Assembly: GCA_963825455.1 (NCBI GenBank)
Contig: CAWGTG010000001.1
Coordinates: forward strand, 84,284-148,283
Source: an uncultured Actinomycetota bacterium
Lineage (GTDB): Bacteria > Actinomycetota > Actinomycetes > Propionibacteriales > Nocardioidaceae
Direction: 5' to 3'
Length of the DNA: 64,000 nt
Position 1 is the stretch's first letter. Each line of letters opens with the position of its first letter. Shown piece after piece: positions 1 to 64,000 of this stretch. The notes beneath the pieces were generated by a model. That model searched no databases and had not been told where the DNA came from. It saw only the letters and a program-made list of their open reading frames with translations. The translations under genes and the position numbers were made by a program.

Positions 1-641
1 GAGACGTAGGTGGGCAGGGGCACGGAGACCGGGTCCCAGCTGTCGGGGTCTCGCTCCACGGGCTCGTCGCCGGCCCGCGCGGGGTCGACGCGGGCGATCT
101 CGCCGGTCTGGTCCTTCGGCTGCTCCGCCGCGGGCTCGGCCGGGATCCGGGCGCTCGGCCGCACTGCACGCTCGCGCTTGACCATCACCCGACAGGCGAC
201 CAGCCAGACGACCAGGACTCCGACCGGGACGGCGCACCAGATCCAGTCGAAGTAGGTGAGGTAGGCGAGCGCTGCCACGGCGGCGTTCGCGACCAGGATC
301 AGGCTCACCACGCGCAACCGGCGCTTGGCCGCGCGGGCCGAGGCGCGGCGGTGGGCCCTGAGCGCCTGCTTCTTCTCGTCGAGTGACGTGGAAGTGCTGC
401 TCTTCCGGTGTTCCGAGAGCACTGTGGCGTCGCTCGACGGCGCACCGGAGCCGGAGGCAGGGACCAGCCGGGCCTTGCGGCGGTTGATCGGCTCACGACG
501 CCCGAGGACCCGCAGCGTGGCCGAGAACCGCTCGACGGTGCGGGTGCGAGCACTCTCCTCGTGGTGTTCGAGCGCCTTGGGGATCAGGTAGACGGCCCAG
601 GCCACGGCCAGGGCCACGAAGATCAATGCGCTGGGATCCAC
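1..641 (-). CDS. GlpR/SepX-like membrane protein (Rv0996-like), 3' end outside window
   Basis: Manual translation from GTG at 641: MDPSALIFVALAVAWAVYLIPKALEHHEESARTRTVERFSATLRVL...; N-terminal TM helix; sits downstream of rimJ as in other actinobacteria. Confidence 0.7.
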   Translation of the reverse strand, partial: MDPSALIFVALAVAWAVYLIPKALEHHEESARTRTVERFSATLRVLGRREPINRRKARLVPASGSGAPSSDATVLSEHRKSSTSTSLDEKKQALRAHRRASARAAKRRLRVVSLILVANAAVAALAYLTYFDWIWCAVPVGVLVVWLVACRVMVKRERAVRPSARIPAEPAAEQPKDQTGEIARVDPARAGDEPVERDPDSWDPVSVPLPTYV

Positions 642-714
642 GGTCCTGAGGCTAGAAGTTGCAGCGCATCCCGGGGCGCATGTCAACCCGTGTGTCGCAA
701 AAAGTCTCGTGTGA

Positions 715-1335
715 CTACTGGGGTTCGGTCCTGTGGGCGGCGCCGCCCGAGGCGCGCAGTCGGGTCAGCACCCCGTCGGGCACCTCTTCCTTGGTGATCG
801 CGTAGATCCGGTGGTCGCGCCAGGCGCCGTCGATGTGCAGGTACTTCGGCGCGTAGCCGATCTCGCGGATCTCGAGCTTCTCGACGACGCGCAGCGAGTT
901 GGAGTTCTCCGGCCGGATCGCGATCTCGATGCGGTGCAGCCCGGCGGTGAAGAAGCAGTGGTCGATGACCATGGCGACCGCTCGGGGCATCAGCCCGCGC
1001 CCGGCGTACTCCCTGTCGAGCCAGTAGCCGACCGACGCGAACTGCGCCGAGCCCCTGACGATGTTGTTGACCGTGACCTGGCCGCCGAACTGCCCGTCCA
1101 CCTCGACCGCGAACGGGAACGTCGCGCCCTGGCGGGCCTGCTTCGACAGCCGCCGCACCAGCTGCTTGAAGCTGGTCGGGCGGGCCTCGCCACCGGGAGG
1201 GACCGTCGCGTCCCAGGGCACCAGCCAGGCGGCGTTCCGCTGCCGGGCCCGGCGCCAGGCGTCGTGGTCGGTGGTGGCCAGCGGCCGCAGCGTCAGGTCG
1301 CGGTCGACCAGCCGCACCGGCCAGTCAGTGGTCAC
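715..1335 (-). CDS. rimJ: RimJ-family GNAT N-acetyltransferase
   Basis: VGYWLDREYAGRGLM, LHRIEIAIRPENSNSLRVVEKL and YLHIDGAWRDH motifs; synteny with moeA. Confidence 0.88.
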   Translation of the reverse strand: MTTDWPVRLVDRDLTLRPLATTDHDAWRRARQRNAAWLVPWDATVPPGGEARPTSFKQLVRRLSKQARQGATFPFAVEVDGQFGGQVTVNNIVRGSAQFASVGYWLDREYAGRGLMPRAVAMVIDHCFFTAGLHRIEIAIRPENSNSLRVVEKLEIREIGYAPKYLHIDGAWRDHRIYAITKEEVPDGVLTRLRASGGAAHRTEPQ

Positions 1336-1795
1336 TGCCGGCCACCTGTTCGACGGCGTGGACCAGCACGTGCTTCAGCACGGCGATGGCGTCCTTGACT
1401 CCACCCTTGCTGCCGGGGAGGTTCACGACCAGGCAGGTGCCGACCCGCCCGGCGAGGCCGCGGGAGAGCACCGCGGTGGGGACGCCCTTGCTGACGCCGT
1501 ACGCGCGGATCGCCTCGGCCAGCCCGGGGATCTCGGCGTCGAGCAGCGGCCGGGTGGCCTCGGGAGTCAGGTCGGTGGGAGTGAGCCCGGTGCCGCCGGT
1601 GGTGAGTACGACGCGCGCGCCGGCAGCCACCGCCGAGCGGATGGCGTCGGCGACGGGCTGGCCATCACTGACGACGGCGGGCGCCGCGGTCTCGAAGCCG
1701 AGGTCGACCAGGAACTCGACCAGCAGCGGTCCCGTGGCGTCCTCGTAGACGCCGGCCGCTGCCCGGTTGGAGGCGACGACGACGGCGCCGATCAC
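1325..1795 (-). CDS. MoaB/Mog molybdenum cofactor biosynthesis protein
   Basis: TTGGTGLTPTDLTPEAT and VNLPGS motifs. Confidence 0.9.
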   Translation of the reverse strand: MIGAVVVASNRAAAGVYEDATGPLLVEFLVDLGFETAAPAVVSDGQPVADAIRSAVAAGARVVLTTGGTGLTPTDLTPEATRPLLDAEIPGLAEAIRAYGVSKGVPTAVLSRGLAGRVGTCLVVNLPGSKGGVKDAIAVLKHVLVHAVEQVAGSDH

Positions 1796-2268
1796 CTCGA
1801 CCAGTCCCCCGACCGGCCGCCCGACTTCGACTCGACCCGTACGTCGGTGATGACCGCGGCCTTGTCGACGGCCTTGACCATGTCGACGACGGTGAGCGCG
1901 GCGACCGAGACCGCGGTGAGCGCTTCCATCTCCACACCGGTGCGGTCGGTCGTCCTCACGGTCGCGGTGATGTCGACCGACTCGTCGGTGACGGTGAGGT
2001 CGACGGTGACGCCCGAGATCGCGAGCGGGTGGCAGAGCGGGATCAGCGAGGGCGTCTGCTTGGCGCCCATGATCCCGGCCAGCCGAGCCACGGCCAGCGC
2101 ATCACCCTTGGGCACGCCCTCGCCCTTGAGGAGCGCGACGACCTGGGGGGAGACGAGGACCCGGCCGGTCGCGGTCGCGGTGCGCGCCGTGACGTCCTTG
2201 TCGGAGACGTCGACCATGCGCGCCGCGCCGGTCTCGTCGACGTGGGTGAGCCGGTCCTCGGTGGCCAT
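1792..2268 (-). CDS. moaC: cyclic pyranopterin monophosphate synthase MoaC
   Basis: ARMVDVSDK, LIPLCHP, TGVEMEAL and KSGGRSG motifs. Confidence 0.96.
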   Translation of the reverse strand: MATEDRLTHVDETGAARMVDVSDKDVTARTATATGRVLVSPQVVALLKGEGVPKGDALAVARLAGIMGAKQTPSLIPLCHPLAISGVTVDLTVTDESVDITATVRTTDRTGVEMEALTAVSVAALTVVDMVKAVDKAAVITDVRVESKSGGRSGDWSR

Positions 2269-2272
2269 CGCC

Positions 2273-3508
2273 CTAGAACTCGCCGTCCAGCACCAGCACC
2301 TGCACCTGGTCGCCCGGGTCGAGCGCGGTGGTGTCTTCGGGCACCACGATCAGGCTGTTGCTCTCCGCCAGGTGGCCGATCAGGTGCGAGCCCGGACCGC
2401 CCACGGGCTCGACGTACGGACCGTCGGCGTCGGAGCCGACCTGGCCCCGCATGAACTGGCGGCGGCCCCGCGGGCGACGTCATGCCGCGGGTCAGCCGGG
2501 CCTCGAGCAACGGCCGCGAGACCGGCGCCAGGCCCAGGCAGGTGCGGATCGCGGGGAGCACGAACACCTCGAAGGAGATGTACGCCGACACCGAGTTGCC
2601 CGGGCAGCGTGACGATCGGGACCCGGCTTGTCGCCAAGGACGCCGAACCCCTGCGGCTTGCCGGGCTGCATCGCCACCGGGCCGAACCAGACTCCATCGC
2701 GCGCGCAGCGCCTCCTTCACGACGTCGAAGTCGCCTTGGGAGACGCCACCCGAGGTGACGACGAGGTCGGCGCCCGCCAGCGTGCCGTTCAGCGTCTCGA
2801 GGAACGCCTCCGGCTCGTCGCGGACGATGCCGACCCGCTGCGGGACGCCGCCGGCCCGGGTCACCGCAGCCGCGAGCATGTAGGAGTTGCCGTCGTAGAT
2901 CGAGTCCTCGCCGAGCTCCTCACCGGGCTCGCGCAGCTCGGTGCCGGTCGAGAGGATCACGACCCGCGGCCGGGGTCGGGCCAGGACCGTCGACCGGCCC
3001 ACCGACGCGAGCAGCCCGACGTGCCGGGCGTTGAGCGTCGTGCCGTCCTTCACCAGCAGGTCGCCGACCGCGACGTCGTCGCCGGCCGGGCGGACGTGCT
3101 GGCCGGTCTCGGGAGCCTCGTCGATGCGGACCTTCGCCGTGCCTCGGTCGGTCCATTCGTAGGGGACGACGGCGTCGGCGCCGTCGGGCACCGGGGCGCC
3201 GGTCATGATCTTGGCGGCCGTGCCGGGCGCCAGGGTGCGCGGGCCGGCCCGGCCTGCGCCGATCTCGCCCACGACCGGCAGCAGCACGGGTTGCTCGGCG
3301 GTGGCGGCGGACACGTCAGCGGTGGGACGGCGTACCCGTCCATCGCAGAGTTGTCGAAGCTGGGCAGCGACATCGTCGCGACGACGTCCTCGGCGCACAC
3401 CAGCCCGAGCGCGTCGAGCAGGGGAACGTCGACCGGCGCCAGCGGCCGCACGCCCGAGAGCACCCGCTCGAGGTGCTCCTCGACCGAGCAGGGCTCGGGA
3501 TCGGTCAC
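2273..3508 (-). pseudogene. moeA: molybdopterin molybdotransferase MoeA, broken by about 5 small indels (possibly sequencing errors)
   Basis: Motifs spread across three frames: FDNSAMDGYAV, IMTGAPVPDGADAVV, STGTEL, TSGGVSQGDFD, AMQPGKPQ, LPG, SAYISFEVFV, GSHLIGHLAESNSL; shifts near 3330, 2700, 2625, 2600, 2465. Confidence 0.85.
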
Positions 3509-4893
3509 GACCCAGAGTCTGCCGTGAGGACGGTGTCGTCGGGGATGCGTTCGGCGCTGTCGGTCGAGAGGTCGACGTCGCCCACCACCTGGACGTGCGC
3601 TCCGAAGGTGAAGTCGCCGTCCACGGTGAGGCTGGTCGCCTTCTTCATCGACGGCGTGCCCTCCGGGAAGCGCTTGTCGAACTCGGCGACCACCTTGTAG
3701 ACCTTGCCGTCGAGGTCGACGAACGGGATGTCGCCCGAGACCTGGTCGAGCACGAAGTCGGAGCCGATGTCGTAGACGTCGGAGCGGATCACGAGCAGGT
3801 CGTTGGTGGTCTTGACCGGGACGAAGCGGTCGCGGCCGACCTCGATCAGCCGAGAGTCCGGGAACAGCTCGACGGCGGCGCCCATCGCGGTCTCGACCTG
3901 GATCACCTTCGGACTGGTCGGGTCGCTCGGGTCCACGGTCTTCTCGTTGCGGATCAGCGGCAGGCCGAGGATGCCGTCGCGGACGTCGAGGGCCTGCTTC
4001 ATCGCGCGCAGGTCGAACCACAGGTTGTTGGTCGAGCAGAACCGGTGCCGATCGAGGTCGGCCAGGGCTTCCCGGTCCCCGGGCAGGGTCTGCGCGGTCT
4101 CGCGAAGCACGATCCGGCCGTCGGACTTGCGGCGCGCGAAGTGGCCGCCCTTTCGGTCGCTCGCCGTACGCCGCACCGCCTCGATCGCGAAGGGCGCGCC
4201 GCTGGTGGCGAACCAGCCCGCGACCCGGGCGTCGGGTACGGCGCCGAGGTTGTCGGAGTTCGACACGAAGGCGCGCTCGTAGCCGGCGTCGAGGAGCTTC
4301 TCGAGGAGGCCGGATCCGCGCAGCGCGGTGTAGACGTCGCCGTGACCGGGTGGGCACCACTCGAGGTCGGGATCCCTCGGCCAGCTGACCGGGGCGAGGT
4401 CCTTGAGAAGGAGCTTGGGCTCCTTGTTCTGGAGGAACTCCAGCGGCAGCCCCTCGACCGGGAGGTCCTGGTAGCGCGCGACCGCGGCCATGGTGTCGGC
4501 CGAGGTGTGGAAGCTGTTCATGAACAGCAGCGGCAACGGAGCGTCGTACTCCTTGCGGAGGTGGAGCACCTGCCGGGCGATGATGTCGAGGAAGGAGAGG
4601 CCGCGGCGCACGCACAGCAGCGACTTCGCGCGGTCCATGCCCATCGAGGTGCCGAGACCGCCGTTCAGCTTGATCACCGCGGTCGCGCGGATCGCGTCGG
4701 AGGCGGCGGCGTCACTCACCTCGACGTCGCCGAGCGCCTCCATGTCGACCGGCTCGATGGCGGACTCGGGGATCATCCCGGTCTCGCCGTGCTCCAGCAG
4801 CCGGAAGTAGTGCGCGAACGTCTCGATGGCGACTTCGTCCACTCCGGCGGCGACCATCTTGTCGCGGGCCTTGTTGAGCCCTGTGCTGCCCAT
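3505..4893 (-). CDS. UTP--glucose-1-phosphate uridylyltransferase, eukaryote-like UDPGP family
   Basis: KLNGGLGTSMG, WCPPGHGDVY, SNSDNLGA, QVETAMGAA and RFVPVKTTNDLL motifs; about 462 aa. Confidence 0.92.
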   Translation of the reverse strand: MGSTGLNKARDKMVAAGVDEVAIETFAHYFRLLEHGETGMIPESAIEPVDMEALGDVEVSDAAASDAIRATAVIKLNGGLGTSMGMDRAKSLLCVRRGLSFLDIIARQVLHLRKEYDAPLPLLFMNSFHTSADTMAAVARYQDLPVEGLPLEFLQNKEPKLLLKDLAPVSWPRDPDLEWCPPGHGDVYTALRGSGLLEKLLDAGYERAFVSNSDNLGAVPDARVAGWFATSGAPFAIEAVRRTASDRKGGHFARRKSDGRIVLRETAQTLPGDREALADLDRHRFCSTNNLWFDLRAMKQALDVRDGILGLPLIRNEKTVDPSDPTSPKVIQVETAMGAAVELFPDSRLIEVGRDRFVPVKTTNDLLVIRSDVYDIGSDFVLDQVSGDIPFVDLDGKVYKVVAEFDKRFPEGTPSMKKATSLTVDGDFTFGAHVQVVGDVDLSTDSAERIPDDTVLTADSGS

Positions 4894-4915
4894 ACAACGA
4901 TCGTAGGCTTGCAAC

Positions 4916-5497
4916 GTGATCGGGGCGAAGACGGCGATGCGTGACCAGTTGCTGACGACCCGCAACCGGCGCCCGCTCCTGGCGCGGTCCGAGGCCGCGC
5001 GGGAGATCGCGCTGCACCTCATCGAGGCGCCGGAGGTACGCCGGGCGGCCACGGTCGCGGCGTACGTAGCCATGGGCCCGGAGCCCGGCACGGCACAGCT
5101 GCTCCAGGCACTGGTGGCGGCCGGGAAACGGGTGCTGCTGCCCGTGGTGCTGCCCGACCTCGACCTGGACTGGGCGGCGTACACGGGTGACCAGGGCCTC
5201 GCACCCGCTCGCTTCGGTCTGCTCGAGCCGGTCGGCGAACGACTCGGCCCGGAGAGCGTGGCGACCGCCGACGCGGTGCTGCTGCCGGGGCTGGCGGTGT
5301 CCAGTCGTGGCGAACGACTGGGGCGCGGTGGCGGCTGCTACGACCGGGCGCTCGGGCGGGTGCCGGTCGGGACGTTCACCTGCGTACTGCTCTACGACGA
5401 CGAGGTCGGCGTCGAGGTGCCGGTGGAGGCGCACGACCGCCCAGTGACCGCGGCCGCGCACCCCGCGGGAATCACGCGGTTCGCCCCAGCGTTCTGA
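4916..5497 (+). CDS. 5-formyltetrahydrofolate cyclo-ligase
   Basis: RLGRGGGCYDR and EAHDRPV motifs; TAGGCT -10 box 6 nt before GTG (leaderless). Confidence 0.92.
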   Translation: MIGAKTAMRDQLLTTRNRRPLLARSEAAREIALHLIEAPEVRRAATVAAYVAMGPEPGTAQLLQALVAAGKRVLLPVVLPDLDLDWAAYTGDQGLAPARFGLLEPVGERLGPESVATADAVLLPGLAVSSRGERLGRGGGCYDRALGRVPVGTFTCVLLYDDEVGVEVPVEAHDRPVTAAAHPAGITRFAPAF

Positions 5498-5509
5498 TCA
5501 CCGTAGTAT

Positions 5510-5536
5510 TTGGCAGTCACCCCGGCCGAGTGCCAG
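5510..5536 (+). promoter_or_regulatory. CIRCE-like HrcA operator
   Basis: TTGGCAGTC-N9-GAGTGCCAG versus consensus TTAGCACTC-N9-GAGTGCTAA, directly after a TAGTAT -10 box and upstream of the FmdB-family gene. Confidence 0.8.
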
Positions 5537-5560
5537 CGTGCCAGCCCGACGAGGAGTCCC

Positions 5561-5905
5561 GTGCCCACCTATCAGTACGCCTGCCGCGAGTGCGGCCACG
5601 CCTTCGAGCAGGTCCAGAGCTTCAGCGACGAGACGCTGACAGTCTGCCCGGAGTGCGAGGGCCGGCTGCGCAAGGTGTTCAACGCCGTGGGCGTGGTGTT
5701 CAAGGGGTCGGGGTTCTACCGGACCGACAGCCGCAAGAAGGAGTCGTCCTCCGAGACGTCGGCATCCCCGGCCAAGGCCGACTCACCCGCCCCGGCGACC
5801 GCGTCCACCACGTCGACCACGCCGGCCTCGAGCGACTCGTCCTCGTCGGGCTCGTCGGGCTCGTCCACGACGACCACGAAGTCTCCCCAGCCGACCGCCA
5901 GCTGA
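5561..5905 (+). CDS. FmdB-family zinc-ribbon protein (Rv0991c/Ruc-like redox chaperone)
   Basis: PTYQYACRECGH..CPECEG..VVFKGSGFYRTDSR plus Ser/Thr-rich tail; GAGGAG RBS. Confidence 0.9.
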   Translation: MPTYQYACRECGHAFEQVQSFSDETLTVCPECEGRLRKVFNAVGVVFKGSGFYRTDSRKKESSSETSASPAKADSPAPATASTTSTTPASSDSSSSGSSGSSTTTTKSPQPTAS

Positions 5906-5970
5906 CGGTTCTCCACAGCTCGGCAACTCGCGGCTGAGGGGGCTCGGCGCGCGCTCGTAGCGTCGCCTCC

Positions 5971-6603
5971 ATGCCCACCCTCCTGCTCCGTCTGCGTGCC
6001 GCGGCCCGCCGGGTGCGACGGGCCGTGCTGCGCCGCCGCCGGCTGCTGGCCGCGCTGTGCGCCCTGGTCGCGGTGTGGGCCGGGCTCCAGGCCATCGCGG
6101 CGCCGGCGCCCGAGCGGGTGCCGGTCACCGTGGCCGCCCACGACCTCGGCGCCGGCACCGTGCTGCGACCCGGCGACCTGACCACCGTGGGCTTCGCGCC
6201 CGGGACGGTGCCGTCCGGGCACCTCCGCGACCCGGTGGGCCGACAGCTGGCCGGGCCGCTCCGGCGCGGCCAGCCGATCACCGACACCGCGATGCTCGGA
6301 GTCTCGCTCGTGCGCGACCGTCCCGACCTTGTCGCGCTCCCGGTGCGGCTGCCCGACACGGCGATGGCCGAGCTGCTCCGGATCGGCGACGAGGTCGACG
6401 TGATCGCCGCGGACCCGCAGGGCGGACCTGCCGCCACCGTCGCCCGCAAGGCCCTGGTGCTCGCGCTGCCACCACCACCAGCGGACGCGGCCGCCGACGG
6501 GCTGCCGGGTCGGCTGGTGGTCCTCGGTGTGCGGGAGGCGGAGGTCACCGCCGTCTCCTCAGCCACGGTGACGCACTTCCTGACCGTCGCGTGGTCCCGA
6601 TAG
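5971..6603 (+). CDS. SAF-domain protein (Rv0990c/CpaB-like)
   Basis: TM helix, VAAHDLGAGTVL SAF motif, LLRIGDEVDV; conserved synteny. Confidence 0.82.
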   Translation: MPTLLLRLRAAARRVRRAVLRRRRLLAALCALVAVWAGLQAIAAPAPERVPVTVAAHDLGAGTVLRPGDLTTVGFAPGTVPSGHLRDPVGRQLAGPLRRGQPITDTAMLGVSLVRDRPDLVALPVRLPDTAMAELLRIGDEVDVIAADPQGGPAATVARKALVLALPPPPADAAADGLPGRLVVLGVREAEVTAVSSATVTHFLTVAWSR

Positions 6604-6656
6604 CGTGCTGAGGGTTCCGCTGCCCTTGCAGCTCGCACAAGTCTCGAGGGGGACAC

Positions 6657-7016
6657 ATGAGTGGCTTCAAGAACTTCATCCTGCGCGGCAATCTGGTCGA
6701 CCTGGCCATCGCCGTCATCATCGGTGTCGCCTTCGGCACAGTGGTCACGACGTTCACCGCCTGGCTGACCAGCCTGATGCCCGACGCGGCCGATGACGTG
6801 TTCTCCAACGTGCCGAACTCGTTCGGCGCGTTCCTCAACGCCGTGGTCGCGTTCGTGATCCTGGCGGCCGTCGTCTACTTCTTCGTGGTGGTCCCCTACA
6901 CGACCGCCAAGGAGAAGTTCTTCCCGAGCCCCGAACCCGGCACTCCGGAGGACATCAAGCTGCTCGAGGAGATCCGCGACCTGCTGGCAGCGCAGTCCGG
7001 ACGCCCAACGCCCTAG
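6657..7016 (+). CDS. mscL: large-conductance mechanosensitive channel
   Basis: FKNFILRGNLVDLAIAVIIG and LLEEIRDLL motifs. Confidence 0.95.
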   Translation: MSGFKNFILRGNLVDLAIAVIIGVAFGTVVTTFTAWLTSLMPDAADDVFSNVPNSFGAFLNAVVAFVILAAVVYFFVVVPYTTAKEKFFPSPEPGTPEDIKLLEEIRDLLAAQSGRPTP

Positions 7017-7018
7017 CG

Positions 7019-7207
7019 TCAGCCGTGGTGCGGCGGCACCTGCTCCTTGAGCCAGGTGTCGCCGCGGTCGGTGGCCGGTTCAGACTGTTCGGCCGGGTCC
7101 CGCTCGTCGGCGGTGGTGTCCGGCAGCACGTCGCCGAAGACCTCGGCGAGACGACGCTTGCGCTCCCAGTCCGGCTCGGACTGGTCTGGTCCGGGCTGCC
7201 CGTTCAC
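7019..7207 (-). CDS. small conserved actinobacterial hypothetical protein
   Basis: RLAEVFGDVLPDTTADERD...WLKEQVPPHHG; overlaps the LCP stop codon. Confidence 0.75.
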   Translation of the reverse strand: MNGQPGPDQSEPDWERKRRLAEVFGDVLPDTTADERDPAEQSEPATDRGDTWLKEQVPPHHG

Positions 7208-8520
7208 GAGCAGAGGCCGGCGAAGTCGAGGTCGTCGGAGCTGGCGTCCACGCCGTCACTGTCGTCGGTGGCGTCGTCACTCGGTGACGAAGTGTCGGAC
7301 GGCGACTCGGTCGAGGACGACTCGGAGTCGGACGCCGATGACGTGCTCGAGCTCTCGTCACCGCTGGGGCTCGCGGTGCCGGAAGTGCTGGCCGACCCGG
7401 AGGTCGTGCCGCTCGGCACCTGGTTGGCGCCGATGGACCCGTCGCGCAGCTTCCCCAGCGGCTGGTCGTTGGCGATCCGCTTCCAGAGGGTGTCGGCGTC
7501 CTCGGTCCACTCGACCCGCCCCGGTTGTGCGGTGCTGTAGACGAACGGCACGGTGATGAACCGGATCCGCTTGAGGCCGATGTTCTTGAACTGCAGGCCG
7601 ACCTTCGCCATCTCCTTGATGTTCGGGATGTCGGTGGTCAGGGAGGCGGTGGCGGCGTTGAGGAACCGCACCAGCCGGTCGAAGCGGGTCAGGGTGCCGT
7701 TGGAGAGCACCTTCTCGACGAGCGCGGCGATGAACGCCTGCTGCCGCTTGATCCGGCCGATGTCGCTGCCGTCGCCCACGCCGTGGCGAACGCGCACGTA
7801 GGCCAGCGCTTCCTTGCCGTTGAGGGTCCGGGTGCCTGCCGGGATGGTGATGCCGTACTCCGAGCTGTCGATGTCCTCGGGCACGCAGACCTCGACGCCG
7901 TCGACGGCGTCGACCATGTCCTGGAAGCTGCCGAAGTCGACGACGACGTAGTTGTCCATCCGGACTCCAGTCATCGCCTCGAACTGCTTGATCGTGCACG
8001 CCGGACCGCCGTAGGAGTACGCGGCGTTCCACATTTGCAGCGTGCCGCCCGGGATGGTGTCGCCGTCGTCGTCGATGCAGTCGGGACGCGTGACCAGGGA
8101 GTCGCGGGGGATGGAGACGCCGTAGGCCGACTCACGGTCTGCGGAGAGGTGGAACAGGAGCGTGGTGTCCGACCCGCCGCCGGCCTCCTGGTCGATGTCG
8201 CAGCCGTCGCAGTCCCGGGAGTCGGAGCCCATCACGAGGATGTTCAGGGGCTGCTTCGGCGCCTCGATGTGCACCTTCTCGGGCCGGTCGTCACCAAGCT
8301 GGTCATTGACGTTGACGACATTGAGGTTGCCGTTGAGGTGGCGGTAGAGGAAGGCCACCGAGAGACCGCTCACCATGCCGAGCGTCAGCAGCGTCGCCAG
8401 CAACACCTTCGCGACCGTGTGTGTGCGCCGGGTCCGGCCACGCCGCTTCCCGGGCTGATATGGGGACGGCAGCTCGGGCTGGGCAGAGTGCTGCGCAGCG
8501 TCGGGCATCGTCACCTTCAC
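7204..8520 (-). CDS. LCP (LytR-CpsA-Psr) family cell-wall ligase
   Basis: NILVMGSDSR, SDTTLL, SIPRDS, ALAYVRVRH and SDIGRIKRQQ motifs; Ser/Asp-rich tail; exact start uncertain. Confidence 0.92.
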   Translation of the reverse strand: MKVTMPDAAQHSAQPELPSPYQPGKRRGRTRRTHTVAKVLLATLLTLGMVSGLSVAFLYRHLNGNLNVVNVNDQLGDDRPEKVHIEAPKQPLNILVMGSDSRDCDGCDIDQEAGGGSDTTLLFHLSADRESAYGVSIPRDSLVTRPDCIDDDGDTIPGGTLQMWNAAYSYGGPACTIKQFEAMTGVRMDNYVVVDFGSFQDMVDAVDGVEVCVPEDIDSSEYGITIPAGTRTLNGKEALAYVRVRHGVGDGSDIGRIKRQQAFIAALVEKVLSNGTLTRFDRLVRFLNAATASLTTDIPNIKEMAKVGLQFKNIGLKRIRFITVPFVYSTAQPGRVEWTEDADTLWKRIANDQPLGKLRDGSIGANQVPSGTTSGSASTSGTASPSGDESSSTSSASDSESSSTESPSDTSSPSDDATDDSDGVDASSDDLDFAGLCS

Positions 8521-8683
8521 ATGGGCGGGTGGCTGACTGACGAGGAGGGCGGGTGCGCACGTGGGTACGCGCTCGTTCGCGCCAGATTACGGGTGTGAAG
8601 CAAATGATGGCCATGACCGGCCGGTAACGCCAAGTATCCGCACCCACCCCCGTGACAGGATGGCCGCCGGTTTCACCACACCA

Positions 8684-8756
8684 GCCCCAGTAGCTCAGCG
8701 GATAGAGCAGCCGCCTCCTAAGCGAAAGGTCGCAGGTTCGACTCCTGCCTGGGGCA
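8684..8756 (+). tRNA. tRNA-Arg(CCT)
   Basis: Acceptor stem GCCCCAG/CTGGGGC, D arm GCTC/GAGC, anticodon loop CTCCTAA, T arm GCAGG-TTCGACT-CCTGC; CCA not encoded; anticodon stem has 2 mismatches. Confidence 0.9.
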
Positions 8757-8954
8757 CCCGCGAGCGGCGCCACGGTCCAGCCCCGCCAGTTCTCATCGCG
8801 GCAGCACCTCGACGAGGTAGCGACCGCCTGGCACCCGGAGGTCGGCCCGGGGGGCCTTCTTGACCGCTCGCTGGATCGGCACGTTCGTGAGCTCACGGGT
8901 CTCGCCGTTCGAGGTGATGGTCGCGGCAGTCTGGTGCGCGACGGGACTCTCGGG

Positions 8955-9740
8955 TCAGCCGAGCGGCAGGTGGAACACGACTATCGCCGGCTCGAAGTCG
9001 GGCGAGTGGGCGATCATCAACCGTAGGGTCTCCGCACCGCGCTCGGGGTGGTTGAAGCGTCGCAGCTGCCCCCCGTGGCCGAGCACGTCATGGTCCGACC
9101 ACCATTCGGAGAACTCCGGGCTGGTCTGCTTGAGCTCGCTGATCATCGTCGCCAGCCGATGGTCGCCGTCATGGTTGGCGCTGATCGCCCTGAGCCGGGC
9201 CACGACCGCCCGGGTGTCCTCCTCCCAGTCGGCCAGCCGCTCGCGGGCTTCGGGCGCTTGGAGCATCCAGCGCAGCATGTTGCGCCGAGCCGCGGGGAGC
9301 GCACCGAAGTCGGTGTAGTAGTCGGCGACGGCGGGGTTCCACGCCAGCAGCTCGCTGTAGAGGTTGATCCCGTAGACCGGGAACGGGCTGTCGTGCGCGA
9401 GGTGGACGAACTGTTCGATCATGGCAGCGGCGGCATCCGGAGCCGGAGTGGGCGGCTCGTTCGGCGTGACCAGTGAGTGGAGGTACTGCCGCTCGTCATC
9501 GGACAGCCTGAGCACCTGGGCCAGGCTGTCGAGGACCTGGCTCGACGGGTGGATGTCGCGGCCCTGCTCCAGGTAGGTGTACCAAGTGGGGCTGAGCCCC
9601 GAGAGCACCGCCACCTCCTCGCGCCGAAGGCCCGAAGTACGCCGGCGCTGGCCCGGTGGCAGTCCGACGTCCGCCGGCTCGATCCGCTCGCGTCGACTTC
9701 GGAGGAACTCGCCGAGCTGGCGCCTCAGCTCCTCGGACAT
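8955..9740 (-). CDS. XRE-family regulator with MmyB-like ligand-binding domain
   Basis: LGEFLRSRR, RRTSGLRREEVA, WYTYLEQGR and SPEFSEWW motifs. Confidence 0.93.
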   Translation of the reverse strand: MSEELRRQLGEFLRSRRERIEPADVGLPPGQRRRTSGLRREEVAVLSGLSPTWYTYLEQGRDIHPSSQVLDSLAQVLRLSDDERQYLHSLVTPNEPPTPAPDAAAAMIEQFVHLAHDSPFPVYGINLYSELLAWNPAVADYYTDFGALPAARRNMLRWMLQAPEARERLADWEEDTRAVVARLRAISANHDGDHRLATMISELKQTSPEFSEWWSDHDVLGHGGQLRRFNHPERGAETLRLMIAHSPDFEPAIVVFHLPLG

Positions 9741-9890
9741 GCCGGGATCCTACGGCTCCTGCCGGAGGTGGTACTGCCACTGCCAGCACTGGCCGTTCCA
9801 GCTGCCCGGTGCCTCACAACTGCGTACTCCCGCTCTCGTCCGATCCCCCTGAGTGTGGTTCCAGAGCAACCACGAATTCTGGAGGAAGCA

Positions 9891-10724
9891 ATGCAGGAGA
9901 AGACGCGGATCGCAGTCGTCGGAGCCACTGGCCGCCTGGGTCACCACGTCGTGGACGTCATGAAGGCGGCACACGACGTCGTTCCCATCTCGAGGTCACA
10001 GGGCGTTGACGTGTTCACCGGGAAGGGACTCGCCGAAGCACTCTCCGGCGTCCAGACCGTCATCGACGTCTCCACCTTCCCCACGCCCGACCAGGAGGCC
10101 GCGACGGAGTTCTTCTCCACCGCAGCGCACAACCTGCACGAGATCGGCGAGCGGGCGGGCGTCGAGCGGATGGTCGAGGTGTCGATCGTCGGCACCGACA
10201 AGTACGCCGCTGGCTACAGCGTTGCGAAGGTCGCGCACGAGAAGGCGATGCTGACGGGCCCGATCCCGGTGCGGGTGCTGCGCGCGACTCAGTTCTTCGA
10301 GTTCGTCGAGCAGCTGCTGGTCTGGACTAGGCAAGGAGACGTTGCCTACCTGCCCAAGATGCAGGTCCAGCCGGTCGCTGCCCGTGCGGTGGCGATGGCG
10401 CTGGCCGAGCTGGCCACCAAGACAGCGTGGACCGACTCAACTCGACTGGACAGGCCGATCCCGGAGATCGCCGGCCCGCGCGTCGAGAACCTCGCCGACC
10501 TGGCTCGGCGGTTCGCCGCACACCGCGGCGATCCGGTCCGGGTCGAGGAAGTGACCGACCCCGCCGACCCGGACCGGGTGCTGGAGGCGACAGGTGGGCT
10601 GCTGCCCGGCCCTCAGGCGACCATCGCCGGCCCCAACTTCACCGAGTGGCTGGAAGCCAGCCAGTCCCCACGGACCGAGGGGACGACCCCCATGGCTACG
10701 CAGGAGAACGCGGCGACTTCCTGA
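9891..10724 (+). CDS. NmrA-like / atypical SDR NAD(P)-binding protein
   Basis: VVGATGRLG Rossmann motif, LRATQFFEF; GGAGG RBS; divergent from the XRE regulator. Confidence 0.87.
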   Translation: MQEKTRIAVVGATGRLGHHVVDVMKAAHDVVPISRSQGVDVFTGKGLAEALSGVQTVIDVSTFPTPDQEAATEFFSTAAHNLHEIGERAGVERMVEVSIVGTDKYAAGYSVAKVAHEKAMLTGPIPVRVLRATQFFEFVEQLLVWTRQGDVAYLPKMQVQPVAARAVAMALAELATKTAWTDSTRLDRPIPEIAGPRVENLADLARRFAAHRGDPVRVEEVTDPADPDRVLEATGGLLPGPQATIAGPNFTEWLEASQSPRTEGTTPMATQENAATS

Positions 10725-10758
10725 TCGCCACCACACCCAACGAATGGAAGGAACTGTC

Positions 10759-11049
10759 ATGACCGTTGTGAGGCAGCACCACTACACCGTCAACCCATCC
10801 GATCTCGACGACCACCTCGCCCGACGCGCAAAGGCGATCAACGCCATCCGTGCGGGTCACCCCGGTCTGGTCCGGACCCGACTGACCCGGTTGGAGGACG
10901 GTACCTACACCGACACCTGGGACTGGGACACGACCGAGCACATGGGAGCCGCCTTCGCCGCAGCCAGGGAGATCCCTGAGATCGGTCCGGCGATGGCCCT
11001 TGTCCAAGACAACCAGGCGCAGAGCGGCGAGGTGGTCGACGAGGGTTAG
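10759..11049 (+). CDS. small ABM-like (dimeric alpha/beta barrel) protein
   Basis: HPGLVRTRLTRLEDGTYTDTWDW; GAAGGA RBS; probably operonic with the NmrA-like gene. Confidence 0.65.
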   Translation: MTVVRQHHYTVNPSDLDDHLARRAKAINAIRAGHPGLVRTRLTRLEDGTYTDTWDWDTTEHMGAAFAAAREIPEIGPAMALVQDNQAQSGEVVDEG

Positions 11050-11059
11050 CGGCACGCTG

Positions 11060-11479
11060 TCAGGACGAGTGCCGATCGGCGTCCCACGTCTGGCTCAGCA
11101 CGGCCCTGTGCGTGGGAAGTGCTTCGGCGTGGGTCTGCCGGCCCTTCTCGGTGAGGCACACGAACATCGCCCGTCGGTCATCGGTGCACATGCTCCGCTC
11201 GACCAGCCCGTCACGCTCCAGCCTTGCCACGGCCCGGGACAGCGCACTCTGGCTCAGGTGGATGTCGCCGGCGAGGTCGCTCATGCGGTACTTGCCGCAG
11301 TTGGCGTCGACCAGCCGATCCAGGGTCTCGAACTCGCTCAGGCCGATCTGGTGCTGCTCATCGAGAGCCCGCTCGAGGGCGCAGCTGACGGCCGCATGCC
11401 GCTCCAGAAGCGCGCGCCACTCCCCGACCAGGCTGGCCGGAGCCCCCGTGGTCCTCGGGACGACAGTGGTGCTTCCCAT
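11060..11479 (-). CDS. MarR-family regulator
   Basis: LSQSALSRAVARLERDGLVER..DDRR..LTEKG winged helix. Confidence 0.92.
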   Translation of the reverse strand: MGSTTVVPRTTGAPASLVGEWRALLERHAAVSCALERALDEQHQIGLSEFETLDRLVDANCGKYRMSDLAGDIHLSQSALSRAVARLERDGLVERSMCTDDRRAMFVCLTEKGRQTHAEALPTHRAVLSQTWDADRHSS

Positions 11480-11506
11480 GGGGCGGAGACTACCTTCGTG
11501 AGTAGT

Positions 11507-11553
11507 TGAATGCAAGAGCATTAATTGTGTTTGCATCCAATGCGCGTGCATGT
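11507..11553. promoter_or_regulatory. AT-rich divergent promoter with probable MarR operators
   Basis: Inverted repeats AATGC-AAGA-GCATT and ATGC-GCGT-GCAT between marR and the MFS gene. Confidence 0.55.
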
Positions 11554-11565
11554 AATGGTGGCGAA

Positions 11566-13050
11566 GTGACTTCCCGAACCCTCCCTCTTGCTCCCTCCCT
11601 CCCCAGCTCCACGGCGTGGAGCCCCCGGCTCTGGGCGATGCTGATCACTCTGTGCATCGTGTTGTTCCTGGACGGCCTCGACGTCTCGATGATCGGTGTG
11701 GCCCTCCCCTCTATCGGCGCCGAGCTCGACCTGTCGACGTCCACCCTGCAGTGGCTGGTCAGCGGCTACGTCCTGGGGTACGGCGGCCTGCTGCTCCTCG
11801 GCGGACGCACCGCCGACCTGCTCGGACGCCGGAGGGTCTTCCTCATCGCGCTCGCGGTGTTCGCCCTCGCCTCCCTCGCCGGCGGTCTGGTGAGCAGCGG
11901 ACCGCTCCTGATCCTGACCCGCTTCATCAAGGGCCTGGCGGCCGCCTTCACCGCGCCGACCGGGCTCTCGCTCATCACCACGAACTTCGCCGAAGGTCCG
12001 GCCCGCAACAAGGCGTTGTCGATCTACACCGTGTTCGGTGCCGGCGGCTACTCCTCAGGCCTGCTCTTCGGTGGGCTGATGACCGGCGTCGGCTGGCGAT
12101 GGACCTTCTTGTTGCCGGTGCCGATCGCACTGGCCGCGTTGGTGGCGGCGTTCGTGCTGCTGCCGCGGGAGGAGCCGGCCAGGGAAGGCGGACACGACCT
12201 GCTCGGCGCGGCGTTCTCCACCGGCGCGATGCTGCTGCTCGTCTACACCATCGTCACGGCACCCGAGGTCGGCTGGGCCTCGGCCCGCACGATCGGCTCC
12301 TTCGTCCTGGCCGCAGGCCTGTTCGGGGCCTTCGTCCTGGTGGAGAGCCGGGTCAAGCACCCGTTGATCCGCCTCGGCATCCTGCGCCAGGCCTCGCTGG
12401 TCCGCGCGAGCCTCGCCATCGTCGCGGTGGCCGGCTCCTACTTCAGCTGGCAGTTCATCGTGACGTTGTACCTCCAGGACACGCTCGGGTGGACCCCGCT
12501 GCGCCTGGCGCTCGCGCTCCTGCCCGTCGGCATCATGGTCGCGGCATCGGCGGTGTTCTCCGACAAGCTGGTGGCCCGGTTCGGCACCACCCGGATCATC
12601 GCCGTCACGATGACCGTGATGGCCGTGGGTTACCTGCTCTTCCTCCGGATCGACACAAGCCCGTCGTACCCGACGATGCTGCTCCCCGCGCTGCTGCTCA
12701 TCGGTGTGGGCTGGATCGGGTTCCCCGCGATCAACATCCAGGCGACGAACGGGATCGACGACCACGAGCAGGGGCTGGCGGCCGGTGTGCTGCAGACCTC
12801 GATGCAGGTCGGCGCGGCGGTGGTTCTCGCCATCACCACCGCCCTGATCTCGTCCGGCGGCACTGGACCAGTCTCGGCGGAGGCCGCGCTCGGCGACTTC
12901 CGGCACGGACTCGTCTTCGGTGCCGTGGTGTCCCTGGTCGGCGCCGCGGTGGCGGCGTCCGCACTCCTCCCGCGGCGCGTCACACAGTCGGCGGAACCGC
13001 TCGCGGCCGACCTGACGCCCGAGCCGGAGTACGCGTCGACCGGCGGGTGA
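11566..13050 (+). CDS. MFS transporter (DHA2-like)
   Basis: About 14 hydrophobic segments; GGRTADLLGRRRVF motif A. Confidence 0.92.
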   Translation: MTSRTLPLAPSLPSSTAWSPRLWAMLITLCIVLFLDGLDVSMIGVALPSIGAELDLSTSTLQWLVSGYVLGYGGLLLLGGRTADLLGRRRVFLIALAVFALASLAGGLVSSGPLLILTRFIKGLAAAFTAPTGLSLITTNFAEGPARNKALSIYTVFGAGGYSSGLLFGGLMTGVGWRWTFLLPVPIALAALVAAFVLLPREEPAREGGHDLLGAAFSTGAMLLLVYTIVTAPEVGWASARTIGSFVLAAGLFGAFVLVESRVKHPLIRLGILRQASLVRASLAIVAVAGSYFSWQFIVTLYLQDTLGWTPLRLALALLPVGIMVAASAVFSDKLVARFGTTRIIAVTMTVMAVGYLLFLRIDTSPSYPTMLLPALLLIGVGWIGFPAINIQATNGIDDHEQGLAAGVLQTSMQVGAAVVLAITTALISSGGTGPVSAEAALGDFRHGLVFGAVVSLVGAAVAASALLPRRVTQSAEPLAADLTPEPEYASTGG

Positions 13051-13062
13051 GGGTCGCGGCGT

Positions 13063-13299
13063 TCAGATCTCCGTACGACGCTCGCTGACGGTCTGGGTGC
13101 CGTCACTGTGGGTCGTCGTGGCCACCGACCGGGTGCCACGGCGGCCCGCGGTCGCGGCGGTCAGCACGATCAGCAGCCCGCCGACGATCGCCATGATCCA
13201 GCCGACCATGGTCAGGTCGACACCGTTCACCTGATCGGTGACGGCCAGGGCCAGCACCAGGCCGACCACCAGCAGGAACCCGCCGAAGCCGTAGCCCAT
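13063..13299 (-). CDS. small 2-TM membrane protein (DUF6458-like)
   Basis: MGYGFGGFLLVVGLVLALAV..GVDLTMVGWIM; GAGGAG RBS. Confidence 0.75.
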   Translation of the reverse strand: MGYGFGGFLLVVGLVLALAVTDQVNGVDLTMVGWIMAIVGGLLIVLTAATAGRRGTRSVATTTHSDGTQTVSERRTEI

Positions 13300-13443
13300 G
13301 AGAATCTCCTCTGTTCCGGCCGCGGCCAGGAGGCCGCGATCCGGACCTGAAGGTGACCGGATCAGGCGCGGGACAAACGCCGGTGCAGACCGGAGCCACC
13401 GAGCATGAGAAGTCCCTCATCCTGGGGTACTAGCGTCCCGCGG

Positions 13444-14507
13444 ATGACTCGGCACACCACTCTCACTCGGTTCCTGGGCGGCCTCACCGCCGCCATCTTC
13501 GCCACCGGTCTGGCCCTTGCCGCGCCGGTGGCCAACGCCCATGACGGCGGCGAGGCGACGGAAGCGGCCACGGAAGCGGCCACGGAAGCGGCCACGGAAG
13601 CGGCCACGACCATGGGCATCACGGCGACCCGGCGACCCACATCCCGCTGCCGAACGGGTTCCTTCCCGAGGGCATCACCACCGGGCCGGGTCACACTGCC
13701 TACTTCGGCTCGCGTGCCGACGGCGACATCTACCGGCTCGACCTCCGGACCGGCGAGGGCGAGGTGATCAGCGAAGGTCCCGGGACGCCGTCGGTGGGGC
13801 TCAAGCTCGCCCACGGCTGGCTCTTCGTGTCCGGTGGCTCCGCCGGCAACGCTCGGATCGTCGACGCCCGCAGTGGAGACGTGCTGGCCACCTACACGCT
13901 CGCGCCCACCGGCACGCCGGCGTTCATCAACGACGTGATCGTCACCGACAGGGCGGCGTGGTTCACCGACTCGCTCGACAACGCCGTCTACCGGCTCGCC
14001 CTGCGCAACGGGCACCACGGAAATCACGGACACCGGCACGGCCATCACGGCCACCACTCGCTGCCCAGCCAGGACGACGTGACGAAGGTCGACCTCACCG
14101 GCGCCTGGGTCCAGAATGCCGGCAACAACGCCAACGGCATCACCACCACTCCGGACGGACGCGCGCTGCTGGTGATCAACTCCAGCAACGGGCTGCTCTA
14201 CCGCGTCGACGACGACGGTGTGGCGACGCAGGTCGACCTCGCCGGGTATGTCATCACGAACGGTGACGGGCTGCTCCGCGAGGGCAGGACGCTGTACGCC
14301 GTGCAGAACCGGCTCAACCAGGTGGCGGTCCTCAGGCTCAGCAAGAGCGGCGCCAGCGGCGAGCTGCGGGACACGCTCACCTCGCCGGACTTCGACGTGC
14401 CGACCACGATCGCGCGGTCCGGCGGCGACCTCTACCTGCCGAACGCACGGTTCTCGACCCCGCCCACGCCGACCACGGAGTACTGGGTGACAGGTATCGA
14501 CGACTGA
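13444..14507 (+). pseudogene. secreted His-rich SMP-30/gluconolactonase-like beta-propeller protein with one frameshift near 13550
   Basis: Signal peptide ending ANA-H in one frame; LPNGFLPEGI, FINDV, ANGI, GDGL and FDVPTT motifs in another frame. Confidence 0.75.
13559..13606 (+). repeat. 12-bp tandem repeat x4 (CGGAAGCGGCCA), encoding GSGH repeats in the propeller frame
   Basis: Four exact consecutive copies read directly. Confidence 0.9.
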
Positions 14508-14513
14508 GCAGGC

Positions 14514-15689
14514 TCAGAGGGTCTCGAACGTGATGCCCGCCGCAACCAGGCGGGCCATCAGGTTGTCGCCCATCGCCTGGGCGGTGGTGACGCTCCCTGC
14601 GGTCTTCGGGTTGTCGTCGAAGGCCAGGCAGAGGGCTGACTCGGCCAGCATCTTCGAGGTCTCGCCGTAGCCGGGGTCACCGCCCCGGACCCGGGTGTGC
14701 ACTGTCCGCCCGTCGCCCTCGCCGACGAAGTCGACGCTGAACCACGACTTGGCACGGCGAGCCTCGTCGGGCCCCTCGCCCTGCTTGATCCGGCCGAGCA
14801 TGAAGTTGCGCAGCGGCGGCACCTGGGCCGTGGCCAGGACGGCGCCGGCCCCGAGCGCGAAGGCGGCGGCGTTCCACGGCTTCTTGGCACCGGCGTAGTG
14901 GGAGTAGGTGAACCGCGGACCGTACGCCGGGAGGGCGGCGCCGCTGCGGGCCACGACCGTGCCGTCGATGGTGGGCAGCGGCAGCAGCCACCAGCCGAGC
15001 AGCTTGTCGCGGTGCGGCTTGCCCGCCACGGCCTTCGACGAGCGACCCTCGGGCCGGTGCTCGGCCGCCCGCCTGGCCTTGGCGGCGTTGCGCGTCTCCC
15101 GTGCCCTGGACATGATGCCCATCGCCGAGTGGAAGGTGCCCCCCGAGGCGATGGCCCCGACCCGGACGACGCCCCGCAGGGCGACCGGGCCCTTCGCGGC
15201 CAGCTCCTTGACCGTGTAGTAGGCGCCGAGGTCGTGCGGGATGGAGTCGAAGCCGCAGCAGTGCACGATCCGGGCGCCGGACTTCTCGGCGGTCGCGTGG
15301 TGGGCCATGTACATCTGGTCCACGAACAACGGCTCGCCGGTGAGGTCGACGTAGTCGGTGCCGGCCTCCGCGCATGCCGCGACCAGCGGCTCGCCGAACT
15401 GCAGGTAGGGACCGACCGTCGAGATCACGACCTTGGTGCGCCCGACCATCGCGTCGAGGGAGGGGCGGTCCGCGCTGTCGGCCTCGATCAGCTCGAGGTC
15501 GGCGAGCGAGGCGTCGAGCGTCGCGAGCTTGTCGCGGACCGCCTCCAGCTTGCTGCGGTTGCGGCCTGCCAGAGCCCAGCGGAGTCCGGTGGGCGCGTGC
15601 TCGGCGAGGTACTCGGCGGTGAGAGCCCCCGTGAAGCCGGTGGCGCCCAGCAGGACGACGTCGAGGTCTCGGGGCGTGGATCCGGCCAT
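14514..15689 (-). CDS. saccharopine dehydrogenase-like / trans-acting enoyl reductase
   Basis: GATGFTG, YVDLTGE, CGFDSIPHDLG and DPGYGETSKML motifs. Confidence 0.9.
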   Translation of the reverse strand: MAGSTPRDLDVVLLGATGFTGALTAEYLAEHAPTGLRWALAGRNRSKLEAVRDKLATLDASLADLELIEADSADRPSLDAMVGRTKVVISTVGPYLQFGEPLVAACAEAGTDYVDLTGEPLFVDQMYMAHHATAEKSGARIVHCCGFDSIPHDLGAYYTVKELAAKGPVALRGVVRVGAIASGGTFHSAMGIMSRARETRNAAKARRAAEHRPEGRSSKAVAGKPHRDKLLGWWLLPLPTIDGTVVARSGAALPAYGPRFTYSHYAGAKKPWNAAAFALGAGAVLATAQVPPLRNFMLGRIKQGEGPDEARRAKSWFSVDFVGEGDGRTVHTRVRGGDPGYGETSKMLAESALCLAFDDNPKTAGSVTTAQAMGDNLMARLVAAGITFETL

Positions 15690-15787
15690 GGCCCGACTCT
15701 CCCAGAAGGAACCCGACCGTGGTGCGGCACGTCCGATCGGCGGAGTCCGCCGATCGGGTCGACTCCCGACCGTCCAAGGACCGCATC

Positions 15788-17798
15788 ATGCCTCTGCGCC
15801 GCATCCTCACCCGCACTCTTGTCTCCGTCACCGCCATCGCCGGCCTCGGTGCTGCCTTCGTCGCCGGCACGTCGTACGGCGGCTCCGACCATGCCGGCAC
15901 CGGCCGTTCAGGGGTCGGGGGGACGGATGCCTCGCCCGCGGCGTACGCCGGCTCGGACCTCACCCTCGCGGAGTCGTGCGACGACCTGCTGGCGTGGTAC
16001 GTCGAGCGCGGCCTTGACGTGGTCGGTCCCTACGGGTGGGGTGGCAACCCCAACATCGTGTACGACTTCGCGGAGAGCTCGGCCGGTGGAGACGCGGTGC
16101 GCGCACCGATGGCTCAGGTGAAGGCTCCGGCCCCGGTCCGCTCCACGAGCGGCGAGACCGGCACCAACGTGCAGGAGGCCGGCGTCGACGAGCCGGACGT
16201 CGTCAAGACCGACGGCCGCACCCTGTTCCGGGTCCAGGACGGCGACCTGGTCACCTACGACCTGAGCGGGACCGAGGTAGCACGGCTCGCCTCCCTCGAC
16301 CTGCCCGGTGCTGCCGGCGCCAGCACCACCGAGATCCTGCTGTCCGGGGACACCGTGGTCGCGCTCTCGCACCGGGCCGCCGACGGGCGCGGTGGCCGGG
16401 CGGTCACCGAGCTGGTGACCGTCGACGTCTCCGACCCGGCCGCCCCCGTGACCACCCACACGGTGGAGTACGACAGCGCCCTGGTCACCGCGCGGCTGCA
16501 CGACGGCGTGGTGCGCCTGGTGCTCCAGGCCGAGCTGCCCGACCTCGACTTCACCGAGCCCGACCGCGAAACCACCGAGTTCGAGGCCACCCGGGAGAAC
16601 CGTGACGCCGTCCGGGACAGCACCATCGAGGACTGGCTCCCGAGCGCCTCGCTCGACGGCGGTGCCGAGAAGCCGGTGCTCGGCTGCGACCAGGTCGCGA
16701 TCCCCGACGACGGCACGTCGCTCGGCACCATCGCCGTCGTCGGCTTCGACGCGTCCGCGCCCGACGCCCCCTCGGCGAGTGGCCTGGCCGTCGACACCGA
16801 CCTGGCCTACGCGTCGGCCGACCAGCTCTACCTGGCCACCAGCCCGACGTACGGCGGGATCTTCGGCGGCTGCTTCGACTGCATGGAGGCCTTCCCGGTG
16901 CCCGACTCGCGCGGCCTCGCTCCCGGGTTGGCTGACCGGCCGCGACAAGGACGGCGTCGACTGCTGCAGCCCGATCCCTGCGCCACGCGGTGGGTACGAC
17001 GACGCCAGCCACCTCTACGCGTTCGACCTGGACGGCATCGACACCACCTTCGCCGCGTCCGGGCAGGTGGACGGCGTGATCCGTGACCGCTGGTCGATGG
17101 ACGCCGTCGGCAGTGGTGCCGACGCGGTGCTCCGGGTCGCGGTCGGTCCCAACGGCAGCACCGGCAACTTCAACTCGATCGTGACGTTCCGCCAGGAGGG
17201 CAACGACCTCGTCGAGTCCGGGCGGCTGGACGAGCTCGGCGTCGGCGAGGAGATCGAGTCGGTCCGCTGGTTCGACACCCTCGCGATCGTCGTCACGTTC
17301 CGCCAGGTCGACCCGCTCTACGCCATCGACCTCACCGACCCCGACCAGCCGGTCCTGATGGGCTCACTCAAGATCCCGGGCTACTCGGCGTACCTCCACC
17401 CGCTCGGCCAGCACCGCCTCCTCGGTCTGGGACAGCTGCAGGGCACCAACGGCCGGTGGGGCGCCCAGGCAGGGCTGTTCAACGTCACCGACCTCACACA
17501 CCCCCAGCAGCTCGACGTCGTGGAGTTCGGGCCGGACAGCCAGGCCCTGGCCGCCCAGGACCCGCGCCAGCTCACGTGGCTGCCCGACGGGCGCACGGTG
17601 CTCACCGTGATCGCCGACTACGGCAGGCGTGGCAACGTCGGCTACGTGTCGGTGCTCACCCTCGGCGACGGCGTGCTGTCCAACCGGATGGTCCCGGTCG
17701 AGTACGGCGACGAGGTGGCCGCTGTCCGCCTGGTCCCCCTCGCCGACGGCCGGGTGGTGCTGGTGACCGGCGACGACGCGTCGTTCTTTGGGGTGTGA
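15788..17798 (+). pseudogene. secreted beta-propeller-domain protein with one frameshift near 16920
   Basis: TNVQEAGVDEPDVVKTDG in frame 1; VVTFRQVDPLY and LKIPGYSAYLHP in frame 2. Confidence 0.8.
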
Positions 17799-17830
17799 GC
17801 CAAGGGCCTCTGTGCGTTCGACAGCACACG

Positions 17831-17946
17831 GGGCGGTTCGCGAGCGCAGCGAGCGCGGCCCGCGATCGGCCCGATGCCCGCGGCGGACGGCGAAGCCGCG
17901 AGCGCAGCGAGCAGTCCGTCGTGGGCTCGGGCCGAAGCTCGCGGGC
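17831..17946. repeat. intergenic palindromic (REP-like) element, family A
   Basis: CGCGAGCGCAGCGAGC twice (17839, 17897); nested hairpin; related to 24712-24766 and 31003-31117. Confidence 0.65.
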
Positions 17947-17959
17947 GTAATGTCGGATC

Positions 17960-18229
17960 ATGTGCCGCAACATCCGTCCGCTCAACAACTTCCAGCCCCC
18001 GGCGACCGACGACGAGGTCGCCGCCGCGTCCCTGCAGTTCGTGCGCAAGGTGAGTGGCGCGACCAAGCCGTCGGCGGCCAACCAGGAGATCTTCGACCAG
18101 GCCGTGCACGAGATCGCGCACGTCGTGCGCCACCTGATCGACGACCTGGTCACGACCGCGCCGCCCAAGGATCGCGAGGTCGAGGCGGCCAAGGCGCGTG
18201 AGCGGGCGGCGCTGCGGTACGCGCAGTGA
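17960..18229 (+). CDS. DUF2277-family small protein
   Basis: MCRNIRPLNNFQPPATDDEVAAASLQFVRKVSG signature. Confidence 0.88.
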   Translation: MCRNIRPLNNFQPPATDDEVAAASLQFVRKVSGATKPSAANQEIFDQAVHEIAHVVRHLIDDLVTTAPPKDREVEAAKARERAALRYAQ

Positions 18230-19083
18230 CGCTTGCGCCGGAGGTTTCGAGGCTCGCCGCGCTCGCACCTCAACCACCGGTGGCCGAGGTCCTCGACTTC
18301 CTGGCCGAGCGGCCACTCGTCGTGCTCACCGGCGCGGGGTGCTCGACCGACTCCGGCATCCCCGACTACCGCGGTCCGGGCAGCCCGTCGCGGACGCCGA
18401 TGACCTACCAGGAGTTCGTGTCCGGCCCGGAGGCGCAGCAGCGCTACTGGGGTCGCAGCCACCTGGGCTGGTCCCGGATGAAACAGGCCGAGCCGAACGC
18501 CGGCCACCACGCGCTGGCAAGGATCGATCCCGAGCTCCTCATCACCCAGAACGTCGACGGGCTGCACGAGCGGGCCGGGTCGCGACGGGTCGTGGCGCTC
18601 CACGGCCGAGTCGCGGAGGTCGTCTGCCTGGCCTGCCGGGCGGTCACGGCCCGGAGTGCGCTGCAGCAGCGGCTCACCGAGCTCAATCCCGGCTTCGCCG
18701 AGCGGCACCTGGAGGCAGAGGTGCGACCGGACGGCGACGTGGAGCTGGACGAGACCCACGACTTCGTGGTCGCCGACTGCGGCGGGTGCGGCGCGACGCT
18801 CAAGCCGCACGTGGTCTTCTTCGGCGAGAACGTCCCTGCCGACCGCGTCGAGCGCTGCTACGCGGCGGTGGACGCGCTGGCCGACAGCGGCGGCGCGCTG
18901 CTGGTCGCGGGCTCGAGCCTGACCGTGATGAGCGGCTTCCGGTTCGTGCGCCGGGCCGCCAAGGCGGGCATCCCCGTGGTCATCGTCAACCGCGGTGAGA
19001 CGCGCGGCGACGACCTCGCGACGTACCGCCTGGAGGCGGGCACATCGGAGTTCCTGACCGCGCTGGACGCGCGGCGCAGCTAG
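18226..19083 (+). CDS. Sir2-family NAD-dependent protein deacylase (class II-like)
   Basis: TGAGCSTDSGIPDYRG, ITQNVDGLH, LHG, two CxxC, LKPHVVFFGE and GSSL motifs. Confidence 0.95.
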   Translation: MTLAPEVSRLAALAPQPPVAEVLDFLAERPLVVLTGAGCSTDSGIPDYRGPGSPSRTPMTYQEFVSGPEAQQRYWGRSHLGWSRMKQAEPNAGHHALARIDPELLITQNVDGLHERAGSRRVVALHGRVAEVVCLACRAVTARSALQQRLTELNPGFAERHLEAEVRPDGDVELDETHDFVVADCGGCGATLKPHVVFFGENVPADRVERCYAAVDALADSGGALLVAGSSLTVMSGFRFVRRAAKAGIPVVIVNRGETRGDDLATYRLEAGTSEFLTALDARRS

Positions 19084-19089
19084 CTGGGC

Positions 19090-19245
19090 TCAGACGGCGA
19101 GCCCCGGGGCCCGGTGCCTCGGCACGTAGTCGGCGATCTCGCGACGGATCGCCTTGGCGCTGTTGAGCCAGGCCCCGACGTCCACGACGTTCGGACGCCG
19201 CTTCGCGTCGTCGGCCGAGCGCTCGATCGTGGCGATGCTAGACAT
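19090..19245 (-). CDS. 51-aa hypothetical protein
   Basis: MSSIATIERSADDAKRR...YVPRHRAPGLAV; G-rich RBS, upstream hairpin and TACCGT -10. Confidence 0.6.
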   Translation of the reverse strand: MSSIATIERSADDAKRRPNVVDVGAWLNSAKAIRREIADYVPRHRAPGLAV

Positions 19246-19379
19246 GTGTGTCCCCAATTCCCCCGAAGACGCCCCCACGGCATCTTCCCCACGGACAACG
19301 GTAGGCGGAACGCCCGCACCATGCACGCTCACGGCGGGAATCCGTTGTGCTGGTCTACGCCACCCTTCGGATTCCGTCG

Positions 19380-20066
19380 TCAGAGCTTGCGAACGAAGAT
19401 GTGCTCTGCCGCCTCGGGCACGATCTCTGCGGTCTCGCCGCCGGATCCGACCAGCACGCCCTCAGGCGTGGAGACCACGGTGATGGTCTTGTCCGGCAGC
19501 GCCCCGACGCGGCGCAGCGCGCTCATCAGCGACTCGTCCTTCTGCATCTCCTCGGAGATGCGCCGGACCAGCACCCGGCCCTCCTCGAAGGAGGCGGCCT
19601 CGGACAGCGACTCGACGCCGTCCATGAACTCCTCGCCCACCTTGGCCTCGCCGAGCTCGCCCAGCCCCGGGATCGGGTTGCCGTAGGGCGACTCGGTCGG
19701 GTGGTCGAGCAGCTCGACCAGGCGGCGCTCCACCGTCTCCGACATGACGTGCTCCCAGCGGCACGCCTCCTCGTGGACGAGCTCCCAGTCCAGGCCGATC
19801 ACGTCGGTGAGCAGCCGCTCCGCCAGCCGGTGCTTGCGCATGACCCGGGTCGCGAGCCGCATCCCCTCGTCGGTCAGCTCGAGGTGGCGGTCGCCCTCGA
19901 CGGTCAGCAGGCCGTCGCGCTCCATCCGGGCCACGGTCTGCGAGACGGTGGGGCCGCTCTGGTGCAGCCGCTCGGCGATCCGCGCGCGCAGCGGGACGAT
20001 GCCCTCCTCGACCAGCTCGTAGACGGTCCGGAGATACATCTCCGTGGTGTCGATGAGGTCGCTCAC
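19380..20066 (-). CDS. ideR: DtxR/IdeR iron-dependent repressor
   Basis: DTTEMYLRT, QSGPTVSQTV, RKHRLAERLL, HEEACRWEHV and SPYGNPIPG motifs. Confidence 0.93.
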   Translation of the reverse strand: MSDLIDTTEMYLRTVYELVEEGIVPLRARIAERLHQSGPTVSQTVARMERDGLLTVEGDRHLELTDEGMRLATRVMRKHRLAERLLTDVIGLDWELVHEEACRWEHVMSETVERRLVELLDHPTESPYGNPIPGLGELGEAKVGEEFMDGVESLSEAASFEEGRVLVRRISEEMQKDESLMSALRRVGALPDKTITVVSTPEGVLVGSGGETAEIVPEAAEHIFVRKL

Positions 20067-20131
20067 CTGTCCATTCTGTCCTACGAGGGGGTACCGAGCC
20101 GCACCACGGACAGCAGAGGGGAGGGGGCGAG

Positions 20132-21255
20132 ATGCCGAGGAGCGTGATGTGGTTCCGGCGCGACCTGCGCCTCGGCGACAACCCGGCGCTCCTCGAGGCC
20201 GTCGCCAACGGCCCGGTACTCCCTCTGTTCGTGCTCGACCCGGCGCTCTGGGGGCCGGCCGGGCCGTCCCGCCGCGCCTACCTCGGCGCCTCCCTGCGCG
20301 CGCTCGATGGCGAGCTGCGGCGCCGGAAGACCCGGCTCAGCGTGGTGCGTGGACAACCGGTACGCCGGGTGGTGCTGGCCGCCAGGACGGTCGGCGCCGA
20401 GCGGGTCCACGCGGCCGCCGACTTCGGTCCCTACGGGCACCAGCGGGACCTCGAGGTGGAGAAGGCCCTGGCCGACGCCGGCATCGAGCTCGTCCGCAGC
20501 GGGTCGTCGTACGCCGTCGCGCCCGGGCGGGTGACCAACCGATCGGGTGACCCGTACAAGGTCTACACGCCGTTCAGCAAGGCGTGGTCGGACCACGGGT
20601 GGCTCGGCCCGGTCGACCCGCCGACCGGCGCGAGCTGGCTCGCAAGCGCAGCGCCGGCGCGGCGACCTACCGCAAGGAGCTCGCGTGGCGCGAGTTCTAC
20701 GCCGACGTGTTGTTCCACCAGCCGCGGACCGCGCGCGAGTACCTCCGGCCGGAGTTCGCGCGGATGCCCTACGACCCGCCGGGAGACCAGCTGGAGGCGT
20801 GGCAGGAGGGGCGCACCGGCTTCCCCGTCGTGGACGCGGGCATGCGCCAGCTCCGCGCGACCGGCTGGATGCACAACCGGGTCCGGATGGTGGCGGCCAG
20901 CTTCCTGGTCAAGGACCTGCACGTGGAGTGGCAGCACGGCGCCCGGCACTTCATGCGGTGGCTGGTCGACGGCGACCTCGCCTCCAACCAGCACGGCTGG
21001 CAGTGGACCGCGGGCTGCGGCACCGACGCGGCGCCGTACTTCCGCGTCTTCAACCCGACCACCCAGGGCAGGAAGTTCGACCCCGACGGCCGCTACGTCC
21101 GGCAGTGGGTCGAGGAGCTGCGCGACCCGGACCGGGTGCCCGACCCCCACGGCCCCGACACGGAGACCCGCGACCTCGTCGGCTACCCGGGACCGATCGT
21201 CGACCACGCGCAGGAGCGGCAGGAGGCGCTCGACCGGTGGCAGGCCATTCGCTGA
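20132..21255 (+). pseudogene. phrB: CPD photolyase with an internal out-of-frame deletion at about 20635
   Basis: N-half WFRRDLRLGDNPAL...YKVYTPF; C-half ELAWREFY, GRTGFPVVDAGMRQL, GWMHNRVRM in another frame; TSxLSxxL segment absent. Confidence 0.8.
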
Positions 21256-21322
21256 CTTTGGTCAATACGACGTCGACCGCCGTCGGTTCCGGCAGCCAGG
21301 CGGCGTTCCTAGCGTCAGCGGC

Positions 21323-22315
21323 ATGCGCACGCGCTGGCTCCCGGTCCTCGCCCTCGCCGTCCTGGCGCCGGTGTGCGCGGAGTATCTCTGGGGCTACGAC
21401 GACTCCACCGGCCACCCCGGCACGCTCGTCGGGAACCTCATCATCTTCACGCCGCTCTACGGCTGCCCGGCGCTGCTCATCCGCGAGATGGCCCGCCGCC
21501 GCGGGCTGGGCTGGCCCGGGATCGTCTTGCTGGCCGCGGCGTTCGGCGTGGTCGAGGCGGGGCTGGTTGACCAGTCGATGTTCAGCCGCGACTACCGCGA
21601 CATCCCCTACTGGCACGACATCGCCGACCCGACGTACGTCGCGCCGATCGGGCTGAGCATCTTCCTGGCGGTCTCGTTCGTGGCCAACCACGTGATCGCG
21701 AGCGTGGCCGGGCCGATCGCGCTGGTCGAGGGCCTGGCCCGCCGGCGTCCGCGGGAGCCCTGGCTCGGTCGCCCGATGATCGTGGTCGCGACGCTGCTCT
21801 ACCTCGGCGCCTGCGCACTGGTGTACGCCGACATGCTGGACACGGAGGGCAGCATCGCCTCCCCCGGGCAGCTGGTGGGGGCGGGCGCCGCGGCGGCGCT
21901 GCTGGTCGCGGGCGCCCTGCTGAGTGGCCGACGGCCTCGCACCCAGCGTGCGGGGGCAACGCCGAGCCCCTGGCTGGTCGGGTCGGTCGCGTTCGTCGTG
22001 GGTCTCGGCTCGCAGACCTTGCCGCCGTCGCCGCTTGGGACCGACGTCCTGCTGACGATCTACGGGACGGCAGCCGCCGCCATCTGGTGGCTCTCCGGCC
22101 GGCCCGGCTGGGACCGCGCGCACGCCGCGGCGGTCGCGGTCGGCGCGTTGAGCGCGTTCGGGATCGGGGCCTTCTGGACCGACCCCATCGGCCAGGTCAC
22201 CGACGCCGAGAAGCTCGGCCACAACGTCGCCCTGCTCGTCCTCGTCAGCCTCGTCGGCGTTCTGGCGGTACGCAGGGGCGACAGTCGCAGGCAGCGCGTT
22301 AGCGTGGCGGCGTGA
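21323..22315 (+). CDS. multi-pass membrane protein of unknown function
   Basis: About 9 hydrophobic segments; LYGCPALLIRE and FGVVEAGLVDQS; TAGCGT -10, leaderless. Confidence 0.8.
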   Translation: MRTRWLPVLALAVLAPVCAEYLWGYDDSTGHPGTLVGNLIIFTPLYGCPALLIREMARRRGLGWPGIVLLAAAFGVVEAGLVDQSMFSRDYRDIPYWHDIADPTYVAPIGLSIFLAVSFVANHVIASVAGPIALVEGLARRRPREPWLGRPMIVVATLLYLGACALVYADMLDTEGSIASPGQLVGAGAAAALLVAGALLSGRRPRTQRAGATPSPWLVGSVAFVVGLGSQTLPPSPLGTDVLLTIYGTAAAAIWWLSGRPGWDRAHAAAVAVGALSAFGIGAFWTDPIGQVTDAEKLGHNVALLVLVSLVGVLAVRRGDSRRQRVSVAA

Positions 22316-23078
22316 GTCAGGACAGCCCTACGGACATCAGCGTCGACACCGAGCTCGTCATCGCCGGCCGGTTCCGAGGCCCGGCCAGGTCGGGCAACGG
22401 CGGCTACACCTGCGGGGCGCTCGCCGCGCTGGCGCCGTCGGACTGGGTCGCGACCACGGTCCGGCTCAGCCAGCCACCGCCGCTGGACGTCGCGATGACG
22501 GTCACCCGGTCCGTGGAGCTCCTGGTGGCGTCGTACGACGGAGCGGAGGTCGCGCGAGCCCTGCCTGCCGACCACGATCCGGAGCCGGTGCCGGCGGTCG
22601 ACGCCGCGACCGCGCGGGCCGCCGAGGCGGCGTACCCCGGCCTCACCTCGCACCCGTTCCCGACCTGCTTCTCGTGCGGGACCGGCCGCGAGCCCGGTGA
22701 CGGGCTGCGGATCTTCCCCGGTCCGGTGGCGGACGGGCGGGTCGCCGCGACCTGGACGCCTGAACAGAGCGTCACTGCCGACTGGCACGAGTACACCGAC
22801 GCCGCCCGCGAGGTCGGCCACGCCGTCACCTGGGCTGCGCTCGACTGTGCCGGTGGCTGGGCGGCCGACATCGGCGAGCGGTTGATGGTGCTCGGCACCA
22901 TGACGGCGCGGCTCCACTCGTTGCCCAAGGTGGGCGAGGAGCACGTCGTGGTGGGCGCGGCTCGCGGCGAGTCGGGTCGGAAGCGGATGAGCGCCGTGTC
23001 GCTGTACGACGCCGGTGGCGGGCTCGTCGGCACCGCCGAGCACGTCTGGATCGCCGTCGACCCGAAGGCCTTCAACTA

Positions 23079-23079
<1 letters not shown>
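22312..23079 (+). CDS. double-hotdog thioesterase-like protein
   Basis: FRGPARSGNGGY, HPFPTCFSCG and WAALDCAGG motifs. Confidence 0.7.
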
Positions 23080-24686
<1,607 letters not shown>

Positions 24687-24711
24687 AGGTCTCGTGACCT
24701 GAGGCCTGAGC

Positions 24712-24766
24712 CTGCGTCGCGAGCGAGGATGCTTTTCGCGAGCGCAGCTCGCGCGCCCCGCGGGGG
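24712..24766. repeat. partial palindromic element, family A, between convergent genes
   Basis: TTCGCGAGCGCAGCTCGCGCGCCCCGCG resembles 17837 and 31009. Confidence 0.5.
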
Positions 24767-24773
24767 TAGACAA

Positions 24774-25214
24774 TCAGTCGTTCAGCGAGAGGTTGTACTT
24801 CTCGAGCGTGGCGGCGAAGGTCTCCAGCTCGTCGGTGGTCCAGTCGCCCAGCCGCTCGTCGAACCACTTGCGTCGGTGCGCCATGACGTCGGCGAGCCGG
24901 CGCCGGGCGTCGTCGCTCGCGACGATGAGCGTGGCGCGGCCGTCGGCCGGGTCCGGCGTACGTTCCACCAGGCCGAGGTCGTCGAGGTGCTGGAGCTGCC
25001 GGCTGACCGCGCCCTTGTCGATGCCGAACTGCTCGACCATCTCCGACGCCCGGACCGGGCCCTCGTCCACGAGCCAGGACAGCATGAGGTACGACGCCGG
25101 CTGGAGGTCCTCGTGGACCGACCGGGCACGCTCACCGATGACCCGCCTGATCCGGCGGATGAGGACGCCGACCTCGCGTTCGAGATGGCGCAGGGAGTCG
25201 GCGCGGCTCGTCAT
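24774..25214 (-). CDS. MarR-family regulator
   Basis: IDKGAVSRQLQHL..LVERTPDPADGRA. Confidence 0.92.
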   Translation of the reverse strand: MTSRADSLRHLEREVGVLIRRIRRVIGERARSVHEDLQPASYLMLSWLVDEGPVRASEMVEQFGIDKGAVSRQLQHLDDLGLVERTPDPADGRATLIVASDDARRRLADVMAHRRKWFDERLGDWTTDELETFAATLEKYNLSLND

Positions 25215-26839
25215 CGGACGCCCGCTTCGACCCTGCCCTCGACCCGCACGGGGCCATTGTTGCCGATCGCGGCCTCCTCATGGTCCAGCGTGGTGCGCAG
25301 CGGCACCTCGCGGATGAAGAGGATGCAGACGAACGCGATCAGGGCGAACGGCGCCGCGACCAGGAACAGGTGACCGGTGGCCTCGCCGAACGCGCCCTCG
25401 TAGAGCGAGCGAACCGGCGCGGGCAGTGTGGCCAGGTCGGGGATCGTGCCGGTGCTGTGGTCGCCCTCGATGCCGAGGGCGGCCAGCCCGTCGGTGACCT
25501 TCTGGGTCACCTGGTGGCTGAGCAGTGCGCCCAGCGCGGAGACGCCGATCGAGCCGCCCATCGAGCGGAAGAACGAGACGACCGAGCTGGCGGCACCCAT
25601 GTCTGCCTGGGCGGTGTTGTTCTGGACGGCGAGGACGAGGTTCTGCATCGTGGCTCCGAGCCCGAGGCCGAGCAGCGCCATGAACGCGCCGACCTCGACC
25701 AAGGGGGTGGTGGCGTCGATGGTGCCGAGCAGGGTGATCCCGACGACCACCAGCGCCATGCCCCCGACCAGGTAGCGCTTCCACAGGCCGGTGTCGCTGA
25801 TGATCCGACCGGTCACGATGCTCGAGACGAGCAGGCCGCCGACCATCGCGACCGACATGAGGCCGGCCTCGGTCGGGCTCATGCCGCGGGCATTCTGGAA
25901 GTACTCGCTGAGGTAGACGGTCGCACCGAACATCGAGATGCCGATGAGGACCGAAGCCGCTGTGGCCAACGACGTGGTGCGGTCCCTGAACAGGCGCAGC
26001 GGGATGATCGGCTCGGCCGCGACCCTGGCCTCGACGTACGCCGCCGCCGCGATGACGAGCAGTCCGATGACGACCATCGCGGCGCTGGTCAGGGAGATCC
26101 AGTCGAACTGCTGGCCCGCCAGCGAGACCCACACGAGCAGGATGCTGACGCCGCCGACGATGAGCGTTGCGCCGAGGTAGTCGATCTGGACCGGGCGCGT
26201 CACGACCGGTAGGTGCAGCTTGGCCTGGAGCACCAGGAACGCCGCGACCGCGATAGGGAGGCCCACGAAGAAGGTGCCTCGCCAGCCCAGTGGCGAGTCG
26301 ACGATCAGGCCACCGATCAGCGGGCCGGAGACAGTGGCCAGTGCGAACGTCGCGCCGATGTAGCCGGAGTAGCGGCCGCGCTCGCGCGGGCTGACCATCG
26401 AGGCGATGACGACCTGCACCAGGGCGGTGAGGCCGCCGACACCGAGTCCCTGCACCAGGCGGGCGCCGATCAGGACCTGCATGTTGGGTGCGAGCGCCGC
26501 GATCAGCGACCCGACCGTGTAGATCACGAGCGCGGACTGGACGAGCAGCTTCTTGCTGAACAGGTCGGCCAGCTTGCCCCAGATCGGGGTGGTCGCGGTC
26601 ATCGCGAGCAGGGTGGCCACGACGACCCAGGTGTAGCCGGTCTGGCTGCCGTGCAGATCGCTGACGATCCGCGGCAGCGCGTTGGTCACCACGGTGCTCG
26701 ACAGCATCGCGACGAACATCGCGAGCAGCAGCCCGGACAGCGCCTCGAGCACCTCGCGGTGCGACATCTGACCGGAGGCCTCCACGGGTGACTCGTCGGG
26801 CGGTGTGGAAGGAGCGAGGGCGGGGCTGGTCTGGGTCAC
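25211..26839 (-). CDS. MFS drug-resistance transporter (DHA2)
   Basis: WGKLADLFSKK motif A, about 14 TM segments. Confidence 0.92.
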   Translation of the reverse strand: MTQTSPALAPSTPPDESPVEASGQMSHREVLEALSGLLLAMFVAMLSSTVVTNALPRIVSDLHGSQTGYTWVVVATLLAMTATTPIWGKLADLFSKKLLVQSALVIYTVGSLIAALAPNMQVLIGARLVQGLGVGGLTALVQVVIASMVSPRERGRYSGYIGATFALATVSGPLIGGLIVDSPLGWRGTFFVGLPIAVAAFLVLQAKLHLPVVTRPVQIDYLGATLIVGGVSILLVWVSLAGQQFDWISLTSAAMVVIGLLVIAAAAYVEARVAAEPIIPLRLFRDRTTSLATAASVLIGISMFGATVYLSEYFQNARGMSPTEAGLMSVAMVGGLLVSSIVTGRIISDTGLWKRYLVGGMALVVVGITLLGTIDATTPLVEVGAFMALLGLGLGATMQNLVLAVQNNTAQADMGAASSVVSFFRSMGGSIGVSALGALLSHQVTQKVTDGLAALGIEGDHSTGTIPDLATLPAPVRSLYEGAFGEATGHLFLVAAPFALIAFVCILFIREVPLRTTLDHEEAAIGNNGPVRVEGRVEAGVR

Positions 26840-26877
26840 TGGGTCCTGTCGGTCGATGCGGCGCACGAGATCATAAG

Positions 26878-26921
26878 GTTGACGTTGTCAACGGTATTCC
26901 CGAAGGTTGACAATAGTCAAC
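26878..26921. promoter_or_regulatory. tandem GTTGAC..GTCAAC palindromes, likely MarR operators of the MFS-marR operon
   Basis: GTTGAC-GTT-GTCAAC (26878-26892) and GTTGAC-AATA-GTCAAC (26906-26921). Confidence 0.7.
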
Positions 26922-26976
26922 CAACGAGGCCCAGATCACGGTTGACCGAATAGCACGACCGTGCGATTATGAGTAC

Positions 26977-27564
26977 GTGACCAAGGGCGAGGAGACCAGG
27001 GCGGCGATCCTCGATGCCGCTGTGGCGATCGCCTCCGAGGTCGGGTTCACCGGGCTCACCATCGGCCAGCTCGCCGAGCACACGGGGATGAGCAAGAGCG
27101 GGCTGTTCGCGCACTTCAGGTCCAAGGAAGCGATGCAGCTCGAGACGCTCGAGTGGGCCCGCGAGCGGTTCACCGACCTCGTCATCCGGCCGACGCTCGC
27201 CGCGCCCCGGGGAGAGACGCGGGTCCGGGCCCTCTTCGACCGGTGGCTCGACTGGGAGACCCAGGCTCTTCAGGGCGGCTGCATCTTCGTGACAGCGTCG
27301 GCCGAGTTCGACGACCAACCGGGCGCCATGCGGGACGCCGTGGTGCGCAGCCAGCAGGACTGGATGGAGTTCGTCGCCACGGTGGCCGGCACTGCCGTGA
27401 CCGACGGTGACTTCAGGGCCGATCTCGACACCGAGCAGCTGGCCTTCACGCTCCAGGGCCTGATGCTCGGCTACCACCACGCCGCCCGGCTGATGCGCGA
27501 CCCGAAGGCACGCGAACACACCCGGCAGGCCCTCGACCAGCTGCTCGCGGCCAGCGCCGCCTGA
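26977..27564 (+). CDS. TetR-family regulator
   Basis: GLTIGQLAEHTGMSKSGLFAHFRSKE HTH; GGCIF motif. Confidence 0.93.
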   Translation: MTKGEETRAAILDAAVAIASEVGFTGLTIGQLAEHTGMSKSGLFAHFRSKEAMQLETLEWARERFTDLVIRPTLAAPRGETRVRALFDRWLDWETQALQGGCIFVTASAEFDDQPGAMRDAVVRSQQDWMEFVATVAGTAVTDGDFRADLDTEQLAFTLQGLMLGYHHAARLMRDPKAREHTRQALDQLLAASAA

Positions 27565-27587
27565 CCACACGACAAGGGAGACACCCC

Positions 27588-28484
27588 ATGGCATCACTGC
27601 GGAAAAGCACGATCGTTCGTTCTCGGAACCGGCTCATGCGGGCCTGGTTCGAGTACGCCGACTACGCGGCGCCCCGGCGCGCCGGGCGGGCGGCCTGCGA
27701 CCTGTGGTTCACGGCCCCGCCGCGGATGGCGGACGTGGAGCTGCCGGGCGGAGGTGCGGCGTTCGAGGTCGTGGCGCAGGGTCACCCCGTCCGCGGGTTC
27801 GTCTGGGGCGACGCGGCACACCCATCCACGACCGTCTACCTCGTGCACGGCTGGGGAGGTCGCGGCGCGCAGTTCGCCGCGATGGTGCCGCCCCTCCTGG
27901 AGGCCGGCCACCGCGTGGTCATGTTCGACGCACCGGCCCATGGTGACTCCGACCACGGACCAGCCGGACCGGGGCGGACCAACGGGGTGGAGTTCGCCAA
28001 GGCACTGGACGCCGTCTTCTGCCGGTTCGGGCCGGCCGAGGCGGTCGTGGCGCACTCGATGGGCACCATCTCGACCTACCTGGCGATGCGCTACGGGTGG
28101 CTCGGGGCAGCGCGCCTGGTGTTCATCGCACCCATGGTCGAGTCCGAGTCGTTGTTCGACCAGTTCCAGCGGGCGCTGGGTTTCGGCCCTCGCGTCCGGG
28201 CAGCGTTCGACCAAGCGGTCGACGAGTTCGTCGGCGTGGGGGTGCGCGAGTTCGACGCCCGCGTCCAGGCCCGGCACGTCGACGCGCTGCCCACACTGGT
28301 GATCACCGACCGTGGCGACCGGCAGACGGCGTACGCCGACGTGGTCGACTTCGCGGAGTCGATCAAAGCGCGGCTGGTCACGACCGACGGACTGGGGCAT
28401 CGCAAGATCCTGCGCGACCCGGCCGTCGTGGAGCGGGTGGTCGAGTTCGTCTGCCGCGACCGCGAGCTCGGCCGGACGGCCTAG
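27588..28484 (+). CDS. alpha/beta hydrolase
   Basis: LVHGWGG, FDAPAHG, AHSMG nucleophile elbow, GLGHRKIL. Confidence 0.9.
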   Translation: MASLRKSTIVRSRNRLMRAWFEYADYAAPRRAGRAACDLWFTAPPRMADVELPGGGAAFEVVAQGHPVRGFVWGDAAHPSTTVYLVHGWGGRGAQFAAMVPPLLEAGHRVVMFDAPAHGDSDHGPAGPGRTNGVEFAKALDAVFCRFGPAEAVVAHSMGTISTYLAMRYGWLGAARLVFIAPMVESESLFDQFQRALGFGPRVRAAFDQAVDEFVGVGVREFDARVQARHVDALPTLVITDRGDRQTAYADVVDFAESIKARLVTTDGLGHRKILRDPAVVERVVEFVCRDRELGRTA

Positions 28485-28489
28485 GCACA

Positions 28490-28692
28490 CATGCAGCAAC
28501 CCGCAGGCGTGGCCCCTGTGGAGGGGCCGCACCGGGGGACGTTCCCGGTTCGCCTGCGGGTCGGACAGCTGCTTTGGATTCGCCAGCAGCTCAGCGGACG
28601 ATTCCATCCGCCGTGTTGCTGGGGCTGCTAGCGGGCAGCCACCTCACGCGTCCTCAAAGAATTCATTCTTCGGACCACCTCCTTTCCCGTGT
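28490..28692 (-). ncRNA. candidate structured small RNA carrying an extended Shine-Dalgarno and a 12-codon ORF
   Basis: Own promoter; hairpins at 28623-28640, 28594-28611 and 28567-28591; three-way junction 28498-28562; no downstream gene on this strand; ends are inferred. Confidence 0.6.
28628..28666 (-). CDS. 12-aa micro-ORF MNSLRTREVAAR
   Basis: ATG AAT TCT TTG AGG ACG CGT GAG GTG GCT GCC CGC TAG, preceded by GAAAGGAGGTGGTCCGAAGA. Confidence 0.5.
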   Translation of the reverse strand: MNSLRTREVAAR

Positions 28693-28698
28693 ACGACG

Positions 28699-28727
28699 AG
28701 CGTAGGTCGCTCGGTCAAGAGCGGCAA
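28699..28727 (-). promoter_or_regulatory. sigma-70/SigA-type promoter of the candidate small RNA
   Basis: TTGCCG (28727-28722), 17-nt spacer, TACGCT (28704-28699). Confidence 0.6.
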
Positions 28728-28731
28728 CGGC

Positions 28732-30135
28732 TTATCCGGCGTCGCGGAGGGCCTCGACGGGAGCAACGGCGACCGCTCGGGACGACGGGACCCACGACGC
28801 GGCGAGGACCAGCAGCACGCCCGCCACCGCCACGGCGACGAGGACGACCCCCGGGACGCCCCAGACGAAGCCGTCGTTGCGGAACCCGATGAGCGACTGG
28901 GCGCCGAGTGCGCCGTACGTCAGACCGAGGACCATCCCGAAGCAGACGGCCGTGGCCGAGAGAGCGACCGACTCCTTGGTGATCATCGTGCGCACCTGGC
29001 CGGCGGTGAAGCCGAGCGCCCGTAGCAGCCCGATCTCCCGCGTGCGCTGGATGACGCCCAGCGACATGGTGCTCACGAACCCGACGGCGGCGATCAGGGA
29101 AGAGACCACCACGACGCCGATCATGACCGCGGAGACGTTGCGCAGGATGTCGTCCGCCTGAGCGGCCTCGGTCGGGGTCAGGTCCCACGAGTCCGACGCG
29201 CTGCGCAGGGCCGCGAAGCCGGCGGCGAACGTCGTCACCAGCGTCACCCCTATGACGAGTCCCATCGTCGAGCGCGTGGTGCGCCCTGGGTCCCGCACCG
29301 CGTTGCGCGCCGCCACCTTGCTCGGCGGGTCGCTGCCGAGCAGCCGGCTGGCCGCCGCGACCAGGCGGGGCACGACGAGCCGGGCGCCGACCAGCAAGCC
29401 GGTTCCGGAGAGCATCGCGCCCAGTGCGGCCGCCAGGAAGCCGATGGCGCTCCCGGACTCTCCGAGGGCGGCCGCGCCGGCGAGCACGACGGCACCGGCC
29501 ACGATGAGGAAGGCCGTGGCCAGTCGCCGGAGCCGGCTCGTGCGCGGGGTCTGCGGCGAGGGCACGGCGGCACCGGACAGCGCCTGTGCCGGGGTGGCGC
29601 GCAGCACGGCGCGCGAACCGACCCAGGCGGCGCCCGCCGCCGCGAGCGTCACCACCACCGCGGCCGGCGCCGCGAGCACCGGGAACTGCGAGTAGTCCCC
29701 GTCGGGCAGGCGGTCGGCCGCCACGAGCGCTGCGCGGGTGATGTCCCCGGTCAGCACGCCGAGCAGCACGCCGACGACGACGCCGATCGCCGCGACGACC
29801 GTGGTGCCGCGGACCACCGCCCGGCGGAGCGTTCGGGCATCCGCACCCAACAGCCTCAGCAGCGCGATCTGGCGCAGCCGCCCGGCGATGACCGTGTCCA
29901 CGCCGTTGACGATGACGACGGCGGAGACGTAGACGGCGACCGCGATGAAGACCGAGGCGACGACCCCCAGCACGACCCCCACGGCGCTGATGTCGCCGGC
30001 CTGATCCGAGTTCACCCTCAGGATGTCGCTGCCCACGAGCAGGGCGCCGGCGTAGAAGCCGCACATCGCGGCCACGAGCGCAACGGTCCCGAGCTCCCGC
30101 CGGGCGCCGAGCACGAGATCGCTGCGGGCACTCAT
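28732..30135 (-). CDS. FtsX-like ABC transporter permease
   Basis: RLRQIALLRLLGA and QRTREIGLLRALGF motifs, multiple TM segments. Confidence 0.9.
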   Translation of the reverse strand: MSARSDLVLGARRELGTVALVAAMCGFYAGALLVGSDILRVNSDQAGDISAVGVVLGVVASVFIAVAVYVSAVVIVNGVDTVIAGRLRQIALLRLLGADARTLRRAVVRGTTVVAAIGVVVGVLLGVLTGDITRAALVAADRLPDGDYSQFPVLAAPAAVVVTLAAAGAAWVGSRAVLRATPAQALSGAAVPSPQTPRTSRLRRLATAFLIVAGAVVLAGAAALGESGSAIGFLAAALGAMLSGTGLLVGARLVVPRLVAAASRLLGSDPPSKVAARNAVRDPGRTTRSTMGLVIGVTLVTTFAAGFAALRSASDSWDLTPTEAAQADDILRNVSAVMIGVVVVSSLIAAVGFVSTMSLGVIQRTREIGLLRALGFTAGQVRTMITKESVALSATAVCFGMVLGLTYGALGAQSLIGFRNDGFVWGVPGVVLVAVAVAGVLLVLAASWVPSSRAVAVAPVEALRDAG

Positions 30136-30887
30136 GCGACGCCAGCTTCGAAGCCGATGAGCAGCTCGGCGATCTGCTGCGGCGACATCGCGGCGTGATC
30201 GCCGACCAGCCGGCCGTCCGCGAGCACGAGCACGCGGTCGGCGTACGACGCCGCCACCGGGTCGTGGCTGACCATGACGATGGTCTGGCCGTACTCGCGG
30301 GCGGCCGTGCGGAGCAGCCCGAGCACCTCGCGGGAGCTGCGGGTGTCGAGGTTGCCCGTCGGTTCGTCGGCCAGCACGACCGCCGGCCGCGGGGCCAGCG
30401 CACGTGCGATCGCGACCCGCTGCTGCTGTCCGCCGGAGAGCTCGCCGGGCCGGTGGTCCACCCGGTTGGCCAGGCCGAGCACGTCGACGAGGTGGTCGAC
30501 CCAGGCGCGCTCCTCGGCCGACAGCCGGCGGCCGGCCAGCTCGAACGGGAGCAGCACGTTCTCCAGCACGTCGAGGGTCGGCACCAGGTTGTAGGACTGG
30601 AAGACGAACCCCACGTGCACGCGGCGCAGGAGGGTCCGGGCCCGGTCGTCCATGCGGTGCAACGGCTGGCCGGCGACGTGGACCTCCCCGGCGGTGACGT
30701 CGTCCAGCCCCGCCGCGACGTTCATGAACGTCGACTTGCCCGAGCCGGACGGGCCCATCACGGCGGTGAAGCCGCCGCGCGGCACGACGACGGTCACGTC
30801 GTCGAGGGCACGCACCTCGCCGGCGCCCCGGCCGTAGACCTTGCTGACCGAGTGGAACGAGACGACGGAGTCGACAGGGGATCCCAT
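30132..30887 (-). CDS. ABC transporter ATP-binding protein (LolD/MacB-like)
   Basis: GPSGSGKS, LSGGQQQR and ADEPTGNLD motifs. Confidence 0.95.
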   Translation of the reverse strand: MGSPVDSVVSFHSVSKVYGRGAGEVRALDDVTVVVPRGGFTAVMGPSGSGKSTFMNVAAGLDDVTAGEVHVAGQPLHRMDDRARTLLRRVHVGFVFQSYNLVPTLDVLENVLLPFELAGRRLSAEERAWVDHLVDVLGLANRVDHRPGELSGGQQQRVAIARALAPRPAVVLADEPTGNLDTRSSREVLGLLRTAAREYGQTIVMVSHDPVAASYADRVLVLADGRLVGDHAAMSPQQIAELLIGFEAGVA

Positions 30888-30945
30888 GCCCTCGACGCTA
30901 GGAGCGCGGGCGCGGGGGCACATCGGCCGCGAGCGGGGTCTTGCC

Positions 30946-30961
30946 TACATCGCAGGATGTA
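30946..30961. promoter_or_regulatory. inverted repeat, probable NarL-type response regulator site
   Basis: TACATC-GCAG-GATGTA upstream of the ABC operon promoter, next to the two-component genes. Confidence 0.55.
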
Positions 30962-31002
30962 CTTGCGGCGGCTGGGATGCCTCGCCCGGGACATTTCCAC
31001 CA

Positions 31003-31117
31003 GGCGGATCGCGAGCGGAGCTCGCGCCCCCCGCGAGTCGACCTCGCGCCCGTGACGACGGCGAAGCGGGCGAGCGAAGCTCGCGTCGTCACGGGGTGGG
31101 GTCGAAATTTGCGGGGG
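31003..31117. repeat. intergenic palindromic element, family A
   Basis: GGCGGATCGCGAGCGGAGCTCGCG and CCCGTGACGAC-GGCGAAGCGGGCGAGCGAAGCTCGC-GTCGTCACGGG hairpin. Confidence 0.65.
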
Positions 31118-31120
31118 TAT

Positions 31121-31765
31121 TCACAGCAGCCCGTGCTCGTAGGCGTAGACGACCAGCTGCACCCGGTCGCGCAGTCCGAGCTTGCCGAGGATCCGGGAGA
31201 CGTGGGTCTTCACCGTCGCCTCGGACAGGTGCTCGACGGCGGCGATCTCGGCGTTCGACAGCCCGCCGGCCGCGCGCAGCAGGATCTCCCGCTCGCGGGG
31301 AGTGAGCTGTTCGTACTCCGGGCCGGGGCCGCTGCGTGCCGAGCGGAACCGCTCCAGCATCGACCGGGTCGCCCCGGCGGCGACCACCTGGGAGCCGTCG
31401 GCGACGGCCCGGATCGCGGCGAGCAGCAGCTCGGGCCGGGCGTCCTTGAGCACGAACCCGCTCGCGCCGGCCTCGATCGCCGACACCGCGGCCTCGTCGA
31501 AGTCGAAGGTGGTGAGCACCAGCACCCGCGGCGCCTCGTCGCCGAGCCGGTCGTGCAGCAGACGGGTCGCCGTAACGCCGTCCACCCGGGACATCCGGAC
31601 GTCCATGACGACGACGTCCGGCCGGGACTGCGCGACCAGCCCGGGCACCTGGTCGCCGTCGTCTGCCTGCCCGACCACCTCGAGGTCGGGCTGGCTGTCC
31701 AGCACCATCGCGATGCCGGCGCGGAACATGGCCTGGTCGTCGACCAGCGCGACGCGGACCGTCAC
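31121..31765 (-). CDS. NarL/LuxR-family response regulator
   Basis: ALVDDQ, PDVVVMDVRM, LTPREREIL and TVKTHVSRILGKL motifs. Confidence 0.95.
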   Translation of the reverse strand: MTVRVALVDDQAMFRAGIAMVLDSQPDLEVVGQADDGDQVPGLVAQSRPDVVVMDVRMSRVDGVTATRLLHDRLGDEAPRVLVLTTFDFDEAAVSAIEAGASGFVLKDARPELLLAAIRAVADGSQVVAAGATRSMLERFRSARSGPGPEYEQLTPREREILLRAAGGLSNAEIAAVEHLSEATVKTHVSRILGKLGLRDRVQLVVYAYEHGLL

Positions 31766-32892
31766 GCGGCCGGCTCCGGGAGCTCGGCGCACACCGTCCA
31801 GGTGACGCCGTACACCCCGGCCTCGAACGTGCCGCCGGCCGCGGCCACCCGGTCTCGCATCCCCGCCAGCCCGTGGCCGGTGCCCGGACCGGTCGAGGAG
31901 CCTCGCACCCGGTTGCGCACGACCAGACGGTAGCCGTCGCGCCAGTCCTCCTCGACCTCGACCGGGTGCGCCAGGTCGCCGTGCTTGAGGGCGTTGGTCA
32001 GCGATTCCGCCAGCAGCCGCTGGGCAGCCACCGCGAGCAGCCCGGACGTCGAAGGATCGCCGTGCTCGACCAGCTGTACCTGCATCCCCGAGGCACGGAT
32101 CCGCTCGACGAGGGCGTCGCGGGAACCCCTGCCGGGTGGGGTCGCGGGCTCCTGGTAGCGCAGCTCGGCGAGAAGGTCGCGCAGGTCGGCGATGGAGCCG
32201 CGCGCTGTGTCCGCGATGACGTCGAGCGCCTTCGCCGCCTTGCGGTCACCCTCGGGACCGTCGAGTGCGTAGCGAGCGCCGTCAGCCTGGGCCGCCACCA
32301 CCGCCCACGTGTGGGCGACCAGGTCGTGCATGTCGGCGGCGATCCGGGTCCGCTCCTGCTCGAGCCCCGCCTGCACCTGGGCGGTGATGCGAGCCCGGCT
32401 CTGCCAGCGCACGTAGCCGGCCGCCCAGCCGCCACCGGCGACCAGGGCCGCCAACGACGCCGAACCCGCGACAGCGAAGGCGACCGAGACACCGCTCACC
32501 GCGTCGACCCCGTCGACGCCGACCATCGTGGCCAGCACGGCGGCCGACCCCAGCGCGCCGACCAGCCCGAAGCGGCGGACCGCGGCTCGCGGATGCGCGC
32601 CCAGGACGAAGAACACGCCCGCGTAGCCAAGGTCAGCGAGCAGGACCAGCTCCCCGCCCACCAGCTGGCACCCGCCGGCCCCGGCCGCCAGCACAACCAT
32701 GGCCGGCCACGACAGGCGGCGTACGGCGAGCGCGAGACCCATCGTCAGCGTGCCCACGATGGCCGGCACGGACTGCTGGATGGCAGGAAGGATGGCGAGC
32801 AGCGTGAAGCCACCGGCAGCGAGGACGTCGAACAGCAGCTGCCGCGGCCTCGGCCGGGCACCCTCGCCCCAGAGATCCTGCGGGTCCTGCAC
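31762..32892 (-). CDS. HisKA_3 sensor histidine kinase
   Basis: ERTRIAADMHDLVAH, ESLTNALKHG and GHGLAGMRDR motifs. Confidence 0.93.
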   Translation of the reverse strand: MQDPQDLWGEGARPRPRQLLFDVLAAGGFTLLAILPAIQQSVPAIVGTLTMGLALAVRRLSWPAMVVLAAGAGGCQLVGGELVLLADLGYAGVFFVLGAHPRAAVRRFGLVGALGSAAVLATMVGVDGVDAVSGVSVAFAVAGSASLAALVAGGGWAAGYVRWQSRARITAQVQAGLEQERTRIAADMHDLVAHTWAVVAAQADGARYALDGPEGDRKAAKALDVIADTARGSIADLRDLLAELRYQEPATPPGRGSRDALVERIRASGMQVQLVEHGDPSTSGLLAVAAQRLLAESLTNALKHGDLAHPVEVEEDWRDGYRLVVRNRVRGSSTGPGTGHGLAGMRDRVAAAGGTFEAGVYGVTWTVCAELPEPAA

Positions 32893-32911
32893 TCCCTCAG
32901 ATTATGGGGAG

Positions 32912-34804
32912 TCAGGCTACGGCAGCGGCGAACTGCGACTGGTAGAGCCGCGCGTAGGCGCCGCCGCTCGCCAGGAGGGACTCGTGGTTGCCCTGCTCGA
33001 CGATCCGGCCGTCCTCCATCACCAGGATCAGGTCGGCGTCGCGGATCGTGGAGAGCCGGTGCGCGATGACGAACGACGTCCGGTCGGTGCGCAGCGCCGC
33101 CATCGCGTGCTGGAGCAGCAGCTCGGTGCGGGTGTCGACCGACGAGGTGGCCTCGTCGAGGATCAGCAGCGCCGGGTCGGCGAGGAAGGCACGCGCGATC
33201 GTGAGCAGCTGGCGCTCGCCGGCGGACAGGTTGCCGCCGTCCTCGTCGACCAGCGTTTCGTAGCCGTCGGGCAGCGAGTGCACGAACCGGTCCACGAACG
33301 TCGCCCGGGCCGCCTCGAGCAGCTCGTCCTCGGTCGCGTCGGGGCGGCCGTAGAGGATGTTGTCGCGGATGGTGCCCTTGAACAGCCAGGTGTCCTGGAG
33401 CACCATCCCGATCCGGCCGCGCAGCGCGGCGCGGGGCATCGCGGTGATGTCGGTGCCGTCGAGGGTGATCCGGCCGGCGTCGAGCTCGTAGAAGCGCATC
33501 ACGAGGTTGACCAGCGTGGTCTTGCCGGCGCCGGTCGGGCCGACGATCGCGACCGTCTGGCCGGGGCTGGCGACCAGCGAGAGGTCCTCGATGAGCGGCT
33601 CGGCGGGGTCGTAGCTGAAGGACACGTGCTCGAACCGCACCTCGCCACGACCTGCCGGGGGAACGACCGGGGTGCTGTCGGGCACCTGCTCGTCGGCGTC
33701 CAGCAGCTCGAAGACCCGCTCGGCAGAGGCAACACCGGACTGCAGGAGGTTCATCATCGAGGCGACCTGGGTGAGCGGCTGCATGAACTGTCGTGAGTAC
33801 TGGATGAAGGCCTGCACCTCGCCCAGCGTGAGCGTGCCGTGCGCGACCCGGAGGCCGCCGATGACCGCCACCACGACGTAGTTGAGGTTCCCGATGAACA
33901 TCATCACCGGCATGATCAGCCCGCTCACGAACTGCGCCTTGAACGACGCCTCGTAGAGCTCGTCGTTCTCCGCCGCGAAGGCCCGCTCGACCTCTGCACG
34001 CCGACCGAAGACGGTGACCAGCGCGTGGCCGGAGAAGGACTCCTCGATGTGCGCGTTGAGCTTGCCGGTGCGGCGCCACTGGGCGATGAACTGGCCCTGC
34101 GACCGCTTCATGATCCGCGAGGTCACGAACATCGACAGCGGAACGGAGACCAGCGCGATCAGCGCCAACAGCGGTGAGATCCAGAGCATCATCGCCAGCA
34201 CCGCGACCACGGTGAGCACCGACGTCAGCAGCTGGCTCATCGTCTGCTGCAGGGTCTGGCTGATGTTGTCGATGTCGTTGGTGACCCGGCTCATCAGCTC
34301 GCCGCGGGGCTGCTTGTCGAAGTACTCGAGCGGCAGAACGTTGACCTTGTCCTCGACGTCGGAGCGCATCCGGCGGACGGTGCCCTGCACCACGTCGTTG
34401 AGCAGGTAGCCCTGGCCCCAGGAGAGCGCCGACCCGACCGTGTAGACGGCCAGGACCTGCAGCAGGATCGTGCGGACCGCTCCGAAGTCGACCGCCCGGT
34501 GGGCCAGGAAGGCACCGAAGATCTCGTCGGTCGCGTGCCCGAGCAGCCGGGGGCCGTAGGCGAGCAGGAAGACGCTGGCCACGCAGAGGGCGATGACGGC
34601 GTAGGCGCGGTTGCGCTCCGGCGCCATCCTGCGGATCAGCCGTTTGGCCGAGGGGCCGAAGGTCATCGCCTTCTGGCCGACCTGGCCGCCGCCCATCGGG
34701 CCCCGGCCGGGGCCGCCCATGGGCGCCTCGATCCGCTCGGTCTGCTTCATGGCTGCCCCGCCCTTGGGAGCAGCGCCCTTGGGGGCGGGCGCGGTCGTCG
34801 TCAT
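32912..34804 (-). CDS. heterodimeric ABC exporter subunit (TMD+NBD)
   Basis: [26 protein letters not shown] and IAHRLSTI motifs. Confidence 0.95.
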
Positions 34805-36534
34805 GCTGCCTCCTCGGCTGTCAGCTGGGAGGCGACGATCTCCTGGTAGGTCTCGTTGCTCTCGAGCAGCTGGGCGTGGGTGCCGCGGCCGACCACGCGG
34901 CCGTCCTCCATCACCAGGATCAGGTCGGCGTCGCGGATGGTGGAGACCCGCTGGGCGACCACGACGACGGTGGAGTCGCGGGTCTCGGGGCGCAGTGCCG
35001 CACGCAGGCGGGCGTCGGTGGTCAGGTCGAGCGCGGAGAACGCGTCGTCGAACAGGTAGATCTCCGGGCGGCGTACGAGCGCGCGGGCGATGGCGAGACG
35101 CTGCCGCTGACCGCCCGAGACGTTGGTGCCGCCCTGGACGATCGGGGCCTCCAGCCTCTCCGGCATGCGCTCGACGAAGTCGCGGGCCTGCGCGATCTCC
35201 AGCGCCCGCCAGAGCTCGTCGTCGGTGGCGTCCGGCTTGCCATGCAGAAGGTTGCTGCGGACGGTCCCGGTGAACAGGAACGCCTGCTGCGGCACCAGCC
35301 CGATCCGCGACCACAACAGCTCGGGCTCCATCTCGCGGACGTCGACGCCGTCCACCCGCACCGCGCCCGAGGTCGCGTCGAACAGCCTCGGAACCAGGTT
35401 GACCAGGGTGGACTTGCCGGCGCCGGTCGAGCCGACGATCGCGACGGTCTGGCCCGGGCGGGCGCTGAAGCTGACGTCACAGAGCACCGGCTGCTCGGCG
35501 CCCGGGTAGGTGAACGAGACGTCGGCCAGATCGAGCTCGCCGTGGCGGGTGAGCTCGACGACGCCCTCGCGGGGAGGTACGACGCTGGGCACGGTGTCCA
35601 GCACCTCGCTGATCCGGTCCGCGCACACGGCCGAGCGCGGGATCTGCATCAGCATGAACGTCCCCATCATCACGCTCATCAGGATCTGCATCAGGTAGCT
35701 CAGGAACGCCGTCAGCGCCCCGACCTGCATCTGGCCCTCGTTGACCCGGTGACCGCCGTACCAGATCACCGCGACGCTGGAGATGTTCACCACGAGCATC
35801 ACCAGCGGGAACATGGTCGCCATCCAGCGGCCGGCCCGGATCGACACCTCGGTGAGGCCGTCGTTCGCCTCGGCGAATCGCTGCCGCTCCCGCGGCTCGC
35901 GGACGAACGCGCGGACCACCCGGATGCCGCTGATCTGCTCGCGCAGGATCCGGTTCACGTCGTCGATGCGGCTCTGCACCAGGCGGAAGCTCGGGACCAT
36001 CTGCGAGACCACGAGGCCGACGGAGACGAACAGCGCGGGCACGACGACCGCGAGCAGCCACGACAGACCGAGGTCCTCGCGCATCGCCATCACGATCCCG
36101 CCGACCATCATGATCGGCACCTGCACGGCCAACGAGCAGGCCAGCAGGGCGAGCATCTGCACCTGCTGGACGTCGTTGGTGTTGCGGGTGATCAGCGACG
36201 GGGCGCCGAACTGCGCGACCTCGCGGCCGGAGAACGCGCCCACGCGGTGGAAGACCGCGGCGCGCACGTCACGGCCGAACGACATCGCGGTGCGGGACGC
36301 GCAGGCGACCGCGACGACCGAGCAGAGGATCTGGAGCAGCGAGACACCGAGCATGATCATGCCGACGTGGAGGATGTAGTCGGTGTCGCCGACCGCCACT
36401 CCGCGGTCGATGATGTCGGCGTTGAGGCTGGGCAGGTAGAGCATCGCGACAGTCGCGGTGAACTGCAGCACCACGATGGCGGCCAGCCACGGCTTGTACG
36501 GCGCCAGGTGCGTGCGCAGGAGGCGCAAGAGCAT
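34801..36534 (-). CDS. heterodimeric ABC exporter subunit (TMD+NBD, degenerate site)
   Basis: [27 protein letters not shown] and VAQRVSTI motifs. Confidence 0.95.
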
Positions 36535-37160
36535 CAGTGGTCTCCCTTCTCGACCCCGCGCAGGATCACGTCCGCGACCTGCTCCGGGGTGAGACGGCGT
36601 TCGGCGCCCTGCACGCCGGGGTGTCGGCTCCCGAGGACCAGCGCGCGCAGCGCGATCGCGGCCTCCTCGGGAGTGGTCCGGAGCTCGTCGGCGTGGGGCG
36701 CGAAGAGGACGTTGGTGAGGTTGTCGAGCAGCGCCTCCTGGGCCTTGGTGACGAACGCCGGCGGGCCCTGGTCCTTGGCCGGCGGCCCGTCGCTCATCCA
36801 GAGCTGGCGCAGCGCCATCATCACGCGCATCACCCGGTAGGAGCGCTCCTCCAGCCGGGTGGCGACCCGGACGACCTTGTCGCGCAGGCCGTCGAGGTCG
36901 GCCAGCTGTTCGGCCATGTCGTCGGTGGAACCTGGCGGGTTCATCACGTGCTCGGCCACCGCGTGGAAGAGCGCCCGCATGTCGGGGAAGACCCGGAAGA
37001 TCGTGCCCTCCGCGACGCCGGCCGCCTCGGCGACCAGCCGGCTCGTCACGGTGGCGCCGTGCTCCATCACGAGCGCGACGGTGGCCTCGACGATCTCGGC
37101 GCGCCGCTCATCCGGCGACAGGGGCCGGGCGCGCTCCCGGCGGGCGGTGATGTCAGGCAT
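36534..37160 (-). CDS. TetR-family regulator of the ABC exporter
   Basis: VAEAAGVAEGTIFRVF HTH; TAGAAT -10 box 7 nt before ATG (leaderless). Confidence 0.9.
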   Translation of the reverse strand: MPDITARRERARPLSPDERRAEIVEATVALVMEHGATVTSRLVAEAAGVAEGTIFRVFPDMRALFHAVAEHVMNPPGSTDDMAEQLADLDGLRDKVVRVATRLEERSYRVMRVMMALRQLWMSDGPPAKDQGPPAFVTKAQEALLDNLTNVLFAPHADELRTTPEEAAIALRALVLGSRHPGVQGAERRLTPEQVADVILRGVEKGDH

Positions 37161-37174
37161 GCCTGGCATTCTAA

Positions 37175-37194
37175 GTGAGTGAGCGCTCACTCAC
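37175..37194. promoter_or_regulatory. perfect 20-bp palindrome, probable TetR operator
   Basis: GTGAGTGAGC-GCTCACTCAC adjacent to the -10 box. Confidence 0.8.
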
Positions 37195-37204
37195 AACCTG
37201 TTTC

Positions 37205-37672
37205 TTACCTGCGCGTGCCCGTCCAGGCCACGGTGTAGCCGCACGTCTGGCCTCCGGTCACCGCGGCCACCACCTCGGCCTCGAAACCGTCGTCGCCGAA
37301 GGTCCCGGTGACCGCGAGCGAGTGCGTGTCCGAACCGACCGTCACCGGGACGGCTGCAGTGGCGAAGCTCCCGTCGTCCCGCAGCGGGCCGACGTAGCTG
37401 ATGCCGGCGTGGATGAGGGTGACGGAGTCGCCGTCCTGCTCGACCGTGGTCTCGTTGTCGGCCACCTCGATGCCCTCACAGGTGCTGTCGAGCAGCTCGA
37501 CCACGGTGTCGTAGTCACCTGCGAAGGTCGCTCCCGCTGAAGACTCGGACGACGGTCCTGGCGCCGGCTCGGCCTCCGGTTCCGAGTCGTCGTCGCCGGA
37601 GCAGCCCGCCACCAGCAGCACCGCTGCCACCAGCAGTGCGACCAGTGGTGATCCGCGTGACGTCCGCTTCAG
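37205..37672 (-). CDS. putative lipoprotein (start uncertain)
   Basis: LLVAAVLLVAG-C lipobox, acidic linker, beta-rich domain with two Cys. Confidence 0.65.
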   Translation of the reverse strand: MKRTSRGSPLVALLVAAVLLVAGCSGDDDSEPEAEPAPGPSSESSAGATFAGDYDTVVELLDSTCEGIEVADNETTVEQDGDSVTLIHAGISYVGPLRDDGSFATAAVPVTVGSDTHSLAVTGTFGDDGFEAEVVAAVTGGQTCGYTVAWTGTRR

Positions 37673-38505
37673 AGCGACGGCTCCATGGGTGCGGCCGGCG
37701 GTGCCGGCTCGGCGGGCGCGGGATCGAGTGCTCCGAGCAGGGCCCGGAGCCGGTCCTCGTTGCGCTCGAGCACGTCGAGGCTGACGTCGGCGGCGCCGGG
37801 CTTGCCGTTCTGGTACTCGAAGGGGTTGTCGAGATCCCGGATCAGTCCGACCAGGTAGAACAGCAGGTAGCTCAACAGCCCGACCAGGAAGAGCGATGGC
37901 CCCGGCTTGCCGAGGTCGGTGATGATCAGCACGACCATGAGGGCCGTCGCGGTCACCTCTGCGATCAGGTAGCCGGCCGAGACGTACGACGTGCGGCGCA
38001 TCGTGTCCATCCGGATCACGAGCTTGCGGATCGAGGCCTGCTCGGTCTTGAGCCGAGTCGTGAAACCAGCCTGGATCGCCGGGGCGAACACCCTGAACGG
38101 GCCGTTGAGCGCACGGATGTCCGACATGACGTCGTCGAAGCCGCGGTTCTGCATCAGCCACATCCGGATCGACTTGCTGATCTCGATCAGCTGAGCCAGG
38201 CCGGTCTTGGCCTCGGGCAGCTTCAGCTCGTCATAGGTGATCAGGCACTCGTCGGCGATCGTCTCGAGGCTGGAGGCGACCTCGCCCGGCAGCCGCTCGG
38301 CCTCCTTGAAGTCACCGGCCGTGCCGGCGAGGAGGAAGCCCACGATGAAGACCTCGGCAGCGACCGCGCCGGCCAGCAGCGGGTTCACCTCGAAGACTTC
38401 CCATTCGGACGCATGGACGATCAGCTTGAGGATGATCACGGCCAGGGCCCACGGCAGCGCGCCGATGAGCAGCCGCGGACTCCCCCGGAAGAGGTGCTTG
38501 ATCAC
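37669..38505 (-). CDS. bestrophin-like (DUF4239-like) membrane protein
   Basis: 2+2 TM topology, GFLL..DFKEAER and LIRDLDNPF motifs. Confidence 0.6.
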   Translation of the reverse strand: MIKHLFRGSPRLLIGALPWALAVIILKLIVHASEWEVFEVNPLLAGAVAAEVFIVGFLLAGTAGDFKEAERLPGEVASSLETIADECLITYDELKLPEAKTGLAQLIEISKSIRMWLMQNRGFDDVMSDIRALNGPFRVFAPAIQAGFTTRLKTEQASIRKLVIRMDTMRRTSYVSAGYLIAEVTATALMVVLIITDLGKPGPSLFLVGLLSYLLFYLVGLIRDLDNPFEYQNGKPGAADVSLDVLERNEDRLRALLGALDPAPAEPAPPAAPMEPSL

Positions 38506-38565
38506 AAGGGAAGACGTTATGTCGCCACCGGCCGTCGCGCATGGTCACTGTGGGCCATTTGAGCG

Positions 38566-39234
38566 CTACGGTGCGAGCCGCTCCGTGCGCCAGCCGTCCG
38601 CCGTACGCCGGTAGACCAACCGGTCGTGCATCCGGCCCGGCCGGCCCTGCCAGAACTCCACCGACTCCGGGTGCACGAGGTAGCCGCCCCACTCCGTGGG
38701 AGTAGGCACCGCGCCGTCGGCATGGAGCCGCTCCGCGTCGTCGTACGCCGCCATCAGCTCGTCTCGACCGGAGACGACGCTCGACTGGTGCGACGCCCAG
38801 GCGCCGAGCTGGGAACCGCGCGGGCGGACCGCGAAGTAGGCGTCGACATCGGCCCGCGGAAGGAGGGAGGCGGTGCCGTCGACGCGGACCTGGCGCTCGA
38901 GCGGGTGCCACGGGAAGAGCAGCGCGATCCGCGGGTTGCCGGCGAGCTCGCCGCCCTTGCGGGAGCCCGTGTTGGTGTAGAAGACGAAGCCGTCCTCGGA
39001 GACGCCCTTGAGCAGCACCAGCCGCGCCGAGGGCGCGAAGTCGGCGGACACGGTGGCCACCACCATGGCGTTGGGCTCGTGCAGCCCGGCTGCGTGCGCG
39101 TCGTCGTACCAGCGGCGGAACATCGCGATCGGGTCGGGCAGCAGGTCTGACTCGACCAGCCCGCCTCGGGTGTACTCCTCGCGGGCTGCGACGACAGCGT
39201 CGAGCGCGTCCGGGCCGTCGGGGTTGTCGGTCAT
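38566..39234 (-). CDS. pdxH: pyridoxamine 5'-phosphate oxidase
   Basis: RLVLLK, FYTNTGSRKG, EFWQGRPGRMHDR and ERLAP motifs. Confidence 0.96.
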   Translation of the reverse strand: MTDNPDGPDALDAVVAAREEYTRGGLVESDLLPDPIAMFRRWYDDAHAAGLHEPNAMVVATVSADFAPSARLVLLKGVSEDGFVFYTNTGSRKGGELAGNPRIALLFPWHPLERQVRVDGTASLLPRADVDAYFAVRPRGSQLGAWASHQSSVVSGRDELMAAYDDAERLHADGAVPTPTEWGGYLVHPESVEFWQGRPGRMHDRLVYRRTADGWRTERLAP

Positions 39235-39321
39235 GAGTGTCCCTGGAGCTTGCCGAGGTCCATGGACGTTCAACATACGGGCCCCCTCGCGTCTCGCTCG
39301 CGGTACGGCACAATGCGCGAC

Positions 39322-40443
39322 ATGGCCGACGACGTAGCCGCGGTGGCGGTGCACGAGGGTCTCGAGGGCGTCATCGCGTTCCAGACCGAGATCGCCGAGC
39401 CCGACAAGGAGGGGTCGGCGCTGCGCTACCGCGGCGTCGACATCGAGGAGATCGTCGGGCGGGTGCCGTTCGAGAACGTCTGGGGGCTGCTCATCGACGG
39501 CACCTACCAGCCCGGCCTACCGCCGGCCGAGCCCTACAACATCCCGATCCACACCGGTGACGTCCGGGCCGACGTCCAGGCCGCTGTTGCGATGCTGGCG
39601 CCGACGCTCGGGATGCGCCAGACCTACGACATCACCGACGAGCAGGCCCGCCTGGACCTCTCTCGAGTGGCGGTGATGGTGCTTTCGTACGCCGCCCAGG
39701 CGGCCCGCGGCCTCGGGCTCCCCATCGTGCCGCAGCGCGAGGTCGACAAGGGCAACTCGCTCGCGGAGCGGTTCCTGATCCGCTGGAAGGGCGAGCCCGA
39801 CCCCAAGCACGTCAAGGCGATCGACGCCTACTGGTCCTCCGCTGCGGAGCACGGCATGAACGCCTCCACGTTCACCGCCCGCGTGATCACGTCCACCGGC
39901 GCCGACGTCGCCGCGGCGTTCTCCGGGGCGATCGGAGCGATGAGCGGCCCGCTGCACGGGGGCGCGCCCGCGCGCGTCCTCACCATGATCGAAGAGGTCG
40001 AGAAGTCCGGCGATGCGGATGCCTACGTCAAGGGGCTGCTCGACGCCGGCGAGCGGCTGATGGGCTTCGGCCACCGCGTCTACCGGGCCGAGGACCCGCG
40101 CGCACGAGTGCTTCGCCGCACCGCGCGCGAGCTCGACGCGCCCCGCTACGAGGTGGCCGAAGCGCTGGAGAAGGCCGCGCTGGCCGAGCTGCGGTCCCGC
40201 CGCCCCGACCGGGTCCTCGAAACGAACGTCGAGTTCTGGGCCGCGATCGTCCTGGACTACGCCGAGGTGCCCGCGAACATGTTCACGTCGATGTTCACGT
40301 GCGCCCGCACCGGCGGCTGGTCGGCGCACATCCTCGAGCAGAAGAAGACCGGCCGGCTGATCCGCCCCTCGGCGATCTACGCCGGCCCGTCGGCGCGGCC
40401 TGCGACCGACGTCGACGGCTGGAAGGACGAGTGGTCGGCGTAG
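39322..40443 (+). CDS. citA: citrate synthase 2
   Basis: AEHGMNASTF, GPLHGGA, MGFGHRVY and TNVEFW motifs. Confidence 0.93.
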   Translation: MADDVAAVAVHEGLEGVIAFQTEIAEPDKEGSALRYRGVDIEEIVGRVPFENVWGLLIDGTYQPGLPPAEPYNIPIHTGDVRADVQAAVAMLAPTLGMRQTYDITDEQARLDLSRVAVMVLSYAAQAARGLGLPIVPQREVDKGNSLAERFLIRWKGEPDPKHVKAIDAYWSSAAEHGMNASTFTARVITSTGADVAAAFSGAIGAMSGPLHGGAPARVLTMIEEVEKSGDADAYVKGLLDAGERLMGFGHRVYRAEDPRARVLRRTARELDAPRYEVAEALEKAALAELRSRRPDRVLETNVEFWAAIVLDYAEVPANMFTSMFTCARTGGWSAHILEQKKTGRLIRPSAIYAGPSARPATDVDGWKDEWSA

Positions 40444-40472
40444 CTGTAGCCGACCGTCGCTGCGCAACCTCC

Positions 40473-40826
40473 TCAGCCACCGCTGGCAGGCCTGGCTCGC
40501 TTCGGCAGTCCCGCGACCACGAGGTCGTAGGAGTGCTCGACCATCTCCCGGAGGTCCTCGGCGCTCACCGACCCGTCGAGGTCGACGGAGTTCCAGTGCC
40601 TCTTGTTGGTGTGGTAGCCGGGCCGCACCGCGGCGTACTGATCCCTGAGCTCGAGCGCCTTCGCCGGGTCGCACTTGAGATTCACGAAGCCCGGGTCATC
40701 GTCCAGCGAGACCAGCGCGAACATCTTCCCGCCGACCTTGAAGACGGCCACCTCGTCGCCGAACGGGTAGTCCTCGACCGCGCCCGGCATCCCGGTGAGG
40801 AGGTCGAGCAGCCCGTCCCGGTCCAC
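40473..40826 (-). CDS. MmcQ/YjbR-family protein
   Basis: FKVGGKMFA, NLKCDP and PGYHTNKRHWNSV motifs. Confidence 0.92.
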   Translation of the reverse strand: MDRDGLLDLLTGMPGAVEDYPFGDEVAVFKVGGKMFALVSLDDDPGFVNLKCDPAKALELRDQYAAVRPGYHTNKRHWNSVDLDGSVSAEDLREMVEHSYDLVVAGLPKRARPASGG

Positions 40827-40919
40827 GGACCGATCATGCCCCGGCGTCCTGACACCGTCGTACTGACCTCCGGGCATGCCGCAGCCCCCGTTCGCGTGGT
40901 GCCCGGGAGGGCCTGCCCA

Positions 40920-42314
40920 TCAGGCGACCCGGGGTGCCGCCCGGCCCATGTGGAGGTATCGAGCCCGACCGTCGTCGTCCGCGCCGATGAACTCGACGGT
41001 GCCTGCTCGCCGGCCGGCCACGTCGAAGGAGGCAAAGGTGTCGTGGTCGGCGCGACGCAGCTCCCGGACGAGGGATTCGAGACCCTCCCCCGCAAGGGCG
41101 GCCATCGTGGCGGCCTCGTTGCGTTCGGTCCCGGTGAGCCAGAGTCGGCCGAAGCCGTCGGCGGTCACCTCGGTCACCTGGTTGCGGAGCGCGTACGTGC
41201 CGCAGTAGCGGTCCGGGTCGTCTATCGGTGCCGCGTCCGGCGCGGACGGGACATCGGCTGGAGTCACGCCGGCGAGACGGCTCAGCAGCTCCTCGCTCAA
41301 CGTGGCAAACAAGGGCGCCATGTCTCCACCGTTGGCCAGCGCAGCGATCGCGACGCCGTGGTCCGGCAGAAGTCTGAGCATGCAGGCGTTGCCGGGTGCG
41401 TCACCGCCGTGGTCGACGACGTAGGGCGAGTGCCCGATCCGCCATCCCAGCCCCTGCGAGCTGCCCTGTCCCGTCGCCGGACGGAGGTCGACGTGGGGTT
41501 GGCGCATGAGGCGGGCGCTCTGCTCCGACAACAGCCGGACGCCGCCGGGCGTGCGTCCGTCACCGAGGTGCATCGCCGCGAACGCGACGAGCCCCCGAGC
41601 CGTCATGGCGAGCTGGTTGCCGGCCGCCGGATTGGACGGCGGCATGACCGCCCACGTCCGCAGTGGGCGCAGCGGCGCGCCTGGCCCGGCGGACACGTGG
41701 CCGATAGCCGTGCGGAAGGCCGGCGCCTCGCCGGCGTCCACCACGACCTCCTCCAGACCGAGCGGGTCGGCTACGTGGTGACGGAGCGCCTCATTGAAGG
41801 TCATCCCGCGGAGGACCTCGATCACGCGACCGAGGACGCCCATGCCGGCGCTGCAGTAGGAGAAGAAGCGGCCTGGTTCGACGTGCTGCTCTGCCTGCGA
41901 GACGTGTTCGGCCACGAAACGCTCCAGCGCGTCGTCGCTGTCACTCGTCGGCGACCAGAGGTCGCCCTCGAACCCGCCGGAGTGCGTGAGCAGGTGTCGC
42001 AGGGTGATCATCGAGCTCACCTGAGGGTCCGCGGTCCGGAACTCGGGCAGGTGCCGGATGACCCGGTCGTCGAGCTCCACCAGCCCCTCGTCGACCAGCT
42101 GCATGGCCAGCGTCGCGGTCCACACCTTCGTGGTGGACTGGATCATGAACGGCGAGTCCGCCTGGACGTCGACCTGGGTGCGGAGGTTGACGACACCGGC
42201 CACGGCGTCGGTGACCTCGCCGTCGTGGAGCACCGAGACAGACGCTCCCGGCACACCGTGCTCCTCGATCAGGGCGGCAAGACGCTCCTCGAGCGTGGGC
42301 AGTGCTGGAGCCAC
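40920..42314 (-). CDS. serine hydrolase (beta-lactamase class C-like family)
   Basis: STTK (SxxK), LLTHSGG, FSYCS and DHGG motifs. Confidence 0.9.
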   Translation of the reverse strand: MAPALPTLEERLAALIEEHGVPGASVSVLHDGEVTDAVAGVVNLRTQVDVQADSPFMIQSTTKVWTATLAMQLVDEGLVELDDRVIRHLPEFRTADPQVSSMITLRHLLTHSGGFEGDLWSPTSDSDDALERFVAEHVSQAEQHVEPGRFFSYCSAGMGVLGRVIEVLRGMTFNEALRHHVADPLGLEEVVVDAGEAPAFRTAIGHVSAGPGAPLRPLRTWAVMPPSNPAAGNQLAMTARGLVAFAAMHLGDGRTPGGVRLLSEQSARLMRQPHVDLRPATGQGSSQGLGWRIGHSPYVVDHGGDAPGNACMLRLLPDHGVAIAALANGGDMAPLFATLSEELLSRLAGVTPADVPSAPDAAPIDDPDRYCGTYALRNQVTEVTADGFGRLWLTGTERNEAATMAALAGEGLESLVRELRRADHDTFASFDVAGRRAGTVEFIGADDDGRARYLHMGRAAPRVA

Positions 42315-42380
42315 GACGACCTTCCTGGTAACGGTTCGTCGCCTCCCAGTACCCGACGGGGCAGGCTCAAACTGGCCCGT

Positions 42381-42980
42381 TCACTGGGCCGGGGAGGCCG
42401 GCACCAGGTCGACGTAGAAGCTGGTGAGCCCCTTGGCGCCGGCCTTCGACAGCGAGATGTGCACGTGGTCGCGGTGGCGAAGCGTCTTGGAGCACTTCCG
42501 CTTGGAGCGGCACGAGGACGAGAGGTACTTCTCCGGCTGGAACTGGTGGTAGGCCGGGTAGAAGTGGTCGTTCCAGATGACGTACATGATTCCCATCCGG
42601 CGGGCCAGCGCGGCCTCGTTGCCCTCCGCGTCGGTGGCGAAGGCGGCGGCGAGGAAGACCTTGGCCAGCCTGCGGTCAGCCGGTACGGCGGCATTCAGCG
42701 TCCAGTCGACCGCGCGGCCGTCCTTGTGCTCCGAAGAGCCGGAGCCGGAGCAGGGCCGGTTCACCGCACCGCCGGCGCCGCCGTACGTCGTGACCAGCCA
42801 CTCGCCCAGGGCGATGGTGCCGGCGCGGGGCTTCTTGGTGCACGTGGTCTGGGGGTCGTACGACGCGTAGTCCTCGACGGCCATGCCACCGCCATCGACA
42901 CTGGCCACCGCGGCCGGGCCGACCAGGCAGGCAGCGGCCGTGCACAAGGACAGGGCCGCCGCGACGAGGAGCGCGCGCAC
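42381..42980 (-). CDS. secreted protein with LAS/M15-like Zn-peptidase motifs
   Basis: Signal peptide; SEHKDGRAVD (HxxxxxxD) and HRDHVHIS (HxH). Confidence 0.7.
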   Translation of the reverse strand: MRALLVAAALSLCTAAACLVGPAAVASVDGGGMAVEDYASYDPQTTCTKKPRAGTIALGEWLVTTYGGAGGAVNRPCSGSGSSEHKDGRAVDWTLNAAVPADRRLAKVFLAAAFATDAEGNEAALARRMGIMYVIWNDHFYPAYHQFQPEKYLSSSCRSKRKCSKTLRHRDHVHISLSKAGAKGLTSFYVDLVPASPAQ

Positions 42981-43031
42981 GTCGGGGACCGTACGTCCGT
43001 CGCCGGGACCGCGTGGGCGGAATGGGGTGAA

Positions 43032-43628
43032 TTACAACCGTGTGTGTGCTGAGCGGCGCGTGGTGTGGGTCAGGTAGGCCAGCCCGCGCGGCGAGACCTC
43101 GTAGCCGACGGGGAAGGAGACCGTCAGCCCGAGGTTCTTCAGCTTGCGTACGTCGAGCTTGAACGGCGCCGTCTCGCGGCCGACCAGCTCCGCCAGGTCC
43201 GGCGCCCGGCGCTGTGGGTGCCGCCGGATCAGCTCGAGGTAGTGCAGTGTCCAGGGGCCGTGCGCCGCCGCGCGGTCCAGGCGCTCGAGCCGCGTGTCCA
43301 GCTCCACGACGTCCTCGGGGGTGAGCTCCGCCGACGAACGCAGCGCCACCCGCGGGTCCGGTCCGGCGTACGACAGGTCGACGCGGTAGGTCTCACCCTC
43401 GGGCGCCAGCCGGCGCCGGAGCCGCTCGGCGTCCGGCCAGCCCGCCCGCGCGGCCTCCTCGTCGGTGATCGCATCGGCGTCGACTATCCCCACGGCGTCG
43501 ACCCGCACGAGACCCGCCGAGGTGGTGAACACCTGTCCGGGCACCACGTCCTGCTTGCGCCAGCGCCGGAAGGCGAGCGACACCGACCCGTCTGCGACGC
43601 CCTGCGCCACCTTCATCGGCAGCAGCAA
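43032..43628 (-). CDS. ASCH/PUA-like domain protein with C-terminal winged helix
   Basis: GVADGSVSLAFRRW, DPRVALR, FKLDVRKLKNLGLT..GYEVSPRG. Confidence 0.65.
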   Translation of the reverse strand: MLLPMKVAQGVADGSVSLAFRRWRKQDVVPGQVFTTSAGLVRVDAVGIVDADAITDEEAARAGWPDAERLRRRLAPEGETYRVDLSYAGPDPRVALRSSAELTPEDVVELDTRLERLDRAAAHGPWTLHYLELIRRHPQRRAPDLAELVGRETAPFKLDVRKLKNLGLTVSFPVGYEVSPRGLAYLTHTTRRSAHTRL

Positions 43629-43632
43629 GGCC

Positions 43633-43980
43633 TCAGAGCATCCCCTCGACCGCGTCCTTGGACTCCTTGAGGCCCAGTCCGGTGTGCTCGCGGTAGACCT
43701 TGATCGCCTGGATCAGGTTGCCACTCTCCTTCAGCTGACGCACTTCCTGCAGCCAGACCCCGTCCGCCGGCAGCGCGCCGGCGCTGCCGGCCGCGGGGTT
43801 CCCGGCATAAGGGACCGAACCGCCGGCCGCGACCGCACCGGTGGTGAGCGTCGCGACCTGGCCCTGCAGCGAGGCCACCGCGGACTCGAGCCTGGCCAGC
43901 CGGTCGTTGATCGCAGCGAGGTCGACCTGGTCCTGCGCCGACTGGTCGTTCGATGAACCACCGAAAATGCCCACCAGCAC
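43633..43980 (-). CDS. protein with ribosomal L7/L12 C-terminal-like motif
   Basis: IQAIKVYREHTGLGLKESKDAVE; start uncertain. Confidence 0.7.
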   Translation of the reverse strand: MLVGIFGGSSNDQSAQDQVDLAAINDRLARLESAVASLQGQVATLTTGAVAAGGSVPYAGNPAAGSAGALPADGVWLQEVRQLKESGNLIQAIKVYREHTGLGLKESKDAVEGML

Positions 43981-43983
43981 ACG

Positions 43984-44481
43984 TTAGGGCATGAGGAACT
44001 TGGCGTAGCAGCGGTTCAGCGGCTCGTGCTGGTAGTAGCCGAACGACGGGATCGGCGTGTAGCCGGAGGACTCGTAGAGCGCCATCGCCTCGGGCTGCGC
44101 GGTGCCGGTCTCGAGGATCATCGCCTCGGCGCCGGCCTCGGCCGCGGTCCGCTCGAGGTGGGCCAGCATGGTGCGCGCGAGTCCTCGCGCCCGGGCGTCC
44201 GCGGCGACGTACATCCGCTTCACCTCGGCCGTACGCCGGGTGCCGAACGCCTCGACGTCGTCGTGGGCCCGCCAGGCGCCCGACGCGATCGGGCGCCGTT
44301 CCCCGTCGAGGTCGAGGTAGCCGACGTAGAAGCTTCCGAGCGGCGGCTGGAACATCAGCGGGTCGAGCGGGGTGTTGTCCGGGCCGCCGTAGCGGACGAC
44401 GTACTCGGCCTGGACTTCCGCGATCAGCTGCATCGCGTCGGGGTGGCCGTAGTCGACGCGGACGATCTCGATCTCAGCCAA
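43984..44481 (-). CDS. GNAT acetyltransferase
   Basis: AEVKRMYV..ARARGLAR and LETGTAQPEAMALYESSGY motifs; start could be 44493. Confidence 0.9.
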   Translation of the reverse strand: MAEIEIVRVDYGHPDAMQLIAEVQAEYVVRYGGPDNTPLDPLMFQPPLGSFYVGYLDLDGERRPIASGAWRAHDDVEAFGTRRTAEVKRMYVAADARARGLARTMLAHLERTAAEAGAEAMILETGTAQPEAMALYESSGYTPIPSFGYYQHEPLNRCYAKFLMP

Positions 44482-44749
44482 GCGCGTGCCCACAGTTCTC
44501 GCAGACCTCCGCGTCCTCCGGGTTGCGGGCCACGCACTCCGGGCAGAACCGGCCGCCGCCGTCGTCGCGGGAGACGACCAGGCAGATGACCGCGAAGACC
44601 ACGAGCACCGGGCCGACCACCAGACCCCAGCCGTCGACCACCAGTCCCCAGGCGGCCACGCCGAGCCCGGCCAGCCCGACCAGGACGCCGCCCAGCACGA
44701 GCACGCGTTGCAGCCCCTCGGGGTCGCGCGCGGAGCGCCCTGGGCCCAT
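44474..44749 (-). CDS. small 2-TM protein with C-terminal zinc ribbon
   Basis: Two hydrophobic helices, then CPEC..CENC; GAGGAG RBS. Confidence 0.7.
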   Translation of the reverse strand: MGPGRSARDPEGLQRVLVLGGVLVGLAGLGVAAWGLVVDGWGLVVGPVLVVFAVICLVVSRDDGGGRFCPECVARNPEDAEVCENCGHALG

Positions 44750-44775
44750 CTGGACTCCTCGGGGTGTCGATGTGA

Positions 44776-45930
<1,155 letters not shown>

Positions 45931-45932
45931 CC

Positions 45933-46571
45933 GTGCCCGACCTCTCCGAGCAAGAGCAGCCCACCGAGCCCGCCCCGGTCTCGGTGCAGGCGCAGATCCT
46001 GGCCACCGAGCATTGGAGCTTGCTGGCCACTCGGAGCCTGACCTGGAGCGAGAGCTTCAGCCGCGCCAGCTGGTTCGTGACGGTGGTGTCAGCGGGCGTG
46101 GTCGCCCTCGCACTCGTGGCGGACAGCACCGACCTGGGCTTCCGCTTCGCGCTGCTGCTCATCCCCCTGCTGGTCGTCATCGGCGTGGCCACGGTGGTCC
46201 GCCTCGTGCAGCTCAACAGCGAGGACGTCGAGCTGGTCGTCGCGATGAACCGGTTGCGGCGGGGCTACCTCGACCTGGCGCCCGAGCTCGAGCAGTACTT
46301 CTCCACCGGCCACAGCGAGGACGTCGGCGGGATCATGCAGACCTACGGCGCCCGCCGCCGGCTCCCGGCCACTCAGCACCTGTCGAGCATCCCCATGCTG
46401 GTCAGCGTGATCGTCGCTGTCCTCATCGGGGCGCTGGTCGGCCTGATCGTCGACTCGTTCGGCGCGGCCGTCGAGGCGGCCGTCGTCATCGGCATCGGGG
46501 CCGGCCTCGCTGCCATGGCGACCCTGGTCGTCATGGTGGTGCGGCACGTCAAGCGCACGTGGGACCGATGA
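45933..46571 (+). CDS. 4-TM hypothetical membrane protein
   Basis: QILATEHWSLLATRSLTWSESFSR..MNRLRRGY; starts 2 nt after the serC stop. Confidence 0.75.
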   Translation: MPDLSEQEQPTEPAPVSVQAQILATEHWSLLATRSLTWSESFSRASWFVTVVSAGVVALALVADSTDLGFRFALLLIPLLVVIGVATVVRLVQLNSEDVELVVAMNRLRRGYLDLAPELEQYFSTGHSEDVGGIMQTYGARRRLPATQHLSSIPMLVSVIVAVLIGALVGLIVDSFGAAVEAAVVIGIGAGLAAMATLVVMVVRHVKRTWDR

Positions 46572-47075
46572 TCACTGGCTTTCTTCGAGCTGTGCCCTGA
46601 TCTGTTCGTACGTCGCGTGGTCGAAGGCGACCAGCCGCGCCTCCTCGACGCCGGTGTCTGCGCCCCGGAACACCTCCAGCGGGGCAGCGATCGCGTCGTC
46701 CTTGACCCAGCCGTAGACACCGGCACTGACCAGCGGGAACGCCACGGTCCGGGCGCCGAGCTCGTCGGCGACCTCCAACGCCCGGCTGTAGCACGACAGG
46801 AGCAGCGACCGGTCGGTCTGGCCGGCGTGCCGGTTGGGGCCGACGACATGGATGACCCACCGCGCGGGCAGGCGGCCCGCGGTGGTCCAGCCGGCGTCGC
46901 CGGTGGCGAGACCATCGGGGAAGCGCGCGATGCAGTCCTCCAGGACCTCACTGCCACCCGCGCGATGGATGGCGCCGTCCACGCCACCACCCCCGCGCAT
47001 GCCGTTGTTCGCGGCGTTCACGACGGCGTCGACGTCCTGCCGGGTGATGTCGCCCTCGACGACGGTGATCTCCAT
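46572..47075 (-). CDS. macro-domain O-acetyl-ADP-ribose deacetylase (YmdB-like)
   Basis: GDIT, VNAAN, GGGGVDGAIH, VIHVVGP and SAGVYG motifs. Confidence 0.93.
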   Translation of the reverse strand: MEITVVEGDITRQDVDAVVNAANNGMRGGGGVDGAIHRAGGSEVLEDCIARFPDGLATGDAGWTTAGRLPARWVIHVVGPNRHAGQTDRSLLLSCYSRALEVADELGARTVAFPLVSAGVYGWVKDDAIAAPLEVFRGADTGVEEARLVAFDHATYEQIRAQLEESQ

Positions 47076-47079
47076 CGCC

Positions 47080-47742
47080 CTACTTCAGCACCTGCGCCGT
47101 GAGGGTGCCGTAGCAGCCGTTGGTGGCGGTGTCGTCCGACGCGTTGCCGACGACGCGCACCACCTTGCTGCCGTCTGCGGTGTGGAAGAGCGCATCCACC
47201 CACTCCCGGTCGTCGACGAGGGTGAGCACGCTGCTGGCACCGGCAATGGGGGTGACGAGGTTCGTCGTCATGTCCGTGCCCTGGTTGGGCGAGGCAGCGA
47301 TCAGGATCTCTCCGGTCTTGCCGGCGCCGAGCAGGTGGTTCCAGCGGAACCGCACTGTCTCGTCCTCCAGGTTTGCAAATGTGCCGGGCTCGATGCAGAA
47401 GAAGTTGAAGCTCCCGTAGCCGGGCACGGTGACGTCCAGGTCGTCGGTCTCGGTGAAGTTGCCCTGCGCGATGAACGGAGCCCTCTGGTAGGCCGCCGGG
47501 CCCAGCCCGCCCAGGGCGGCCGCATCGGGCACGGTGGTCAACGCGCCTTCATTCACGTCGGCGCCAGTCAGCGTCCCGTCCTTGATGTCCCTGCTGGCGA
47601 CCTTGTTGTCCTTGATCTGCTTGCTGCCGACGGTGTTCTTGCCCAGCCCGGCGGCGTACGCCGTCCCGGAGAGCGCCACGGCCAGCGCGAGCATGGCTAC
47701 CACGTTGGCGAAGCTTGTCCGCAGGCGGACGAGTCCGAGCAT
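47080..47742 (-). CDS. secreted hypothetical protein
   Basis: ANVVAMLALAVALSGTAYAA signal, then 10-residue repeats (KNTVGSKQIK DNKVASRDIK DGTLTGADVN); GGGAGG RBS. Confidence 0.72.
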   Translation of the reverse strand: MLGLVRLRTSFANVVAMLALAVALSGTAYAAGLGKNTVGSKQIKDNKVASRDIKDGTLTGADVNEGALTTVPDAAALGGLGPAAYQRAPFIAQGNFTETDDLDVTVPGYGSFNFFCIEPGTFANLEDETVRFRWNHLLGAGKTGEILIAASPNQGTDMTTNLVTPIAGASSVLTLVDDREWVDALFHTADGSKVVRVVGNASDDTATNGCYGTLTAQVLK

Positions 47743-47810
47743 GATGACCTCCCGGTCGGGTGCAGGTGGCGTGCAGGTCCGCCTCATTCAACGACCGTCG
47801 ACCAGTGCTG

Positions 47811-48818
47811 TCACGCCTCTCGGAGCAGCCGAAGCGTCGCCCGCTCCAGGGCGGCCTGCCGCTCGTCGGTGGTCTCGTAGCGGCGCCCGGTCGCCCGCTC
47901 GATGGTGCGGCCCTCCTCGTACGCATCGACCACCCGCGGGTCGACGTACGACGAGCGCGCCAGCGCGGGCGTGTTGCCGAGGAACGCCGCCACCTCCTTC
48001 ATCGCGCCGGCGACCGCTCGCTTGCGAGAGGCCTTGGTGAGCCCCGGCTCCGGTGTCTCGGCGAGAGCGGCAGCCGCCAGCACGGTCGCGTGCCAGGTCC
48101 GGAAGTCCTTCGCTGTCGCCTCGAGGCCGGTGGTGGCCCGCACGTACTCGTTGACCAGGTCGGGCAGGATCGAACGCCACGAGCGGCCGTTCTTGTAGGC
48201 GAGCAGGCTGGGGTCGTCCGGCGTCCGCCTCCGGCGCATCACCTCGATCGCCGCGATCACCACCCCGTCGTCGATCTCGATGACGTGCTCGACCCCGGAC
48301 TTCCCGACGAAGGTGAAGATCAGCGCGTCCTGCTGGCGCCGGACGTGGCGGCGCTCGAGGGTGGTCAGGCCGAAGGAGCCGTTGTCGGCGGCATAGACGT
48401 CGTTGCCGATGCGGAAGTACCCGAGGTCGAGCAGCCGGACGGCGGCCGCGCAGGCACGCTCCAGCGGCATCCCCTCCTGCCCGAGGTCGAGGAGCACCTG
48501 ATCCCGCGCCTTGGCCAGCGCCCTGCCGAACTGCAGCATCCGGTCGAACTTCTCCGCGTCGCGCCGAGCGCGCCACTGCGGGTGGTAGAGGTACTGGCGC
48601 CGTCCGGCGTCGTCGGTGCCGACGGCCTGCAGGTGACCGTTCTCGTACGGCGTGATCCAGACGTCGGTCCACGCCGGCGGGATCACCAGGTCGCGGGCCC
48701 GCTGCGCCTTGGCTGCCGAGAGCTTGCGACCGTGCTCATCGAGGTAGACGAACCCCTTGCCCGCGCGGCGTCTGGTCCAGCCGGGCTGGTCCGGCGAGGT
48801 CGTGCGCAGGCGCGGCAT
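47811..48818 (-). CDS. DNA topoisomerase IB (bacterial, poxvirus-like)
   Basis: IPPAWTDVWI, GRRQYLYH, FRIGN, FVGKSG, AKDFRTW and LGNTPALARSSYVDP motifs. Confidence 0.95.
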   Translation of the reverse strand: MPRLRTTSPDQPGWTRRRAGKGFVYLDEHGRKLSAAKAQRARDLVIPPAWTDVWITPYENGHLQAVGTDDAGRRQYLYHPQWRARRDAEKFDRMLQFGRALAKARDQVLLDLGQEGMPLERACAAAVRLLDLGYFRIGNDVYAADNGSFGLTTLERRHVRRQQDALIFTFVGKSGVEHVIEIDDGVVIAAIEVMRRRRTPDDPSLLAYKNGRSWRSILPDLVNEYVRATTGLEATAKDFRTWHATVLAAAALAETPEPGLTKASRKRAVAGAMKEVAAFLGNTPALARSSYVDPRVVDAYEEGRTIERATGRRYETTDERQAALERATLRLLREA

Positions 48819-48846
48819 GGCGGCACGGTAACCAGTAGTGCGTGGC

Positions 48847-49791
48847 TCAGCGGCGGCGCAGCGACCGGGTCAGCACGACGAGGCAGCCGAGACCGATCAG
48901 CCCTCCGAGGAACCACGGCCACGCAGGCCGCTGGGTCTGGGTCGTCTCGGGCAGCTCGGAGTCCTCGTGCGACTCGGTGTGGGTGGACGGGGAGGCGCTC
49001 GGAGCGGGCGAGGCGGAGCTCGTCGGCAGGGACACCCTCAGCACCTTGGAGTGCAGCCCCTCCGAGCTGAGCAGCAGGCTGCCGTCGGCGTCCACCGCCA
49101 GTCCCTCGCCCTGCGGCTGGTCGGGCAGCTGGAACTGGTCGACCTTCTCCAGCGACGGGAACGAATAGACCGCCGCCACGGCGTAGTTGCGGACCACGAT
49201 GTGCTTGCCGTCGGGGAGGAACGCGCCGTCGGTGGCCAGGGGCAGCACGTCGCCGAGCGCACGCATCTGACCGTCGCCGGACTCGGGCGCTTCGAACAGC
49301 TCGCCGCCGAGAGCGCCCTTGGTGGCGACGTAGAGCCGGCCGGTGGTGGGGTCATGCATCAGCGTCTCGGCGTCGTGAGCGCCATCGGGATAGGTGAGGT
49401 CGCGCACCTCGGGCTCGACGTCGCTGCCGGAGCCACCAAGGGCGACGTGGGCGACCTGCACGGAGTCGCGCGACTCGGTGTTGTCGCCGATGTCGCCGAC
49501 CCAGACGGAGTCGTGCCCATCCGGGGCCAGGGCCTCGACGTCGACCGGGTCGTCGGCCCAGTCGGTGTCACCGACGGTCTTCCCGGTGACCGGGTCGACC
49601 GAGAAGACCCGGCCGGTGTCGCCAGAGTCGTTGGTGGTGACCACGAGGCCGTCGACGACCGCGAGCCCGCTGGACTCGATGATCTCGTTGTCCCGGAACG
49701 AGAAGACCACCTGCGACCGGTCCGTCGGCGCCACGGCCGCGCCGAGCAGGAACGGTACGACGAGCAGCCCGGCCAGGACCCGCTCAATCAT
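48847..49791 (-). CDS. secreted/membrane-anchored beta-propeller-like protein
   Basis: Signal peptide; ESSGL, NDSGD, DVEAL, GDIGDN, HDAETL and QGEGL motifs; C-terminal TM. Confidence 0.75.
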   Translation of the reverse strand: MIERVLAGLLVVPFLLGAAVAPTDRSQVVFSFRDNEIIESSGLAVVDGLVVTTNDSGDTGRVFSVDPVTGKTVGDTDWADDPVDVEALAPDGHDSVWVGDIGDNTESRDSVQVAHVALGGSGSDVEPEVRDLTYPDGAHDAETLMHDPTTGRLYVATKGALGGELFEAPESGDGQMRALGDVLPLATDGAFLPDGKHIVVRNYAVAAVYSFPSLEKVDQFQLPDQPQGEGLAVDADGSLLLSSEGLHSKVLRVSLPTSSASPAPSASPSTHTESHEDSELPETTQTQRPAWPWFLGGLIGLGCLVVLTRSLRRR

Positions 49792-50989
49792 CGAGCAGCT
49801 CGGCCAGCTTCGGATGGATGCCCCAGGCCGCGACCAGGTCGTCGTACTCGCGCCGGAGCGAGCCGCCCTTGACCGGTGCGCCGGTGCGGGTGGCACGGAG
49901 GAGGGTGTTGCGCGGGGTGTGCTTGCTCTCGACGAACTGGACGACGTCGACGCGGTAGCCCTGCAGTCGCATCAGCGTGGCCCGCAGCGCGTCGGTCAGG
50001 GTGTCGGCCAGCCGCTCGCGGAGGATGCCGTGCCTGGTGAGCATGGCGTACGGCGACGGGGTCGGGGCCCTGCGGAGCTGCGCGGCGACATCGTGATGGC
50101 AGCAGGGAGCCGCCAGCACCAGCGACGCCTGCCACTCGACCGCGCGGGCCAGCGCCTCGTCGGTCGCGGTGTCGCAGGCATGGAGGGCCAGCACCACCTC
50201 GGGCGCCGGGTCGAGCGTCACGCCGCCGATGCTGCCGACCACGAACTCGGCGTCCAGTCCGAGCTCGCCGGCGACCTTCTCGTTGTGCTCGCGGGACTGC
50301 TCCTTGACGTCCACGCCGACCAGGTGGACGGGCAGGCCCCGGACGCCGGCGAGGTAGCGTTCGGCGGCGAAGGTCAGGTAGGCGTTGCCGCAGCCGAGGT
50401 CGGCGACCCGGAGAGGTGACTCGGGCGTCGGCGTGCGCAGCTGCCCCTTGTCGATGGCTTCGGTGACCGCGGTGTCGAGGAGCCGGAGGAACTCCTCGAC
50501 CTGACGGTACTTGTCGCGCCGGCTCGGCTTGAGCCGGCCGTCGGCGTCGGCGAGCCCGAGCGTCCGGAACAGCCGGTCGTCCTCCGGCAGCAGCCGCGCC
50601 TTGTCACGATCGTGCTCGCGGTCCAGCTCCACCGGTGTCGAGCGCGGGCTGGTGTGCACCAGTGCCTCACCCTTGCGGGTCACCCGCAGCTGGACGGTCT
50701 CGGTCGTCGTCTCCAGGTGCCAGTTGCCGAACGGTTCATCGAGCAGGTCGTCGATCGCGTCCCGTGCGCTGTCGCCCGACGCGTGGTTCGAGGTGTGCGC
50801 CTGTGTGTCGTCGTACGCCGTGAGCTGGAGGTGCCGACCGGCCTTGAGGTCGACGTACCGCAGCTCGACCCGACGCCACCTCGGCTCCCCCGCCTTCTGC
50901 CGCCCCGAGGCGACGGCCCGGACCAGCGACTCGGGGTCGAGGAGCCGGCCCCGGACCTGCACGAGGGCGCGCAGCAGGTTCTCGGCCAT
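49784..50989 (-). CDS. SAM-dependent methyltransferase
   Basis: VADLGCGNAYLTF, ALHACDTATD, APCCHH and HTPRN motifs. Confidence 0.9.
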   Translation of the reverse strand: MAENLLRALVQVRGRLLDPESLVRAVASGRQKAGEPRWRRVELRYVDLKAGRHLQLTAYDDTQAHTSNHASGDSARDAIDDLLDEPFGNWHLETTTETVQLRVTRKGEALVHTSPRSTPVELDREHDRDKARLLPEDDRLFRTLGLADADGRLKPSRRDKYRQVEEFLRLLDTAVTEAIDKGQLRTPTPESPLRVADLGCGNAYLTFAAERYLAGVRGLPVHLVGVDVKEQSREHNEKVAGELGLDAEFVVGSIGGVTLDPAPEVVLALHACDTATDEALARAVEWQASLVLAAPCCHHDVAAQLRRAPTPSPYAMLTRHGILRERLADTLTDALRATLMRLQGYRVDVVQFVESKHTPRNTLLRATRTGAPVKGGSLRREYDDLVAAWGIHPKLAELLDD

Positions 50990-51018
50990 CAGGGTGACTC
51001 CTCCGATCCTCGGTGGAT

Positions 51019-51125
51019 GCCAGTGTCGTCCAGGGCGTGCGATGGCAAGGCGCCGGGGCGCTGGCAGACTGGGCGTCTTTCGAGCGCCGGCGACGCCGCC
51101 AGCGTGCGTGCTGGGCGGCACTGGC
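51019..51125. repeat. long imperfect palindrome (REP/BIME-like)
   Basis: GCCAGTGTCGTCCAG...CTGGGCGGCACTGGC arms with an inner TGGC..CGCCGG / CCGGCG..GCCA stem. Confidence 0.6.
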
Positions 51126-51152
51126 GCCGCCGCAGGGTCGGAGGTGTCACCC

Positions 51153-51236
51153 TTACTTGACCGCGGCGATGACGACGATCAGGAGCAGCCCGACCAGCGC
51201 CAGCGGGATGACCAGGCGGCGATGTCGGGGATTCAC
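51153..51236 (-). CDS. 27-aa single-TM small protein
   Basis: MNPRHRRLVIPLALVGLLLIVVIAAVK; TAGACT -10 box 6 nt before GTG; high GC3. Confidence 0.65.
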   Translation of the reverse strand: MNPRHRRLVIPLALVGLLLIVVIAAVK

Positions 51237-51291
51237 CCGACGAGTCTAGGAGGCCCGGTCGGCCTCCCCGTGCCGTCGTGCGACGCGGTGG

Positions 51292-52026
51292 TCAGAGGAT
51301 GTGTCCGCCGTTGACCGTGATCTGCTGACCGGTGACGAAGCTCGCGGCCTCGGAAGCAAGGAAGGCGACCATCGCGGCGATGTCCTCGGGTGTCCCCAGG
51401 CGTCCCAGCGGTACCTCCGCGGCGTACGCCGACGTGTCGAGACCCTCATGTCGCTCGACAGGGATCCAACCCGGCTGCACCAGGTTCACCGTGATGTTGT
51501 CCGGTCCGAGCTCCTTGGCCCAGACCTTGGTCAGGCCGACCTGGGCGTGCTTCGCCGCGACGTAGGCGGACATGCGAGGCAGGGCCCGGTCAACCATGTC
51601 GGAGCCGATCAGGATCACCCGGCCGCCGCCGTTCACGCGCATGCCGGGCAACGCTGCCTGCACCATCAGCGTGGGACTCTTGACGAAGAACTCCAGCTGG
51701 TCGAGATGGGCGCGCCAGGTCAGCTCCTCAAGACCCGCCTCGGGCTGGGGGCCGGTCGCGTTGGCGACGACCGCCAGCACCGGCCCGAGACGCCGCTCGA
51801 CCTCGGCAACCAGGTCCGTCACGGCCTCCTCGTCGACGACATCAGCGCCGAATGCCTCGGCCACGCCTCCGGCCTGGCGTATCGACTCGACAACCGTGTC
51901 TGCCGCCGCCTGGCCGGCGCGATAGTTGACCGCGACCGCCCACCCGTCCACCGCGAGCCGTCGGGAGATGTGGGCGCCGAGCCCCCGGGAGCCCCCCGTC
52001 ACGAGGGCAACGCGATTCGGACCCAT
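51292..52026 (-). CDS. short-chain dehydrogenase/reductase
   Basis: TGGSRGLG, YVAAK and ITVNGG motifs. Confidence 0.92.
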   Translation of the reverse strand: MGPNRVALVTGGSRGLGAHISRRLAVDGWAVAVNYRAGQAAADTVVESIRQAGGVAEAFGADVVDEEAVTDLVAEVERRLGPVLAVVANATGPQPEAGLEELTWRAHLDQLEFFVKSPTLMVQAALPGMRVNGGGRVILIGSDMVDRALPRMSAYVAAKHAQVGLTKVWAKELGPDNITVNLVQPGWIPVERHEGLDTSAYAAEVPLGRLGTPEDIAAMVAFLASEAASFVTGQQITVNGGHIL

Positions 52027-52133
52027 CGGCCAACACTAGGCGTCGCAGGGCGGAGGGCAGCCGGTCACGCACGGACAACGACCGGACCCGCCAGGGCAAG
52101 GCTCGCTTGCCCGGCCCGTCGGAGGGTGGCGGC

Positions 52134-52643
52134 ATGACCAATCTGACCCATGGAAGAGACTTCCAGCTCGGCCAGGCGCTGCGCGCCACCGTGCTCACCA
52201 CTGCCGAGGAGACCGAGGGCCGCCATGACCTCACCGAGGGCCATCAGGCGGCCGGGGACATGACCGCACTGCACCTGCACCGTCGCTACGAGGAGAGGCT
52301 CTGGGTGGTCGGCGGGGAGGCCGAGGTCTGGGTCGGCGACCAGTACGCCGTCCTGCGCTCGGGCGACTTCGTGCACATCCCGAGGAACGTGCCGCACGCC
52401 GTCAGGGCCGGCGCCGACGGGTGCCACGCGCTGAACATCAGCTCGCCGGCCGGGTTCGCAGAGCTCGTGGCCCGGACCGGTACGCCGGCGGAGCTGGCCA
52501 CCGCCGAGACCGAGCTCGACATGGACCTGTTCATGGCGGTCACCCAGGACCTGGGCGATGTCGTGCTGGGTGACCCCGGGGCGCTGCCGGCCGATCTCAC
52601 CCCGGAGCAGCTGGCCCACGCACTGACCTTCGCGGAGGTTTGA
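52134..52643 (+). CDS. cupin-domain protein
   Basis: LHLHRRYEE and GDFVHIPRNVPH motifs. Confidence 0.88.
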   Translation: MTNLTHGRDFQLGQALRATVLTTAEETEGRHDLTEGHQAAGDMTALHLHRRYEERLWVVGGEAEVWVGDQYAVLRSGDFVHIPRNVPHAVRAGADGCHALNISSPAGFAELVARTGTPAELATAETELDMDLFMAVTQDLGDVVLGDPGALPADLTPEQLAHALTFAEV

Positions 52644-52652
52644 CGGGACGCA

Positions 52653-53591
52653 TCAGGGCCGCGCTCGGCCGTGGCCCGCCCGGAACGCCGCCGGCGGCAC
52701 GCCGTACTCGCGCTTGAAGGCCCGGCTGAAGTGGGCCGCGTCCACGAGCCCCCACCGGGCGCCCACCGCAGCCACCGGGCACGTGCCCTGCTCGGGGTCC
52801 AGCAGGTCACGCCGACACCGGTCCAGTCGTCGACGGCGGATGAACTCGGCGACACCGGTGCCCGTGGGCTCGAACAGCCGGTGCAGGTAGCGGACCGAGA
52901 TGTGGTGGGCCGCGGCCACGGTCGTGGGCCCGAGCTCGACGTCCGACAGGTGCTGTTCGATGTAGCCGCGGCACTGCACGAGGAGAGCTCGCCGCCGCGC
53001 GTCGTGGGAGACCGCCGGCTCGCGGTCGAGCTGGGCCGCCACTCCGACGTTGATCAGGTCGAGGATCGCGGACCCGAGGCGAGCACCGGCGGCTCCGTCG
53101 TCGGCGTCGAGATGAGCGGGGAGCGCACGGACCAGCGTCGACACCAGCCCAGCGGCACCGGTCGCCGGGAGCCGACGGCCGAGGAGCGGGGCCAGCTCGC
53201 GTGGCCGTAGCGGGCTGAGCCGCTTGGGGAAGGTGACCATCACCGCCCGTCGCCGGGTGTAGGTGCACCACATCGGCCGGGACAGGTCGACCAGCCCGAG
53301 GTCGCCGGGCTCGAACCGCGCGCTCCGGCCGGCCTGCTCGCCGGTGGAGGACCCGTTCGCCTGGACGAAGAGCGCGTACCGCTCCGGGTCGTCGACCCGG
53401 ATGTCGCGGGCGGTGCGCAGGGCCTCCCCGGGGGTGTTGCTGGACTCGACCACGCGCACCGGACCGACGTCGCCGACGCGCACCTGGTCGCCGTACACGC
53501 GTCCGGCGCGGCGTACGCGCATCCCGACGAAGCCCGGCACCGTGACCGGTTCCCAGGTCTCCCGAGTGGTTCCGAGGGGCATCTCCCACAT
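52653..53591 (-). CDS. AraC-family regulator (start uncertain)
   Basis: HHISVRYLHRLF and WGLVDAAHFSRAFKREYG motifs. Confidence 0.9.
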   Translation of the reverse strand: MWEMPLGTTRETWEPVTVPGFVGMRVRRAGRVYGDQVRVGDVGPVRVVESSNTPGEALRTARDIRVDDPERYALFVQANGSSTGEQAGRSARFEPGDLGLVDLSRPMWCTYTRRRAVMVTFPKRLSPLRPRELAPLLGRRLPATGAAGLVSTLVRALPAHLDADDGAAGARLGSAILDLINVGVAAQLDREPAVSHDARRRALLVQCRGYIEQHLSDVELGPTTVAAAHHISVRYLHRLFEPTGTGVAEFIRRRRLDRCRRDLLDPEQGTCPVAAVGARWGLVDAAHFSRAFKREYGVPPAAFRAGHGRARP

Positions 53592-53742
53592 TCTGCGCGC
53601 CGGGACATCGAGACCCAAACCGGTTCTCGACGGGACGCGGCGAGCAAGGCCGGCCCCGGCCGGGTCACGAGGTGGTCGCGGTCGGGTCACGACTCGTCCT
53701 GAGGTATCGCGCACTCGTGGCAGACGGTGCCACGGTCAGCAC

Positions 53743-54168
53743 ATGACCACCGCGGACAGCGTTGCCCAGGCCATCGCGCACGCCTTCGACTTCTGGCTCG
53801 GCGAGTGGGACGTGCACGACCCCGAGGGCAACCACGTGGGCAGGAACTCGATCACCGACCTCTACGGCACCGGCGCCCTGGCCGAGCACTGGCGTGGTGA
53901 CCGCGGCGTCGTCGGCCACAGCCTCAGTGCGTGGGACGTCGAGCGCGGCTGCTGGCACCAGACGTGGATGGACTCCACCGGCGGGGTGTTGCTGCTCGAC
54001 GGCGACGTGCAGGACGACGCGATGGTGCTCGAGGGCATCGACGCCGACTCGCGCCAACGGATCACCTGGACCCGCGACGGCGACGGCGTCCGCCAGCTCT
54101 GGGAGACCTCCAAGGACGACGGGGAGACCTGGGAGACCGCGTTCGACGGCCGCTACCGGAGGGCCTGA
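53743..54168 (+). CDS. DUF1579-like beta-barrel hypothetical protein
   Basis: FDFWLGEWDV, WHQTWMD and SKDDGETW motifs. Confidence 0.72.
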   Translation: MTTADSVAQAIAHAFDFWLGEWDVHDPEGNHVGRNSITDLYGTGALAEHWRGDRGVVGHSLSAWDVERGCWHQTWMDSTGGVLLLDGDVQDDAMVLEGIDADSRQRITWTRDGDGVRQLWETSKDDGETWETAFDGRYRRA

Positions 54169-56888
54169 ACCAACAGCTCGGCCAGGTGCAGGGCCGGTAC
54201 GCCGGCCAGGTCGTCGAGCTGGAGCCGGCAGGACATGCCGTCGGCGAGCACGACGGCGTGCGGCTGGGCTCGCACAGCCGGCAGCAGGTGGGTCTCGGCC
54301 ACCGCGACCGAGACCTCGTAGTGGCCCTTCTCCATGCCGAAGTTGCCCGCCAGGCCGCAGCAGCCCGCGACCCGGGTGACCGTCGCACCGGCGCGCTCGA
54401 GCAGCCGCTGGTCGGCGGCCCAGCCGATGACGGCGTGGTGGTGGCAGTGCGGCTGGGCGACCACCTCGACACCGGTCAGGTCGGGCAGCGCGAGCTGCTC
54501 ACGCTCGACGAGCTCGGCGAGGCTGAGCACGTCGAGGGTGCTGCCGGTGAGCTCGGCGGCGTCGCTGCGCAGCGTGGCGAGGCAGGACGGTTCCAGGCCG
54601 ATGACGGGCACACCCGACTCGACGTACGGCGCGAGCGCGGCCACCGTGCGCGTCATGATCCGCTGCGCCTGGTCGAGCTGGCCGGTGGTGATCCAGGTGA
54701 GACCGCAGCAGGCGTCGTCGGGGATCACGCGGGCGGTCAGCCCGGCGGACTCGAGGTAGCGGATCGCGGCGTGGCCGTTGGCCGGGAGGAAGTGGTCGCT
54801 GAAGGAGTCCGCCCAGATCCAGACGTCGGGCGTGCCACCCGTAGGAGCGGACCTTCGCAGCGTCGTCTTTGCGAACGCCGGGAGAGAACGTCGCTGGTCG
54901 ATGCCGGCCGCCGACTTTGCCAACCTCGCCACCGGGCCGAGGCGCATCATCCGGTTGGCCAGCGGCGCGACCGGCGCGGCCCGATCCGCCCACTGCGGGA
55001 GCCGGCCCAGCAGGCGATGGCTGCGCGGGCGGCGTACGCCCTCCACGTCGTGCTTCTGGTGCAGCGCCTCGGCCTTGTAGGTCGCCATGTCCACGCCGGT
55101 CGGGCAGTCCGACGCGCAGCCCTTGCAAGCCAGGCACAGGTCGAGGGCCTCGGCGACCGCCGGGTCCGCGAAACCGTGCACCAGCGACCCGTCGATCGCC
55201 TCCTGGAGCACCCGGGACCGCCCTCGGGTGGAGTCCTTCTCGTCGCGCGTGGCGAGGTAGGACGGGCACATCACGCCACCGGTGGACGCGGCGACGCACC
55301 TGCCGACGCCGGTGCAGCGGTGCACCGCGTCGGCCAGCCGGCCACCGTCATGCGGGAGCTTGAGCAGGGGCAGCACCGGCTGGCGAGCGCGGACCGGCCG
55401 CAGGTCGGCGTCGAGGGGCGCCGGGTCGACCAGGTTGCCGGGGTTGAGCAGGTTGCGCGGGTCGCAGATCTCCTTGACGGCCGCGAATAGCCGGAGCGAC
55501 TCGGCGTCGTACATCAGCGGCAACAGCTCGGAGCGTGCCCGGCCGTCGCCGTGCTCGCCGGAGAGGGAGCCGCGATGGTCCCGCAGCCTGAGGGCGCAGG
55601 CGGTGAGGAAGTCGCGGAAGACCGCCGCGGAGCGGCGGTCGCCCGGCTGGAAGGGGAAGTCGATCCGCACGTGCACGCAGCCGTCGCCGAAGTGGCCGTA
55701 GGGGACCCCGTCGAGGCCGTGCTCCATCAGCAGCTCGTCGAAGTCACGGAGCCAGGCGCCCAGCCGTTCCGGAGGAACCGCGGCATCCTCCCAGCCGGAG
55801 TGCGCCGGGGTCTTCAGGCTGCGGGCCGCCAGGCCGGCGCCGTCCTCACGGATCCGCCACAGCGCGGCCGCCTCGGCGGCGTCGGTGACGAGCCTGTGGG
55901 CCAACGCACCGGCTTCGCCCGCGATCTTCGTGGCCAGCTCCCTCGCCTCGGGACCGACCAGCTCGACGAAGAGCCAGCCGGCGCCGCCGGGCAGCTCGGG
56001 GACCGCGCTGCCGCGGGCGTTCACCAGGTCGACGATCCGGGCGTCCAGCCCCTCGCAGGCCACCATGGCGCCGCCGGTGGCCGCCAGCAGGGCCGGGACG
56101 GCGTCCGCCGCCTCGACCATCGACGGGTAGCCGAGCACCACGAGCAGCCGGTCGACCGTGTCGTCGACCAGGCGGACGGTGGCTTCTCGGACCAGTGCGA
56201 GGGTGCCCTCCGAGCCGACGAGGAACCGGTCGACGCTGCGGCCGTGCTCCGGCAGCAGGTGCTCGAGCGAGTAGCCGCTCACCTGGCGACCGAACCGGCC
56301 GAACTCGGTGCGCACGTGCGCCAGGTGCTGGTCGACCAGCGCCGCCAGACGCGCCTCGACATCCTGTGCTCCGGGCCCCCAGGTGACGTCCAGCGCCACC
56401 ACGTTGTCGACCGTGCGTCCGTAGCCGAGCGCCCGCGACCCGCAGGCGTTGTTGCCGATCATCCCCCCGACCGTGCAGCGGGTGTGCGACGACGGATCAG
56501 GCCCGAAGCGGAGGCCGTGGGGAGCGGCCGCGCGCTGGAGGTTGGCGTGCACGACGCCCGGCTGCACGACCGCCGTACGTGCCTCGGGGTCGATCGAGAC
56601 GACCCGGTTGAGGTGCCTGACGGTGTCGACGACGATGCCGGGGCCGACGGCGTTACCGGCGATCGAGGTGCCGGCTCCGCGCATGGTGATCGGTACGCCG
56701 GTGGCCCGCGCGACGTCGAGGATCGCGTCCAGCTCGTCCGCGACGCGGGGCCTGACGACCACCTGCGGGACCACGCGGTAGAGGGAGGCGTCCGAGGAGT
56801 AGAGCGCCCGGGTGAGGACGGAGTCGTCGACGTCGGAGACCCCTCGCTTCCGCAGCTCTGCAGTGAGATCTGCCGAGTCTGCGGTCAC
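54153..56888 (-). CDS. FAD-binding, Fe-S-binding oxidoreductase (GlcD/GlcF-like fusion; D-2-hydroxyacid dehydrogenase-like)
   Basis: RGAGTSIAG, GSEGTL, SGEHGDG, CTGVGRC, CLACKGC..CP and CCG motifs. Confidence 0.92.
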   Translation of the reverse strand: MTADSADLTAELRKRGVSDVDDSVLTRALYSSDASLYRVVPQVVVRPRVADELDAILDVARATGVPITMRGAGTSIAGNAVGPGIVVDTVRHLNRVVSIDPEARTAVVQPGVVHANLQRAAAPHGLRFGPDPSSHTRCTVGGMIGNNACGSRALGYGRTVDNVVALDVTWGPGAQDVEARLAALVDQHLAHVRTEFGRFGRQVSGYSLEHLLPEHGRSVDRFLVGSEGTLALVREATVRLVDDTVDRLLVVLGYPSMVEAADAVPALLAATGGAMVACEGLDARIVDLVNARGSAVPELPGGAGWLFVELVGPEARELATKIAGEAGALAHRLVTDAAEAAALWRIREDGAGLAARSLKTPAHSGWEDAAVPPERLGAWLRDFDELLMEHGLDGVPYGHFGDGCVHVRIDFPFQPGDRRSAAVFRDFLTACALRLRDHRGSLSGEHGDGRARSELLPLMYDAESLRLFAAVKEICDPRNLLNPGNLVDPAPLDADLRPVRARQPVLPLLKLPHDGGRLADAVHRCTGVGRCVAASTGGVMCPSYLATRDEKDSTRGRSRVLQEAIDGSLVHGFADPAVAEALDLCLACKGCASDCPTGVDMATYKAEALHQKHDVEGVRRPRSHRLLGRLPQWADRAAPVAPLANRMMRLGPVARLAKSAAGIDQRRSLPAFAKTTLRRSAPTGGTPDVWIWADSFSDHFLPANGHAAIRYLESAGLTARVIPDDACCGLTWITTGQLDQAQRIMTRTVAALAPYVESGVPVIGLEPSCLATLRSDAAELTGSTLDVLSLAELVEREQLALPDLTGVEVVAQPHCHHHAVIGWAADQRLLERAGATVTRVAGCCGLAGNFGMEKGHYEVSVAVAETHLLPAVRAQPHAVVLADGMSCRLQLDDLAGVPALHLAELLVQALR

Positions 56889-56889
56889 C

Positions 56890-58164
56890 TCACCAGTGTT
56901 CCATCGAGGCGACGAACACCTGCGCGAGGTCCTCCTCCGTGGGCGCCTTGGGCGAGGTGGCGAGGAGTCGCTGCTGCTGGGTGGCGCCGGCGACGAGGTC
57001 GTCGACGTCGGAGGTGCCGTAGCCGACCTCGGCCAGGCCGTTCGGGATCCCGATGTCGCGCATCAACGCGGTGACCACGTTCGCCAGGAGCTCCGGGCCG
57101 TCGCCGCTCGCGTCCGGGTCGAGGATCCGGGCCGCGCGCAGGTGTCGTTCGGGCGCTGCGTCGAAGGTGAACCGGAACGCCGCCGGCGCGGTCAGCGAGA
57201 CGGCCATTCCGTGCGGCACGATCGGCTCGCCCTCGGGGTAGCCGTCCGGCACGTAGCCCCTCACCCGGCCGGCGATGGGGTAGGCGTTGGCGTGCGGGAT
57301 GTGCACGCCGGCGTTGCCGAAGCCCAGCCCGGCGAAGGTGGCGGCCATCGCCATCTGCTCGCGCGCCTCGGTGTCCGAACCGTCCTTGATCGCGCGCCGG
57401 AAGGCGCCGGCCAGGAGCGACATCGCCTTCTCCGACCACATGTCGGCGATCGGGTTGGCGCCGCAGTAGGGCACCCGCTCCTCGGGCTCCTTGGCGTCGA
57501 AGTCGGCGTACCAGCGCGCGGTGTAGCTCTCCAGCGCGTGGCAGAGGATGTCCATCCCGGACGCGGCGGTGACCATCTTCGGCTGGGTCACGGTGAGCCG
57601 GGGGTCGACGATCGCCAGCTTCGGACGGAGGGCGACATGGCTGATGCCGGTCTTCACCTTGAGCGCCAGCACGTCGAGCACGCAGATCGTGGTGCTCTCG
57701 CTGCCGGTGCCGGTCGTGGTCGGGATGGCGACCAGCGGCAGCAGCGGGTACGCAGGAGGCCGCGCCTCGCCGACCGGCGCGTTGATGTAGTCCATCAGCT
57801 CACCCGGGTTGGTGAGCAGCAGGTTGACCGCCTTGGCGGTGTCGATCGAGGAGCCCCCGCCGACGGCCACGATGGCGTCGAAGGGCTTGGCCCCGGAGCT
57901 GGCGTCGCGGGCGAAGTCGATGGCCTCGTTGAGCGACTCGTCGGTCGGCTCTACCCGCGCCCGGTCGAAGATCACCACCTCGATACCGCGCTGCCAGACC
58001 TGCTCGGCGATCCGCGAGGGGTGGCCGGTCTCCATGACGCCCTGGTCGGTGACGAGCAGGACCCGACGGGCGCCGAACGTCGCCAGGTCGTGGCCCACTT
58101 CGGCCGAGGCGCCCGGCCCGAACTTGAGCGCGGGTGCGGCGTACGTGAAGACCGTCTCGGTCAC
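56890..58164 (-). CDS. hydroxyacid-oxoacid transhydrogenase (Fe-ADH family)
   Basis: GGGSSID, PTTTGTGSE, DILCHALESY, GVHIPH and PHG motifs. Confidence 0.9.
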   Translation of the reverse strand: MTETVFTYAAPALKFGPGASAEVGHDLATFGARRVLLVTDQGVMETGHPSRIAEQVWQRGIEVVIFDRARVEPTDESLNEAIDFARDASSGAKPFDAIVAVGGGSSIDTAKAVNLLLTNPGELMDYINAPVGEARPPAYPLLPLVAIPTTTGTGSESTTICVLDVLALKVKTGISHVALRPKLAIVDPRLTVTQPKMVTAASGMDILCHALESYTARWYADFDAKEPEERVPYCGANPIADMWSEKAMSLLAGAFRRAIKDGSDTEAREQMAMAATFAGLGFGNAGVHIPHANAYPIAGRVRGYVPDGYPEGEPIVPHGMAVSLTAPAAFRFTFDAAPERHLRAARILDPDASGDGPELLANVVTALMRDIGIPNGLAEVGYGTSDVDDLVAGATQQQRLLATSPKAPTEEDLAQVFVASMEHW

Positions 58165-59075
58165 GATTTCAACCTACGCTCGCTGGCGGCGAGCGCCGAC
58201 CGGACCACGTCTCGGATCCGGTAGGGCTCGTCGCCGAGCGCCGACAACGGCACCCACGCCGCAGCGTCGGTGGTGCCGTCGACCTCCAGCACAGCCGGTT
58301 CGCCCGCGGAGACGGTGGCGTCGAAGACGACCTGCAGGGCGTGGAAGTCCTCCCGGCGCCCCGACGGGGCGGTGCCCTCGAAGTGGGTGGAGCCGACGTC
58401 CAGCACCTCACCAGGGGTGCAGTCGAGACCCGTCTCCTCCCGGACCTCGCGGACCAGCGCGTGCCGAGCCTCCTCGCCGTGGTCGATGCCGCCGCCGGGA
58501 AGCGTCCACCAGCCCGGGTGCGGGCCGCGCGAGGAGTTGCGCGTCAGCAGGACCTCCCGGCCGGCGGCAGCGTCCCGCAGGACCAGCGCGTAGGCCGCGA
58601 CGCGCTGCAGCTGGAAGGGCCGGTGCTCCTCGAGCACCTCGGTCACGAGGCTCACCACGGGCACCGAGCCGTTGAGGACCGAGGCGACCGGCTGCCACGC
58701 CGCTTCCATCGTCGAGCCGTCGACCTCGACGACGTGCGGTTCCGGGCTGTCGAGCGGCACCCAGCCGTCGTAGACGATCCGCAGCGCGTGCGCGTCCGCG
58801 CGGCGGCCCTGCCGCCAGGTGTTGCGCTGGTGGTAGGAGTACACGCGCGCGGTCTCGTCGATGACCACGTTCAGTCCGGTCTCCTCGTGCACCTCGCGGA
58901 CCACCGCGTCGCGCGGATCCTCGCCGTGCTCGAGGCCGCCGCCAGGAAGCGTCCACAGCTCTTTGCTGGTCAGTCGCTTGGCCAGCCGGCTCAGCAGGAT
59001 GTGCTCGTCGCGCATGATGACGGCGTACGCCGCCACCCGCTGCACCCTCCGCACCTGTCGTCGCTCAGCCACCAC
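58161..59075 (-). CDS. tandem two-domain NUDIX hydrolase
   Basis: Two Nudix boxes: PGGGLEHGEDPRDAVVREVHEETG and PGGGIDHGEEARHALVREVREETG. Confidence 0.92.
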   Translation of the reverse strand: MVAERRQVRRVQRVAAYAVIMRDEHILLSRLAKRLTSKELWTLPGGGLEHGEDPRDAVVREVHEETGLNVVIDETARVYSYHQRNTWRQGRRADAHALRIVYDGWVPLDSPEPHVVEVDGSTMEAAWQPVASVLNGSVPVVSLVTEVLEEHRPFQLQRVAAYALVLRDAAAGREVLLTRNSSRGPHPGWWTLPGGGIDHGEEARHALVREVREETGLDCTPGEVLDVGSTHFEGTAPSGRREDFHALQVVFDATVSAGEPAVLEVDGTTDAAAWVPLSALGDEPYRIRDVVRSALAASERRLKS

Positions 59076-59138
59076 CCCAACCTAAGGCGTAGCCCCACCG
59101 CAACCGCGGCCCTACGCTCGCCCAGAGGGGTGGTGCGT

Positions 59139-59957
59139 GTGGCCGATGTCCTGGTCGGGCGGGCGGGCGAGCTGGCCACGCTGACCGAGGCCATGCGCGC
59201 CGCGAGCCGCGGCCAGGGCCGGCTGGTTCTCGTCCGAGGCGAGGCGGGCATCGGCAAGACGCGGCTGATCGACGAGCTGGCCCAGCGGGCGGCACGGAGC
59301 CATGTGGTGCTGACCGGCCGCGCCGTACCCGGCGGCGGGGCCTACCGCCCGGTGGCCGAGGCGCTGGTCGGGCTGCTCCGCAGCGGAACCGCCGTCCCGC
59401 CCGAGGCCCTCGGTCCCTACCGCGCACCGCTGGCCAGGGTGCTGCCGGACTGGAGCGAGCCGGGCGACTCGCCCCACGAGGCGGACGCGGACCCGGCGCT
59501 GGTGCTGGGCGAGGCGGTGGCGAGATTCCTGGCCGAGGTCGGCCGGGAACGCCCGTGCCTGCTCGTGCTCGAGGACCTGCACTGGGCGGACGCCGACACC
59601 CACGCGGTGGTACTGCACCTGGCGACAGCGGTCCGCAGCCTTCCTGTGCTCGTGGTCGTGTCGGCGCGGGACGACGAGCCGGGCACCGACCCGACCACCA
59701 GGCTGGAGCTCACCCCGGGGGTGGTGACCCTGGCCGTCGGCCGGCTCCCAGACGACGCCGCGGCCGAGCTGGCGACGGCCGTCCACGGGCCGCTCGACGA
59801 GGTGACCCTGCGGCAGCTGACCGGGCGCGCCGAAGGGTTGCCGCTGCTCGTGGAGGAGCTGTCGCCGCAGACGGCCGCCGGACCGGTGCCTCCGACGTTC
59901 GCCGGACTCGTCGAGTCCCGGCTCGGCGCGCTGTCCGAGCCGCATCGGCGCGTGGTG
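59139..59957 (+). pseudogene. truncated AAA-ATPase (MalT/LuxR-type large regulator), N-terminal part only
   Basis: LVGRAGEL, GEAGIGKTRL, LEDLHWAD and AEGLPLLVEEL motifs; coding signal ends at about 59957. Confidence 0.78.
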
Positions 59958-60187
59958 GCGCCGAGCACGAGACCCGCTACACCGCGCGGCCGGGCGGACG
60001 GCTGGTCGCGACGGGGTCGGCCGTGGCGTACGCCGGTGACGTGGACGGACTGCTGCCTCCCGGCGACATCCACCGCGTCACCAACGCCGGCACGGACCTC
60101 GCGATCTCCCTGCATGTCTACGGTGCCGACCTGAGCCTCGTCGGGTCGAGCATCCGTCGGCGCTACGACGACGCCCTGGTCGGGTAG
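59958..60187 (+). pseudogene. C-terminal remnant of a cysteine dioxygenase-family cupin
   Basis: GAEHETRY..PPGDIHRVTN..AISLHVYGAD; no start codon and no N-terminal HxH motif. Confidence 0.75.
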
Positions 60188-60195
60188 CGCCTTCC

Positions 60196-61449
60196 TCAGG
60201 CGAACGGCGGTCGGTGGTCGCGCGCGATCGAGCGGCGGCCCGCCCAGCGCCAGACCCGGGCGGCACGGTCGCGGTCCTCGTCGGTGATCAGGTTGCCCAT
60301 CCACCGCAGCGCCAGGGTCATCAGCCAGTCGGACCGCATTCCGGCCGGGCCGAGGGTCGACAGGAGGTGCGGGATCGTGACGAGCCCGGCGAGCCGCCGG
60401 GCGATGGAGAACGCCTCGCCGTAGTGCTCGCGGAGCAGCGCGGGCCACGCGGTCGCGAGGTCGTCGCCGCTCGCGATCATGTCGGCGACCAGCCTTCCGG
60501 TCTCGAGGCCGTAGTCGATGCCCTCGCCGTTGAGTGGGTTCACACAGGCCGCTGCATCGCCGATCAGCGCCCAGTTGGGGCCGGCGACGTTGGTCACGGC
60601 ACCGCCCATCGGCAGCAGCGCCGAGGTGGGCATCCGAAGCTCGCCGGAGAGCTCGAACTCGTCGCGGCGCAGCTCGGCGTACTGCGACATCAGCGGCTTG
60701 ATGGCGAAATCGGCTGGCCGCTTGCTCGTGGCGAGCGTCCCGACGCCGATGTTCACCTCGCCGTTGCCGAGCGGGAAGATCCAGCCGTAGCCGGACAGCA
60801 CCTTCCCCGCCTGGTCGCGGAGCTCGAGGTGGGAGCTGATCCACGGGTCGTCGCTCATCCCGCTCGCGACGTACGACCGGCCGGCGACGCCGTAGACGGT
60901 GTCGCGGTGCCACTCCCGCCCGAGCACCTTGCCCAGCGGTGAGCGGACGCCGTCTGCCACCACGAGGTGACGGCAGCCGATCTCGATCGGCCCGTCGTCG
61001 GTCTTGAACACCACACCCGCGACCCGGTCGCCCGCGCGGCGTACGTCGACCGCCCGGGCGCCGTCGACCGCGGTCGCACCGGCCTTGATGGCGGTGGTCC
61101 GCAGGTGGTCGTCGAGCTCGGTGCGCGCCACCGCTGAGCCCCACGACGGAAGCCCCGTGCCGGGTTCTCCTGAGCCGGGCCAGGGCAGCAGGAGCGTCTG
61201 GCCGAAGCCGTGCGCCCGGAGACCCTGGTTCACCGCATGAGCGCGCAGCCAGTCGTCCAGCCCCAGCCGCTGCATCTCGCCGACCGCGCGCGGGGTGAGG
61301 CCGTCGCCGCAGGTCTTGTCCCGCGGGAAGACCGCCGCATCGGCCAGCACGACTTCAGCCCCGCCGCGGGCCGCCCAGGCGGCCGCCGCCGACCCCGCGG
61401 GGCCGGCGCCGACGACGAGAACGTCGGCGTGCAGGGGCGGGCTGGTCAC
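60196..61449 (-). CDS. geranylgeranyl reductase family (MenJ-like menaquinone reductase)
   Basis: GAGPAGS, FPRDKTCGDGLT, GYGWIFP and GDAAACVNPLNGEGI motifs. Confidence 0.88.
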   Translation of the reverse strand: MTSPPLHADVLVVGAGPAGSAAAAWAARGGAEVVLADAAVFPRDKTCGDGLTPRAVGEMQRLGLDDWLRAHAVNQGLRAHGFGQTLLLPWPGSGEPGTGLPSWGSAVARTELDDHLRTTAIKAGATAVDGARAVDVRRAGDRVAGVVFKTDDGPIEIGCRHLVVADGVRSPLGKVLGREWHRDTVYGVAGRSYVASGMSDDPWISSHLELRDQAGKVLSGYGWIFPLGNGEVNIGVGTLATSKRPADFAIKPLMSQYAELRRDEFELSGELRMPTSALLPMGGAVTNVAGPNWALIGDAAACVNPLNGEGIDYGLETGRLVADMIASGDDLATAWPALLREHYGEAFSIARRLAGLVTIPHLLSTLGPAGMRSDWLMTLALRWMGNLITDEDRDRAARVWRWAGRRSIARDHRPPFA

Positions 61450-61491
61450 CCCTGCATTGTCTCAGGGCGCCCGCCTGCGCCGTGAATCCGG

Positions 61492-61848
61492 TCAGGCCCC
61501 CTGGCTGCCGAGGGGTGGGAACTTCTCCTCGGCCTCGTCGTATCCCTCGGAGTCCTTGAACATGCCCTTCTCGACGTCGAAGTCGCGCTCGGTGTTGTCG
61601 ACCTCCACGGCGTCGGGGCGGTTGTCGGGGTCGAGGCGGCGCTCCCGCTCCTCCTCGATCTCCTGCTCGTCCTCCGGGTCGGCACCCGGCTGGCGGGCGC
61701 CACCTAAGGCAGGCTCCTCGTCCCCCTCCTCGGGCGGACCGTCGGCAGCGTGGTCGCCGCCCTCGCCGGCCACCGGAGGCGGATCGCTGTTGGGATCGTC
61801 GTCGGGCGCTGCGTGCTTGCCCGGGGTCTCGGGCTGCGACTCACTCAT
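61492..61848 (-). CDS. acidic, probably disordered hypothetical protein
   Basis: IEEERERRLDPDNRPDAVEVDNTERDFD; coding-like codon bias. Confidence 0.7.
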   Translation of the reverse strand: MSESQPETPGKHAAPDDDPNSDPPPVAGEGGDHAADGPPEEGDEEPALGGARQPGADPEDEQEIEEERERRLDPDNRPDAVEVDNTERDFDVEKGMFKDSEGYDEAEEKFPPLGSQGA

Positions 61849-61879
61849 GAGTCAGGTGTACCCGAACAGGCAGCGCCCG

Positions 61880-62389
61880 TCACACACCTCGTCCGAGACG
61901 CGGGTCGGCCGGAATCCGGCGGTCCGTTCCGGTCCCGAGGGTCGGGTGGCTGCCGCGGATGTGCACCTCCCAGCTCTCGACGTGCAGCACCCACAGCCGG
62001 AGGTCCGAGTCGCCGGTCAGCTCCTCGGCCGCGAAGGTCCGCGCGCCTCGCCCGGGGTCGAAGGCCTTCGGCACGTGCTGCGCGAGCTCGTCGGCGGGGA
62101 TCTCGCGCGCGGTGCCGGTCACGTAGACCGCACCGGTGTCAGGGCCCGGCGACACCGTCGAGTCGAACACCACCCCGCTGAGCCTGTTGTCCCGCGCGAG
62201 GTTGTGCGAATGATGGCTCGCCGGGTTCGAGACCCAGTAGAAGTCCTCGTAGCCGTGCGGGACGAAGTAGACCGGCGACGTGCGCGTCCGCCCGTCCTCG
62301 TCGATCGTGCCGAGCACGATGAACCGGATCCGGTCCAGGATGTCTCGGGCGATCTGGTCCAGGTCAGGGTCGGCGGTGTCTTCGCTCAT
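61880..62389 (-). CDS. pyridoxamine 5'-phosphate oxidase-like split-barrel flavin/F420-binding protein
   Basis: LGTIDEDGRTRTSPVYF and YWVS..SHHSHNL motifs. Confidence 0.82.
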   Translation of the reverse strand: MSEDTADPDLDQIARDILDRIRFIVLGTIDEDGRTRTSPVYFVPHGYEDFYWVSNPASHHSHNLARDNRLSGVVFDSTVSPGPDTGAVYVTGTAREIPADELAQHVPKAFDPGRGARTFAAEELTGDSDLRLWVLHVESWEVHIRGSHPTLGTGTDRRIPADPRLGRGV

Positions 62390-62426
62390 GTGGGAGTGGA
62401 CCGCCGCCCCCGCCCGGACTCATCGG

Positions 62427-62969
62427 CTAGTGATAGGCCTTGTGCTGAAGCAGGTGCACCTTGGGGTTCGCACACCCGGTCGTCCTGTGCTTGATGAACT
62501 GCGACCTCGTCTCGTCGGGCACGTAGACCCGGAACCCGTCGACCTTGGTCGGCTGGCACTTGCTCTTCGGGTAGGGCGCGTACGACGTCTCCGCCACCGC
62601 GCTGCGCACCTTGTCGCCGGGGGCCAGGACGACCCGCGGCCTGTTGCTCGGCGTACGGTCCGCGGCCGCGCCGACCTGGGTGCCGTTGCCGCCGCCGACG
62701 TACGACAGCCCGCCGTAACCGCGAACCCAGCACGTCTTGTCAGAGGTGTTGCGCAGGATGATCCGCCCGTAGATGTGACTCGTCGCGGCGTCGCCGCCCT
62801 TGTAGGACGCGGTCAGGTTGTCGTTGGTGCACTCGGGGGTGGCCCGGTGCCCCACCGCTGCGGTGCCGCTCGGCGCCAGCATCATCACGCCCCCCATGAC
62901 CGACCCGGCGACCACCGTCGCCACCCCGCTCCAGAACGGCACCCTCATCCAGCGCTCCATCACGCTCAT
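62427..62969 (-). CDS. DUF4232-domain secreted protein
   Basis: Signal peptide; C..L, LRNTSDKTC..GY.G and GFRVYVPD motifs; GGAGG RBS. Confidence 0.8.
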   Translation of the reverse strand: MSVMERWMRVPFWSGVATVVAGSVMGGVMMLAPSGTAAVGHRATPECTNDNLTASYKGGDAATSHIYGRIILRNTSDKTCWVRGYGGLSYVGGGNGTQVGAAADRTPSNRPRVVLAPGDKVRSAVAETSYAPYPKSKCQPTKVDGFRVYVPDETRSQFIKHRTTGCANPKVHLLQHKAYH

Positions 62970-63062
62970 CCTCCTGTGGACTCGAAAATTCGTCCGTCAA
63001 TCAGTGTGACTCCCGGGACGCAACCGCAGTTGTGGACGGGCCTGAGTTTCGGCTGAGACTTT

Positions 63063-63105
63063 CGCCGAGCCGTCGTTACTGCCCGTCAGTAACGACGGGT
63101 CGGCG
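63063..63105. repeat. strong intergenic hairpin
   Basis: CGCCGAGCCGTCGTTACTG-CCCGT-CAGTAACGACGGGTCGGCG. Confidence 0.6.
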
Positions 63106-63301
63106 TGGCGAGAGCACCGAAACAGGCCACCTGGCGTCCACAGATCTGGTCCGGGAGGCCGTCGTCCACAGGAGAGGTGGGCTGGGTCAGCTGCGCTGCT
63201 TGCTCGGCCCGGGTGCCACGTGCGCCGACACGGCGCTACGGCCGACGCGGGCCCTTCGGGCGCGGGCAGCAGTACCGCCGGGTCGGCGATGCCCGGACGC
63301 A

Positions 63302-63352
63302 GCAGGGCCCCCGCCCTCGACAGCCTGCGGCTGTCTCGGAGGGGGGCCCTGC
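63302..63352 (-). terminator. hairpin just downstream of rpoC, probable terminator
   Basis: GCAGGGCCCCC...GGGGGCCCTGC stem with an inner GACAGCC/GGCTGTC stem; no U-tract. Confidence 0.65.
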
Positions 63353-63359
63353 GTGCGTG

Positions 63360-64000
<641 letters not shown>

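Follow-up and report, generated by a model that had tools for sequence, protein, structure and literature searches.

The window, by which we mean the whole 64,000-nucleotide stretch analysed, carries on its minus strand an intergenic RNA gene of about 200 nt, which has a predicted promoter and a hairpin domain at its 3′ end and is set between two protein-coding genes:

27588–28484, plus strand: alpha/beta hydrolase, convergent neighbour (context)
28491–28692, minus strand: Ms_IGR-5 RNA, full-model Rfam match; probable 5′ end at 28692–28694, probable 3′ end near 28491–28495
28699–28704, minus strand: predicted −10 element TACGCT
28722–28727, minus strand: predicted −35 element TTGCCG
28732–30135, minus strand: FtsX-like ABC permease, upstream neighbour, which stops just short of the −35 element (context)

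The RNA scores 120.9 bits against the covariance model of RF02471 (Ms_IGR-5), for which the gathering cut-off is 45 (model positions 1–184, E 3.3e-28). Only two chance matches, with E up to 10, were returned elsewhere, and the Rfam scan gave no match at the locus to the tmRNA, 6C, Ms1 or riboswitch models, in keeping with the original prediction, which had been made from the sequence before any database search. Its suggestion of novelty survives in part: the strong RF02471 match makes the RNA a new copy of a catalogued family and the locus itself is not new, whereas no function for the family was found in the literature searched. Every element that had been named on the minus strand was found in its place.

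The flanking blocks differ between related genomes. Here, 26977–28484 (TetR and hydrolase) and 28732–32892 (ABC permease and two-component genes) lie on either side of the RNA, and in several same-genus genomes the immediate neighbours of the RNA are an ABC transporter on one side and an MFS/MarR pair on the other, from which these blocks separate it in the window. Farther off, a 727-aa ORF (20132–22315, plus strand), the N-terminus of which we take to resemble DNA photolyase, loses its frame near residue 170 and has a membrane-protein end, likely as the result of a frameshift or an assembly error. A cis-acting leader or attenuator of a neighbouring gene would suit the leader-peptide-like anatomy and the terminator-like 3′ end. 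However, the neighbour is convergent here, and across 217 loci the downstream ORF, as found by a crude caller, is opposite in 112, on the same strand in 92 and uncalled in 13, with varying gene identity, so that no conserved co-oriented downstream gene was found; the Streptomyces avermitilis copy, moreover, is an sRNA transcription unit of its own (PMC8780764). This variation in neighbours and downstream orientation argues that the RNA is not a leader, as had been predicted from the convergent gene, and we consider the leader explanation extremely improbable.

The predicted promoter is present as originally described, the two hexamers (28727–28722 and 28704–28699) being separated by a 17-nt spacer. 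Scans for the sigma-70 promoter and terminator consensus returned nothing at the locus, and the promoter call therefore rests on conservation: TANNNT is found in 138 of 139 homologs and TTG at a spacer of 17–18 nt in 105 of 139, against random-site backgrounds of 0.25% and 0.03%, respectively. In M. abscessus, the transcription start site lies 2 nt ahead of the Rfam start (PMC4974804, suppl. 2). Contigs of relatives were also seen to pile on 28511–28698, in one run more than 1,500-fold deep against less than 12 on the flanks, and one relative's contig has an adapter junction at 28693 (less than 0.2 of the words were present in any of the 24 sequencing runs, of which four were aligned at 85% likeness). 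This pile-up was rejected as evidence of expression, as its source is relatives and adapter junctions are also internal; the depth was discounted too, since a conserved RNA gathers contigs where variable flanks cannot.

The 5′ part of the RNA carries two Shine–Dalgarno (SD) elements, termed here SD1 and SD2, and a short reading frame:

28672–28687, minus strand: SD1, a 16-nt complement of the 16S 3′ tail with two G-U pairs
28686–28672, minus strand: GAAAGGAGGTGGTCC, the 15-nt stretch named in the original prediction
28628–28666, minus strand: 12-codon ORF MNSLRTREVAAR with its stop codon; codons 2–4 are AU-rich
28640–28645, minus strand: SD2, an internal GAGGUG at codons 8–9, placed 9 nt ahead of the stop and sharing the 5′ strand of helix P2

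The complementarity to the 16S tail, first noted over 15 nt, holds and extends to 16 nt. The assembly of this genome lacks the 16S gene, so the tail, with its presumed mature 3′ end, was taken from three same-genus genomes that are complete or nearly so. Among the 15,844 GGAGG sites of the 5.0-Mb genome the locus is the only one with a 16-nt pairing to this tail, the next best having 14, and its duplex energy is the best in the genome (−27.8 kcal/mol, compared with −24.5 for the next and a median of −11.9). We compared 139 homologs, out of 152 genomes with a model match, 13 being left out, two of them flagged as unpublished; these homologs are related, and the counts given here overstate their independence. 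The pairing spans 15–16 nt in 137 of the 139, and its variation is almost solely G-U wobble. Where the 16S base is C or A, the position never varies; opposite U only A and G occur, opposite G the variation is between C and T, and mismatched cells number four over the 15 core positions. Such a pattern of substitutions is as expected for pairing to an unchanging RNA, and it bears out the idea of an RNA that engages the 16S tail; SD1, which sits about 6 nt from the RNA 5′ end, would thus capture the 30S subunit. One position opposite a 16S U prefers G over A (126 versus 12), which fits a second role, as GGAY in the ORF is an alternative partner for the RUCC tail of SD1 (helix P1, the first helix of the Rfam model).

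The 12-codon ORF was found at 28666–28628 as predicted, and the conservation of its frame, which had been proposed as a check, is evident. GGAY is preceded by ATG, TTG or GTG at exactly 13 nt in 131 of the 139 homologs; of the eight exceptions seven have their start one or two codons further upstream in the same frame, and the last (L217) offers a TTG out of frame or an ATT in frame. Every one of the 139 stops at codon 13 (TAG 123, TGA 13, TAA 3), and none has an internal stop. The ORF ranges overall from 11 to 16 codons and its frame survives indels; in other Actinomycetota classes (52 loci) and metagenomes (55 loci) it has 12–16 codons, and the start-to-pseudoknot distance in these other lineages changes by whole codons. 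An in-frame first NTG occurs in 46 of the 52 other-class loci and in 44 of the 53 metagenome loci with the usual stop (90 of 105 together), the remaining 15 having an in-frame ACG or ATC 2 nt past the SD. Codons 2–4 have a GC content of 32%, against 71% for the loci. Entire lineages (L281, L283, L285, L286, L304, L306, L318, L325, L332, L343, L344, L369, L371–L383 and L395–L397) have a CUG, ACG or AUC start placed exactly 2 nt past the extended SD, as if sensitivity to initiation fidelity (IF3) were tolerated or wanted.

These features bear on two explanations that the original prediction had offered. If the functional unit were the peptide of 12 residues, or a REVAxR arrest motif in the nascent chain, the invariance of E8 and V9 would follow, as would the use of both TCN and AGY codons for Ser 3 (71 of 139). 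Yet E8 is always GAG and V9 always GTG, with no synonymous change in 139 of 139 homologs; the tail of the peptide takes the form of 62 different C-terminal tripeptides, and position 5 can be R, W or G so long as GG is kept. In L300, a single metagenome contig, two compensating frameshifts cause the core to be read in another frame as VHRYGLSDCGGGCS, and the ORF still closes with the usual UAG, which lies 8 nt past GAGGUG. Amino-acid conservation accompanied by synonymous variation, the mark of a micropeptide, was not found, and a peptide function appears very unlikely. The other explanation was an untranslated 30S trap or hibernation RNA, in which the 16-bp helix and the pseudoknot described below would lock initiation complexes. 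The locus does have the strongest SD in the genome, weak start codons are in use, and the pseudoknot begins at +14 in 131 of the 139 Actinomycetes homologs, presumably near the mRNA entry channel. However, selection on the frame and stop implies that ribosomes reach the stop, the start-to-pseudoknot distance varies by whole codons, and the level of the RNA in M. abscessus is low; a pure trap is thus disfavoured and seems to us highly improbable. The selection on frame and stop, supported by published Ribo-seq, instead shows at the level of sequence comparison that the ORF is translated; its peptide sequence is indifferent. Since frame, start and stop are conserved, the label of 'non-coding sRNA' given to Ms_IGR-5 is likely wrong.

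The position of the stop codon is set with respect to SD2. All three stop codons are used, and the distance from GAGGUG to the stop is exactly 9 nt in 370 of 372 loci, the two exceptions being homologs with 8 and 12 nt. The same spacing is found in 231 of 233 loci obtained with search patterns that did not include the stop, a set that leaves out five viral and five Zixibacteria or Acidobacteriota matches (coding-like, without leader or stop; 231 of 243 if kept), ten further pattern matches (two judged to be chance, eight from Actinomycetes) and duplicates. On a 72-taxon tree, the GGUG of SD2 has undergone no change, while the five P2 pairs beside it show 7, 0, 2, 1 and 5 double changes. An invariant GGUG amid changing P2 pairs points to a partner outside the RNA. 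When the stop occupies the A site, the end of GAGGUG would lie 6 nt ahead of the P-site codon, which is the ordinary SD-to-P-site distance, and its pairing with the 16S tail has a predicted energy of −10.6 kcal/mol. We infer that SD2 may make a second 16S contact at the stop; GAGGUG also takes part in P2, and its invariance could instead stem from a contact that is tertiary or made with a protein. The same spacing weighs on the notion of a structured non-coding RNA whose function resides in its folded body, the SD serving only as a 5′ stabiliser and the ORF as a safe ribosome exit. The proximity of SD1 to the 5′ end speaks for it, and ribosomes initiating at a strong SD are reported to block RNase J1 on the hbs mRNA (PMC5737220). 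Such an RNA would, however, have no need for a 16-nt invariant helix, a second SD or a stop at a fixed offset, and the ORF traverses the most conserved structure, which makes this explanation rather improbable.

The region as a whole folds better than expected (z −4.04; none of 200 shuffles was as good), and its conserved fold consists of the following parts:

28649–28653, minus strand: GGACG, 5′ strand of the pseudoknot, ORF positions +14 to +18; alternative partner is the SD1 tail 28675–28672 (P1)
28537–28541, minus strand: CGUCC, pseudoknot 3′ strand, located in the loop of P5
28564–28643, minus strand: P2 (28643–28635 with 28572–28564) and P3 (28633–28624 with 28590–28581)
28499–28561, minus strand: 3′ domain with P4 (28561–28551/28509–28499), P5 (28549–28531) and P6 (28528–28511)

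P2 and P3 bury codons 8–12 and the stop, and the inner hairpin (28613–28592) is variable. P4, which is the closing helix (28561–28551/28509–28499) of the original prediction, is 99% paired, with two-sided changes in eight of its ten pairs. The 3′ domain likely doubles as a terminator; in the non-actinobacterial copies it is followed by T-rich tails.

Covariation was assessed on alignment A1, which holds 72 of the 121 homologs, out of 139, that pass the anchor filter. A model of P2, P3, P4 and the pseudoknot is 91.8% paired on this alignment and shows 183 two-sided changes, beyond every one of 500 shuffles and all slid controls. In the pseudoknot, pair 4 occurs as C-G in 65 of the 72 sequences and as U-A in the other 7, with no exception and three changes on the tree, and pair 5 occurs as four pair types with about nine double changes and is broken in 18 of 72; the remaining three of the five pairs vary hardly or not at all and are hence little informative. 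None of 500 shuffles reached the pseudoknot covariation score. Covariation in these substitutions shows a pseudoknot between the ORF and the P5 loop, the conserved part of which is only NRUCC, covarying with GGAY, whereas the bases beyond it vary. Neither this pseudoknot nor an SD2 at a set distance from the stop figured in the original prediction. P1, the Rfam helix formed by the SD tail and GGAC, was rejected as the sole partner of GGAY: it is compatible with 67 of 72 sequences and has five A-C mismatches, against none for the pseudoknot, and its inner pairs are unconserved, for which reason we retain P1 as an alternative state only. Inspection by eye led us to drop a kink-turn at GUGAG, as its partner strand varies.

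The hairpin that had been placed over the stop codon fares less simply. It does appear in the predicted single-sequence fold of this copy, where its probability is 0.97–0.99 and that of P2/P3 is near 0 (the method scores no pseudoknots), but it is intact in only 15 of the 72 aligned homologs, with at least five of six pairs kept in 41, and the conserved fold is P2/P3. It may be a folding intermediate or an alternative state. Between P3 and P2, a GAAUCC bulge (28581–28576, minus strand) is semi-conserved, Zixibacteria carrying CAAUCC; no pairing partner was found for it, and it is possibly a triple-helix or protein site.

Ms_IGR-5 is widespread in Actinomycetes and extends beyond them. A single match per genome was found in 40 of 41 relatives and in 114 of 151 genomes of the class, a tally that includes G059 and G071, both flagged as unpublished, while 14 control genomes had none. 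Named matches include Mycobacterium, Streptomyces, Micromonospora, Rhodococcus, Kribbella and Nocardioides, and Corynebacterium, Bifidobacterium, Microbacterium, Arthrobacter and Actinomyces are not among the 120 named pattern matches. The ORF sequences nearest to that of the window belong to Nocardioides, which makes an origin of the window in that group likely. Small genomes often have no model match, one family with 1.5-Mb members giving 0 of 7; absence there and in the named genera is possibly loss or divergence. One genome, G661, holds two copies (G661:C17:3911–3954 and G661:C126:9406–9449), a doubling that could reflect bin contamination; every other true match is single. A strict pattern, whose misses do not mean absence, identified genuine copies in two further phyla: Zixibacteria, with 5 of 151 genomes, and the phylum holding Polarisedimenticolia, which we take to be Acidobacteriota, with 3 of 301. 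One of the three latter copies (L094 in G191) is unpublished, and those of G635 and G525 suffice without it. In both phyla the copies retain the promoter, SD1, the frame, the spacing from SD2 to the stop and a 3′ hairpin with a U tail. Those of Acidobacteriota retain the pseudoknot as well; the zixibacterial copies have a 6-bp P1 instead and, by eye, no clear loop partner. Five pattern matches on viral contigs, without stop or leader, were judged to be chance and are not counted as phage copies.

Published data support expression in several genera. The M. smegmatis RNA, IGR-5, is listed among validated RNAs that are uncharacterised, and is reported to start with A and to carry an NAD cap (bioRxiv 10.1101/2021.12.14.472595); it appears in a cold-stress transcriptome as ncMSMEG15794c (PMC10454040), and the S. 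lividans copy SLIV_16488 is validated by RNA-seq (PMC8079986); for S. coelicolor scr4389, identity with Ms_IGR-5 could not be established. In M. abscessus, ncMab10731 has 3737 RPKM in Ribo-seq against 70 in RNA-seq, and both its Ribo-seq value and its Ribo/RNA ratio are at the top of the 36 ncRNA rows in that table (PMC4974804, suppl. 2). However, several tRNAs in the same table exceed this ratio, and the authors of that study caution that RNPs give protected reads too (PMC4974804). The 70 RPKM compare with 79,735 for tmRNA (PMC4974804), a low level that argues against bulk ribosome sponging or titration in growing cells of that condition. No M. tuberculosis counterpart is described in the full-text literature searched. 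Within that literature, the family receives passing mentions with no function described, and the passages concerned report no extended SD, ORF, second SD, pseudoknot or copies outside Actinomycetota. The combination of extended SD, frame, SD2 and pseudoknot fits no mechanism that we found described.

Low abundance would suit a regulator acting in trans, that is, a dual-function sRNA, which the original prediction had also suggested, or a protein-binding RNA, gated by translation. Passage of a ribosome would open the fold, so that the RNA reports translation capacity, and the freed C-rich strands (the 3′ strand of P2 and the P5 loop) or the GAAUCC bulge would act on mRNAs or a protein. The interweaving of the ORF with the pseudoknot, P2 and P3 is in line with this idea, weak start codons could sense initiation-factor status, and the bulge is left without a partner in the RNA. 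Yet the conserved NRUCC is explained internally by its covariation with GGAY, and the fixed distance from GAGGUG to the stop finds no explanation, so that a trans regulator seems unlikely.

The reading that we favour, if tentatively and at somewhat short of even chances, is that of a translated mini-mRNA that catches a ribosome and has, as its working state, that ribosome held at its own stop codon. SD1 near the 5′ end would capture a 30S subunit and displace the weak P1, while GGAY would stay paired to the 3′ loop; the pairing is read from the substitution pattern, and the binding would follow from it. The ribosome would then start, often at a weak UUG, CUG, ACG or AUC, and presumably open up P2, P3 and the pseudoknot. 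The observed geometry is such that, once the stop occupies the A site, the freed GAGGUG may be gripped again by the 16S tail, so that termination or recycling would be slowed. The held ribosome might in turn serve as a sensor or a buffer for free subunits and recycling; it might also set the fold and lifetime of the RNA. Observations that count against such parking include the preference of the single-sequence fold for the stop hairpin, the low RNA level and the higher tRNA ratios in M. abscessus, the breaks in the fifth pseudoknot pair, the two departures from the 9-nt spacing and the lack of an obvious pseudoknot partner in the zixibacterial copies. A bolder version, which we put forward as possible though somewhat unlikely, is that Ms_IGR-5 is a dedicated, multi-phylum and peptide-indifferent ribosome-handling RNA, a counterpart of tmRNA, that grips the 16S tail at both initiation and termination, its pseudoknot re-forming behind the ribosome, and that it stores or senses post-termination ribosomes.

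Ms_IGR-5 is thus single-copy in most Actinomycetes genomes sampled and present in unrelated phyla, yet it is filed as non-coding, and it is under selection for translation to a stop set exactly behind a second Shine–Dalgarno element. If it does hold or sense ribosomes, it would represent a new kind of translation-control RNA, and it offers a natural test of whether SD–16S pairing acts on terminating ribosomes. Internal SDs are known to act on translating ribosomes in the SD-assisted recoding of prfB and dnaX; these, however, are recoding sites in long genes, whereas in Ms_IGR-5 nothing is translated downstream. With tmRNA, a single-copy pseudoknotted RNA with a short internal ORF that acts on ribosomes, Ms_IGR-5 shares the copy number, the pseudoknot and the short ORF, and probably the action on ribosomes, but it has no tRNA-like domain and no Rfam tmRNA match, and it carries its own SD and start codon. 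Leader-peptide attenuators likewise combine a short ORF overlapping alternative helices with a terminator-like hairpin; unlike them, Ms_IGR-5 has neither a conserved downstream gene nor an amino-acid-specific codon run. The existing description of RF02471, whose members include ncMSMEG15794c, ncMab10731 and SLIV_16488, agrees with the present locus in that the match is full-length, the RNA is intergenic and it is transcribed in several genera, and differs in that the Rfam entry and the literature passages treat the family as a non-coding actinobacterial sRNA, with a structure line in Rfam that lacks the pseudoknot. In B. subtilis, a strong 5′-proximal SD of the STAB-SD type similarly holds ribosomes and shields the hbs mRNA (PMC5737220), but these elements are on protein-coding mRNAs, without a mini-ORF in a pseudoknotted fold and without a second SD. 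The Rae1 targets spyA and bmrX are also small ORFs in which a fixed distance from an upstream element to the stop matters, and there spyA depends on its own peptide sequence (PMC12407103), whereas the peptide of Ms_IGR-5 varies.
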